This document shows positions 1 to 64,000 of a stretch of DNA of 64,000 nucleotides, piece after piece (position 1 is the stretch's first letter; each line of letters starts with the position of its first letter). Location: contig OX597835.1 of NCBI GenBank assembly GCA_951406725.2, positions 31,372,001 through 31,436,000 on the forward strand, given 5' to 3'. Position numbers and translations under genes: made by a program. The notes under the pieces were generated by a model. That model searched no databases. It saw only the letters and a list, made by a program, of their open reading frames with translations, and was not told the origin of the DNA. Origin of the DNA: Octopus vulgaris (taxonomy: Eukaryota).

Positions 1-155
<155 letters not shown>

Positions 156-840
156 GCACGTATGTGTTTGTTGTGAATGTTTATGTAATGTGTATTATTT
201 GTATTGAGATATATATATGCTTGTACTTCTTTTCACGTTACATCACCTAACCCCCTTACCTAACCCCCTATTTCCCAATACCTTTCTTCTCCTTACGTTC
301 ATCTTTCTGTCTCATCTCTGTTGTCTTAATACTTATCCTTCTTTACAAACTACAACCTTCTATATAATTATCTACTCCTCTGCCTTCCGTCTTCATTTTT
401 CCTCTCACCACCACAGTCATGACGTTACTCTCATTACCACCATCACGACACAACCATCTGCACCATTACTCGAAACCCTACAAGTAACACTCTTACTAAC
501 ATCATTACCCCGTGTGTTTCCATTTATCCATATGTTTGCTTTCTTTCTTTCTTCCTTCTTTTCTATTCGTCTTAGAATTAGTTAGGTTCAAACATCACTG
601 TTAGATGTTCGATACTCGTTGAGCTGTTGGGGCTATGCCAAAGTAATAGGTGACAAACAAGATATATAACACAATTGTAATGGCATGCAGTCAATTTGCA
701 TGTCAGTTTTTTCTAGAACTTACAACACGTCATCACAGGGACCAGATGGCAGAATGCCACCAGGTTCCCTTGAGGTGTCTGTGGATCAGATGGTGCGTGT
801 CTTGGAACAGGTAGGGCTATAAGGATTTAGCGCTAACATA

Positions 841-938
841 ACACAAGCTGGGGATTGATCAACCCTGGTTCGACCACCTGGATGACCGTGTCTGATGTTG
901 AAAGAGCCGAAGCACCTAATGACCCTAAGGAAGCATCA
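841..938 (+). mobile_element. Fragment resembling the 3' UTR of a HERO-clade non-LTR retrotransposon
   Basis: acacaagctggggattgatcaaccctggtt...gtgtctgatgttgaaagagccgaagcacctaatgaccc resembles HERO 3' ends as I recall them; not verified by search. Confidence 0.4.
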
Positions 939-976
939 TGTGTACAGTTGTATCATAGGATGATATACGAGTGTGT

Positions 977-1052
977 AGGCACATGGCCTAGTGGTTAGAG
1001 TAGCGGACTCGCAGTCGAAGGATCGCGGTTTCGAATCTCAGACCGGGTGATG
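977..1052 (+). mobile_element. tRNA-derived SINE head (family C)
   Basis: A-box tggcctagtggtt and B-box-like ggtttcgaatctc, with no proper acceptor stem. Confidence 0.7.
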
Positions 1053-1359
1053 TACATATGCGTATTGTGAATGTACGAATTAGAAATCACCTTTCAAGAA
1101 AATATTTTACACCCTTACAATTATGTATATAGACATATACGTGTGTCTATATTTACAAATAAACACATACATACGTACAAATGTACATAGATATATAATA
1201 TATATAGTGTGTATGTATATACGTGCGTGTGTTCTTGTCTGTATATGTATATATATATGTTTGTATGTATGTGTGCATGTATGTATATATGCACGTATGC
1301 ATGTATGTAGTAATGATTGTATGTATATATATATAGAGAGAGAGATGTATTTGCATAGC

Positions 1360-1539
1360 AAGGTACGTGATCTGAGATCGTGTGCTGGAACGAAAACAAT
1401 TGCAGCGTGGAAGGTGTTTATAAGCCATTTAAGAAACACACAAAAACCGTTAGATTCACTTCAACATATAAATTTAATTTGTCAAAATATTTGAGACCGC
1501 AACATGTTCACTGACAAAATTCCGTGCTGCATCTGTTAT

Positions 1540-1540
<1 letters not shown>
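1360..1540 (-). mobile_element. Penelope-like terminal fragment with a degenerate hammerhead (G3-C8 swapped core)
   Basis: Minus 1518-1478: TTTGTCA-GTGAACA-...-TGACAAA gives a 7-bp stem I; stem II and GAAA are partly deleted. Flanked by microsatellites. Confidence 0.4.
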
Positions 1541-1597
<57 letters not shown>

Positions 1598-1618
1598 AAT
1601 AGAGAGAGAGAGAGACAT

Positions 1619-1659
<41 letters not shown>

Positions 1660-1672
1660 TAGACAGACAGAC

Positions 1673-1761
<89 letters not shown>

Positions 1762-2100
1762 CACACATACACAGACACAGAATGCAATGTGTACATATAC
1801 ACAAGATGTTAGGAGTATTTGAGGACACTTAAATCTCAGTATATTACTCCCATCAAACCAGTTAAAAGGTTTCTTTTATTTCTTTCAGATCTGTTTTGCC
1901 AGGTAAAATGCTAACACACGAAAGGAAAAGACTTACAATCATTGTTGCTTTGTGGGCGAAATCTGATGATTTAGATATAGTCACCTTGAAAAGCCTTGCA
2001 AAATGTCCTTTGGCCGAATGTCCAATGCGAGTAGAAGCTTCTGTTGTTAATGGTTCCGCTGTGTAAAACAGAAGAAAACATTCTAATCGGTCGGATACTA

Positions 2101-2214
2101 TAAGGAAGCCGCAATTTGTCCAATAGGTTTAAGATATGAATTTTGATCCCAGAAATATAAGGAGGCTGCAATTCGTCCAATGGGTTTAAGACATGAATTT
2201 TGATCCCAGAAAAA
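2101..2214 (+). repeat. 57-bp tandem duplication (2 copies)
   Basis: taaggaagccgcaatttgtccaat...gatcccagaaa at 2101 and 2158. Confidence 0.85.
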
Positions 2215-2249
2215 TCAATGAGCGCCATCGAGAAAGAACTCTAGGTGAT

Positions 2250-2780
2250 GGAGTGAAGTATCGTAATCGTTGTGCACAAGGATATTCAATACAAGACTTA
2301 GGTAGTGAAGAGAGGCCAATTAGAGCCTCCAAATTCACAGGAAAGCCGCATAACCTTTGTGAAATGGTTAATTAACAAGTTCGCCAATCCTACAAAACTA
2401 ACTGATGTTTTCTGAAGAGAAAGACTGTGTAACGGATGAAATAAGTGATGGTTGTGTGCAGATCCTTCGATATCAACAATGTGATGCACACTAAGTGTAT
2501 AGCAACTGCAATGGTTTTCGGAGCGGTAAGTTACGAAGACCATGTCATGCCACTTCACACCTCTTCGCAGGGTCTTAGAATAAATGCTCCCGGAGCACGT
2601 TAAGGTGCAGGAGACAGTTGCTAAGCCCTTGTTGGTTGAAGTATGCAGCAGAAGGTCATACATGTGGAAACAAGACACACCACCTTCACTCATGGCCCAC
2701 GTAACCTGTGAATAGATGCCAAACAATCTTTACACTGGTGCAGCACCAACTATGAGGCCTCCAGACTGGCCAGACAAGAG
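2250..2780 (+). pseudogene. Decayed Tc1/mariner-superfamily transposase (maT/DD37D-like)
   Basis: Hand translation across frameshifts: WLCADPS, VMHTKCIATAMVFGAVSYEDHVMPLH..QGLRIN, SYMWKQDTPPS, MRPPDWPD (cf. VMVFGVVSSEGHVMPPH, QQDSAP, WPPxSPDL). Confidence 0.75.
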
Positions 2781-3134
2781 CAGTAATCGTGTGAACGTGA
2801 TCGTGCATTAGGAATCAAATAATGTGTCTGGCTTTCGTAGATTCATTTAAAAATAAAGCATAAAATTTAATGAATATTTTAGCAATTGTTATTTACTTGT
2901 TCAAGACGAATCTATGGCTGTCAATTAAAATATAGCGTCTAATTAATAAACTATTGTCAAATGCAACATCATCAACATCAACAACACTAACGACAACAGC
3001 AACAATAACGACAACGAAGCCACGATTACTTCAACGACCGCCATCACTACTGATTCATTATCATAATCGTAGACATAATCACACCGTCACAATTCGCTTC
3101 CTCCCCACACCCCCCATTCTGGCCCCCCCTTTCC

Positions 3135-3510
3135 GTTACGTTCTGACCTCACATTCCGCCGAGGGCCACTTTGCCTTTCATCCTTTCGGGGTCGATAAAT
3201 TAAGTACCAGTTACGCACTGGGGTCGATATAATCGACTTAATCCGTTTGTCTGTCCTTGTTTATCCCATCTATGTTTAACCCCTTGTGGGCAATAAAGAA
3301 ATAAGAATGGTTAGCATCTCGGACGAAATGCCATCAGGCATTTTGTCTTGTCTTTCTTTACCTTCTGAATTCAAAATCAGCCTAGATTGACTTTGCCTTT
3401 CATCCTTATGGGCTCGAAAAAAAAAGTACCAGTTGAACACTGGGGTTGATGTAATAAACTAGTTCTGACCACTCTGAAATTGCTAGACATGTACTAAAAT
3501 TTCAAATCAA
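3135..3510 (+). mobile_element. SINE family A, two adjacent partial copies
   Basis: Core ctttgcctttcatcctttcggggtcgataaattaagtacc shared with many copies in the window. Confidence 0.85.
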
Positions 3511-3563
3511 TATTTAACAAGTGAACGTGAAAACTGCCCTAAACGCAAAACCTGTGCATGAAT

Positions 3564-3676
<113 letters not shown>

Positions 3677-4269
3677 GTATCTTGTCCCATGAAACGAGTG
3701 GTACAAATAACTAGGCATGAACAATTTCCCTGGCAACCTATTCTATTACTCATTTTCAGTCTTCCTTAAACTGACTTCGTGCCTCACACAGAAACATATA
3801 TATATGTGTGTATGTATGTATGTGTGTGTGTGTGTATGTGTGTCTGTGTCTGTGTGTGTGAGTATGTGTGTGTGAGTGTGTGTGTGTGTGTATGGCGCGC
3901 ACGTGCCTGAGTTTGAGGAGATGCACGAAAAAGTGTATGAAAATAAAGAAACTTAAGAATAGTGTCAAATATACTTGATAGATATTTGAACCTGCAATGA
4001 AAAGCCATTTAAGGGTTCAAATATCTCCTAAACATATTTAAACTGGTTTTATATTTATACACATGCACACTCACGCACATACACATGCACATACACATAC
4101 ATATATGTGTGTGTATGTATATATTATGTATGATATGATAAAAGCATAACCAGGCAGCACAACTTATATGAGGTTAGATTAATGATATATCTTTAAACAT
4201 ATACTTGTGGATAAATATATCTATAGCCCTACCTGTCCTCTCTCTCTCTCTATCTATCTCTCTCTCTCG

Positions 4270-4304
<35 letters not shown>

Positions 4305-4346
4305 TACATCTCACTCTCATTATATATATATATATGTTTGTATGTG

Positions 4347-4397
<51 letters not shown>

Positions 4398-4486
4398 TAT
4401 ATATATATATACATACAATTTATTCTCGAGAATTATTATATTCTCCTTAAGTTGCTATTAGCAAATTGTCTGTGTATATAATTAAC

Positions 4487-4778
4487 ACGTCACTTCCCAC
4501 CCAAATAATTTTGCCCCTACAGTATTAATTTTCGCAGGAAAAATAAAGTCGGAATGGGATACTTTTTGAACGCGCCACGAATGCAAAATTGTTTTTACCC
4601 ATCAGTTAGTAATGGTCACTGATATTTCATATATGAATTACACGCATAAAGCTATTATACATTGTTGCTTTGCAACACTTACCATTCCATATCTTATTCG
4701 AAGTAAAAGATAACTACAACAGTAATAACGGAACAATGACAAGAATATTAGCTTTCTTAGTTAAAACTCTGAACGTAA

Positions 4779-4875
<97 letters not shown>

Positions 4876-4902
4876 GTAATAATTATAATGATAATGATAA
4901 TG
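4487..4902 (+). repeat. Direct duplication copy 1 (copy 2 at 6008-6417)
   Basis: About 290 bp of unique sequence plus a (TAA)n tract, repeated 1521 bp downstream with two visible substitutions. Confidence 0.9.
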
Positions 4903-5029
4903 TCCAAAACATATCCGATCTTTAGGTATAAAGAAAAAAAGAACGGTAAACGATTTTGTACATTTCACAATTGTTATTTAATCACCTTGAAAATACACTT
5001 CTTCCAGGGTTTCTTCCACTGCTGTGCTG

Positions 5030-6100
5030 GTAACATCTCTGGAACCACGTCTCTGGACTGTTATGAAGCACAGCCGTCACTTTTCTACTAATTTTCCCTC
5101 TCGCGACCCAAATCGCTTGCCTTTCAGAGTGGTTTCCAGATTGGAGAAGATCCAGAAGTTACACGGTGTCAAACCGGGAGAATAGAGAGCCTGTCGAACA
5201 AGTGGTATGTTGTTCTTAACCAAGAAAACTTGGATTAATAGGTTTGTTCAAAAAGTAAACTAATTTATTTTTGTCGCCCACACTCTCTGTACACACGAAT
5301 TTGCCATTACAACGGAACGCGTTGATACTGCGTTTATCCCCAATTCGCAAGTAAATTCCTGGTTCGCTATACGACGGTCTTCCATGAATATACGCCGAAC
5401 CTTCTGAGTGGGCTCCTCATTTCTCCTTGTCGGTGGCCAGCCTAGACATGCCACGCTCTCTGCTGAGATGCGGTGATGTTTGAAATTGTTGTATCACTCC
5501 CTAATCTGAATAGTTTCCATGGTATCATTATCAAAGGCTTGCTGAATCTTCTGAATGGTTTGAGCATGAGAATCAGCAAGCTTTTCATAAAACTTATATC
5601 TCTGCTCAATGCATTCGGCCATCTTGCCTGGAAGCAAAAATCCGACGAGCGCTGAACTGTAGGCGTAACAGCCGAGAACTGACGCGTCAAAAGGACAACA
5701 TTTATATTATTTAATCTCAACTGAAGCAAGGCTCTATATATTTCTTTACTACCCACAAGGGGCTAAACATAGAGGAGACAAACAAGGACAAAGGGATTAA
5801 GTCGATTACATTATTTATCGACCCCGAAAGGATGAAAGGCAAAGTCAACATCGGCGGAATTTGAACTCAGAACGTAACGACAGACGAAATACGGCTACGC
5901 ATTTCGCCAAGCGTGCTAACGTTTCTGCCAGCTAGCCGCCTTTGAAGCAAGGCTCTATAACCTCACTACCTCCTCCTGGTCAAAAAAAAAAATGCGCAGA
6001 AGGGGTGACGTCACTTCCCACCCAAATAATTTTGCCCCTACAGTATTAATTTTCGCAGGAAAAATAAAGTCGGAATGGGATACTTTTTGAACGCGCCACG
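5030..6100 (-). pseudogene. Decayed mariner (DD34D) transposon
   Basis: Minus translations GWPPTRRNEEPTQKVRRIFMEDRRI...QRVWA (GRP/HTH region) and QALYSPGLTPCNFWIFSNLETTLKGKRF (YSPDLAPxD motif). TIR-like cgtggcgcgttcaaaaagta ends at 6100. Confidence 0.8.
5739..5942 (-). mobile_element. SINE family A inserted in the mariner, 17-bp TSD
   Basis: TSD tgaagcaaggctctata at 5722-5738 and 5943-5959. Confidence 0.92.
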
Positions 6101-6299
6101 AATGCAAAATTGTTTTTACCCATCAGTTAGTAATGGTCACTGATATTTCATATATGAATTACACGCTTAAAGCTATTTTACATTGTTGCTTTGCAACACT
6201 TACCATTCCATATCTTATTCGAAGTAAAAGATAACTACAACAGTAATAACGGAACAATGACAAGAATATTAGCTTTCTTAGTTAAAACTCTGAACGTAA

Positions 6300-6390
<91 letters not shown>

Positions 6391-6417
6391 GTAATAATTA
6401 TAATGATAATGATAATG
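6008..6417 (+). repeat. Direct duplication copy 2
   Basis: Matches 4487-4902. Confidence 0.9.
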
Positions 6418-6420
6418 ATG

Positions 6421-6533
<113 letters not shown>

Positions 6534-6534
6534 C

Positions 6535-7025
6535 AAAGTGACACTGGGGTAAAATATACGAAGCCCAGTATACCCATCATGACTGATAAGGGTACACCAG
6601 GTACATGCATCACAACCATGTGTGCGCGATATGGTGATCTCATATCACGATAATCAGCACATGAATTTTTTTCAGCTTGAGTAGCCCATCCCACTCAAAA
6701 GGTCCCTGAATAAGGGTTGTTTAAGGATGTTGAACGAACCACCCATGTTTCCAGAGGTGAATTATTCAAACCCCTAAGAATCCCTCTCAACACATGGCTA
6801 TGATGCTCCCCCAATACTTCTGCTCGTGCTCAGGGGTGCACATATCATCAGCCACAAAGGGATATGCTCAACAGGTCAAACAACTGACAAGCAAATATGT
6901 GGTATTGAGCAGAATATTTGCTGTAGCCCATCTTTTATACCAAGACAAAACAATATACATGATAACACTTCCAATCAGTTAAGCTCAGAAGCCATGAGAG
7001 CCACTGTCTGGTACTGCATCAGGAT
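6535..7025. mobile_element. Interspersed repeat embedded in (TTA)n, possibly R4/Dong-associated
   Basis: Flanked by (TTA)n on both sides; segment gcccatccc-ctcaaaaggtccctgaataagggtt recurs at about 52610-52660. Confidence 0.5.
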
Positions 7026-7414
7026 TATTATTATTATCATGTGACAGAGCAAGTGTACAGAACGAAGGAAACAATAAAATCTACATCACGGCAAGAAGCA
7101 ACTTTCAAAGTGACACAAAATTTTCACTCATTCATACTATCGATCTACATCTACTTATGTGTTACGAAACTAATGGCGTAGAATATTATTATACATATAT
7201 GCTAGATAATAATGAAATAATGAAATTTGAAGGTGAATTTCGGGAACATGCGTACTAAGCTACGTAGATAAATACTAGATACTTTTTACAAATGTTACCC
7301 CAACGAAGGAAATGGAGCGATATCTCATTACACTTACCAGAACGGAATTCATTTTGAAAAAACAAATACCGATTGCAATAAAGATGTACATGTATAGATA
7401 CATTATATATGCAC

Positions 7415-7484
<70 letters not shown>

Positions 7485-7549
7485 GTGTATATATAATACA
7501 TATATATATATTACATATACAGATATATCTGTGTGAGTATGTATGTATG

Positions 7550-7600
<51 letters not shown>

Positions 7601-7601
<1 letters not shown>

Positions 7602-7770
7602 GGCGCAGGAGTGGCTGTGTGGTGAGTAGCGTGCTTTCCAACCGCATGGTTCCGGGTTCAGTCCCTCTGCCTGGCAACTTGGGCAATTGTCTTCTACTGT
7701 AACTTCGGTCCGACCAAAGCATTGGGAGTAGATTTGGTAGACAGAAACTGAAAGAAGCCCGTCGTATATA
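7601..7770 (+). mobile_element. SINE family B, 5' half
   Basis: ggcgcaggagtggctgtgtggt...ggttcagtccc...gaaactgaaagaagcccgtcg followed by (TA)n. Confidence 0.9.
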
Positions 7771-7780
7771 TACACACATA

Positions 7781-7849
<69 letters not shown>

Positions 7850-7985
7850 GTATGTATATATGTATGTATGTAAAAAAAATGTATATATATACATATAGAT
7901 ATATATATATATACGCATACATGCCCATATATTTATATATGTTGTATACATGTATATGATTATACAAATACATACATGCATATAC

Positions 7986-8033
<48 letters not shown>

Positions 8034-8530
8034 GTATGTAAATATTTATTCGTGTCTGTGTGTAAATACATATACATAATTAAAAGAGAACAGTAAAGAT
8101 AATGTGAATATATTTTGTAATCCAAGGCAGAAAATATTACGTAGAAAGCATCAACCGCTGCAAAATGTCTGGATAAGAAGTTAAAGATTGATTGGTTGAA
8201 CATCTTATCTTTAAATTTGTCTTTCTTTCAGACTGAAGAAAATATCGCTCTTTATGATCTGTTTTACTTATTTTTCTTTCATTTTGTTCTCATTTCCGCC
8301 TACTTTTCTTGAAGAAGATTAGAAGATAAAAATAAAGAACAGTAACGAAAAGAAAACAGAACAAAAAAAAAATGGATAAAAATGACAGAAGTTAAAATGC
8401 AGAAATTTTTAACTGCAATAATTGCTTATGTTTTGATGTTTTTTCAGATGAGCAAGGGTAGGACTTATGGCGGTTTTGTTTTTAAGGCCTCCGTGGCGGA
8501 TGGAAGAAAGAAAAGACAACAACGAATGAT

Positions 8531-8603
<73 letters not shown>

Positions 8604-8699
8604 TGTTGTTTTTGTTGCTTGCCCAAGGCCACTGATAAAAGCCATCGCAGCCGTCCCTTTCTCGTCTATTTATTAACTTTATTTAGTTATGTATATATT

Positions 8700-8895
8700 C
8701 TTTTATTCTTTCGCTTCTTTCAGTCCTTAGACTGCAACCATGCTGAAGCACGGCTTTGAAAATTTGAAATCGAAGTCGAGCGAATCGACCTTCGACACTT
8801 GTTTTTTTAAGCCTGCTACGTATGATATCAGTCACTATGTGCCGAATCGATAACTTGCGGGGACATAAACACACCAACACTGGTCGTCAAGCGGC
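8700..8895 (-). mobile_element. SINE family B, 3' half (degenerate)
   Basis: Similar to the reverse complement of 42610-42800. Confidence 0.7.
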
Positions 8896-8908
8896 AGTGA
8901 GGTACAAG

Positions 8909-9100
8909 TGGCGGCGAACTGGCAGAAACGTTAGCACGCCGGGCAAAATGCGTAGCTGTATTTCGTCTGCCGCTACGTTCTAAGTTCAAATTCCACTGAG
9001 GTCGACCTTCATCCTTTCGGAGTCGATTAAATAAGTACCAGTTACGCACTGGGGTCGATGTAATCGACTTAAAACCTATGTCTGTTCTTGTTTGTCCCCT
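8909..9100 (+). mobile_element. SINE family A
   Basis: ggcggcgaactggcagaaacgttagc head plus family A core. Confidence 0.9.
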
Positions 9101-9541
9101 AATTGTTATTGTCTGAGATTTTGGTGTAATTTGAGAGGATAATACAAAAGTTATGGTTGATTTAGTGATTTACTGCAAAACCCATGGCGGCCAAAATGAT
9201 CAGAACGGTTGAAAAAATAACAAAATAATCAAAAATGTTTAGTAAACGAACCATCACGTAAACAAATTCAAAACATTAGAGTTCACCGGTTAAATATACT
9301 AAAACACGGAGTAAAAGCAACCGTTCTGATCCTTTTGGCCGCCATGGGTTTTGCAGTAAATCACTAAATCATCCATAACTTTTGTATTATCCTCTCAAAT
9401 TACACCAAAATCTTCGACAATAACAATTAATATTGTATTTATTGTCTGTGAAAATTATAGAATATAAAACAACTTTGATAAAAACTTATACCTACTTTTC
9501 TGGCGAAAACAATGCCGTTCTGAACATTTTGGCCGCAACTG
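9101..9541. mobile_element. Tc1-like MITE with IR/DR-type terminal repeats (left end truncated)
   Basis: Inverted repeat 9101-9211/9318-9428. Motif gcggccaaaatg.tcagaacgg occurs as inner and outer repeats. Right end ...caactg|TA. Confidence 0.75.
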
Positions 9542-9572
<31 letters not shown>

Positions 9573-9973
9573 ATATACAAATTGAGACAGGGGTTGTAAA
9601 TGCAACCCTCTATGGGATAACGTATATCCAATATACTGCTAGTGAAGTACCCAACAAAGTTAATACATAGATGTTAATGATTGCGATGCAATCAATTCAT
9701 TTACTGTATTATATGGGCAAAGGTAAAATGATTTACCACAAATTACTAATACAAGATAAGAAAAAAGAATTTCTTTTTTATATATATTCTAATTATTATA
9801 CAACATTACTCTTTTATGTACACTTTTTTATGTACATCCCGTTATGTACACTGATTTGTTCTGCCTTTTATATTTAACCCTACAGTCTCTTATGTGGTGG
9901 TTTAATAAAGTATGTGATTGAGTATTATCTGGTAATTGATATTTGATTTTGATGTATTTCTCCATTTTCTTAC

Positions 9974-10012
<39 letters not shown>

Positions 10013-10020
<8 letters not shown>

Positions 10021-10963
10021 ATTAGGGCTTAGTAAAATAAATTACTTTGCCACATACTGAACTTAGTAGAAATAGCAGCCAAAAAAAATTTTCTTAGCAT
10101 TTCTACTACTTAAAGAAAATTTCTCTCAGATAATGTTTACTCTAGACAGCTCACGAAGGTTTGGGGGTAAATACAGAAAAATATCACAAGTACATAGATC
10201 GTTTGAGTACGTCAACGTTTCAAGATTAGCCAAATAAAATCAGCATTTCTATCGTCAGCTCAAAATTTCTTAATTTGGATTTGGAAACACTAAAAAGAAG
10301 GAACTTTACCTATCAGCGAACTACTCGCTTCAGATGAACCACTCCAACTAACAGTGTCAACAAATTCAAAATGCGCAGGCGTAAAATTCTGCACTCCCCA
10401 TTCCACCCACGTGGTCTATCTATCAAACATTATATTTTAACCGCGAGAACCGAGGTAGTATGACCGAGAGAAATGAATTATAATATCAACAATTGAGGGT
10501 AAAATTAATTAATTAATCAATTTCACCAAGTGTTCAGTATGTAAAAGGACCATTTAAGGCGAATTCAAAATATTACATTATATAATTAGGGCTTAGTAAA
10601 ATAAATTACTTTGCCACATACTGAACTTAGTAGAAATAGCAGCCAAAAAAAATTTTCTTAGCATTTCTACTACTTAAAAAAAATTTCTCTCAGATAATGT
10701 TTACTCTAGACAGCTCACGAAGGTTTGGGGGTAAATACAGAAAAATATCACAAGTACATAGATCGTTTTCTTTAAGTAGTAGAAATGCTAAGAAAATTTT
10801 TTTTTTTGGCTGCTATTTCTACTAAGTTCAGTATGTGGCAAAGTAATTTATTTTACTAAGCCCTAATTATATAATGTAATATTTTGAATTCGCCTTAAAT
10901 GGTCCTTTTACATACTGAACACTTGGTGAAATTGATTAATTAATTAATTTTACCCTCAATTGT

Positions 10964-10969
<6 letters not shown>
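10013..10969 (-). mobile_element. Non-coding Penelope-like/retrozyme-like element: 564-bp monomer, partial tandem copy, inverted segment
   Basis: 10013-10204 repeated at 10577-10768; 10766-10969 is the reverse complement of about 10483-10683; (TA)n on both sides; contains an HHR. Confidence 0.8.
10202..10264 (-). ncRNA. Type I hammerhead ribozyme (canonical core, GUA cleavage triplet)
   Basis: tttgag CTGACGA t-aga-aat-gctga-ttttat-ttggc-taa-tct-t GAAA cgt tg acg TA^ ctcaaa: perfect 6-bp stem I, 4-bp stem III. Confidence 0.8.
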
Positions 10970-11002
<33 letters not shown>

Positions 11003-11100
11003 TTAATCCAAACAAGAGAACACAAAGAAAACACAGCAACGCGAGGACGTGGAACAAATAAAGTATTATTGGACGCTCAGGAAAGAAGGGAAGAAGGAGG

Positions 11101-11135
11101 GTTTAACGTTTCGAGCGGAGCTCTTCGTCGGAAAC
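11101..11135 (-). ncRNA. Minimal hammerhead-like motif (U4C core) in a Penelope-like end (about 11001-11200)
   Basis: gttt CCGACGA a gagc tcc gctc GAAAC GTT^ aaac. Confidence 0.6.
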
Positions 11136-11239
11136 ATAGGAGAAGGAAAGATCCCGAGAAGGGAAGTCAGAAGGAAAAAAATCGCTGGCCGTGCTCACGA
11201 GGTCGTGTGTGTGTGTGTGTGTATGTGCGTGTGTGTGTG

Positions 11240-11590
11240 AGTGTCTTTGTGTCTGCGTTTGGTCTCATCAATAATTGGCAACCGGTATTGGTGTGTTTAC
11301 AACCCCGTAGCACCAGCAGTTCAGCAACAGAGACCGATAAAATAAGTACCGGGCTTGAAAATAAAATAAGTACTGTTGGCGATTAGTTCGAATAAAATTT
11401 CTCTACACACAGACATACACACACAAACACACACTACAAGTTTCACACAGTTTTCCTCTACCAATTTAACTCTCGTGCCATCGGTTGACTTGGGCTACAA
11501 TAGAACACAATTGCTTTAGGTGCTGTACAACAGGACCGAAACCGAAATCCTCGTTTGCAAAGCAAGCTTCCTAACCACGCAGCAAGCCTT
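11240..11590. mobile_element. Degenerate SINE family B halves (3' half on +, 5' half on -)
   Basis: agagaccgataaaataagtacc at about 11330; aagcttcctaaccacgcagc at about 11565. Confidence 0.6.
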
Positions 11591-12184
11591 GTTTCTATAT
11601 AAAGAATATTTAAGTATTCTTCATAGGGAGATCTAAGCTTCTTGTTCTCTCAGAAACGCTAACTAGTGTAGATGTTCCTGATAAGACTTCAGATTCTGTT
11701 CGAAAGTAAACGAGCGGTTCACTGTTGTCTCCGTAGCTAAAGAGACAGTGAGAGATACAGAGAGAGGGAAGAGAGACATCGGCCCCGTGGTGAAGCTATA
11801 GAATCTCCCATCATGCTCACAATAGATGGATATTTATCATGATTGTACACCTACATGCATTTATTAAGATCAAATTTTTCATAAACAAGAAAAGTAGAAA
11901 AACTGTACATACATTATACATACCTACACAGAAACCCACTCACACACATATGTATGTTTATATATATATAAATTCATACCAAGGCACTTCATCGTTAACA
12001 TGGTATTAGTAACCCGCAACAGTGGGCTGACCACTGGTGTTTTCCAGCTCAGCCAATTTAACGGGCAACTAAAAGATGTGTCATTTTTGTCCAAGAATCT
12101 CTCTGTGCAGTTGTGCCAACTTCATCACGTGCCTGTGCTTGGTGGACCAACGCATTCTGAGAAACACTTCCAGTTAAAACTAGC

Positions 12185-12263
<79 letters not shown>

Positions 12264-12285
12264 CGTCTGTCTGTCTGTCTTTCTG

Positions 12286-12343
<58 letters not shown>

Positions 12344-12344
12344 C

Positions 12345-12424
<80 letters not shown>

Positions 12425-13281
12425 GTCAATCTAGCTAGCTAACTACGTTGATAGCGAGCTTAACTATATCTTGAATATAGGTTCATCAAATGGCGACGGG
12501 CTTGTTACAACACGGGGCAAAATGCTTAGCGGCATATCGTCTGTCATTACGTCCTAGGATGAAATGCCGCCGGCCGGGGTCGACTTTGCTTCTCATCCCT
12601 TCGGTTTCTAAAACAGCAACAACAACGGCAACAACAACAGAAAGAACCTATTGAACACAGCGGTCGATACAGTCCATTTAACCCCTCCCTTGAAAAAGCT
12701 GGTATCGTACCAAAATTTGAAAGCAATATACATTTATTATATGAACAAAAACGAAAGTAGAAAACGAAACCACATTGTCAACATTTGCTTCCATTTTTTA
12801 TTCCTTACCGTTTCTTTCTTTTTTTTTTTACAGAAACTCAGTTGAAAACCTAAAGTCTAACAAGAGTACAAGTAAGCGTTGTGTGCCGGCCTGTCTGTCT
12901 GTCTATAGAGGCGGGAACCAAACAATATCATATGGCATATTCTCCAATCCATCAAATAATGCTTTTTTTTAAAAAAAAAATTCTCCCTTATATATTGGAA
13001 CAAAACATCATCATAATCATCATAATCAACAATAACAGTAAAAAAACCCAAAAAACTATACCACATGTAACAAAAGAAGTAATGAAAACTATATAAAAAC
13101 TACAACAAAAAACTCTATGTCAGTAAATGGATAGAAAACTCTGAAATAAAGTAAATGTTTTTTTCTAAAAAAAAATTACAATTTACTCTCATATTTTATA
13201 TTTAGATACAGAGAATGGCTGAAGAAATCGAATAAAAATAATTGAGGAACTCGATATATATATATGTATAGATATATACGT

Positions 13282-13323
<42 letters not shown>

Positions 13324-13343
13324 TATATAGATGTACATATATA

Positions 13344-13412
<69 letters not shown>

Positions 13413-13520
13413 ATGTATGTGTGTGTGTGTTATTTAAATGTATTTGCATGTACATTTAAATGTATTCAAATCTATATTAATTTTAAATCAATATAGAAAC
13501 TATAAATATATACCCATCAG

Positions 13521-13562
<42 letters not shown>

Positions 13563-13563
13563 A

Positions 13564-13637
<74 letters not shown>

Positions 13638-14559
13638 TTTAATATTTTGTATTATATTTGTTCACGTGTTTGCCTCTACTTAGGTGTGAGTGTGTGTGTG
13701 TGTGTGTGTCTGCATATCAGAAAAATGTTTGTTCTTTTATTCAGATATTATTCCGATACATACGTACATATTATTTTCTAAACCAAACGAAATACCTACA
13801 AACATTTAAATAAAGAACGGATTAAAGAAATATATAAAGACATGTTCAATCGTAGCTGACTGCAAGTGAACGGCGAATAATATGCACTCTCACTAGACCT
13901 GTCCAAACTAATTTTCACTGCTTACTTCAATTTGGAAACCAAGTGTATCTTGAAGGTGCTTTTCGATACGACTTATACATATTCCACCCACCCCTTCTCT
14001 CTCTTTCTCTCTCTGTCTATTCCTCTCTCTTTCTCTGTCTCTCTGTCTCTCTCTCACTTTCTCTCTCTTTGTCTCTATCTCTCATCTTTTTCCTTTCCTC
14101 TACTTTTCACTCTATCACTACGTATCTCACTCTCTTTGTTCCCCACTTTTTACCGCCAACCAAATATATCATTCTTCCATTCATTCTTTCTTTTCTTTTT
14201 TCTTTCTTTCTTCATTTATTTCTTTCTTTTCCTCCTCCTCCTCTGCCTCCATTTCATATTTCTGTTACTTTTCCTCTCGTTTATCATCATCATCATCATC
14301 TTCTTCTTCTTCTTCTTCTTCTTCTTCTTCTTCTTCTTCTTCTTCTTCTTCTTCTTCTTCTTCTTCTTCTTCTTCTTCTTCTTCTTCTTCTTCTTCTTCT
14401 TCTTCTTCTTCTTCTTTCACCACCACCACCAATACTCTCCTCCTCCTCCTCCTCCTCATCATCATCATCATCATCCTTATCGTCATCAGTTCAGTTCACC
14501 ATGATGATACATATTGTATCTTGTAATATTTGTTCAGTTTTCTTCCTCTCCATACGCCC

Positions 14560-14980
14560 AAACGTGGGTATGTGGTTAAGAAGCAAGCTTTGCAACTCTG
14601 TGGTTAAGAGTTCAGTTCCACTACACGGCTACTTGAGCAAGTGTCTGCTACTGCAGCATGAGACCGACCAAAGCCCTGCGAGCGAATTTGGTGGATGGAA
14701 ACTGGTTGGAAACCTTTCATGTTTATATGCAAGTCTGTGTATTTTTGTGTATGTGAGTGTGCATAGATGTGTGTATATCTTTGTTTATATTTAACGTTCA
14801 CCACCACTAAACAAACGGTGTTAGCTTGTTTATGTCCTTGTAAGTTAGCAGATCTGCCACAGTAACCGACGGAATAAGTATATATGTTAACACAAGTGGT
14901 AGAGTTGATTTGTTCGATTAAACACTTCTAGACGGTGCCTCTGAATGACCGCTGTCCAATGATTCAAGTAAAAACCAAAT
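14560..14980 (+). mobile_element. Degenerate full-length SINE family B
   Basis: Head gtgtggttaagaagc...ttcagttccact, internal (TG)-rich tract, tail gaataagta. Confidence 0.65.
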
Positions 14981-15049
14981 ATCTATCTAACTATATAACA
15001 ATCAATTACTCACTCACTCAATCAGACAGTCTACCAATTAATCAATCCA

Positions 15050-15092
<43 letters not shown>

Positions 15093-15093
15093 G

Positions 15094-15159
<66 letters not shown>

Positions 15160-15174
15160 TACATGCACAAATGC

Positions 15175-15395
15175 ATATACATCACTGTGATCACCGTGAT
15201 CGACCAGGCTATCAGATGTTGTTACACATCGCTGGTCACAGTGCGCTTCGCGTTGCTTTAGCCTCCAAATGACGCCACCCCGCTGGCTAGGCGATCAGGC
15301 CAACAGAAGAAGAAAGAGTGAGAGAAAGTTGTGGCGAAAGAGTGCAGCAGGGATCGCCCCCCCCTGCCGGAGCCGCGTGGAGCTTTAGGTCTTTT
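15175..15395 (-). mobile_element. Interspersed repeat, probably the body and tail of SINE family C
   Basis: GC-richer block between microsatellites; family assignment is from memory. Confidence 0.5.
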
Positions 15396-16216
15396 TCGTC
15401 TCCACACATATACATACATGTGCATATATATAAAATAAGTACCAGTTGAATACTGGGGTCGATGTATTCGACTCATCCCGTCCCCGACATTGCTGACCTT
15501 GTGTCAGAATTTGAAACTATTATATAAGTTATCTATTATCCTCGTTCTGTCTCTATAACATCCATACGTATATATCTATACACATATATAAACTTACACA
15601 TCTGTATATATTTCTTAACGTATCACGTTAGTTCACACCAAATATCAACGATATATGCACCTGATACTTTTGTTCGCACATACAGTACGAATTATACACA
15701 ACGCAACTCTCCAAACAAACACACATCTATACAACCGTATACTACATCACAAATTGCACACACATACACACATACACGCGTGCACGCGAACACACACACG
15801 CAGACATATACGCACACCATGAAATGCACGCAAGCACAGAAATGAATCTAAAATATATAGAAACAAGTACAAGGACAAACACACACACAAAAATATACAA
15901 AACAGATACAAATACAAACGCATAAAAAACATACTTTTACATAAACAAAACGCACAAAAACCTCTACAAACACGCGCTTCCATCCGACCACCACTGGCAT
16001 CTCCAAACCACCCAAATACACCGACGTGGTAGAAGGGCAAACGTACACATGGTTAAATAGAATATATCCCCCCTCTCTCTCTCTCTCTATCTATCTATCA
16101 ATCTGTCTGTCTATCTATCTATCTATCTATCTGTCTATCTATCTACACACAAACACACACACACACATATATACATATATAGATATAGATATATATACAT
16201 ATATATATATGTATAC

Positions 16217-16259
<43 letters not shown>

Positions 16260-16276
16260 CGTACATATATACGTAC

Positions 16277-16326
<50 letters not shown>

Positions 16327-16358
16327 GTACACACACACATATATATATATATATATAC

Positions 16359-16417
<59 letters not shown>

Positions 16418-16816
16418 TGTATATGGGCGTGTGTTCCAATCAAGGCTGACATAGATAGAACGTCAACAGAAAGGAAAAAAAATAAATCGTATTTAATAAA
16501 ATAATGACAAATGACAAACAGATACAAGGCGGAAGTAAAACGGTAAGTCTAGCTAAAGATTGGAAACAAGGAATGAGTTTCATGGTAGAAAAGAGAAATA
16601 TATGTTATGTGGTGTGAGGGAAGATGGTAAAAAAATTGAAATTGAGGAGAAAAAATGGTGAATTCTCTGGTAGCATCACTGAAGAAATAACTATTCATGC
16701 ACATTCGTACCTGTGCGAGGTTTCGTTTTTTCATTTCGTGTTTTTTTTATATATATAAAAACACAAACCTTATTTATCATTGTAGATCGCTTTATACTTT
16801 AATACCTACCTACCAA

Positions 16817-16855
<39 letters not shown>

Positions 16856-17233
16856 ATATATGCATGAATATATGTGCGAGTACATATCTATGTCGAAAAT
16901 ATATGATATATATATACACATACACACGAACAAATATACACACACATACACATACGAACATGTTTAGGTGCGCGTGTTCATGTGTGTATGTGTGTGGTGT
17001 GTACACATTACTGAATAGTTCCAGTAGCAGAGATAAATATATTAATTTATATATGCATTAGATGTTTATTTATATATTTGGTTAATTCTGAAGAGATCAA
17101 CAATAATTTGAACCGATTTCCTGTAAAGTTATCTACAAATAAATATATAATTGAAATATATATTTACGATGGGTGTATACATACATACATCCATCTATCC
17201 ATCCATCAATACATACATACATACGTACGTACG

Positions 17234-17295
<62 letters not shown>

Positions 17296-17299
17296 ATAT

Positions 17300-18152
<853 letters not shown>

Positions 18153-18331
18153 ATCACCCCACAAATTTTTATGGATAACACCATACAAAATTCTGGTGCA
18201 TCTAAACTATGGTTACTGAAGTCGGAAGCATCCTTGTGGTGGTCTCACGAAGCACCTTTCGGAATTCCTTACGCGGAGTGCATGAGGGTGGTCATGTCTC
18301 ACGCTAGTGTATTGGCATATCCGCAGCGCTG

Positions 18332-18565
18332 AAGTTGGCGAGCTGGCAGAATCGTTAGCACGCCGGGCGAAATGCTTAGCGGTATTTAGTCTGCCGTTAC
18401 GTTCTGAGTTCAAATTCCACCGAGGTCGACTTTGCCTTTCATCCTTTCGGGGTCGATAAATTATATACCAGTTACGCACTGGGATCGATGTAATCGACTT
18501 AATCCCTTTGTCTGTCGTTGTTTGTCCCCTCTATGTTTAGCCCCTTGTGGGTAATAAAAAAAACA
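18332..18565 (+). mobile_element. SINE family A, full length with 15-bp TSD
   Basis: TSD atatccgcag[c/g]gctg at 18317-18331 and 18566-18580. Confidence 0.92.
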
Positions 18566-18871
18566 ATATCCGCAGGGCTGCTTCCAAGTTATGTGTTATA
18601 AGAGCATTTTTTTTTTCGATATAATTTTTTTGTTACCTAAGCATGTTACCATCGTAGGTGCAAGATGTCGATTTTGTTAAATGATATAGTGATTGTTAAT
18701 TTCCAACCTGTTGGAATACACAACCGAAAGAGGTAAAGTGGTTTCATGCTATCATGATACGTGAATAAGCATATTTATAAGATACACCATATATCGGATG
18801 TGTAATATTTTTCTCTCACCGGATGGAATGGTTCTTTGTCGATTCTACCTTTATTAGATCTTTAAACTATA

Positions 18872-19233
18872 CTAGCACTATGACCCGGCAACGCCGGGTC
18901 ATAGTGCTAGTGCATGCATATACAGCTGCGTGCGCACATACACGCGAGTACTGTCCAAATCTCCGACCAATCACATGCAGCTAGCTGGCATTCAATTGGC
19001 GTATCAAGTTTCGGGCATTTTGATTGGGTTTTGGATAGAAAATTCACAAAAAGTCACTTCTATTGATTTTTTAATGGCTTTGCGGGGTGACTGGAGAAAT
19101 GTAAAGATGTGCACGACCACTCTTGAACAGTTTTAAATGACCATAGAAAGTGCGAGCTCGCAAACTGAAAATTGTGGATTTGTATGAAGGACACACACAC
19201 AGACAGACATTTTGCCGTTTATATACATAGAGA
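18872..19233 (-). mobile_element. Non-autonomous Helitron
   Basis: Minus strand: A|TC 5' end, subterminal hairpin gacccggc/gccgggtc, CTAG|T 3' end, no TSD. Confidence 0.8.
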
Positions 19234-19569
19234 TACTTTAAGGTATGGATGATTTAAGTTTAGTTTTAACCTCCCTGTTCTTATAAATACCAAGTGGCTA
19301 TTTAACTCACTTTCTTATCGCGGATGCATGTATGAGTGAGTGTATACGCGTAATGCAGTTTGCGCGAAGGCGTTTATAAATCCCTATTTGTTAACGGTTA
19401 TTTTTAATACTTTTCTCGCTGCATTGCGTGTTCGTTTTTATTTTTTTTCATCTGTGATTTTATTTTCTATCACTGTCAATGAAGATATTTCCTTCGTTTC
19501 GTTGCTTTTCTTTCAACGAAAAGAGAAGATACACTGTTGAACTGTTATTTTAAAGTGTTGTGTCTATTT

Positions 19570-19675
19570 ATCACCCGATGAGACACATCTACACCGCCAG
19601 ATGCTCCCTAACCAGTCGTTGAGTGTCCCACCCGTGAGGGAACGATGCTAGATGTGTCGAAACAATTGTCGCGAT
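19570..19675 (+). ncRNA. Type I hammerhead ribozyme (U4C core, 10-bp stem II, GUC)
   Basis: atcac CCGATGA gacacatcta (57 nt) tagatgtgtc GAAAC aatt GTC^ gcgat. Confidence 0.7.
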
Positions 19676-19782
19676 TAATAATAAGTTCTCGTATATTCCA
19701 TCTTCTGCCTTTCATTTACCATATGTGTGTGTGTGTGTGTGTGTGCGTGCGTGCGTGTGTGTGTTTGTTTGTGTGTGTGTGT

Positions 19783-19853
<71 letters not shown>

Positions 19854-20394
19854 TGTGGGTATAAACAAGCACATACACATATTCATATACAAACGGACGG
19901 AAAGTCTGTTTTGAGGCATTTGCTCTATTATATGAGTTTATATTCCGAAGACAGAAATGCTATCCTTCTTCGGACAATGCCGGAATGTGCTAAGGTGGAA
20001 CATGACCAACAGCGGCCCCGAGAAATCTCTGCAATCGACCAGGCTGTCTATGGTCAAAACACATGTGTGACAGTGACGTAGATGTCTGAAACGCCAAACA
20101 CTGCGGTGAGGGGCAAGTGTGGCTCTTGTCCCACACTCGTAAAACATTAGCATATGCACCCAGGGTAACAGAAAGTTTGAACGAATTCTCAGCGACAGCG
20201 AATATCCGACGACAATTCTACACTTACCCACGCACAGCCCCATGTATGTGTGTGTGTGTATAAATACATGTGTGTATAAATATATATATATTCATATACA
20301 TATACACACATATATACAGATATATATACATATTTGTTTGTATATATATATATATGTATACAAACATACATATATTTGCATACGTGTATGTGTG

Positions 20395-20670
20395 TGTGAC
20401 TGTATGTATGTGTGTGTGTCTGTATGTATGTATGTGTGTGTCTGTATGTATGTATGTGTGTGTATCTGTATGTATGTTTGTGTGCTTGTATGTATGTGTG
20501 TGTGTCTGTATGTATGTGTGTGTGTCTGTATGTATGTGTATGTGTCTGTATGTATGTGTGGGTGTGTCTGTATGTATATATGTGTGTGTGTGTCTGTATG
20601 TGTTTGTGTCTGTATGTATGTGTACCTGTATGTATGTGTGTGTGTCTGTATGTATGTGTGTGTGTGTGGT
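20395..20670. repeat. Compound (GT/GTAT/GTCT) minisatellite of about 20-bp period
   Basis: Recurrent gtatgtatgtgtgtgtgtct units. Confidence 0.75.
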
Positions 20671-20808
20671 GTAAGCTTATGTGTATTTGTAATTATGTTT
20701 GCATATGTTTTGTGGTGAACATAATAGCTGCTAGATTCTATTAGCTGTTATCAGTTGTTGGCTTATCAGATAATGGTCATATAGTTTGTGTGTTTTGTGT
20801 ATGTGTAA

Positions 20809-20867
<59 letters not shown>

Positions 20868-21095
20868 TGTGTATTTCTCTGTGTTTCTGTGTAATCTATA
20901 TCTGCCTGCATGTATATAGGTTAATCATGTAAAGAGGAGACAGAGAGATTGTCTTGCGTTGATTAAATCGGTGGGAAATCATTCGTTGACGTCAGACGGT
21001 CACCCTACGACATAGAAACTCTCTTACTTTTCTGACTCCTATCCGTCGTCATTCTCTCTTTCTATTTAGTCCATATCATCCGCATCCATCCCTCC

Positions 21096-21185
<90 letters not shown>

Positions 21186-21208
21186 ACATCTATCTGTCTG
21201 TCTGTCTA

Positions 21209-21252
<44 letters not shown>

Positions 21253-21429
21253 TCTATTATCCATCCATGTGAATCTTATCAATTGATTCATCTACTAATC
21301 TAACCAGCTATTTTTCACTTATTACCCCAAACGCAAAAGGGACACGGAATTTCTATGTGTGAATGTTTGTGTATGTGTGTATGTATGTATATGTATATGT
21401 ATGCATGTACATATGGATGTATGTGTCCT

Positions 21430-21473
<44 letters not shown>

Positions 21474-21819
21474 GAATTTTTTGGACACAACCAAGAATGG
21501 ATAATTACATGTCTTTAATTCAGTTTACATCATATAAAACGCTAATATATATGCATATATAATCTAAATCTCTTAAAGTAAGGAGAGAGAAAGAAGAGAG
21601 AGGGTGAGATAGAGACAGACGGACAGATAGTTAGATAGATAGATATATATAGAGAGAGAGAGAGAGTGAGAGTGAGAGAGAGAGAGATTAAACTATAAGT
21701 GTTAAGGACAGAAAACGCAACAAGAAATTTTGATGAAAAATATTAATTATATCGGTTAGTTTTTTAATTACTTCCTTAATCATACAAACAACAACAAAAA
21801 CATTCAGTAGTCTTTGATA

Positions 21820-22055
21820 ACTGTGGAGCTCTTGGCTTAGTTTCTCCTTGGGGCTGGCCAGATTGGATCAATTTCAAGATTAATCAGCCGAAATTGCGAG
21901 GATGATACGGTTCTTGACTGAAGATAAAAGGCTTCGAATGACCCGTCTGTGTTTTTTTTTGTATCGTCTATCTGGATGTTTTGTTGTTCCTTTTTGTATC
22001 AGCTAGTTGTCCGGATGTTTTGCTTTCTTGTCCCATTTTGTATCTTATTTTATCT
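21820..22055 (+). mobile_element. Interspersed repeat abutting (TA)n; related copy at 56085-56420 (-)
   Basis: Shared caagattaatcagccgaaatt...cggttcttgactgaaga...ttcgaatg. Confidence 0.7.
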
Positions 22056-22081
22056 ATATATATATAAATAAATATATATAA

Positions 22082-22262
<181 letters not shown>

Positions 22263-22297
22263 ATATACATATATATATACATATATATATGCATATG

Positions 22298-22332
<35 letters not shown>

Positions 22333-22347
22333 GCGTGTGTGTATATG

Positions 22348-22391
<44 letters not shown>

Positions 22392-22637
22392 AACACTTAT
22401 TTACACCATATTTTCTCGACCTACACAGGTTTTGACTACAGTGACTACACACTGTTTGGATATTCAACCAAGCATCATGGTCGGTGCAGATTTTTCAGGG
22501 TCCTCAACCTCTGCTGTTTCGAAGTAAAACTGAAGAAATCAACAAACTGAATTAATAAACTTTGTTGATTCCTTAAGCTTTACAAACACAGACACACACA
22601 AACACACAGGCGCATATATATATATATATATATATAC

Positions 22638-22793
22638 AACGAGCTTCTTTCAGTTTTCGTCTACCAGATCCACTTACAAGGCTTTGGTCGAGCTGAGGCT
22701 ATAGCAGAAGACACTTGCCTAAGATGCCATGGAGTGGGACTGAAACCGGAATCAAGTTGTTGGGAAGGAAGCATCTTACCACATAGCCACTGC

Positions 22794-22795
<2 letters not shown>
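22638..22795 (-). mobile_element. SINE family B, 5' half
   Basis: cttctttcagttt...agaagacacttgcc...cttaccacatagccac. Confidence 0.85.
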
Positions 22796-22884
<89 letters not shown>

Positions 22885-23021
22885 ATACAGTGTACGTTCA
22901 AACACAAAAGAGATACCCGAAGAATAGAATATCTGACTCGGTAGAAAGAGCAGTTAAAACTCCAAGCAACCAATTGTTGTAATTCCGAAAGTGATTAGAA
23001 AATAAAAACTTTTACCTTAAT

Positions 23022-23108
23022 CCTAGACCCTGCAAGGTTTCTGCAGACTTAAATACAGACTGAAATAAAATAATTTCAGTCAATATCCGGCGCTGCTTCT
23101 TCAGTAGG
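23022..23108 (-). ncRNA. Type I hammerhead ribozyme (canonical core, extended stem II, GUC)
   Basis: ccta CTGAAGA a gcag...(gactgaaat/atttcagtc)...ctgc a GAAA cctt gc aggg TC^ tagg. Host element about 22885-23345 ends in an inverted repeat (23248-23284/23306-23342). Confidence 0.75.
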
Positions 23109-23353
23109 TTGCCAGGACTGAACACATAGGCACGGAGCGATAAATAACCCGCCACGTGACTATAGGTTCTAATTTTTCGAATCTACCGCGCAGAAGCGGA
23201 ACTCAACCTGCACTAAAATACAAATTGCCAAAAAACATTTTATCATCAATTAAAATCTTAGGGTAGCAAGAATATTCATCGAAAAATTTATGGGAAGTAA
23301 GAATCTTTCGATGAATATTCTTGCTACCCTAAGATTTTAATTAAATAAATATA

Positions 23354-23391
<38 letters not shown>

Positions 23392-23406
23392 TATGCATAT
23401 GTACGT

Positions 23407-23454
<48 letters not shown>

Positions 23455-23455
23455 T

Positions 23456-23516
23456 TTATTTAAAGCAGCAGAAAATTCAACAAAATTTTGTTGAATTTTC
23501 TGCTGCTTTAAATAAA
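23456..23516. repeat. Perfect ~60-bp palindrome at the end of a short element in (TA)n
   Basis: tttatttaaagcagcagaaaattcaacaaaa|ttttgttgaattttctgctgctttaaataaa. Confidence 0.9.
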
Positions 23517-23588
23517 GCATATTACTCTACCACTGGTATTTGAGTAATCTTATTTCCACCTTGTTTCACATTTATGTGTTTATTCCGG

Positions 23589-23630
<42 letters not shown>

Positions 23631-24209
23631 TATTTAATTGACAAATTCACAGGTAAAGTGAGTGGCTTATGGAGTTCATTTGGTTAATTTAGGAATCATC
23701 TCCATCCCCCATCTTCATAACCAATAATACCACCGTCACCACCATCATTACAATCACTGCAGCTGCTGTCCCCGATGCCATCACTGTCAAGTGTTTAAAC
23801 GTATCCATCATTGCCTTATCAGTTCATTATATCCCAGCATGCACTGCTGCTTCTCTCTCAATTTGGCTCATATTTACTCCAAAATCTTCAGCAACTTCAA
23901 TCGCACGTGCCATCACGTCCCCGCCCCTCACTAGCAACAATTATCCCCCTGCCACCATCGTCAACATCCCCACCACCCCACCATCACTTTCTCCCTTTCT
24001 GTGGATTAGGGTTCATGCCGGGAGAATCATTTTCCACGCGTCCGATGTTTTGTCCCCCCATGTCGTCTTCGCACGATCTCTCGCCACGCTCTTTCTCCTT
24101 TCTTCGTCATTCGCTTTACTTTTGATCCTGTATCAATATATTTTCGCCCAGCCTACGATTCAGCTTGAAACAAATAGTATGTATACATATATGTGTGTGT
24201 GTCTGCGTA

Positions 24210-24274
<65 letters not shown>

Positions 24275-24339
24275 AATAAAATGAGACAACACAGCCAGGC
24301 TGTATAGAATTTTCAGGTCATTTATAAAAAGATATCTAG

Positions 24340-24385
24340 TCTTACAGCTGTTTCTGGGATAGTAGGGATATCCCTTCATCAGAGA
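24340..24385 (-). ncRNA. Type I hammerhead ribozyme (canonical core, GUA)
   Basis: tct CTGATGA a gggata tccctac tatccc a GAAAC agct GTA^ aga; palindromic ACAGCTGT stem III. Confidence 0.75.
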
Positions 24386-24471
24386 TGATGTGAGATGTTC
24401 AAATAGAGGGAACTAGATAACAATACCTCTCATATCAATCAATCAATCAATCTATCTATCTGTCTCTCTCA

Positions 24472-24551
<80 letters not shown>

Positions 24552-25037
24552 CACACACACATATATATATATATATATGTGTGTGTGTGGCCGCGGGTGT
24601 ATCGTTGGCGATTTTGATGATGACCTTAACCATATTGAGGATGATGAGGACGATGTGATGATGATAATGAGGAGGAGGGGGATGATGAGGAGGACGACGA
24701 CGACCACCACGATGATGATATTGATGCTGATAGTGTCGGTGATGCTGCTCAAGCAATTGATGGCGCTGTTGTTCGGGTATTTTTACCTTATATTTTTTAC
24801 TCTGCGCATGCGTTCGTGTATGTGCGTCTGCGTCAGCGTGGGTGTGTGTATGATTCTAAGTGCATACGTTTGTGTGTGATTATCTTAATGTGTATGTTTA
24901 TTCTCTCTGCATGTATACATGCATATAAACGTGTGTGTGTGTGTGTTTTTTTCTGAGTATGTATCCAAACGCCTGTCCATGTAACCAATCAAGTCTCGGT
25001 ATGTTCATATACTACATGCACATGTACACACACAAAT

Positions 25038-25069
<32 letters not shown>

Positions 25070-25082
25070 GTGTGTATAGCTA

Positions 25083-25260
25083 CTGTATTCTAACATGTAT
25101 ACGGAACATTTTTTGTCAAATATTAGGCTTAAAAATATGGAAGTTTCTTATACATGGATATTATCATAATCCCTTACAAAACCATTTTTCCAAATGTTAA
25201 GCCCCCATAATTTAGGGGATACCTTATACACGAGGGTTCCTTATACACGTTAAAATACGG
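25083..25260. mobile_element. pogo/Tc2-like MITE (degenerate)
   Basis: TA|ctgtattctaacatgtata ... tatacacgttaaaatacgg imperfect TIRs. Confidence 0.55.
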
Positions 25261-25294
25261 CGATTTCTTTGCCTTATTTGAACTTTTCACTATT

Positions 25295-25331
25295 CCTTTC
25301 CGACGCAGAGCTATGCACGAAACGTCAAAGG
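25295..25331 (+). ncRNA. Minimal hammerhead-like motif (degenerate, same family as 11101-11135)
   Basis: ccttt CCGACGC a gagc tat gcac GAAAC GTC^ aaagg; downstream ctgagcgtc..taatac is shared with the 11 kb element. Confidence 0.55.
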
Positions 25332-25423
25332 CTTTCTCTGTTTACTGAGCGTCAAACTAATACATTCCTTGTGCACGTCTATTATTGTTAATTTTATCAT
25401 TCATTTATTTGAATTGACTATCA

Positions 25424-25462
<39 letters not shown>

Positions 25463-26274
25463 TGTATATGTATGTATGTATGTATATATGTATGTATGTA
25501 TGTTTAATCGCACGCGCGCACACACATAATCACTATATATATAACTGCATGTCAATATATATATATATACATATATATATCTATTTGCGTGTCCATGTAA
25601 CCTTGCCAGTGTGTGTGCATGTGCATATATATATATATATATGTATATATATATGTGTGTGTGTGTGTGTGTATGTTAGAGAGACAGAGTGAGTGATTGT
25701 GAGTGTGTGTTGGGGTGTATGAATGTGTGTGATTGTGTTTGTGTGGTAGTGGTGGTAGTGGCGGTAGTGGCAGTAGTGGTGGTGTGTGTGTTTTATAAAA
25801 GGGATTAGAAATTCCCATTCAGGGATTTGACCTCACGCAGTGAAGATAAGGCGATGAGATTTTCAAAAACAAATGAGGACGATGAGTAGACGCCGCCCCC
25901 TTTATTCTTAAAACATACCACCACGCCGCCCCCACCACCGATATTCATAATATTTTGTATATATATAGATACATCAATATAGGCATATGTTTGTGTGTAT
26001 GGTTGTGTGTGCAATCATGCGTGTGGGTGTGGGGTGAGTGCATAGATATAAATACTTATATGTACATACATATATATATTCTTCAATAAACATGCATATG
26101 ACTTGTACACACACACAAAAACACATAGATATACCCGTAAATTCATATACATATATACATATATATATATGCATAGATACACACATATATATATATACCT
26201 AAATACATACATATATATATATACACATATACATGCATATATATATATGTGTATATATATACATATACATACAT

Positions 26275-26313
<39 letters not shown>

Positions 26314-26377
26314 TATATATATATACATACATACAAATATATACATATATACATATATACTTAGGTATACATACATA

Positions 26378-26417
<40 letters not shown>

Positions 26418-27042
26418 CATTTATATATCTATCTCTCTATATATGTATGTATATATATATGTATATATATATATAATATAAATATATATTAGCACACATT
26501 GATATGTATATATGCATATATACATGTATATGTATATATACATGTATATATATATGATATAGATATATATACTTGCACACATTTATATGTATATCTAAAA
26601 GTACTTGTATACACCAATAAGTGCTTATGTGTGTGTTTATGTTTGTGTTTGAATGTGTGTACATGTATGCATACATGCATTTATACATAGATGAGTGTAT
26701 ACTATTTTATTTGAGTGTACATGTAATATATATTTTGCACACACATACACGCATACACACATATCTACACTGTCTTTCTTTCACTCTCTCTCCCTCTCTT
26801 CACCCTCTCTCCCTCACACACACATTCACGTGCACTCACAGTCCAAAGCTTACATATATATACATACTATATGTTTGTTAATAACTCTTCTGTCTGCTCT
26901 GTCGTTTTGAGGCTTCGGGATCAACCTAATAGATAAAAAAAATACACCAATATATAAACAAATAAATAAATAACAATAATAAATAAACAATTTCAGATTA
27001 AAAATATTAAACATCAACAAATGGAACAAACATTCACAAAAG

Positions 27043-27086
<44 letters not shown>

Positions 27087-27250
27087 TCTACATAAATACA
27101 TAATTGTTTTTAGTTCAACTATTGACATGTCAACAACAGAGCAGAGTCAGTGCTCATGTAATTCCCTTTAGCGAAACAACAGACGTGATAAAGCAAACCT
27201 TAGTGAAATATTTTGAAAAAAACTCTTGGAGTTAAAACAAATAGCATACT

Positions 27251-27286
<36 letters not shown>

Positions 27287-27575
27287 AGTGTGAGTAGTGA
27301 ATGAGAGAGAAGGAGGGAGAGAGAGAGAGGTTGAGAGAGAAATAGAAAGGTTTTATGGCTATGCAGATAAGAGTTTTGTAGTGCTATAGTGCTATGGGTT
27401 GACAATATGTAGAGGTTTGGCTTCAATCTTAGTTTAGTCCATTCGAATGCACCGCCATATTTTTCTGGTCTGTATATATACATAAAGGGAAAGTTTACGA
27501 AAATAAACAAAAGACGAAGGCAGGTGGAGTACAAATAAACAAATGTATTAGTATAGCGCTCAGGAATAGAAAAAG

Positions 27576-27613
27576 TCTTTTACGTTTCGAGCCTACGATC
27601 TTCGACAGAAAGA
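27576..27613 (-). ncRNA. Minimal hammerhead-like motif (A6U core) in element about 27487-27680
   Basis: tcttt CTGTCGA a gatc gtag gctc GAAAC GTA^ aaaga. Confidence 0.55.
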
Positions 27614-27684
27614 TACACAGAAAAAAAAACAAGGAGAGAAAAAATGCGTTAAGTAGCTTACGATCTATCATGGCGTATTTATAC

Positions 27685-27747
<63 letters not shown>

Positions 27748-27794
27748 CAGTGTACATTTAAACACATAGGAGGTATCCATCATAGGACTCCTTC

Positions 27795-28125
27795 AACCTC
27801 GGCGAAAATTTGAACTCAGAACGTAACGGTAGACGAAATACCGCGAAGCATTTCGCCCAGAGTGCTAACGTTTCTGCCTGCTCGCCGCCTTTAAGCATAT
27901 TTTATAATCATTTCTAGTATCGAATAAGGCGTGAAATTTTGGGCGAGGTGACTAATCTATTCCATCGATTCCAGTGCTCAACTAGTACATATTTTATCGA
28001 CCTCGGAATGTATGAAAGGCAAAGTTGAACTCCGTGGAGATTCGAACTCAGAACATAAAACCGGAAGAAATATCGCTAAGATTTTTTTTCCCCGATGTAC
28101 TAACAATTCTCCTAGTTCATCGCCT
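27795..28125 (-). mobile_element. SINE family A, two partial copies
   Basis: tttgaactcagaacgtaacg...ctcgccgcc and a degenerate second copy. Confidence 0.8.
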
Positions 28126-28723
28126 GTTCACGTTTAAATAAAATACTATAATAACAAAGCAAATGAGGTGAAACACATTATATATTTAATTTGTATATTA
28201 TGCTAAGTTAAGCAAAAATGTAACAGTTGAAAATCTAGTTGCTATTACAAGAACCGTATTATAAAACGAAAATATGTTTGCGTGAGTTTGCAAGCAGATA
28301 TTTTATTAATAGAAAAACACTTATCAGATTTTGGGTTGAAAAAAGAAATAAAAGAGGCGATAACATGTAATGTTACTGATATGAAGAAAGTCGAGATTAG
28401 ATAGAGAACATTTCATAAATGTATGACAAGACAAATATCGTTGGATTTTGGCAGCGAATACTTAAAACACATAACTGACTTGGAACTCAGAATGATAAGA
28501 AGAATTAGCGTTTTTTTTCTTTCTTCTAATGGAGGAAGGTCACTGCTCATAATCATGCAGGCATTGGAACGTATGTTTGGCTAAGAAACTCACTTTGTAA
28601 CTAGGGGATTTCAGGTTCAGTCCCACCGCGTGTCACGTTGGACAAGTGGCTTTTGCAATAGCTCCAGGCCGACCAATGACATGCGAGTAAATTTTGTTCA
28701 CAGAAATTGTGTGGAACCCCGCT

Positions 28724-28769
<46 letters not shown>

Positions 28770-28873
28770 GCATATGTGTGTGTATATTATATAAATCATT
28801 TGATGTAACAAATATAAAAATACATAATCCTGTCCGATTAAAGAGGGAAAACTATAAAATCATTAAACAAGCA

Positions 28874-29040
28874 GGCGTAGGAGGGACTGTGTGGTAAGTA
28901 GCCGGCTTACAAACCACATGGTTCTGGGTTCAGTCCCACTGCGTGGCACCTTAGGCAAGTGTTTTCTACTATAGCCTCGGGACGACCAAAACTTTGTGAG
29001 TGGATTTGGTAGACAGAAACTGAAAGAAACCTGTCGTAAA
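28874..29040 (+). mobile_element. SINE family B 5' half (3' half displaced to 31545-31755)
   Basis: Head ggcgtaggag...gaaactgaaagaaacctgtcg. A further degenerate 5' half lies at about 28555-28730. Confidence 0.88.
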
Positions 29041-29136
29041 TATACATACATACATAAATATATATATACTAGCTGAAGGTGACCCGCTCTACGCGCGGGT
29101 AAGAGTGTGGTTGTTACTTTCTGTTGCTTCCTTTCA

Positions 29137-29458
29137 GCACGTAAAAAGCACCATCCGAACGTGGCGGATTGCAGCGCCGCCTTGACTGGCTTCTGTGCTG
29201 GTGGCACGTAAAAAGCACCAACCGATCGTGGCCGCTGCCAGCCCCCCCCCCCGGCACCTATGCCGGCGGCACGAAAAAAGCACCCACTACGCTCACCGAG
29301 TGGTTGGCGTTAGGAAGGGCATCCACCTGTCGAAACACTGCCAGATCAGACTGGAGCCTGGTGCAGCCTCCTGGCTTCCCAGACCCCTGTCAAACTGTCC
29401 AACCCGTGCTAGCACGGAAAATGGACGTTAAACGATGATGATGATTATGATGATGATT
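29137..29458 (+). mobile_element. SINE 3' portion with gcacgtaaaaagcacc repeats and (GAT)n tail
   Basis: Three gcacg(t)aaaaagcacc repeats, ggcgttaggaagggcatcc motif, gacgttaaacgatgatgat tail. Confidence 0.75.
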
Positions 29459-30145
29459 CTCCCTCTTTGTTTCTCTCTCCTTTCTCTCTCACTTTCCCAC
29501 TCTCTTACTCTTCCTTTCTCTCGGACTCTCCCTCGCTTTCTCTTACTCTCTATCTTTATCTATCTCTCTCCCATTTATAAACAACAAAAGATCTTGAGTA
29601 AGTTGAGAAATAAAATATTTAGAAAGATCAATCATAAATATCAGACAGTAACAATGGAAAGGTCTGCTTCAAGGTAGACAGCAAAACACTAACATTTAAA
29701 AGGGACAGACGAACTTGCGAGCTGAATAAAAATAAAAAAATATTGGAAACCAAAGTTTGAATGGATAGAATTTGAGGATAGTAGAGTCACCATGGCTGGC
29801 ATTTCTTAACGACGGACAGCAACGTATTGACAGTTCAACGGCTGGCGTAAAATTTTGAACTTGATGTAACAGAAAATCCCTAAAAACTAAGTTTTGAATT
29901 GATTCTTTCTCATGACAGTAGACTCACGATGGCAAGCATTCAAAACTTCTTCATCATGGACGCCAACACATTGACGATTAAAAGGCTGGCGCAAATTTTT
30001 TAGCTTGATGTAACATAGAATTGGTAAACACCCGCTCCTTTAAATTTTAATCCCCTTCCAGCCCCATTTAGACCCCTTTTCACATTTTGGTTAATATAAC
30101 CCGATTTCATTTGGGTCTACTGGGGCCACATTTTATAAGATGAGG

Positions 30146-30301
30146 ACTCAACCAAGTTTCCCAAGTTCTGGTCATAGACCATAGAACACTCAACTAAGTT
30201 TCCCGAGTTCTGGTCATAGACCATAGAACAGTCAAGCAAGTTTCCCGAGTTCTGGTCATAGGCCATAGAACACTCAACCAAGTTTCCCGAGTTCTGGTCA
30301 T
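30146..30301 (+). repeat. 42-bp tandem repeat, ~3.7 copies
   Basis: actcaaccaagtttcccgagttctggtcatagaccatagaac units at 30146, 30188, 30230, 30272. Confidence 0.92.
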
Positions 30302-31544
30302 TTGCAGAATAAATAGATACGGCGGAGGTGGCAGACGTCGTTGCAATGTAAACATGATTTGTTTTAAGAGAAAGATTGTCCAGATTGTGTGTTAGTGGTG
30401 GTGGTGGCGATGATAATTTTCTTTATGAATGGAGATAAAGAGAAATTGAAGGGGAGTTAGAGGTAGAAATAAAAGGTGTAAATTTTGGAGTGAATCCGAC
30501 GGGATGTAGTGGGCTTTAACCCCGGCAAAAAAAATAATATCTGTTGCGTTGTTGAAAGAGGTGAAGTAGGAATATTGAAACTTTTGCGGCTGTCATTGAT
30601 AGACTCGTTGTAGAATAAATAGAGACGGCGAAAAAAGAGAGAGCTCGAGAAAAAAACGGTGATATATGAAAGAGAGGATGGGAAAATGAAATATTTTGCA
30701 ATGTAAACATGATTTGTTTTAAGAGAAAGATTGTCATGATTGTGTGTTGGTGGTGGTGGTGGTGGTGGTGGCGATGATAATTATCATTAGGGAAAAGAGT
30801 GAGTGAGTGAGGAAGACATATACATAAGTTGTGGCGATGATAATTCTAGACCCCTTTTCACATTTTGATGAAGAGAACCCGATTTTATTCGGGTCTACTG
30901 GGGCCACATATAGGTGTGTGTGTATGTGTGTGTGTGTGTGCACGCTGTAGAAATTAAATTAGAGATAAAACTACTAATAGGGAAATGAAACAGTAAAAAA
31001 CCAAAAACAAAAACATAAAAATAAAAATATAATGTTAGATATATGTATATGTGTGTGTGTGTGTGTGTGTTGACAGGTAGACAATAGAATGCGATGGCGA
31101 TGTAATATTTGTTTCTGTCTATGAACGCAGATGGATACATGAGTAAAATGTATGAGAAGCTAAGAGATAGAGTGAGTGAAAATATTCTTGGAAGAGAGGA
31201 AATAGCGAGAGAGTGATTTGAGGAAGACTTTACATTAAATAACCGGAGTGGACTTGTCCATTGAAGAGGAGCGAGAGGATACTGGAGGAAATAGCGTGAG
31301 TGAGGACGATGGCCCCTAGCAACCACACCTTTTAAGATAGGGATTTCTAAGGTAGCCCACGAGCATCGTCACCTCATTCTACATGTCCCTGTAAATTTTG
31401 GAGCGAATCGGACGGGATGTAGTGGCATTGAAAGCGATCCAAGCGGTAAAAACGCATTTCAGTTTATATATATATATATATGTATTTATATATATATATA
31501 TATATATAAATACATATATGTGTGCGTATATATGAATGTGTGCG

Positions 31545-31755
31545 TATATGTTTGTGTGTCATTGTGTGTGTGACCCAACATCGCTTCAGAGCCGATGGTG
31601 ATGTGTTTATGTCTCCGTAACTTAGCGATTCGGCAAAAGAGTCCGATAGAATAAGTTCTAGGCTTACAAAGAATAAGTCCTGGGGGCGATTTGCTCGACT
31701 AAAGGCGATGCTCCAGCATGGCCACAGTTAAATAACTGAAACAATGTAAAAGAGA
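31545..31755 (+). mobile_element. SINE family B 3' half
   Basis: ccaacatcgctt...ggcttacaaagaataagtcc...ctccagcatggccacag. Confidence 0.88.
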
Positions 31756-32111
31756 AATAAAAGAGGAGAAAGAAAGCATTTCAACTGGGTACGCTATTCC
31801 CAATTCATTTATATTGCCCTTGATACCTCCTGATATTGTCCCCTACGACTCCAAAATGATTGGCCCTATCTTCATTTTTCCACAGTCGTTGAAGAGAGTT
31901 GTATATGTCTAATTTTTATTTTCTTTCCGAATTATTCAGGTATCAGCGGCACGCAACATCAAGTATGGAGCACATGTTGGTGGTTCACCTTGTCCACCAC
32001 CACTAAGTCCGGTTTATTGAGCCGAAGGACGAATGTCGTTTTCGGTTTTCCTTTCGAGACACGTTATATCGAAGCAAGAGCGAAGAACGTTTTACTGTTG
32101 AGAATTTGTAA

Positions 32112-32182
<71 letters not shown>

Positions 32183-32210
32183 TAATAATTATAATAATAA
32201 TAATAATAAC

Positions 32211-32272
<62 letters not shown>

Positions 32273-32276
32273 TAAC

Positions 32277-32365
<89 letters not shown>

Positions 32366-32369
32366 TAAC

Positions 32370-32425
<56 letters not shown>

Positions 32426-32519
32426 TAATAATAATAATAAAACTCGGACCTAGTGGTAGAAATAAAATAAAAATGTTTTGTTTCACAAATTTTTGCAGAT
32501 TTATTTTATTTATTCTTTT

Positions 32520-32736
32520 ATTCTTTCATATATTTCAGTCCTTTGACTGCGGCCTTGCTAAAGCACCGCATTAAACGATTTTAGTCGAAGAAATCTACCC
32601 CCGGACTTATTCTTTCCAAGCCTTTTATTTAATCTATCGGTCACTTTTGCTGTCCCACTATGTTACGGAGACGTAAACACACTAACACCGGAGGTCAAGC
32701 GATGGTGTTGGGACAAACGTAGACACACACACGTAA

Positions 32737-32809
<73 letters not shown>

Positions 32810-32975
32810 TGCGACGGGCTTCTTTCAGTTCCTGTCTACCAAATCCACTCACAAACCTTTGGTTGGCCCGAAGCTATAGTAAAAGACACTTGCCCAAGGT
32901 ATCATACAATGTTGATTGAACCCAGAGCCATGTGGTTGGGAAGCAAGTTTCTTACCTCACAGCCATGCCTGTGCT
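32520..32975 (-). mobile_element. SINE family B, full length with internal (TA)n
   Basis: Both halves present, separated by (CA)/(TA). Confidence 0.88.
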
Positions 32976-34026
32976 TATTTATGCACATGTATCTACATCA
33001 AATTTTCAAACGCTCGGGGAAAATAGGAAATGAAGAAAAGAATTTAAAATAATTCACAGTAAAAGAAGACTGAGTATAGAGTGGATGAGAGAGAACGCTT
33101 TTTTTTCTATACAATAAAATCCCTCCTTAAGAAAATAACAAAGCAAATTAAGAGAAGATGGATCAAATATGTTTCCACATTCTTCGAAACCATTGAAAAT
33201 TACACAACTGGTACTATGGTCTTTTCAAATAATTTGCAATGACAAAAAGACATGGAGATCAGAATATAAGCAAAATATAAATGAGAGATTACTAGTAAAA
33301 TATATATCAAATACTTTATCGAACTTCAAAGAGACCATTTAAAACGTTGGTGTTTCCAAAACGAAATTTCTCAAAACCTGCTCAATGGCGTATTTGGTTG
33401 CACTCAAACAAAGTTTTGAATTAATCTTCTTAGTAGTATTCGATGTTTTTTTTTTCTTCAAATTATATCTTGTTTTAATTGTTGTGTTCCATTGTCGATG
33501 ACGCTGTCATATATATATATATATTTTTCATATATATTTTTTTAAATATTAGAATGCAAATTCAGAGATATTTTACTACCGTTTCAAGCAAACCTGTTTT
33601 TCACTTATTGACTCAGGTTACATTGCTTGGGTTGGCTTTCTACTATTTTTGCCATGTATATTCGGGAGGCTCTGCTATCATCTTTGCCAGCTTATTGAAT
33701 TGCCAATTATATAACACAAATATTGTTTCTTATATAAACAGTTAGCTACAAATTGGATCTCAGAGAGATGGAAAAAGTAAGAGCGAGAGTGAAAGAGAGA
33801 GTGGAGGAGAGGGGGGAAACGGGTAAGTGAATGTGATGTTATGACATTAATGCTGATCCCAAGGGTCATTAAGTACACAAACAGAAATAAGAGAATCCGT
33901 GAGCAAAGAAAAACGAAATCAGATCTGGGTCTGTGAAATGACATCTAATTTCTCCAGATAAATACCTCGACGTTTTCTGATAAACTCTGAGAGAGAAAAA
34001 GAAAAAGAGAAAGAGAGAGAGAAAAA

Positions 34027-34074
<48 letters not shown>

Positions 34075-34097
34075 GTGATGGTGATGGTGATGGTGAC

Positions 34098-34164
<67 letters not shown>

Positions 34165-34193
34165 GTGATGGTGATGGTGATGGTGATGGTGAC

Positions 34194-34280
<87 letters not shown>

Positions 34281-34451
34281 GATGGTGGTGATGATGACAA
34301 CAGCAGCATCATCACCAGTAATAATATTCACACTGGTATAGCTAAACGAACACACCTACAAAGGCGAGAAGATTGACACACACACACACACTTATGTCAA
34401 AAGGCACGCCCGCAGACACCCATACATACACATACACAAAGACGCATCACC

Positions 34452-34487
<36 letters not shown>

Positions 34488-34766
34488 ATATCTACATAAT
34501 CTATCTGCAACTGGGGAGGTCCAATTGGTAACAAAATGATTGAGTTGTCTTTGAATACTCAATCTATTTTGTATTTGGCCTCGCGGGAGAGATAAACGCC
34601 GAGACACACCAACACACAAATACTGACACGCACACACACACAGACGCACACATGCATAAACTGACACGCGCGCACACACATATTTACACACGAGCAATGC
34701 TACTCGTAGATATAAAGATATAGATAAATATAGATAGAGAAATATATTTTTGTGTTGATATAAAAC

Positions 34767-34817
<51 letters not shown>

Positions 34818-34925
34818 ACAAAGCAAACGACACAAGCTTATATACATATGCACACAGTGACACACGCTTACACACTTACATATCATATATCCATTCACAT
34901 GTATGAACAGATTGATCCACAAATA

Positions 34926-34967
<42 letters not shown>

Positions 34968-35085
34968 CGCACATTTACATACATACACATATATAGATAT
35001 ATACTCATATATTTATATATATATATTTCCTAATATATATCTTTCTGTCTATCTATCTACCTACATACCTATCTATCTGTCAACT

Positions 35086-35176
<91 letters not shown>

Positions 35177-35218
35177 ATATATATATATATGTGTGTGTGC
35201 GTGTGTGTACACATATAA

Positions 35219-35615
35219 CTATTTCTTTACTGCCCACAAGGGGCTAAACACAGAGGGGACAAACAAGGACAGACGAACGGATTAAGTCGATTACATCGAC
35301 TCCAGTGCGTAAATGGTACTTATTTTATCGACCCCGAGATGATGAAAGGCAAAGTCGACCTCGGCGGAATTTGAACTCAGAACGTAGCGGCAGACGAAAT
35401 ACCTATTTCTTTACTACCTACAAGGGGCTAAACACAGAGGGGACAAACAAGGACAGACAAACGGATTAAGTCGATTATATCGACCCCAGTGCGTAACTGA
35501 TACTTAATTTATCGACCCCCGAAAGGATGAAAGGCAAAGTCGACCTCGGCGGAATTTGAACTCAGAACGTAGCGGCAGACGAAATACCGCTAGGCATTTC
35601 GCCTGGCGTGCTAAC
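35219..35615 (-). mobile_element. SINE family A tandem dimer
   Basis: Two ~185-bp units joined at gacgaaatac|ctatttcttt. Confidence 0.9.
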
Positions 35616-35687
35616 CTGAGATAAAGAAAAAAAAATCAGAAATTGTGAAATTACGTATGTTTTGTAGAATGAATAATGTATATTGGG

Positions 35688-35991
35688 GGATATTTTCGGT
35701 TTGAACGGCAGTATTTTCTAGCGGTGTCATATGAAATTGTCACCCATAATTATGACCCTAGTATCGATCTATTGCATTTCAATCTGTTTTAGGGTTAGGT
35801 TAGTTAGGGTTAGTTAGGGTTAGTTAGGGTTAGGGGTGGGGGAAGGGTATCTTTTTTCTTCAGAAATGTAAATAAACCCAATCTGTTTCTTAAACGAGGG
35901 ACATATTCATACGGCACAGAATGTTTTCACCTCAATACACGTCATTGATTGGTGGAAATTGCAGAAATTGAAGAAAAAACAACAAATATCT
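35688..35991 (+). mobile_element. Merlin-like MITE with internal TTAGGG repeats (truncated copy)
   Basis: Same sequence as 53384-53804; right TIR missing. Confidence 0.85.
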
Positions 35992-36208
35992 TTGTTTTTT
36001 TTTTGTTTTTCCCGTTTCATCGTTTTATTGTGGTGTCCTGTACTCACGTATAATTATTTATATATGCATGTATATATACATGTAGATGTAGGTACGTACA
36101 TATATGTTTGTATGTATGCATATATTTTTATTTATCACTTTATTGTCTGACAGCGCCACGCGTCAGGTTCGTTCCGATTCGTCGTTTCGTTCCACCTCTT
36201 GGTTCCTG

Positions 36209-36314
<106 letters not shown>

Positions 36315-36315
36315 C

Positions 36316-36405
<90 letters not shown>

Positions 36406-36532
36406 CATATATATATATGTGTGTGTGTATATATAACGGGAAGGTTTACGAAAATAAACAAAAGACGAAGGCAGGTGGAGTACAAACAAACAAATGTATT
36501 AGTATGGCGCTCAGGAATAGAAATAGGACAAG

Positions 36533-36570
36533 TCTTTTACGTTTCGAGCCTACGCTCTTCGACAGAAAGA
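36533..36570 (-). ncRNA. Minimal hammerhead-like motif (A6U core) in element about 36437-36657
   Basis: tcttt CTGTCGA a gagc gtag gctc GAAAC GTA^ aaaga; second copy of the 27.5 kb element. Confidence 0.62.
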
Positions 36571-36670
36571 TGCACAGAAAAAAAAACAAGGAGAGAAGCA
36601 AGGAGAGAAGCAAGGAGAGAAAAAAAATGCGTGTAGGAGCTAACGATCTATCATGACATATATATATATG

Positions 36671-36727
<57 letters not shown>

Positions 36728-36779
36728 ATATATATACATACTTAAATATACATATATATTAAAAAATTCAATATATTAA

Positions 36780-36817
<38 letters not shown>

Positions 36818-37029
36818 CTTCGCGGCGTTTCGTCCGAGTTCTATTTCTACAGAGGTCCAAATAAGTACCAGTCGAGCATTTAGGTCGATGTAAGCGACGA
36901 GCTCCCTTTGTGTCAGACCTTTGTGTCTGTAAGAGGAAACATTATTTCAATTGTATATGCTTGTACATGTATCTCTGAATATATGTAAGAGCATGTGTTT
37001 GTCTATATATGCAGGTCTTTCTTTCTGTT

Positions 37030-37089
<60 letters not shown>

Positions 37090-37127
37090 AATCTGTTTGT
37101 CTGTCTGTCTGTCTATCTATCTATCTT

Positions 37128-37930
<803 letters not shown>

Positions 37931-37973
37931 ATATCTATCTATCTATCTATCTATATATCTATCTATCTGTTTA

Positions 37974-38047
<74 letters not shown>

Positions 38048-38077
38048 AATCTGTTTGTCTGTCTATCTATCTATCTT

Positions 38078-38112
<35 letters not shown>

Positions 38113-38121
38113 GTCTGTCTT

Positions 38122-38248
<127 letters not shown>

Positions 38249-38906
38249 GTCTGTCTGTCTGTCTGTCTGACTGTCTGTCTATGCATTGGTAAATGTGAGT
38301 AGATGTATGTATGTGTGCATGTATGTGTTTGTATGGCGTTCGTTTTATTTGCGCTCTTGTATGTGTGTGTGCGTGCATACTTGTGTGTGTGCCTCTGCCT
38401 CTGTGTATGTGCCTGTACCTGTGTGTATGTCTATGTGTGTGTGTGTGCGTGCGTGTACAAAGGCGCACAGCTTGAAAACGACTGCGAAGCAACTGTTGAT
38501 AAAACAGAAAGAATATTTAAACAATTATAGAACAGTGTGTGTTTAGAAACTGAGATAGAGGAACTCACTAGAGGGAAATTACTAGGAGATGCAAACTGGG
38601 TGGTGGGTTTTGATGACGTCGGTTGGGGAGGGGGTAGAAAGATAGCAGAGGGCATGGAGCTACGTGTGGCAGCGGTGGTGGTGGTGGTATTGGTGTTGGA
38701 GATGGTAGAGTTAGCGTACAAATACAAAATATGAAATGGCGTCTAGAGCGACTGTGATATTATATGCAGAGAGATCTACGTGAAGTCTCTCACTTACACT
38801 TTATTATACGAATGTAGTCTTATTTCAGGCTCTCTTATATTTAAACGTGCACATCATCATACTTATATCCAAATGTTATAATTGATACGTGTGTGTGTTT
38901 TGTATA

Positions 38907-38943
<37 letters not shown>

Positions 38944-38999
38944 ATGTTTTGTATGTGTTTTATGTGTGTATGCGTGTGTATATATATTTTCTGTCTATC

Positions 39000-39400
39000 T
39001 TGTGTGAGTGCGTTTTGTGTGTGTTTTGTGTGTGTGTTTTGTGTGTGCGTCTTGTGTGTGCGTTTTGTTTGTTTTGTGTGTGCGTTTTGTGTGTGCGTTT
39101 TGTGTGTGCGTTTTGTGTGTGTGTTTGTGTGTGTGTTTTGCGTGTGTGTTTGTGTGTGCGTTTTTTGTGTGTGTTTTGTGTATGTATTTTGTGTATGCGT
39201 TTTTTGTGTGCGTTTTGTATGTGTGTTTTGTGTGTGCGTTTTGTGTGTGCGTTTTGTGTGTGCGTTTTGTGTGTGCGTTTTGTGTGTGCGTTTTGTGTGT
39301 GTGTTTTGTGTATGTGTGTGAGTGTAATGCGAGTGTGTGTATGCGTGTGAGTGTAATGGGTTTTTTGTGTGTGTGTGTGTTTTGCGCATGTATGTTTTGT
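39000..39400. repeat. ~13-bp minisatellite (GCGTTTTGTGTGT)n derived from (GT)n
   Basis: Direct read. Confidence 0.85.
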
Positions 39401-40250
39401 TTGTGTGTTGTTTATATATGCTTGTGTGTCTTTGTGTGTGTGTGTGTGTGTGTGTATGTGTGTGTGTGTGTCTATGTATTTTGTGTGTTTGTGTATGTGT
39501 AGATATGGCTCTAGAAGAGATGCAAACTTGAGGGAGTGATGAGGAGAAAAATGGAGGTGTGTAAGATGCAAAGGAAATAAAGAAAGAAAAAGAACGCGAG
39601 GTAAACAGATAGACAGTCAGATATAGAGAGAAAGAGCGTTAGAGAAACAGAGAATGAGAGATGTATGTGTGAGTATATGTCTGTCCGTGTGTGTATTGTG
39701 TGTATGGCTGTGTATGTGTGTCTGTATGTGAATGTTTGTAAATGTGCGAGTGTATATGTGTGCTTGTGTGTGTGTGATTTGTATGCACAAGCACGCAGAG
39801 CTACATGGATGCATCCGTATATATTATATGTAGGCATACATGTACGAGCATGAGTAAATATTTTCCTTTACTCAACGTCTATTTACCCATCTCTCTTTCC
39901 CTCTCTGCTTCTTGCTTCATCTTTAATTAGCTAATGTCCGAAGCCATCTACGTATCATACCTCATGCATATACATCATGGAAAGGCCAGTTACTGCATTA
40001 TTTGTCCTGAGATAACATGTCTTCTCGACATGTTATGTTAAAAACAATAAATACCAAGAAGGCACGAAAAATCCCTCCAGCAGCGGCCAGCTAGACGCAT
40101 TTCGCCTTGCTTATGTTCTTCTAATGACACGTGCATGTAGCAAGCCACAGGCACGGAGGAGAATCCGTCGCATCTGATATAGGCAAAATATTAATAAATC
40201 TTTCACTGATGTTGCAAATAATCTCCAGGTTAAATAAAAATTCAACATAC

Positions 40251-40630
40251 AGGCGTAGGAGTGGCTGTGTGGTAAGTAGCTTACTTACGAACCACATGGT
40301 TCTGGGTTCAGTCCCACTGCGTGGCACCTTGCGCAAGTGTCTTCTACTATAGCCTCGGACCGACCAAAGCCTTGTGAGTGGATTTGGTAGACAGAACTGA
40401 AAGAAGCCCGTCGTATAAAAGTATATATATATATATATGTGTATGTGTGTGTATATGCTTGTGTGTCTGTGTTTGTCCCCCAACATCGCTTGACAACCGA
40501 TGCAACTTGGTGGTTCGGCAAAAGGGACCGATAGAATAAGTACTAGGCTTACAAAGAATAAGTCGATTTGCTCGACTAAAGGTGGTGCTCTAGTATGGCA
40601 ACAGTCAAATGACTGAAACAAATAAAAGAA
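40251..40630 (+). mobile_element. SINE family B, full length
   Basis: Head, internal (TA)(TG) tract and 3' half. Confidence 0.92.
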
Positions 40631-40744
40631 AAAATACACAGTTGAGGCAATATGTACATAAAATATCCATCTATGTATCATACTTAAAACACTGTCGATA
40701 GGCCAAGCCGGGAAAAACGCTTCGCAGCATTTCGACCGTCTTTG

Positions 40745-41200
40745 TTGGACTCATGATCGTAAGATTGTGGTTTCGATTCCTGGACTGAGCGACGCTTTGC
40801 GTTCTTGAACAAATCACTTCATTTCACGTTGCTCCAGTCTACTCAGTGTGGCTTAGTGATTAGGGGTGTTCGACTCATGATTGTAAGATTGTGGTTTCGA
40901 TTCCTTGACCGGGCAACACATTGTGTTCTTGAGCAAATCTCTTCATTTCACGTTGCTCCGGTCCCAGTCAGTGTGGATCAGTGGTTAGGGTGTTTGACTC
41001 ATGATCGTAGGACTGTGGTTCCGATTCCTGAACTCGGCGACCCGTTGTATTCTTGAGTAAAACACTTTATATCATGTTGGTCCAGTCCCCCCAGCTGGCA
41101 AAAAGGGGCAATCCTGCGACGAAGCAGCATCCCGGCCAAATGGGCTATATATACGCCATGAAACCACGAAACCGGCCCTTATGAAGAGGTATGAGTCAAG
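40745..41200 (+). mobile_element. tRNA-derived SINE with three tandem head units
   Basis: gactcatgat(c/t)gta.ga.tgtggtt.cgattcct repeated at about 40748, 40872 and 40996; related copy at about 49995-50210. Confidence 0.8.
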
Positions 41201-42183
41201 AAGTAAACTTAACTCTTTCTACTTTACGTCTATTTTTTTCTGGGTTCAAATCTCGCCGATGTCGACTTGCCTCCCATCCTTGGGGGTCAATAAATTAAGT
41301 ACCAGTTGTAATCGACTTATCCTTTCCCCTACAGTTGCTAGCCTGATGCCAATATCAGGAATAATCAAAGGCGGTGAGATGGCAGAAACGTTAGCACACC
41401 GGGAAAAATTCTTAACTGAATTTCGTCCATCTTTATGTTCTGCGTTCAAATTCCGCCGAGGTCGAGTTCGCTCTTCATCCTTTCGAGATCGATAAAATAA
41501 GTAGCAGTTCAGCTATTCATGCCGCCGTAATTGCTGGCCTTGTGCTAACACTTGAAACCAATTACAAGGACAAATTGAAATGATTCAATGGGGGAGAAGT
41601 AGTAGATTGATCGGGAAAACCTCCTTGATTTCCGAGCTACTTACCCTGTCGAGTAACGTTTCTCTAGGGAACCTGTCGAAGAACCCCATTTCGGCCGTTC
41701 GTATTCGCGTTTGTAATCTTTCGGCCATTGACAAACATTCATGAGTGTTGATTCATGTAGAATGAGTTCAATTGCAATATCAATTTCTCCATTGTAACCA
41801 GTTGAGCACTGGGGTCGATATAATAGACTTAACCACCACCCCGAATTTGCTTCCCTAGTTTCCAAATTTGAAACCGATAACTATTTCTCCATTTGCCCTC
41901 CAACTCGTCCACTTCGGGTTTCTTTTCCTTTCATAGAATTTGCTGGTAATGTTAAAACACCAGCATTATTTGACACCAATCAGCACCACTTCTGTCATTT
42001 CATTCACCCGTTTCAATATTCCAATTTATTTTTCATGGTTATAAGATTCAAGCTCCACCTCGCCATTAAGATCGTGTATGATTTTTTTGTGAGTTGTAGC
42101 GTCATCTGGTTTTGCAATTCACATATTTTTACTTCATTTGTGCCATCGAATCCTTCGTCTGAATAACTGGATGTTGCTGCGTG

Positions 42184-42231
<48 letters not shown>

Positions 42232-42372
42232 GATACACGTACGCACACACTTGCAACTTATATGTATACGTGCACGTACATACCGCATTCCTATATATCA
42301 GTAAATATTAAATTTCATTAACATCATCCTACTGATGTGTGTGTGTATGTATGAACTTACATATCTATATAT

Positions 42373-42531
42373 ACAGGAGCAGCTGTGCGGTAAGTAGCTT
42401 GCTTACCAACCACATGGTTCCGGGTTCAGTCCCACTACATGACACCTTGGGCAAGTGTCTTCTACTATAGCCTCGGGCCGACCAAAGTCTTGTGAGTGGA
42501 TTTGTTTGACGGAAACTGAAAGAAGCCCGTC

Positions 42532-42616
<85 letters not shown>

Positions 42617-42800
42617 TCCACCAAACATCGCTTGACAACCGATGCTGGTGTGTTTGCATCACCGTAACTTAACGGTTCGGCAAAAGAGCCCGATAGAATA
42701 AGTACTAGGCTTACAAAGAATAAGTCCTGGGGTAGATTTCCTCGACTAAAGGCGGTGCTCCAGCATGGCCACACTCAAATGACTGAAACAAGTAAAAGAC
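42373..42800 (+). mobile_element. SINE family B, full length
   Basis: Best-preserved copy, with internal (TA)n(TG)n. Confidence 0.92.
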
Positions 42801-43439
42801 TAAAAGAGTATACGAATTTACACGCTTATACACATATAAACATTTATAGTTATATGAAGGAACATATAGACACACATTTATACAGACATACACACGCATG
42901 CACATACATACATACATGCATACATACCTACATACCTACATACATACATACATACATACATACATACATACATACATACATACATACATACGAATATATA
43001 TATATGTACACACTCACTCATCTACTTACAGAAACGCATTCGAACGTCTTCAGCGCACTTTTCTAACACTGCGATATTTCACACACGCTGTAATTGTTTA
43101 TATTCGCGAACGCATGAGCTGTAATAACAACAACCGTTTAGGGTGGAGCTAAACCGATTAAATGGTCAATATTTGGTGGTTTTCCTTCAAGGTATTCACA
43201 CGTTAAAGACTCCAGAGTGTTTGGATTGCCAACCCTACATGTGATGTCTTTGCGTTAGCTTATTTGGATTGGTACGCTCTATATAACAAACATAGCCCAA
43301 TCTAAACACTCACGTTCAGCCATCTATAGCCGTACGTATTCCCACGTCGCTTCTACGCTGCTAATGCATGTCTACACCACATTGTATACACCCATACACA
43401 TATATCCGTATGTATATATATATATATATGTATACGTAT

Positions 43440-43497
<58 letters not shown>

Positions 43498-43546
43498 ATG
43501 CGTGTATGTATATATATATAACTATATATATACGTGCATGTATGTG

Positions 43547-43579
<33 letters not shown>

Positions 43580-43594
43580 GCACATATATATATA

Positions 43595-43646
<52 letters not shown>

Positions 43647-43756
43647 CACGTATAGACATATATACATACGTACATCCTTACAACAATATCCCTGGTGTGT
43701 GTGTGTGTATGTGTGTGTATGTTAGTGCGTGTGTTTACATAGATATATTACTATTA

Positions 43757-44430
43757 CGTCTGAGCCTTCAAGGAGGTGAGGATGCAGAATCGATAACACG
43801 CCGGACAAGATGTTAAGAGATATTTCGTCTGTTCTTACGTTGTGAGTTCAAATTCTGCCGAGGTCGACTATGCACTTCATCCTTCCAGGGTCGATAAATT
43901 ATGTTACCAGTTGAACAGGAGGATCGATATCATCTCTTTATTCCCACCCACGAAATTGCAGGCGTTGTGCAACACCTTAAAAGCCATTATTATGTCTGAG
44001 CCCTTAAGGCGGTGAGCTGGTAGAATCAGTTGCACGCCGGACAAAATGCTGACTACTATTTCGTCCGTCTTTACTTTCTGAGCTCACATGCTACCGAGGT
44101 CAATTTTGCCTTTTATCTTTTCGGAGTCGATAAATTAAGCACCAGTTGCATACTGGGGTCGATGTAATTGAAACCCTAGTACGCAAAATTGCTGACTTAG
44201 TGCCAAACTTTGAAACTATTCATACATCTGAGCATTTTAAGGCGGCGAGCTTGCAGAATCGATTGCGCGTCGGACAAAATGCTTGGCAGCATGTCATCGG
44301 TCTTTAGGTTCTAAGTTCAAATGCTGTCGAGACCGACTTTTCATCCCTTCCAGGGTCGATGAAATAAGTACCAATTGAGAACTGGGGTTGATATATGTAA
44401 TCGACGAGACACCCTCCTCCGAAAAATTGA
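43757..44430 (+). mobile_element. Three tandem diverged SINE family A copies (~235-bp period)
   Basis: Each is preceded by tctgagc...aagg(c/a)gg(t/c)gag. Confidence 0.82.
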
Positions 44431-44432
44431 TG

Positions 44433-44494
<62 letters not shown>

Positions 44495-45545
44495 AATGAT
44501 GATGATGATGATGACGATGAAGATAATGATGATGTTGATGATGATGATTACGATGATGATGATTACGATGATTATGATAATTTCTTTAATAATATTTTAT
44601 GACAGGTGTTATAATCGCCATCATTACCTTCATCATTGCTGTAGTCGTTACAGAATTTGAATAATGATAATCCATCAACATGAACATCAATATCATCATC
44701 ATCAAATTCATACCCTTCCTCCTCCTTCCTCCTCCTCCTCCTCATCATCATCATCATCATAAAATTCATCATCACCACCATCATCATCATCAGCGTCACC
44801 ATCATGGCCATCATCATCATCATCATCATCATCAACAACAACAACAACAACATCGTCATCATCATCAGTTGCTGTTATCAAGACTTCCGACATGTTTCAG
44901 CACCATTCCGAACAGAAGCCCCATCACCACAACCGCCAACAACATAGCCATATAACCACCCTCATCTACCACAACGGAAGGTACTCCCACTACCACGCTC
45001 ACCACCAACGAAAACACCACCATCATCATTATTATCAACGGACATCACCATTATCAACACGAACGTTTCTAAGCCGAAGACAGCCATTCCTATCAACACC
45101 AAATCTACCGTCAATTCCATCCACACATCATAATCATTATGATCTATATCACCGCCACCACCACCACCACCCCCGCCGCCTCCACTATGACCTCAACCGC
45201 TGCTGCTACTGCTACTGCTGCTGCCGCTGCCGCCACCGTTGTCGCCACCGCCTCTACGTTATCATTACCTAATTATCACGCTTGATAATCTTAATACAAA
45301 ATATCGCGATATACAACTGCCATGATAAACATGGCGACCCTTGTATTTTTATGTACATTCTGTGTTACGCACATTATGTTTATGCATATATATGAAAGTA
45401 TATACATATTTGTATACACACACACACACACATACACACGTATATAAATGTATGTATATACATACATATATGTATAAATATGTATATGTATATATGTATA
45501 TAAATATACATATATATATAATAAATATATATATCTATGTATATG

Positions 45546-45600
<55 letters not shown>

Positions 45601-45760
45601 GTATATATAGATATATAGATATATATATTCATTATTATATATATATACAGACATATACAGGTATGTATTTGTATGTATACATATACTTATATATATATAT
45701 ATATATATATTTGTATGTATGTATATATTTTTGAATATATATATATATAAGTATACATGC

Positions 45761-45803
<43 letters not shown>

Positions 45804-45974
45804 AAGAGGGAGAGAGTGATGGGAGGGAGAGAGATACTGAAAGAGAGAGATTTCTATATTACTATGGAGAATGCAATATCATATAGTTTATATCTCATAT
45901 GTTTATCATATACGATGAAGATAGCAATGCTAGTGTTCACGACGACGACGATGACGACAACGACGACGACAACA

Positions 45975-46114
45975 ATGAAGATGATGAAGGTGAAGATGAT
46001 GAAGATGAGTCTGAGGAGGAGTACGAAGATAATATCTTAGTAAATGATGATGTCGATGAAAATAATCTCAGCAATAATAATAATAATAATAATGATAATA
46101 TTAATAATAATAAT

Positions 46115-46159
<45 letters not shown>

Positions 46160-46160
46160 T
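45975..46160 (+). repeat. Low-complexity unit duplicated at about 46979-47210
   Basis: gaggaggagta(c/t)gaagataatatcttagtaaatgatgatgtcgatgaaaataatctcag plus (AAT)n in both. Confidence 0.88.
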
Positions 46161-46170
46161 ATCATTATTA

Positions 46171-46255
<85 letters not shown>

Positions 46256-47133
46256 GATCATCAACAATAATCTAATCTTTCTTGAAATCGGCTTCACTTT
46301 TTTTTATGGGAACTAGATATAAGAAAATTGTAATCATTCTTTAATGATACATATGTATATACACCCACATAGATAAATGTGTGTGTGTGCATGTGTGAAC
46401 GTGTGTGTGTGTGTCCGTGTGTGTATGCGTGTGAACACATATTACTAAGCTTAAATTCTTGTCTCGCTGAAGCTGTATCAAGCATGAATAAATACGTGGA
46501 TAACAGTATCTGTATGAAAGGTACTCGCACGCATACACTCACATAAAAAAGATATACATACATAAATACACATATACATATTTATATTTACTCACACACA
46601 CAAAAGCAAAACGACAGAAATAACAACATCGTTTAAGCAGAGAGATAGAAGTAAGATCAAGTCAGAAACTATTATAGTTTAATTCTACGTTTTTCGATGA
46701 TATCACCCCTGCTTGCCATATACCGCCAGTTATCATAATGGCGGTGATAGCCAGACACGCGTATAGACATACACAGGCATGCAAAATACATAGACACATA
46801 AACCCATGCAGCAATATATGTTTTTATGTGTTACAATTAGTTTCATACGATAAAAGCATACCAAACAGTATTTTTTAATATTTCGGGTGAATGTGCGCAA
46901 TCTTCAGGCACTGCCCATATGACATAACGAGCTAAAATAGGACGATAGAATGAAAGACAAAAATGAGAGAAATCATGATAATGATGATGGTGAAGATGAT
47001 GAAGATGCGTCGGAGGAGGAGTATGAAGATAATATCTTAGTAAATGATGATGTCGATGAAAATAATCTCAGTAATAGTAATAATAATAATAATAATAATT
47101 ATAATAATGATGATAATAATAATAACAATAATG

Positions 47134-47211
<78 letters not shown>

Positions 47212-47213
<2 letters not shown>

Positions 47214-47335
47214 CCTACGCAGAACACTTTCCATACAATAACCATCAGAGCATCACAACAAATCACAGAACATACCCAAGGCACACAGAGCTGCGCTCGG
47301 TAGTGAAGTGAAAGCACGCTATAAAAATAAAACTA

Positions 47336-47340
<5 letters not shown>
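47212..47340 (+). mobile_element. 3' end of an R4/Dong-like LINE in (TAA)n
   Basis: ILRRTLSIQ* C-terminus plus short 3' UTR; (AAT)n on both sides. Confidence 0.6.
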
Positions 47341-47383
<43 letters not shown>

Positions 47384-47924
47384 TGAGGCTGAAGACCAGA
47401 AATATTGGAGAAGTGGATAAGTGGATTTCACCAATCTCAGTGTTCAACCGGCCTCTATTTTATCAACCCCGAGAGGATAAAAGATAAAGTCGACCCCGAC
47501 GGAATTTGATCTCAGAACGTAAATGACAAAGTTCGTGGCTAAGATGATAAACTTAATGACGATGATGGTGATGCCGTACGTGGCAAGTATTGTAGATTAT
47601 ATTTTAATTTTAATGAAAGATCTCCAGAGAAGGTTTTAAATTCTTGTATTTTGGGGAGAGGGGGGGGATAAAATTTCCTTAAATTGATGAAAACTCTACA
47701 ACTATTAGAAAAATATTCAAAAATACAATTAAAACAGTTATAACAACTACATAAAAGCAAGAGATGAACACACGGTGGCGATCGGGGGTGGGGAAACGAA
47801 GTGAACGTGGTTAAAGGAGAGTCATAAGAAGAGGAAGGGTGTTGATGAAATTGGTAATAATCTGTTTCTTCATTTTGGCATGGTGTTTTGCTATCCAGTT
47901 TTTTTTTGACATAATGTGTTTCTT

Positions 47925-47984
<60 letters not shown>

Positions 47985-48250
47985 GTCATCATCGTCGTCA
48001 TCATCATCGTCATCATCATCATCATCATTATTATCGAAATCAAAATGAACATCAAAATTGTCTCCACCATCGTGATCGTCATCATCGTCATCATCGTTGT
48101 CGACATCAGCGTCGACGTAATCATGAACATCATCATCACCATCATCATCATCGTTTCAATCAGCATAAGCCGTAGCGGCTGCGGCGGCAGCATTCAGCGG
48201 TAGAGTCGTCAGCGGCATTTTTATTATCATCATCATCATCATCATCATCA

Positions 48251-48439
<189 letters not shown>

Positions 48440-48989
48440 GGCAATATACATGTCATAGATTAAGCTGATGTCTAAGATATATCTAATCTCTGCCTTCCTT
48501 AACGCTCCTTTCTACAATATCATCAAGCTAGTTCCATTCCCCCAACTCTTTGCATTGGTCGTCTCGCTTCTCTGATGCTATCTAGTACAATATACGCAGA
48601 CGCATACACACAAAGATAAAAATAAACATTCACACACAAATACACATAAACACATTCATAAACACTCACTTTCACACACGTATATATATATGTATATATG
48701 TATGTATGTATATATGATATTTGATAAGAAAAAAACATAGCCATTAAGCTTGTCTTTTATCAGAAACGCTGCTTCAGAATAGTATTTTACCTATTAAAAT
48801 CATTATAGCAACGGCCCACGTAGATTGTACTGATATAATTTACCTGTGTTTATATGTATGTGTGTGTGTGTGCATGTATATATATATATATATATATATA
48901 CATATATATACATATATATGTGTATATATATATATATATATTTAATATATATGTATCCATACATAGATATATGCATATATATCTAGCTG

Positions 48990-49023
<34 letters not shown>

Positions 49024-49026
<3 letters not shown>

Positions 49027-49930
49027 TGACAAGAATAAGAATGGAGCAAATCACATCTTTAATTGCTGATTACGCAATACATTACTGACGATCGTTTCTC
49101 CTGTGCCAGCGTGCCAGCATATTTAGATACAGAAAAAGGTATTAAATACCATTCAAATGAATATATCCGAAGATGTGTGTTAACACAACGTTATCAAGGT
49201 AATCCAAATTGGATTGAATTCAAAATGAACTAAAAAAATATCTCTAATCGACGAATGCATATAAAAGGAACCTTAAGAATAAATAAGTATAATATTCTAA
49301 GAAAATCCACTTTAGTATTTAACTATTGATGACGTTAGGGGATAGGGAAAGAATAACCATATACATAGGAATTTTACGTTAGAACAGTTAGAAACTTAGA
49401 AATTCTCCAAAAAATCTGAGAAAAATATGCATATTAGAATATAGGAAAGGCATTATAATTTATCAGTTATTTAGTATTGAAATATTTACATGTTCTTCGA
49501 TATTTATGAGAACATTTCAATGTAAAATTTCTTTTACCATTTAATAATGCTAATTTAGACGTAATTATATAACACATCTCTTCAAGGCAGTGACCACATT
49601 CAAAATTACCAGTATTGTACGATGATGCACAACAGATAATGGATCAATTTAAATCATAGATAATGTTCCTGTCTTTTAAAAACTAAATAAATACATTGAC
49701 ACGTATATAATTAAAATCCGGTGATAATGTATGAATGTGAACCAAGTTTAACGCAGAATAATATCTATCTCCTAGTTACTGTAGTTAAAAATTCTAAGGA
49801 GTAGCGTCTATCTAGCGAAACCAGTAGATATAACAAAAAAGAGGGCCGTATATCTGTTAATTCCACGAAGTAAAACTCATGCAATTAAAACCTGTCGTCG
49901 AGTCCCACACGCTATAACATAGAAGAGTAT
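49024..49930 (-). pseudogene. Penelope-like element remnant: GIY-YIG endonuclease C-terminal region and 3' tail
   Basis: Minus about 49690-49480: LKDRNIIYDLN*SIICCASSYNTGNFECGHCLEEMCYIITSKLALLNGKRNFTLKCSHKY (cf. LKD..I.Y.IKWSII..A..Y..G...C.LCL.EK..LLN..KCRH). Downstream GAAAC gatc GTC^ agtaat at about 49081-49098, then (TA)n. Confidence 0.7.
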
Positions 49931-50321
49931 ATAGTATAACTAGTGGAACCAATAAATGTAACTCAGAAGAGTGGTGTGTATATGTTAAATGGAGCCGAAT
50001 AGTCTAGTAGTTAGGTTGTTGGACTCATGGTCCTAAATTCCTGACTTCGATTCCTGAACCGGATGGCACGTTGTTTTCTTGAGCCAAACACTTCATTTTA
50101 CATTGCTCCATTCCTCTCAGCTGGCAAAAATGCGTAATCCAGCGACAATCTGGCGTACCTCCCAGAAACAGGGAAAATAGACCTACGAGTATATATATGA
50201 CTCGAGAAGGATCTTTTCAAAATTCTATATGTGTATAAGCTCGAGCTAGAAGGTATAACTGAAAGAAATAGGTTTTCCTTCGGATCTTCTTGCGCTACTC
50301 AGTGCATATATATATATATAT

Positions 50322-50487
50322 ACAACATGCTTCTTTCAGTTTCCGTCTACCAAATCCACTCACAAGGCTTTGGTCAACCCAAAGGTATAGTAGAAGACAC
50401 TTGCCCAAGTTACCACACAGTGGAACTGAACCCGGAACCATGTGGTTGGTTAGCAAGCTACTTACCACACGGCCTATCGTGCGCCTA
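50322..50487 (-). mobile_element. SINE family B, 5' half
   Basis: Family B head on the minus strand. Confidence 0.88.
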
Positions 50488-50528
50488 TCTGTATGTATAT
50501 ATATATATATATATACATACTATATGTG

Positions 50529-50586
<58 letters not shown>

Positions 50587-50595
50587 CTATATGTG

Positions 50596-50644
<49 letters not shown>

Positions 50645-51417
50645 CTTTATATATACATATATATATGCGCATATACAGAGAATGAGAGAGATTGAGGGAG
50701 ACAGACAGACAGACAGAAAGAGGAGAAATATGAAAGCAGCGAAGTGCTAATCGGAGTACGTAACATATGAATCTACAGTTACGGTGAAACTTTGAACTCT
50801 TCAATATCGACAATAAAACTCGTCCAGAAATGTATCGAGTGCTTTCTTTCATAGAATTAGTCAGGCCCTGCACACCGTGTAAACGATACATAGATACACA
50901 CATTACACGTATATCTCTATACAAGCGTATAGAGATATACGCATGTACATAAGGAAAACACATACACGTAAACACACTTGCACATACACATACACTCGCA
51001 CATATAAGTATATGTGTAAGTGTACATAAATATGTGTGTGTGTCCGTGTGTGTGTCTTGATGTGGGTTTCTGTAAAGATCGGTGCGATAACAGTAAAAAG
51101 GAAACATAGTGTAATGCTTAACACATTAATTTTTGTTTAACCGTCACGGACGATGTAATAATACGACCTTGCATGACCCACTCTCTCGCTTGCCTTCTCT
51201 CCCACTTTAAACACACATACACACACACATACATACATACATTCATACATACATTTATACACACATGCATACATACATATTATATATATATATATATATA
51301 AATATATATACATATATTTAAATGCATATATATATATATATATACATACACACACACACACATATATATATATATAAATACACACATATATATATAAATA
51401 TATATATATAAATATAA

Positions 51418-51462
<45 letters not shown>

Positions 51463-51481
51463 TATACATATATATATATAT

Positions 51482-51539
<58 letters not shown>

Positions 51540-51871
51540 TATTTCATGTTTCTCTCTTTCAGTCAGCCATTTTCTTTTTTACACTCTTTCTGCCAGTCTT
51601 TCTTTCTGTCTCTCTTTCTTTCTCTCTCTTTCTCCCTCTCGACATGTCGGTCCCTATCTCCCATTCGACAATAATTGCTTCCAAATCAACAGCTGTTTCT
51701 ATCCAAATACAACCAGACTTCCTTCGGGGACAGAGATTCTTTCAACTTCTTAGGATTTATCAAAGAATTAAAAGCCACATTAGTTTATCAACAGCTTAGA
51801 AATATTCATATAACCCCCACATTCTACATGCATGCATGAGTACATGCACTTAATATATGTACGTATGCGCG

Positions 51872-51931
<60 letters not shown>

Positions 51932-51982
51932 CAGACAGATACATACATACAAACATATATATATATGCGTGCATATATATAT

Positions 51983-52037
<55 letters not shown>

Positions 52038-52191
52038 ATATATATATATATATATACAGACAGATACATACATACAAACATATATATATATGCGTGCATA
52101 TATATATATATACATACATATATATATATATATATATACATATACACAGACAGATACATACATATATGCGTGCATGTATATATATAAACGC

Positions 52192-52237
<46 letters not shown>

Positions 52238-52722
52238 TGTGTGCGTGTGTATACGTAAATATGTCTTTGTTTATGCGAGTGTATATGTATGTATTTTTTT
52301 ATATTTGAGTGCTTATATGTCGTAGTGTGTGTGTGTGTGTGTGTGTGCTGAAGAGTACATTCATGTTCTATTCAAGACAAAAACTAAAATAGAAGGCTGT
52401 CTTTGTCACGTGACATAAATGCCATGTTGGAAACAGCAATGAAATTAGAACTGCATTTCCCTACCAACCACCAATTTGTGGATATTTTCAAAAGTCCCTG
52501 ATAAGAGTCATCTTACCCATATAATTAGTCAAAATGCATCGCTGCCTAAAACAATCTTAGCCAGAAGGGACTTGGAAAAGCTCAGTGAGGCCCCAATTTT
52601 CTTCAGGTCGAGTGGCCCATCCCGCTCAAAAGGTCCCTGAATAAGGGTTATTTAAGGATATTATTATTACGTTTATATATTAGTTTTGCAAGATTCTCGA
52701 TGTGAAATCGTGTGTTGAAACA

Positions 52723-52975
52723 GATGTTGTATTTAGGAATGGTCATTTTGCCAGTTTAGCCAAAATGGCTGACCCTTAATAAGGAGAGACACACAAATAA
52801 GAAAGAAGAAAGCAAAGGACCACAGATGAGGTCACGGAAGTGCGATGAACAAACTCTGGCCAAAATAAGATTAAGATTAATGTAAAAAGTAAAGTTGAAG
52901 CAAATTAACACCACATATATAGTGCGTGTGTTTTTATTGGCTAAACTGGCAAAATGACCATTCCCAAATACAAGA

Positions 52976-52980
<5 letters not shown>
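52723..52980. repeat. ~40-bp inverted repeat pair in an element flanked by (TTA)n
   Basis: ttgtattt.ggaatggtcattttgccagtttagccaa / ttggctaaactggcaaaatgaccattcccaaatacaa. Confidence 0.8.
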
Positions 52981-53048
<68 letters not shown>

Positions 53049-53149
53049 TTATCTTAAGTTTTGTTGGAACTCCTGGACAGGTGCATGCGTAGCGTGCTTG
53101 TACCTGCAGCCTACGTTATCATAGTATCTGTTGTTTTTTTTCCAAATAT

Positions 53150-54155
53150 ATAATACTTTGATGATTATTCTAACCGTGTCAAGGAGGCAAACCTTTTATT
53201 AAAGTTCTTCTGGGCATTCTATTCCAGTTTCCTTTATATTCCTCTTGATTCTTGGTGCCTTCTGATACTGTCACCAAATATTGGTACCACTTTCTTCTTC
53301 ATTTAGCATAGTTGGGCTATCTCGTATTTAATGGGATTATATATGTCTAGTTTTTGGCTTTCCTCCTTCATTATTCGTGGATCGGATCTTTCCGGTTTGA
53401 ACGGCAGTTTTTTCTAGCGGTGTCATATGAAATTGTCACCCATAATTATGACCCTAGAATCGATCTATTGCATTTCAATCTGTTTTAGGGTTAGGGTTTG
53501 TTAGGTTTAGGGGTGGGGGAAGGGTATCTTTTTTCTTCACAAATGTAAATAAACCCAATGTGTTTCTTAAACGAGGGGCATATTCATACGGCACAGAATG
53601 CTTTTTAACTCAATAGACGTCACTGATTGGTTGAAATTGCAGAAATTGAAGAAACAAACAACAAATATCTTACAAACTATAGAATTTTCTCAATAAAGCC
53701 AAGAGAAAAAGATGTTTTATAAACACATTCTACCAGTATAGGAAGTTTAAAATTTTTAGTTACCTAGAAATTGTTAAAAACTGCCGTTCAAACCGAAAAG
53801 ATCCCGTGGATCAAGTACCAACACGGCATCAGTTACAGAACACACATAGTGCGCCTTGTGCACAGCTTTTAGTGCTCAAGTACCTGATCTGTTTGGATTG
53901 GGAAATCCACAAGATTTTACAGGTCTCCGACTTAGTCATTCTCGGCAGCTTCTGCTGATAACTTGTCTTGCCTCTCTCTAGAACCACTTTTGACATAGAT
54001 TTCAATTCAGCACTTCCTCTACGTCATCGTGTCGCCACAACTTATAATGGTTTTGGCCAAGTCAAGGGCATTCCATCACGCTATGAGCAGTGGTTTCATG
54101 AACTCTGTTACAGAGGAGCACAGTGGAGATACTTGCTCATTCCTAAGGTTAACCC
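53150..54155 (-). pseudogene. Decayed R4/Dong-like LINE (zinc knuckle and RLE endonuclease region), interrupted by a MITE
   Basis: Minus fragments QNHYKLWRHDD, SETCKILW, QTDQVLEH, DPRIMKEESQKLDIYNPIKYEIAQL, KVCLLDTVRIIIKVL; (TAA)n on both sides. Confidence 0.75.
53384..53804 (+). mobile_element. Merlin-like MITE, 8-bp TSD, internal TTAGGG repeats
   Basis: ~29-bp TIR ggatcttt(t/c)cggtttgaacggcagttttt; TSD cgtggatc at 53376-53383 and 53805-53812. Confidence 0.88.
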
Positions 54156-54159
54156 TCCG

Positions 54160-54203
<44 letters not shown>

Positions 54204-54823
54204 CATCATCATCATCATAATCATCATCATCATCATTATTTGTGGAAGTAGTAGTAGTAGTAGTAGTGGTAGAGAGTAGTAAAACAGTAACAAGAATTAC
54301 AGCAACACAACAACAGCAACAAATTATGATAATTCCTGTGTGAGTGTGTGTAGGTGTGTAAGTAGATGTGTGCAAGGGTTATTTGTAAACGTGTGTGAGT
54401 GTACGGTATGGAGTTACCCATCCCTTCGTCTGTCAGTGGATTGGTGGGGGTGGGCATATGTGGGGGCGGGGAAGTGGCAAGATTTAAGAAATTCACTTGT
54501 TTTAAAAACACTTTATCAAAGATGATCTTGAAGTCAGTTGGATAAATTTGGGTGGATGACGGGAAGTGGTGATGGAGGTGAGGGAGTGGTAATGGAGTGC
54601 AAGATGGTGCGGTGGGATGATGGTGGTGGGGTATAGTGTTGTTGTTGTTGGTGGTGATGGTGATGGTGATGGTGTTGGATGTGGGGATACAAATTTATGA
54701 CGTTAATGATAATGATAATTATAAATACATACACACACACATACGCGTATGTATCTACAAGCACCCGCTCAAAGATATATATATATATATATATACATAT
54801 AGATATATATCTATGTGTGTGTG

Positions 54824-54874
<51 letters not shown>

Positions 54875-54898
54875 GATATATATATCTATGTGTGTGTG

Positions 54899-54944
<46 letters not shown>

Positions 54945-55649
54945 TCTATGTATATGTATATAAAAGAGAGAGATGAATAAATAGATAGATAGATGGATAG
55001 GTAGATACACGCGAACACACAGACACACACACATACATACACACACACACACATACACACATATATATAATAATATATGTACAAACACATGCATTTATAC
55101 ATATATGTATATGATTGTGCGTGTTTGTGTGTTTGTATGTGTGTGTGTTTGTGTGTGTACACACGCGCAGCCTTTCTTTTTACATACATATATACATACA
55201 TCCAGTTAAAATAATATATTTTTTTCAAACCAATCTCCTTCAGTATATTTTGTAGGTAAATTAAACCTGTTATCATCAACTAAATAAGAACGTTTATTCC
55301 TATCAGATAAACTATTTTTTGGGGTGCTGATAATGACTAGAAACACAGAGGGGGAATACTTCAAACAACCTTCATTTTCAAACACTAATCTATCTATATA
55401 TACATATATATATTATGCATACATAAATACATTTACACTCGAGATTCATGGCGGTTTTCATACTCCAAAATATGCGCACGCATACACACGCGTACGCACG
55501 CACGCACACACCCATACTCGCACACACACACACACACACACACACTAACGCATGCACGCCCAAAGACACATGCACATACACATATATCGTATATGTTATG
55601 TACATTCACACGCACCTACCATCGAGGGCACACGTAGGCGGGTGTATAT

Positions 55650-55694
<45 letters not shown>

Positions 55695-55729
55695 CCTGTA
55701 TATATATTCTCTTGTTCTTTTATTATTTC

Positions 55730-56020
55730 CCTTGTTACAGTCAGTGGCTAAGCTGGAGCATTGCCTTCAAGAGATTTAGTCAAACAGATCGACCCCAGGA
55801 CTTATTCTTTGTAAACCTAGTACTTATTCTATCGGTCTCTTTTGCCGAACCGCTATGTTATGGGGATGTAAACACCAACGGGCTTCTTTCAGTTTCCTGA
55901 TACCAAATCCACTCACAAGGTTTTGGTCGATCCGAGACTATAACTCAAACTATTGCCCAAACTGAACACGGAATCATTTGGTTGGAAACCAAGCTTCTTA
56001 CCACACAGAGACGACTGCGT
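55730..56020 (-). mobile_element. SINE family B with internal deletion
   Basis: 3' half fused directly to the 5' half at about 55878. Confidence 0.82.
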
Positions 56021-56022
56021 AT

Positions 56023-56084
<62 letters not shown>

Positions 56085-56620
56085 ATTAAGGTATGTAGAA
56101 AAATACAACATGGACAAGAACGTATAACTCTTAGAAGACGATACAATAAACACGGACAGGACATTCGAAACCCTCAGTCTTCAGTCAAGAACCGGATCAT
56201 CGTAGTAATTTCGGCTGATTAATCTTGAGATTACTAGATCACGGCCAGCCCTCCAAGAAAAACTAAGCAACGAGCATTAGAAAAACTAAGCTGGGAGCGT
56301 AGATTTCCTGGAAGAAGGATCGAATGCATACGGACACCAGGACAGCAAAAGGGACGAATATAAAAAAACAAAAAAATAATGGAATACAGAAACATGAAAT
56401 ACAGAAGCATTAACGGTGAAAACAACAACAAGTGTCTTACGACTGATAACAAGCAAACAAATTTTTTCTCTGGCGCAAGGAAAGGAGCCTTATCGGCGAT
56501 GCCTATAGCGGCGGACGAAAAACAACGATGTTAACACGACGCTGGTCAGAAGCTGAAAGGCAGATTTCGGCCAGCAGTCACGTGACAGATAAGAGAGAAA
56601 AGAAAAGAAAGAGAAGCAAC

Positions 56621-56656
<36 letters not shown>

Positions 56657-56711
56657 GGACAAACGCAACAAAGAGAGAGAAGAGAGAGAAAGAAGATGGC
56701 TTCTTTTAGTT

Positions 56712-57705
56712 TCCGCCTACCAAAACTGTGAGCTCAATCAAGAACATTTTCGTGGTCTTTTCAGACCACAGAACCACTTCTGGCTTCAGGATTGTATGCC
56801 CGACCTGGAGAAACTGCAGTCTCTCCACCAGGTTCACTTCCATGTTCCATGATTGGCATCCATGTAGCAAGCTATGTTTCTTTTTCGATGTCCATGCTGG
56901 CCTCTCTCCATCGTTCACGAACTCAATTGCTGGTGTTCTTTCCCCCTGATGATGATGTTTCTTGAACCTCCTCGTGGGCGTGAGCGAGTGTTGCAAACAC
57001 CCTAACATAACGCCACTTGTATCTTTCTTGAGGATGCATTATTCTGCACCCTGACAAGATATACGCTAGTGTGTCCTTTTCTTCACAAAATCTACACAGC
57101 TGGGCTTCCCTCAAACCTCATCTGTACAGGTTTGTTGGTATTGTGAGTGTGTCATACACCACCCGATGCAGGAAGGAGATGCGGAAAGATGCCAGTCTCC
57201 TCAGGTTTGTCCATGTGACCTTCTTCCTTGGGAAATCCCATTTAGTTCAAGCACCCTGAGATACCATTTCCATAGCTCTTGATCTTTTCTTCCTCCTGGT
57301 TCCGTATTTCTGAGTGGATCATGACTCTCCTCTCCATGATGTCCGCCTAGCGACCTCTACATGTAAATCCAGTGATGTCACGTATCTCCAGTATGTCTTC
57401 AGTCTGTGCGACTGTGGTGCTAGCTATCCACTTTTCTCTGGACCTTGTTCTAATACCTGCATGTCTGACAAACTCATCTTGCGAGTTCCTGTACGAGATA
57501 ACAACATTACATTTTGCGACTTTGAATTCCTCCGCTGCGGACGACAGAGGGAGAAGTAGCTGTCCAGGTCTTATGTACAAGCCTATTAAAATGAAGCTTA
57601 GTGGGGACACCTAACCACCTTCGGAGGTATTCGTTTACATTCCTTTCCATCCTTTCCCCGCTTATCATTGGAACCTCATATAGTATCAATAAACCATATG
57701 AGTCT

Positions 57706-57760
<55 letters not shown>

Positions 57761-58185
57761 GTATATAGTTCATTATTGCCCACAAAGGGCTAAACATAGA
57801 CGAGACAAACAAGGACAGACAAACGGATTAAGTCGATTACATCGACCCCAGTGCGAAACTGGTACTTTATTTATCGACCCCGAAAGGATGAAAGGCAAAG
57901 TCGACCTCGACGGAATTTGAACTCAGAACGTAACGACAGACGAAATACCGCTAAGCATTTCGCCCGGCGCGCTAACGTGTCTGCCAGCTCGGCGCCTAAA
58001 CCATATGAGTCTTAGAAGCAGTCCGTGTTGATAGAGCCATGCCTTGTATTTTCCTGGAAGCAATATTGATTGCAGTTCTGGACAGTATTCACGATAAAGT
58101 CTATTCCGCTTTTCCCACTCCGAATTGGTCATGTTGTATCTCGCAGGTACCAATATAAGGTGATTCATATTTCGACCGTGCCCAT
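56712..58185 (-). pseudogene. Decayed HERO-like (R2-group) LINE: RT thumb, CCHC knuckle, RLE endonuclease
   Basis: LPGKYKAWLYQHGLLLRLIW, LYEVPM...YLRRWLGVP, SAAEEFKVAK, CRFCEEKDTLAYILSGC..QERYKWR, LKPEVVLWSEKTTKMFLIELTV; several frameshifts. Confidence 0.85.
57707..57996 (-). mobile_element. SINE family A with (TA)n(GA)n tail inserted in the HERO-like LINE, 17-bp TSD
   Basis: TSD taaaccatatgagtctt at 57690-57706 and 57997-58013. Confidence 0.93.
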
Positions 58186-59496
58186 TGTATTTCTCCTAAT
58201 CTCAGCCCTTCCTTCCTTTCCTTCTCTTATCTTAGTTATTTCTTTTTCTGTCTCTTTCAAAAGATTTCTTCACAAAATCTTTACTGCAGTCTTTCGTTTA
58301 TTTTTCTATAGTTTACTTGTTTCAGTCATTGGACAGCAGCCATACTTCGGTGTCGCTTTCAAGGATTTTAGTGAGAACAATTTGATCCCAGTATTGTTTA
58401 AATACTGGTGTTTACTCTGTCTGGTTCTTTGGCCGAATCAGAGAGTTACAGTGACGTAAACAAACCAACATAGGAGAGTTGTCAGTCAGTGGCGGGATAG
58501 CTATGGGTCTAGAAGCACACATACATACCTTTGTGCACAAACACACGGATAATTTTTTTTATCAAACGCATGTGCATAAACTCATACTCACACTTTTACG
58601 CAATGATACATATACAATTAACACACATAGCAAATAGTCATACATACAAACACACTAACACACTAACACTTACACATACTAGTATAAATACCACACATCC
58701 AGATTCGAACCAACATTCTTCAGGAACGCCAAGAAAAAAAATGAAAAATTTAGAGAAGAAAACAAAAAAATGTTATCTCACTGATTTTCATCTCCTTCTA
58801 CCCCTCACTTCGTATCAAGTATTACTCCACCCCACTCAATAACACACAATACTTTCAAATATGTTAAAAAATAAGCAATCCTCCCAGGGGACCACTGCGG
58901 GTGTTTACAACCAGATTGCGTGTATTCAACAAGATAAGTGCAGTTGATGGATAGAAGATGTGTTTTAAAACAAAGAAACGGCAAAAAAATATTTTGAAGA
59001 GAGTTGAAGATAGTGAGTTATTAGAAGTGGCGGTGCCGGTGATGGTGATGGTGATGGGAACATCGATGAAGAAAACAAAGAAGCACTGAAAGAAGCAGAG
59101 AAGTAGAGGAAGACACATGTATACATACGCACACGAACATTCACACATATACACATATATATTTCTGTGATCTGACAAATATATATGAGTATTTTTTCCG
59201 TCCACAGAGACAAAGAAAAAAAGATAATTGTTTACACATAATTTGTTTAAACATTTGTTTTAACATAAAACGCAGCAATGGCACTGGCGTGCAGCAAGAA
59301 TTGCCCCTCTCCAACCCTTGTCTTGTACCAAACTACAGATAGAGCTGATAGTGAGGTTTTTAGTTCGCCAGACGGAAAAAAAGATGGCCCCCGTGCGTAT
59401 GAACGAACGAGGGACAATCTATATGGCAACTTGAGCTGATAGAAACATCTACTAAATTTTTCAGTTTGAACAACTGTGATGAGAGAAGTGAGGAAG

Positions 59497-59550
<54 letters not shown>

Positions 59551-60359
59551 GACAGACAAGCATGCAGAAAGCTTAAGTGGAAATCCATCATATGTATGCA
59601 CACACACACACACACACACAAACACACACATACATGCACGTGTGTTTTTGGATGTGTGTTTGAGAATCGGTACAAGAGATTGATAGAGTAAGTACCAGAC
59701 TCCGAAAATAAGACTTGGGGGCCATTCGTTCCTCTAAGCCCATCAAGGCGATGCCCTAGCTTGGCCAAGTGTAATGAGTGAAACAGGTAGAAAGATAAAA
59801 GAAAAAGATTATCTGTCTCTAAAGAGAAAAGGCAAACAAGGATGTAGTCTTTGTTATGCCGAGCATGGCCCGATCGCTTAGAGAATATCAGTGAGGAAAG
59901 GACATAATATTCGTAACGAAATTGTTGCTTTAATTGATGTGCATCTCGACGTTTTGTGGCGTTGTGATAATGAGTTTTAAATAAGTACTGTCTGTGTTAC
60001 TACGCTACCTCTGGAAAAAAAAGACAACTAAGATTTACATGGTCTTTACTGCAATATGTTAATTATGTTTCATTTCGTGGAATCAATGCAAGACTGGAAT
60101 AAGGTGTTCGTGTGCAAATGTAAATTTCTTACACGCGCATTCAGACGCATGCAAACAATATATATTAAGGATTCGAATTCTTCAAAATGCTTGAGTTTTT
60201 ATAAATAAAGCAATAGGTACAAACACACACACACACACACACACACACATACTAAGAGAGACAGACAGACAGACAGACAAACAGACTGATAGTTGAGTAT
60301 GTCTATACATACATGCATACAAACACACACATATGCATATATATATATATACATGTACG

Positions 60360-60403
<44 letters not shown>

Positions 60404-60870
60404 TGTATATGCATGCACGTTTGTATAAGGATAAATGTGTGTGTATGTGTGTGTGTGTGTGTGTGTGAGTGTGTCCTTGTGTGTGTTACCAACAACAGAT
60501 GTTTCGAAAGACAGCTGGCCTTATGCAAATATTACCACAACATACCGCTTGATTTATATCCTTCAGTGAATTGTACAAACATTACATATTAAAAACACAA
60601 GTTCCTTATCTTTCTTTAATCTGTCTTTTAGTTCTTCACTTCCATTTTTTTTGCCTCATTTTTTTTTTTTTTTCAATATATATTTTCAAATCTTCGTCTC
60701 TTCATTTCGTAGTCTCAGCTTCAACTTCGTTTTATTTTATCGCATTTTATCTTATTTTATTTTAGTCCTCAATCCATATCCTTGTGTAACCATTTTGTTA
60801 AAATCATTATTGCTGTTGTTGTTCTTGGTAGTGTTATAATTGGTTTGAATAATTTATATTTTTACTTTGC

Positions 60871-60922
<52 letters not shown>

Positions 60923-61151
60923 GGATCTATTTTCACGTGATCTTAAATCAGTTTAACACTATATCGTTCACTAACTTTTATCAGCCACCCCCACCTTTTC
61001 TCTATTTTTCTGAATGGCCTCTCTTTTTCAACCTTCCTGTTTTTCTCTTTCTCTCCGTTTCTCTTCCCTCGCTTTCTTGACCTTTTTTCTCTCTTTTATA
61101 CATACACATATATATTTGTGTGTGTGGAGGCACTTGGAGTAGTGTTTAGAG

Positions 61152-61225
61152 CAGCGTTTCCCAACCGGATTTCCCCGAAACACTAGGGTTCCACAAAAGG
61201 TTCCTAGGGGTTCCGCGAGAAAGAG
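61152..61225 (+). mobile_element. hAT (Charlie-like) MITE end
   Basis: gtttagag|CAGCGTTTCCCAACC...ggggttccgcga; the other end was not found. Confidence 0.55.
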
Positions 61226-61310
61226 TGAGATAAGCAACTGCTAATTTCACGATTATAATATTACTATGCACATACATATTATTCCTTATTGTAATATTGT
61301 AATATAGACA

Positions 61311-61765
61311 AGGCGGTGAGCTGGCAGAAACGTTAGCACGCGTAGCCGTACTTCATCTACTGTTACGTTCTGAGTTCAAATTCCGCCGAGGTCGATTTTG
61401 CCTTTCATCTTTTCAGGGTCGATAAATTAAGTACCAGTTACGCACTGGGTCGATGTAATCGACTTAATCCGTTCGTCTGTCCTTGTTTGTCCCCTTTGTG
61501 TTTAGCCCCTTGTTGGTAGTAAAGAAATAGAAATATGTATTTTGTCTACCGCTAAGTTCTGAGTTCAAATTCCGCCGAGGTCGATTTTGCCTTTCATCCT
61601 TTCGGGGTCGATTAAATAAGTACCAGATACGCACTGGGGTCTATATAATAGACTTATTCCGTTTATCTGTCCTTGTTTGTCCTCTCTGTGTTTAGACCCT
61701 TGTGGGTAGTAGAGAAATAGGTATTTCGTCCGTCTTTACGTTCTGCGTTCAAATACCGACGAGGT
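61311..61765 (+). mobile_element. SINE family A tandem multimer (2 full units plus a partial)
   Basis: Repeated gttctgagttcaaattccgccgaggtcga units. Confidence 0.9.
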
Positions 61766-61829
61766 TTGTGTGTGTGTGTGTATGCATATGTATATATGTA
61801 TATTTTACTAATTGCTGTTCCCTCCTTGA

Positions 61830-62600
61830 CTCACTTCGGGGTACCAGAACACGCATCCTTTGGACTCTCACCCAGAAATTGTGCCTTATGCAATCGTAGA
61901 AATTCTCCAACAATTTTTGCTTCTTTCTGGACGTATGGCAAGGAGTCGTGTCCTGCTACCACAAACATGGCTTTCCAGTAGCAACTCTCCTCAGCCAGGT
62001 TTCGACCAATCTCCAGCCGCAGTCTTCAGTTGTCTGTGAGGCGGCATGACGTCACCCTCACTAGAGACACACCCAAAGACCATAACACTTTGGGGAAACT
62101 TGGGATCTTTTCGGTTTGAACGGCAGTTTTTTAAAATAATTTCCACGTAACTAAACACTTTTAAACTTCGTAAACTGGTAGAATGTGCTTATAAAACATC
62201 TTTAAAATTCTATAGTTTGTAAGATATTTGTTGTTTTTTTCCTTCAATTTCTGCAATTTCAACCAATCAGGGACGTCTATTGAGTTAAAAAGCATTCTGT
62301 ACCGTATGAATATGTCCCTCGTTTAAGAAACAGATTGGGTTTATTTACATTTCTGAAGAAAAAAAGATACTCTTCCCCCACCCCTAACCCTAACTAACCT
62401 TAATTAACCCTAACTCTAACCCTAATCCTAAAACCTATTGAAATGCAATAGATCGATACTAGGGTCATAATTATGGGTGACAATTTCATATGACACCGCT
62501 AGAAAAACTGGCATTCAAACCGAAAAGATCCGAAACTTGTCTTTCATGACGTTCATGTCACGTCTTATAGCATTGCACAGCATTCAGGATGTTGGCATTT
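61830..62600 (-). pseudogene. Decayed maT/DD37D-like transposase interrupted by a MITE
   Basis: Removing the MITE and one TSD restores DMNVMKDKFPQSVMVFGCVSSEGDVMPPH. Confidence 0.75.
62103..62531 (-). mobile_element. Merlin-like MITE, 8-bp TSD, internal (CCCTAA)n
   Basis: TIRs ggatcttttcggtttgaa...; TSD gaaacttg at 62095-62102 and 62532-62539. Confidence 0.9.
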
Positions 62601-62730
62601 TGATACCCGACGCGAGTCATCATGATAGAGGAAACTCTTTTCGAATTTTCAAATGGCTTGCAGTCCTCCATATCAAGTAACGTTTTCTCAACTACAACTT
62701 TAATCGTTTTTCTCTCCAACACCGATGCCT

Positions 62731-62962
62731 ATTTCTTTACTATCCACAAGGGGCTAAACACAGAGTGGACGAACAAGGACAGACAAACGGATTAAGTTGA
62801 TCACATCGACCCCAGTGCGTAACTGGTACTTATTTAATCTACCCCGAAAGGATGAACGGCAAAGTCGACCTCGACGGAATTTGAACTCAGAACGTAGCGG
62901 CAGACGAAATACCGCTAAGCATTTCGCCCGACGTGCTAACGCTTCTGCCAGCTCACCACCTT
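62731..62962 (-). mobile_element. SINE family A with 17-bp TSD
   Basis: ctccaacaccgat[g/a]cct at 62714-62730 and 62969-62985. Confidence 0.9.
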
Positions 62963-63049
62963 AGATACCTCCAACACCGATACCTGTTCACCAATATATC
63001 AAGTTATTCCTGGGTAAAGAATGACATAGACTGTCATCATATTTAGCCA

Positions 63050-63470
63050 GAAGACTATGTATATGGAACTCATCTATAACGTGAAGCTGATGCCAACAAT
63101 TTTATCAGAACAAAAGACAGAAGTGCAAGCAACATATGATTCAAGGGAAATGGTAGATGTACACCACGGAAGAAGTACTCAAACTGTATCTAACCCTGAC
63201 TTCAACAAAGCTAAAAGAAAATCGATTCAAAAGAGATCCTCAAACGGAACTGTCTGGAAAATCTCTCTGTGAAAGAACAAAAGCGTAACACTTAAGCAAT
63301 TCATGTCAATTATGCAAGCCATATGCATTAAATTTTCCTACAAAGCAAAGTAAACATATACTGGAATATTATTCTCAGAGAAAGAAAATTTCTTTTGAGA
63401 CGAAGAACCAGAATCTTAAATCTTTTAAATGGACAACTTCAGGAGAGCGAAAATGCCGTCTGAAACTCCT
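63050..63470 (+). pseudogene. Possible highly decayed Penelope-like GIY-YIG C-terminal region
   Basis: Fragments IYNVK, TVWKI, ILRERKFLL..LNLLN, RKCRL occur in the expected order but in different frames. Confidence 0.35.
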
Positions 63471-63910
63471 AGACATAGAAAACAGAATTAAATACTCCTA
63501 GACATTGACAACAAAACGAATACATACATGAAAATGTGAGCGAAGAAAGCGGAACCAAGGCTGTATAGAATGTATAACAAGGAACAAAAATGTGTTGTAT
63601 ACATCAGCTTCGGAATTATACAAAACAAGTCTACTTTTCCAAGAAGTTAACTTACCGATTGTGGACTTCAAAAAGATAAGTAAAATTTTGAATAATTTCT
63701 AAAATAGTTTTACGTCTCCGATGAGATGCTTACAAAAGAATAAACCAAATGGGTTAGTCAGCATGGAGAGTTCTACTTTCGAAGGCAGAAAATATCGATT
63801 TGATTAAGATAAACAAGAAATACAGTTCTATATTTAAGAGATGAGGAATTATGTACATTATTTACATTATTTACATTCGACGGATATTTGTCCTCATCTT
63901 GTTTGCTGTT

Positions 63911-63956
63911 AACACAACTTTTCGGCTGATATACTCTCCAGCCTTCATCGGGTGTC
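63911..63956 (-). ncRNA. Minimal hammerhead-like motif (U4C core)
   Basis: gacac CCGATGA a ggctg gagagtatat cagcc GAAAa GTT^ gtgtt. Confidence 0.55.
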
Positions 63957-63961
63957 TTGGG

Positions 63962-64000
63962 TATATGGTGTAGTGGCTAAGAGCGCGGGCTTCTAACCCC
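63962..64000 (+). mobile_element. tRNA-like SINE head cut by the window edge
   Basis: A-box tggtgtagtggctaagagcgcgggc. Confidence 0.5.

Follow-up and report, generated by a model that had tools for sequence, protein, structure and literature searches.

The question raised by this locus is how a non-coding unit bearing a predicted hammerhead ribozyme came to lie in a TA repeat, in more than one direct copy and with an inverted arm, and which form of RNA was its template. The locus occupies positions 10013–10969 of the window, i.e., of the whole 64-kb stretch of DNA that was analysed, and the RNA sense of the unit is that of the minus strand. An earlier note on this DNA had seen in it the reverse transcription of a ribozyme-processed RNA, either longer than a monomer or circular. 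Of this view, the reverse transcription of a non-coding, hammerhead-bearing unit from a template that appears to have been longer than one unit stands; the circular RNA is not supported, as it leaves unexplained why the copy stops near the predicted cut. The locus is probably a young member of a non-coding family that has many copies and a predicted hammerhead of the dimer type; its insertion into (TA)n would have relied on the reverse transcriptase and endonuclease that an autonomous Penelope-like element (PLE) supplied in trans, with a template RNA that was likely linear and longer than the unit.

The full 564-nt non-coding unit lies at 10013–10576 (minus strand, 33.5% GC), and the direct copy terminates at 10013, its 3′ end, in TA. 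It is adjoined at 10577–10768 by a partial second copy of 192 nt on the same strand, the 5′ end of which is near the equivalent of the predicted cut. The period of 564 reported previously is confirmed by this direct repeat: 10013–10204 and 10577–10768 match over 192 nt with one mismatch (10115 G/10679 A). An inverted, 5′-truncated copy follows at 10766–10969 on the plus strand; it is the reverse complement of about 10483–10683, its 3′ end faces outward, and it is the inverted copy of about 200 bp that had been described before. At the head-to-head junction, 3 nt of microhomology (TTT, 10766–10768) fit both sides. The element thus comprises 1.34 direct units (period 564) and an inverted arm. 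The 3′ ends of the arm and of the direct copy are offset by 94 nt, and at the single diagnostic site the arm has the copy-1 allele, unlike the adjoining copy 2. The (TA)n flanks seen earlier on both sides are present at 9978–10020, where AT microhomology overlaps the element end, and at 10966–11000, a tract held in common with a separate hammerhead-bearing fragment at about 11001–11200.

Read in the RNA sense, the direct part begins near the predicted cut, runs for 756 nt and crosses one intact hammerhead motif. Because TTT at 10766–10768 fits both sides of the junction, its 5′ end lies 3–6 nt past the cut, so that the closeness to the cut claimed in the earlier note holds and the exact distance of 3 nt does not. 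As there is only one hammerhead at the locus, release of a monomer by double cleavage is impossible here. The absence of an open reading frame was also correctly stated: the longest stop-to-stop frame within the element is 61 aa, the first AUG frame after the hammerhead meets a stop after 6 codons, and none of the six element frames tested matched Pfam. Among 43 frames of the window that were tested (36 of them from the 183 frames of at least 90 aa), none matched a reverse transcriptase or GIY-YIG domain, and no second copy of the 564-nt unit was found elsewhere in the 64-kb window.

The predicted ribozyme is a type I hammerhead at 10202–10264 (minus strand) with a long stem II and a near-palindromic loop III. 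Stem I has 6 bp, 10264–10259 pairing with 10207–10202; the core is formed by CUGACGA (10258–10252) and GAAAC (10221–10217); and the GUA triplet (10210–10208) places the predicted cut between 10208 and 10207 on the minus strand. The hammerhead with this cut, as claimed in the earlier note, is upheld as a motif by its core, its stems and the comparison with shuffled sequences, cleavage being predicted. Among 5000 dinucleotide shuffles of the unit, none gave a motif under strict criteria, which had been fitted to the real hammerhead motif, and 8 gave one under loose criteria; the motif is not due to chance. At the locus, Rfam gave no hammerhead match at the gathering score or at E up to 10, and over the 64 kb it gave 0 matches of any kind at the gathering score. 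The 12 sub-threshold Rfam matches near the locus comprised no hammerhead, and the best of them, miRNA models on the inverted repeat, were dismissed as hairpin artefacts. Free folding of the hammerhead region did not recover the ribozyme fold (z 0.45).

Minimal and variant hammerheads of PLEs have been described by Cervera and de la Pena in 2014 (PMC4209133), and they share with this motif the type I topology, the short palindromic helix III suited to dimers and the long helix II. The minimal consensus has a G10.1–C11.1 pair and an extra base after A9, whereas both are missing here. Stem II of the locus copy is weak, as it lacks that usual pair and opens with U.U; in the family, the closing pair is A–U, and the family allele at 10251, which gives a 4-bp stem II, accounts for 96–100% of the depth in four sequencing runs. 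The U.U mismatch is a private, weakening change of the locus copy. A near-palindromic loop III is the form thought to act as a dimer (PMC4209133), and dimers of PLE hammerheads are the subject of Lunse et al., as cited in PMC6765202. Self-pairing of loop III here would involve 10 bp (−10.8 kcal/mol). A family variant at 10213 turns loop III into a perfect palindrome, and one loose end in run X9 has a shorter palindromic loop III behind the same core. In its sequence, the hammerhead looks maintained in the family, in the pattern expected from selection for dimer folding, with cleavage at the level of prediction. No variants of the catalytic core occur among 40 of the 64 variants listed, where too few would be expected for their absence to count.

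The strongest local hairpin of the unit is at 10048–10127 (minus strand; z about −4 against mononucleotide shuffles), and the depth of the family drops steeply nearby. A hairpin within stem II (10251–10229, minus strand) resembles the strong hairpin at 10105–10077, about 146 nt downstream, and a 10-mer is common to both (at 10251 and 10105), which may point to an ancient duplication within the unit.

The 564-nt unit is a member of a many-copy family. At least 20 public sequencing runs (10 studies, four organism labels; 24 runs listed) contain half or more of the words of the unit; none of the listed runs is on record as RNA, X9 being RNA by guess only. In the four runs used for placing contigs, with 10021–10584 as the reference, 2448, 5228, 1670 and 37 contigs were placed on the unit. 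The dominant 3′ end of the family is at 10479–10483 (minus strand), since loose ends in each of the four runs pass into TA repeats at either 10479 or 10483, and it coincides with the outer end of the inverted arm. Summed contig depth, which is not equal to copy number and falls where subfamilies diverge (in X1 at 10192–10210), is 9–19 times higher at this 3′ end than just before the cut and 15–51 times higher than in the far body. Thus, the family shows a strong 5′-truncation gradient with most of the depth in the last ~170 nt, which implies that most copies are short 3′ pieces resembling the inverted arm.

Contigs that join the 3′-end site directly to the 369-nt body were found in X1, X4 and X9; the depths of two such contigs are 667 and 3032, compared with 33–60 for the lowest pieces listed. 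The short unit is therefore common to many copies and is not confined to this locus. These bridging contigs close the 564-nt unit at the level of the family, and among the pieces listed none spans the whole unit. A joint that goes back by 564, present in four of four runs, was rejected as a sign of a tandem or a circle, as the reference begins in the middle of the family's unit; likewise, with a reference that began at 10021, position 10013 does not stand out clearly as a second end of the family. At 10466, contigs leave the unit in X1, X4 and X9 (10, 25 and 2 contigs), and at 10383 one X9 contig does so with 140 loose letters; these conserved branch points may lead to a longer sibling or to a coding parent. 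The branch at 10296–10338 looks like a sibling variant of the same length. A 25-nt motif had no match in contigs from metagenomes, viruses or prokaryotes, and a 23-nt motif found at 6 metagenome loci was dropped as chance, since the match failed to extend in any of the six. No report of this family, or of genomic 5′ ends at the cut of a PLE hammerhead, was found in the open-access literature; the family may already be named in Repbase or Dfam, or related mollusc motifs may stand in the supplements of PMC7229834 and PMC4209133.

Two sources on PLE insertions bear on the anatomy of the locus: PMC8557442, which we take to be Craig et al. 2021, and PMC3846280, presumably Arkhipova et al. 2013. By analogy with insertions of this kind, the partial tandem, the inverted arm and the TA target together make up the standard insertion anatomy of PLEs, which the earlier note had missed. 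Insertions of PLEs show a partial tandem, an adjacent inverted and 5′-truncated copy and a microsatellite target (PMC8557442), as well as head-to-head joins, microhomology and, between pLTRs, non-PLE sequence mobilised in trans (PMC3846280). The locus is like the insertions of endonuclease-bearing PLEs in its partial tandem, its head-to-head inverted and 5′-truncated copy, its AT-rich microsatellite target, its two offset 3′ ends, the microhomology at its 5′ join and the hammerhead in the repeat (PMC8557442, PMC3846280). It differs from them in having no ORF for a reverse transcriptase with endonuclease, and in its offset of 94 nt, which speaks against the PLE reading as it exceeds the optional 30–40 nt PLE tail (PMC8557442). 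As the search gave no PLE ORF, the connection with PLE enzymes is drawn from the insertion anatomy and the motif; the use of PLE machinery, which had been proposed previously, is likely on this footing.

A further parallel [see Frangieh et al. 2024, PMC11167929] is offered by PAc, a Poseidon PLE of Anolis. When purified, the PLE protein nicks either strand of AT-rich DNA and extends it, beginning at two internal sites of the RNA, and in vitro its main substrate is uncut RNA. Like the locus, PAc begins reverse transcription internally, downstream of the hammerhead; it likewise has two start sites, an AT-rich target and read-through of an uncut ribozyme. PAc codes for protein, with an ORF that starts in the ribozyme, whereas the locus is non-coding.

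With these precedents, the insertion could have arisen as follows. A tandem donor elsewhere would have been transcribed, and an endonuclease would have nicked the TA tract. One cDNA would then have had an internal start on the RNA, at the 10013 site, and run for 756 nt, passing one uncut hammerhead; a second cDNA, on the other strand, would have begun where the family usually has its 3′ end (10483) and covered about 200 nt. Finally, the two cDNA ends would have been joined head-to-head via the 3-nt microhomology. The chances are about even that the stop of the long cDNA, 3–6 nt from the next predicted cut, reflects a ribozyme-made 5′ end of the template, of which a few bases were lost at the join. 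Both the long template and the stop would be accounted for by a linear RNA transcribed from a tandem donor, if one hammerhead in it had been cleaved and the next had not. Since it has one hammerhead only, and a private mismatch in stem II, the locus copy itself is likely not a donor.

Three other explanations have to be weighed against such an insertion of a longer-than-unit linear RNA. One, which is unlikely, is that the unit represents no more than a terminal repeat with untranslated sequence from a longer coding PLE, or that it was derived from such an element by deletion; the period of 564 would then not mark a self-propagating family. In favour of this, the branches at 10466 and 10383 lead into sequence that is absent from the locus; the concentration of depth in the last ~170 nt is like that of truncated PLE copies; and hammerheads of PLEs mostly occur singly, in truncated copies (PMC4209133). 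The bridging contigs, however, with depths of up to 667 and 3032, link the 3′-end site straight to the 369-nt body, a short arrangement common to many copies; no ORF starts after the hammerhead; and the branch at 10296–10338 has the look of a same-length sibling. It is quite unlikely that the template was a circle of 564 nt, produced by double hammerhead cleavage and ligation, on which rolling reverse transcription gave 1.3 units. Circles have been shown for the retrozymes of coral, mussel and axolotl, and proposed as templates (PMC7229834), copies of the present family read through the hammerhead, and the unit closes on itself in the bridging contigs; yet tandem DNA donors explain this closure equally well, only one hammerhead is present at the locus, and 8 of 9 dimer elements of Xenopus reportedly showed no cleavage in vitro (preprint, bioRxiv 10.64898/2026.07.22.740005). 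The near-monomer (with 3 nt of the inverted arm included) folds better than its shuffles (z −5.6), but the predicted fold is branched, with 66% of bases paired, and it is a small number of local hairpins that produce the signal. Thus, the circular RNA of a retrozyme, as put forward in the earlier note, is unsupported, being needless for a template longer than one unit and having no end at the cut that could account for the stop.

The remaining explanation concerns the inverted arm, which would have been made when a single cDNA (or an antisense template) folded back and primed itself, or else by later rearrangement or mis-assembly, with the stop near the cut a coincidence; this is very unlikely. 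The arm folds back exactly on the adjacent 10483–10683, with a spacer of 82–85 nt and 3-nt pairing, and self-priming has been proposed for PLE inversions (PMC3846280). A strand-change joint matching the locus junction does not occur among the joints listed in the four runs, which would suit fold-back or mis-assembly, although rare junctions get lost in contigs, which weakens this point. Against fold-back and assembly error alike, the arm ends at the dominant, TA-joined 3′ end of the family, which neither would be expected to hit at random; and it carries the allele of copy 1 and not that of the adjoining copy 2, although a later change could explain this.

The two-cDNA insertion proposed above still leaves the question of whether the ribozyme sets the 5′ ends of copies. 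The earlier note had suggested a search for a pile-up of 5′ truncations at the cut. In contigs, which make a weak test because they lose rare variants and because subfamily divergence distorts depth, so that a modest pile-up could escape, no pile-up was seen: among 24 of the 216 loose ends listed for the four runs, none falls at 10204–10208, and depth immediately before the cut divided by depth immediately after it is 0.59, 1.11, 3.26 and 1.0, with a step in X4 only. In three of four runs there is no step-down at the cut, which argues against 5′ ends being set often by the ribozyme. The window's other hammerhead loci would make an unfair control, as a copy truncated at the cut would show no motif. 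For the locus itself, a single end within 6 nt of the cut has a chance of about 1–5% under uniform truncation, depending on the counting, and a ribozyme-made 5′ end in this copy has roughly equal chances of being right or wrong. If the stop means anything, it would indicate a linear processed RNA, since a circle lacks an end at the cut.

Whether this extends to the family is doubtful: that cleavage by its hammerhead takes place in vivo and defines the 5′ end of the RNA copied by the PLE reverse transcriptase, so that a distinct subset of copies begins at the cut, can be put forward only tentatively. If true, traces of how PLE-type ribozymes function would be preserved in the genome like fossils, within a family of high copy number whose palindromic dimer loops are evolving. 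For Anolis, no RNA reads starting at the cut are reported (PMC11167929), in contrast to the locus copy with its 5′ end 3–6 nt from it. The role of the hammerhead in PLEs is stated to be unclear (PMC8557442). As the present family is young and has very many copies, a genome-wide count of 5′ ends relative to the cut is feasible, making it a test case for this role.

As to the class of the element, metazoan non-LTR retrozymes (PMC7229834; bioRxiv 10.64898/2026.07.22.740005) are alike in having a non-coding, low-GC unit with a type I hammerhead and many dispersed copies that are likely moved by PLE enzymes. The length of 564 nt fits the range of 51–972 bp given by Li, Clavereau and Pollet 2026 (the same preprint) but exceeds the 150–450 bp of the retrozymes of Cervera and de la Pena 2020 (PMC7229834). 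The locus motif differs from the canonical looped type of metazoan retrozymes with 6+4 bp, and the locus is known from DNA alone. In plant LTR retrozymes, type III hammerheads lie in two LTRs, whereas the motif here is of type I and single. With 1.34 units and one hammerhead, the locus falls short of the two complete units by which the preprint defines an "active retrozyme" (10.64898/2026.07.22.740005). The same preprint equates non-autonomous PLE derivatives with the non-LTR retrozymes of animals, and by this analogy the element likely works like a non-autonomous, retrozyme-like PLE derivative. Because the locus has fewer than two units and no PLE ORF, it is regarded as an insertion from a retrozyme-like family, rather than as an active representative of one or the other class. 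It adds one family to the known classes and illustrates how a retrozyme-like unit may spread with the insertion anatomy of PLEs.

Insertions of this kind look common in this genome, the microsatellite load and a short repeat of which suggest a cephalopod host. Hammerhead loci have already been counted in a squid genome (PMC6962438). The window holds four further hammerhead-like fragments that end in microsatellites (motifs at 11131, 17888, 23104 and 24382), and all five hammerhead motifs are on the minus strand. Homology of these four fragments to the 564-nt unit was not detected beyond one 15-nt match at chance level. At 11001–11200 (minus strand) there is an unrelated minimal hammerhead, with a core that has C at position 4 (start 11131) and a predicted cut after 11105; the 3′ end of the fragment adjoins the (TA)n tract 10966–11000, and the fragment is likely another PLE end. 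The hammerhead at 17888 has a very long stem II and a palindromic loop III, and its 3′ end is ~36 nt past the cut, where it runs into (TA)n; it lies within 17770–18152 (383 nt), which comprises a head-to-head inverted copy with 84% identity, both arms reading through the ribozyme. The motifs at 23104 and 24382 lie in fragments (22880–23342 and 24270–24400, minus strand) that end in CT and CA microsatellites, and upstream of the former there is a 95-nt palindrome.

A similar anatomy, in which no hammerhead was detected, is found at 9100–9545, with an inverted repeat of 112 nt, a short partial direct repeat and a TA tract at 9542; this element interrupts a dispersed short repeat at 8910–9100. 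Dispersed short repeats also occur in the window as local tandem dimers or trimers, at 35215–35588, 43752–44395, 61310–61765 and 40743–41089, with periods of 184, 236, 189 and 124, respectively.
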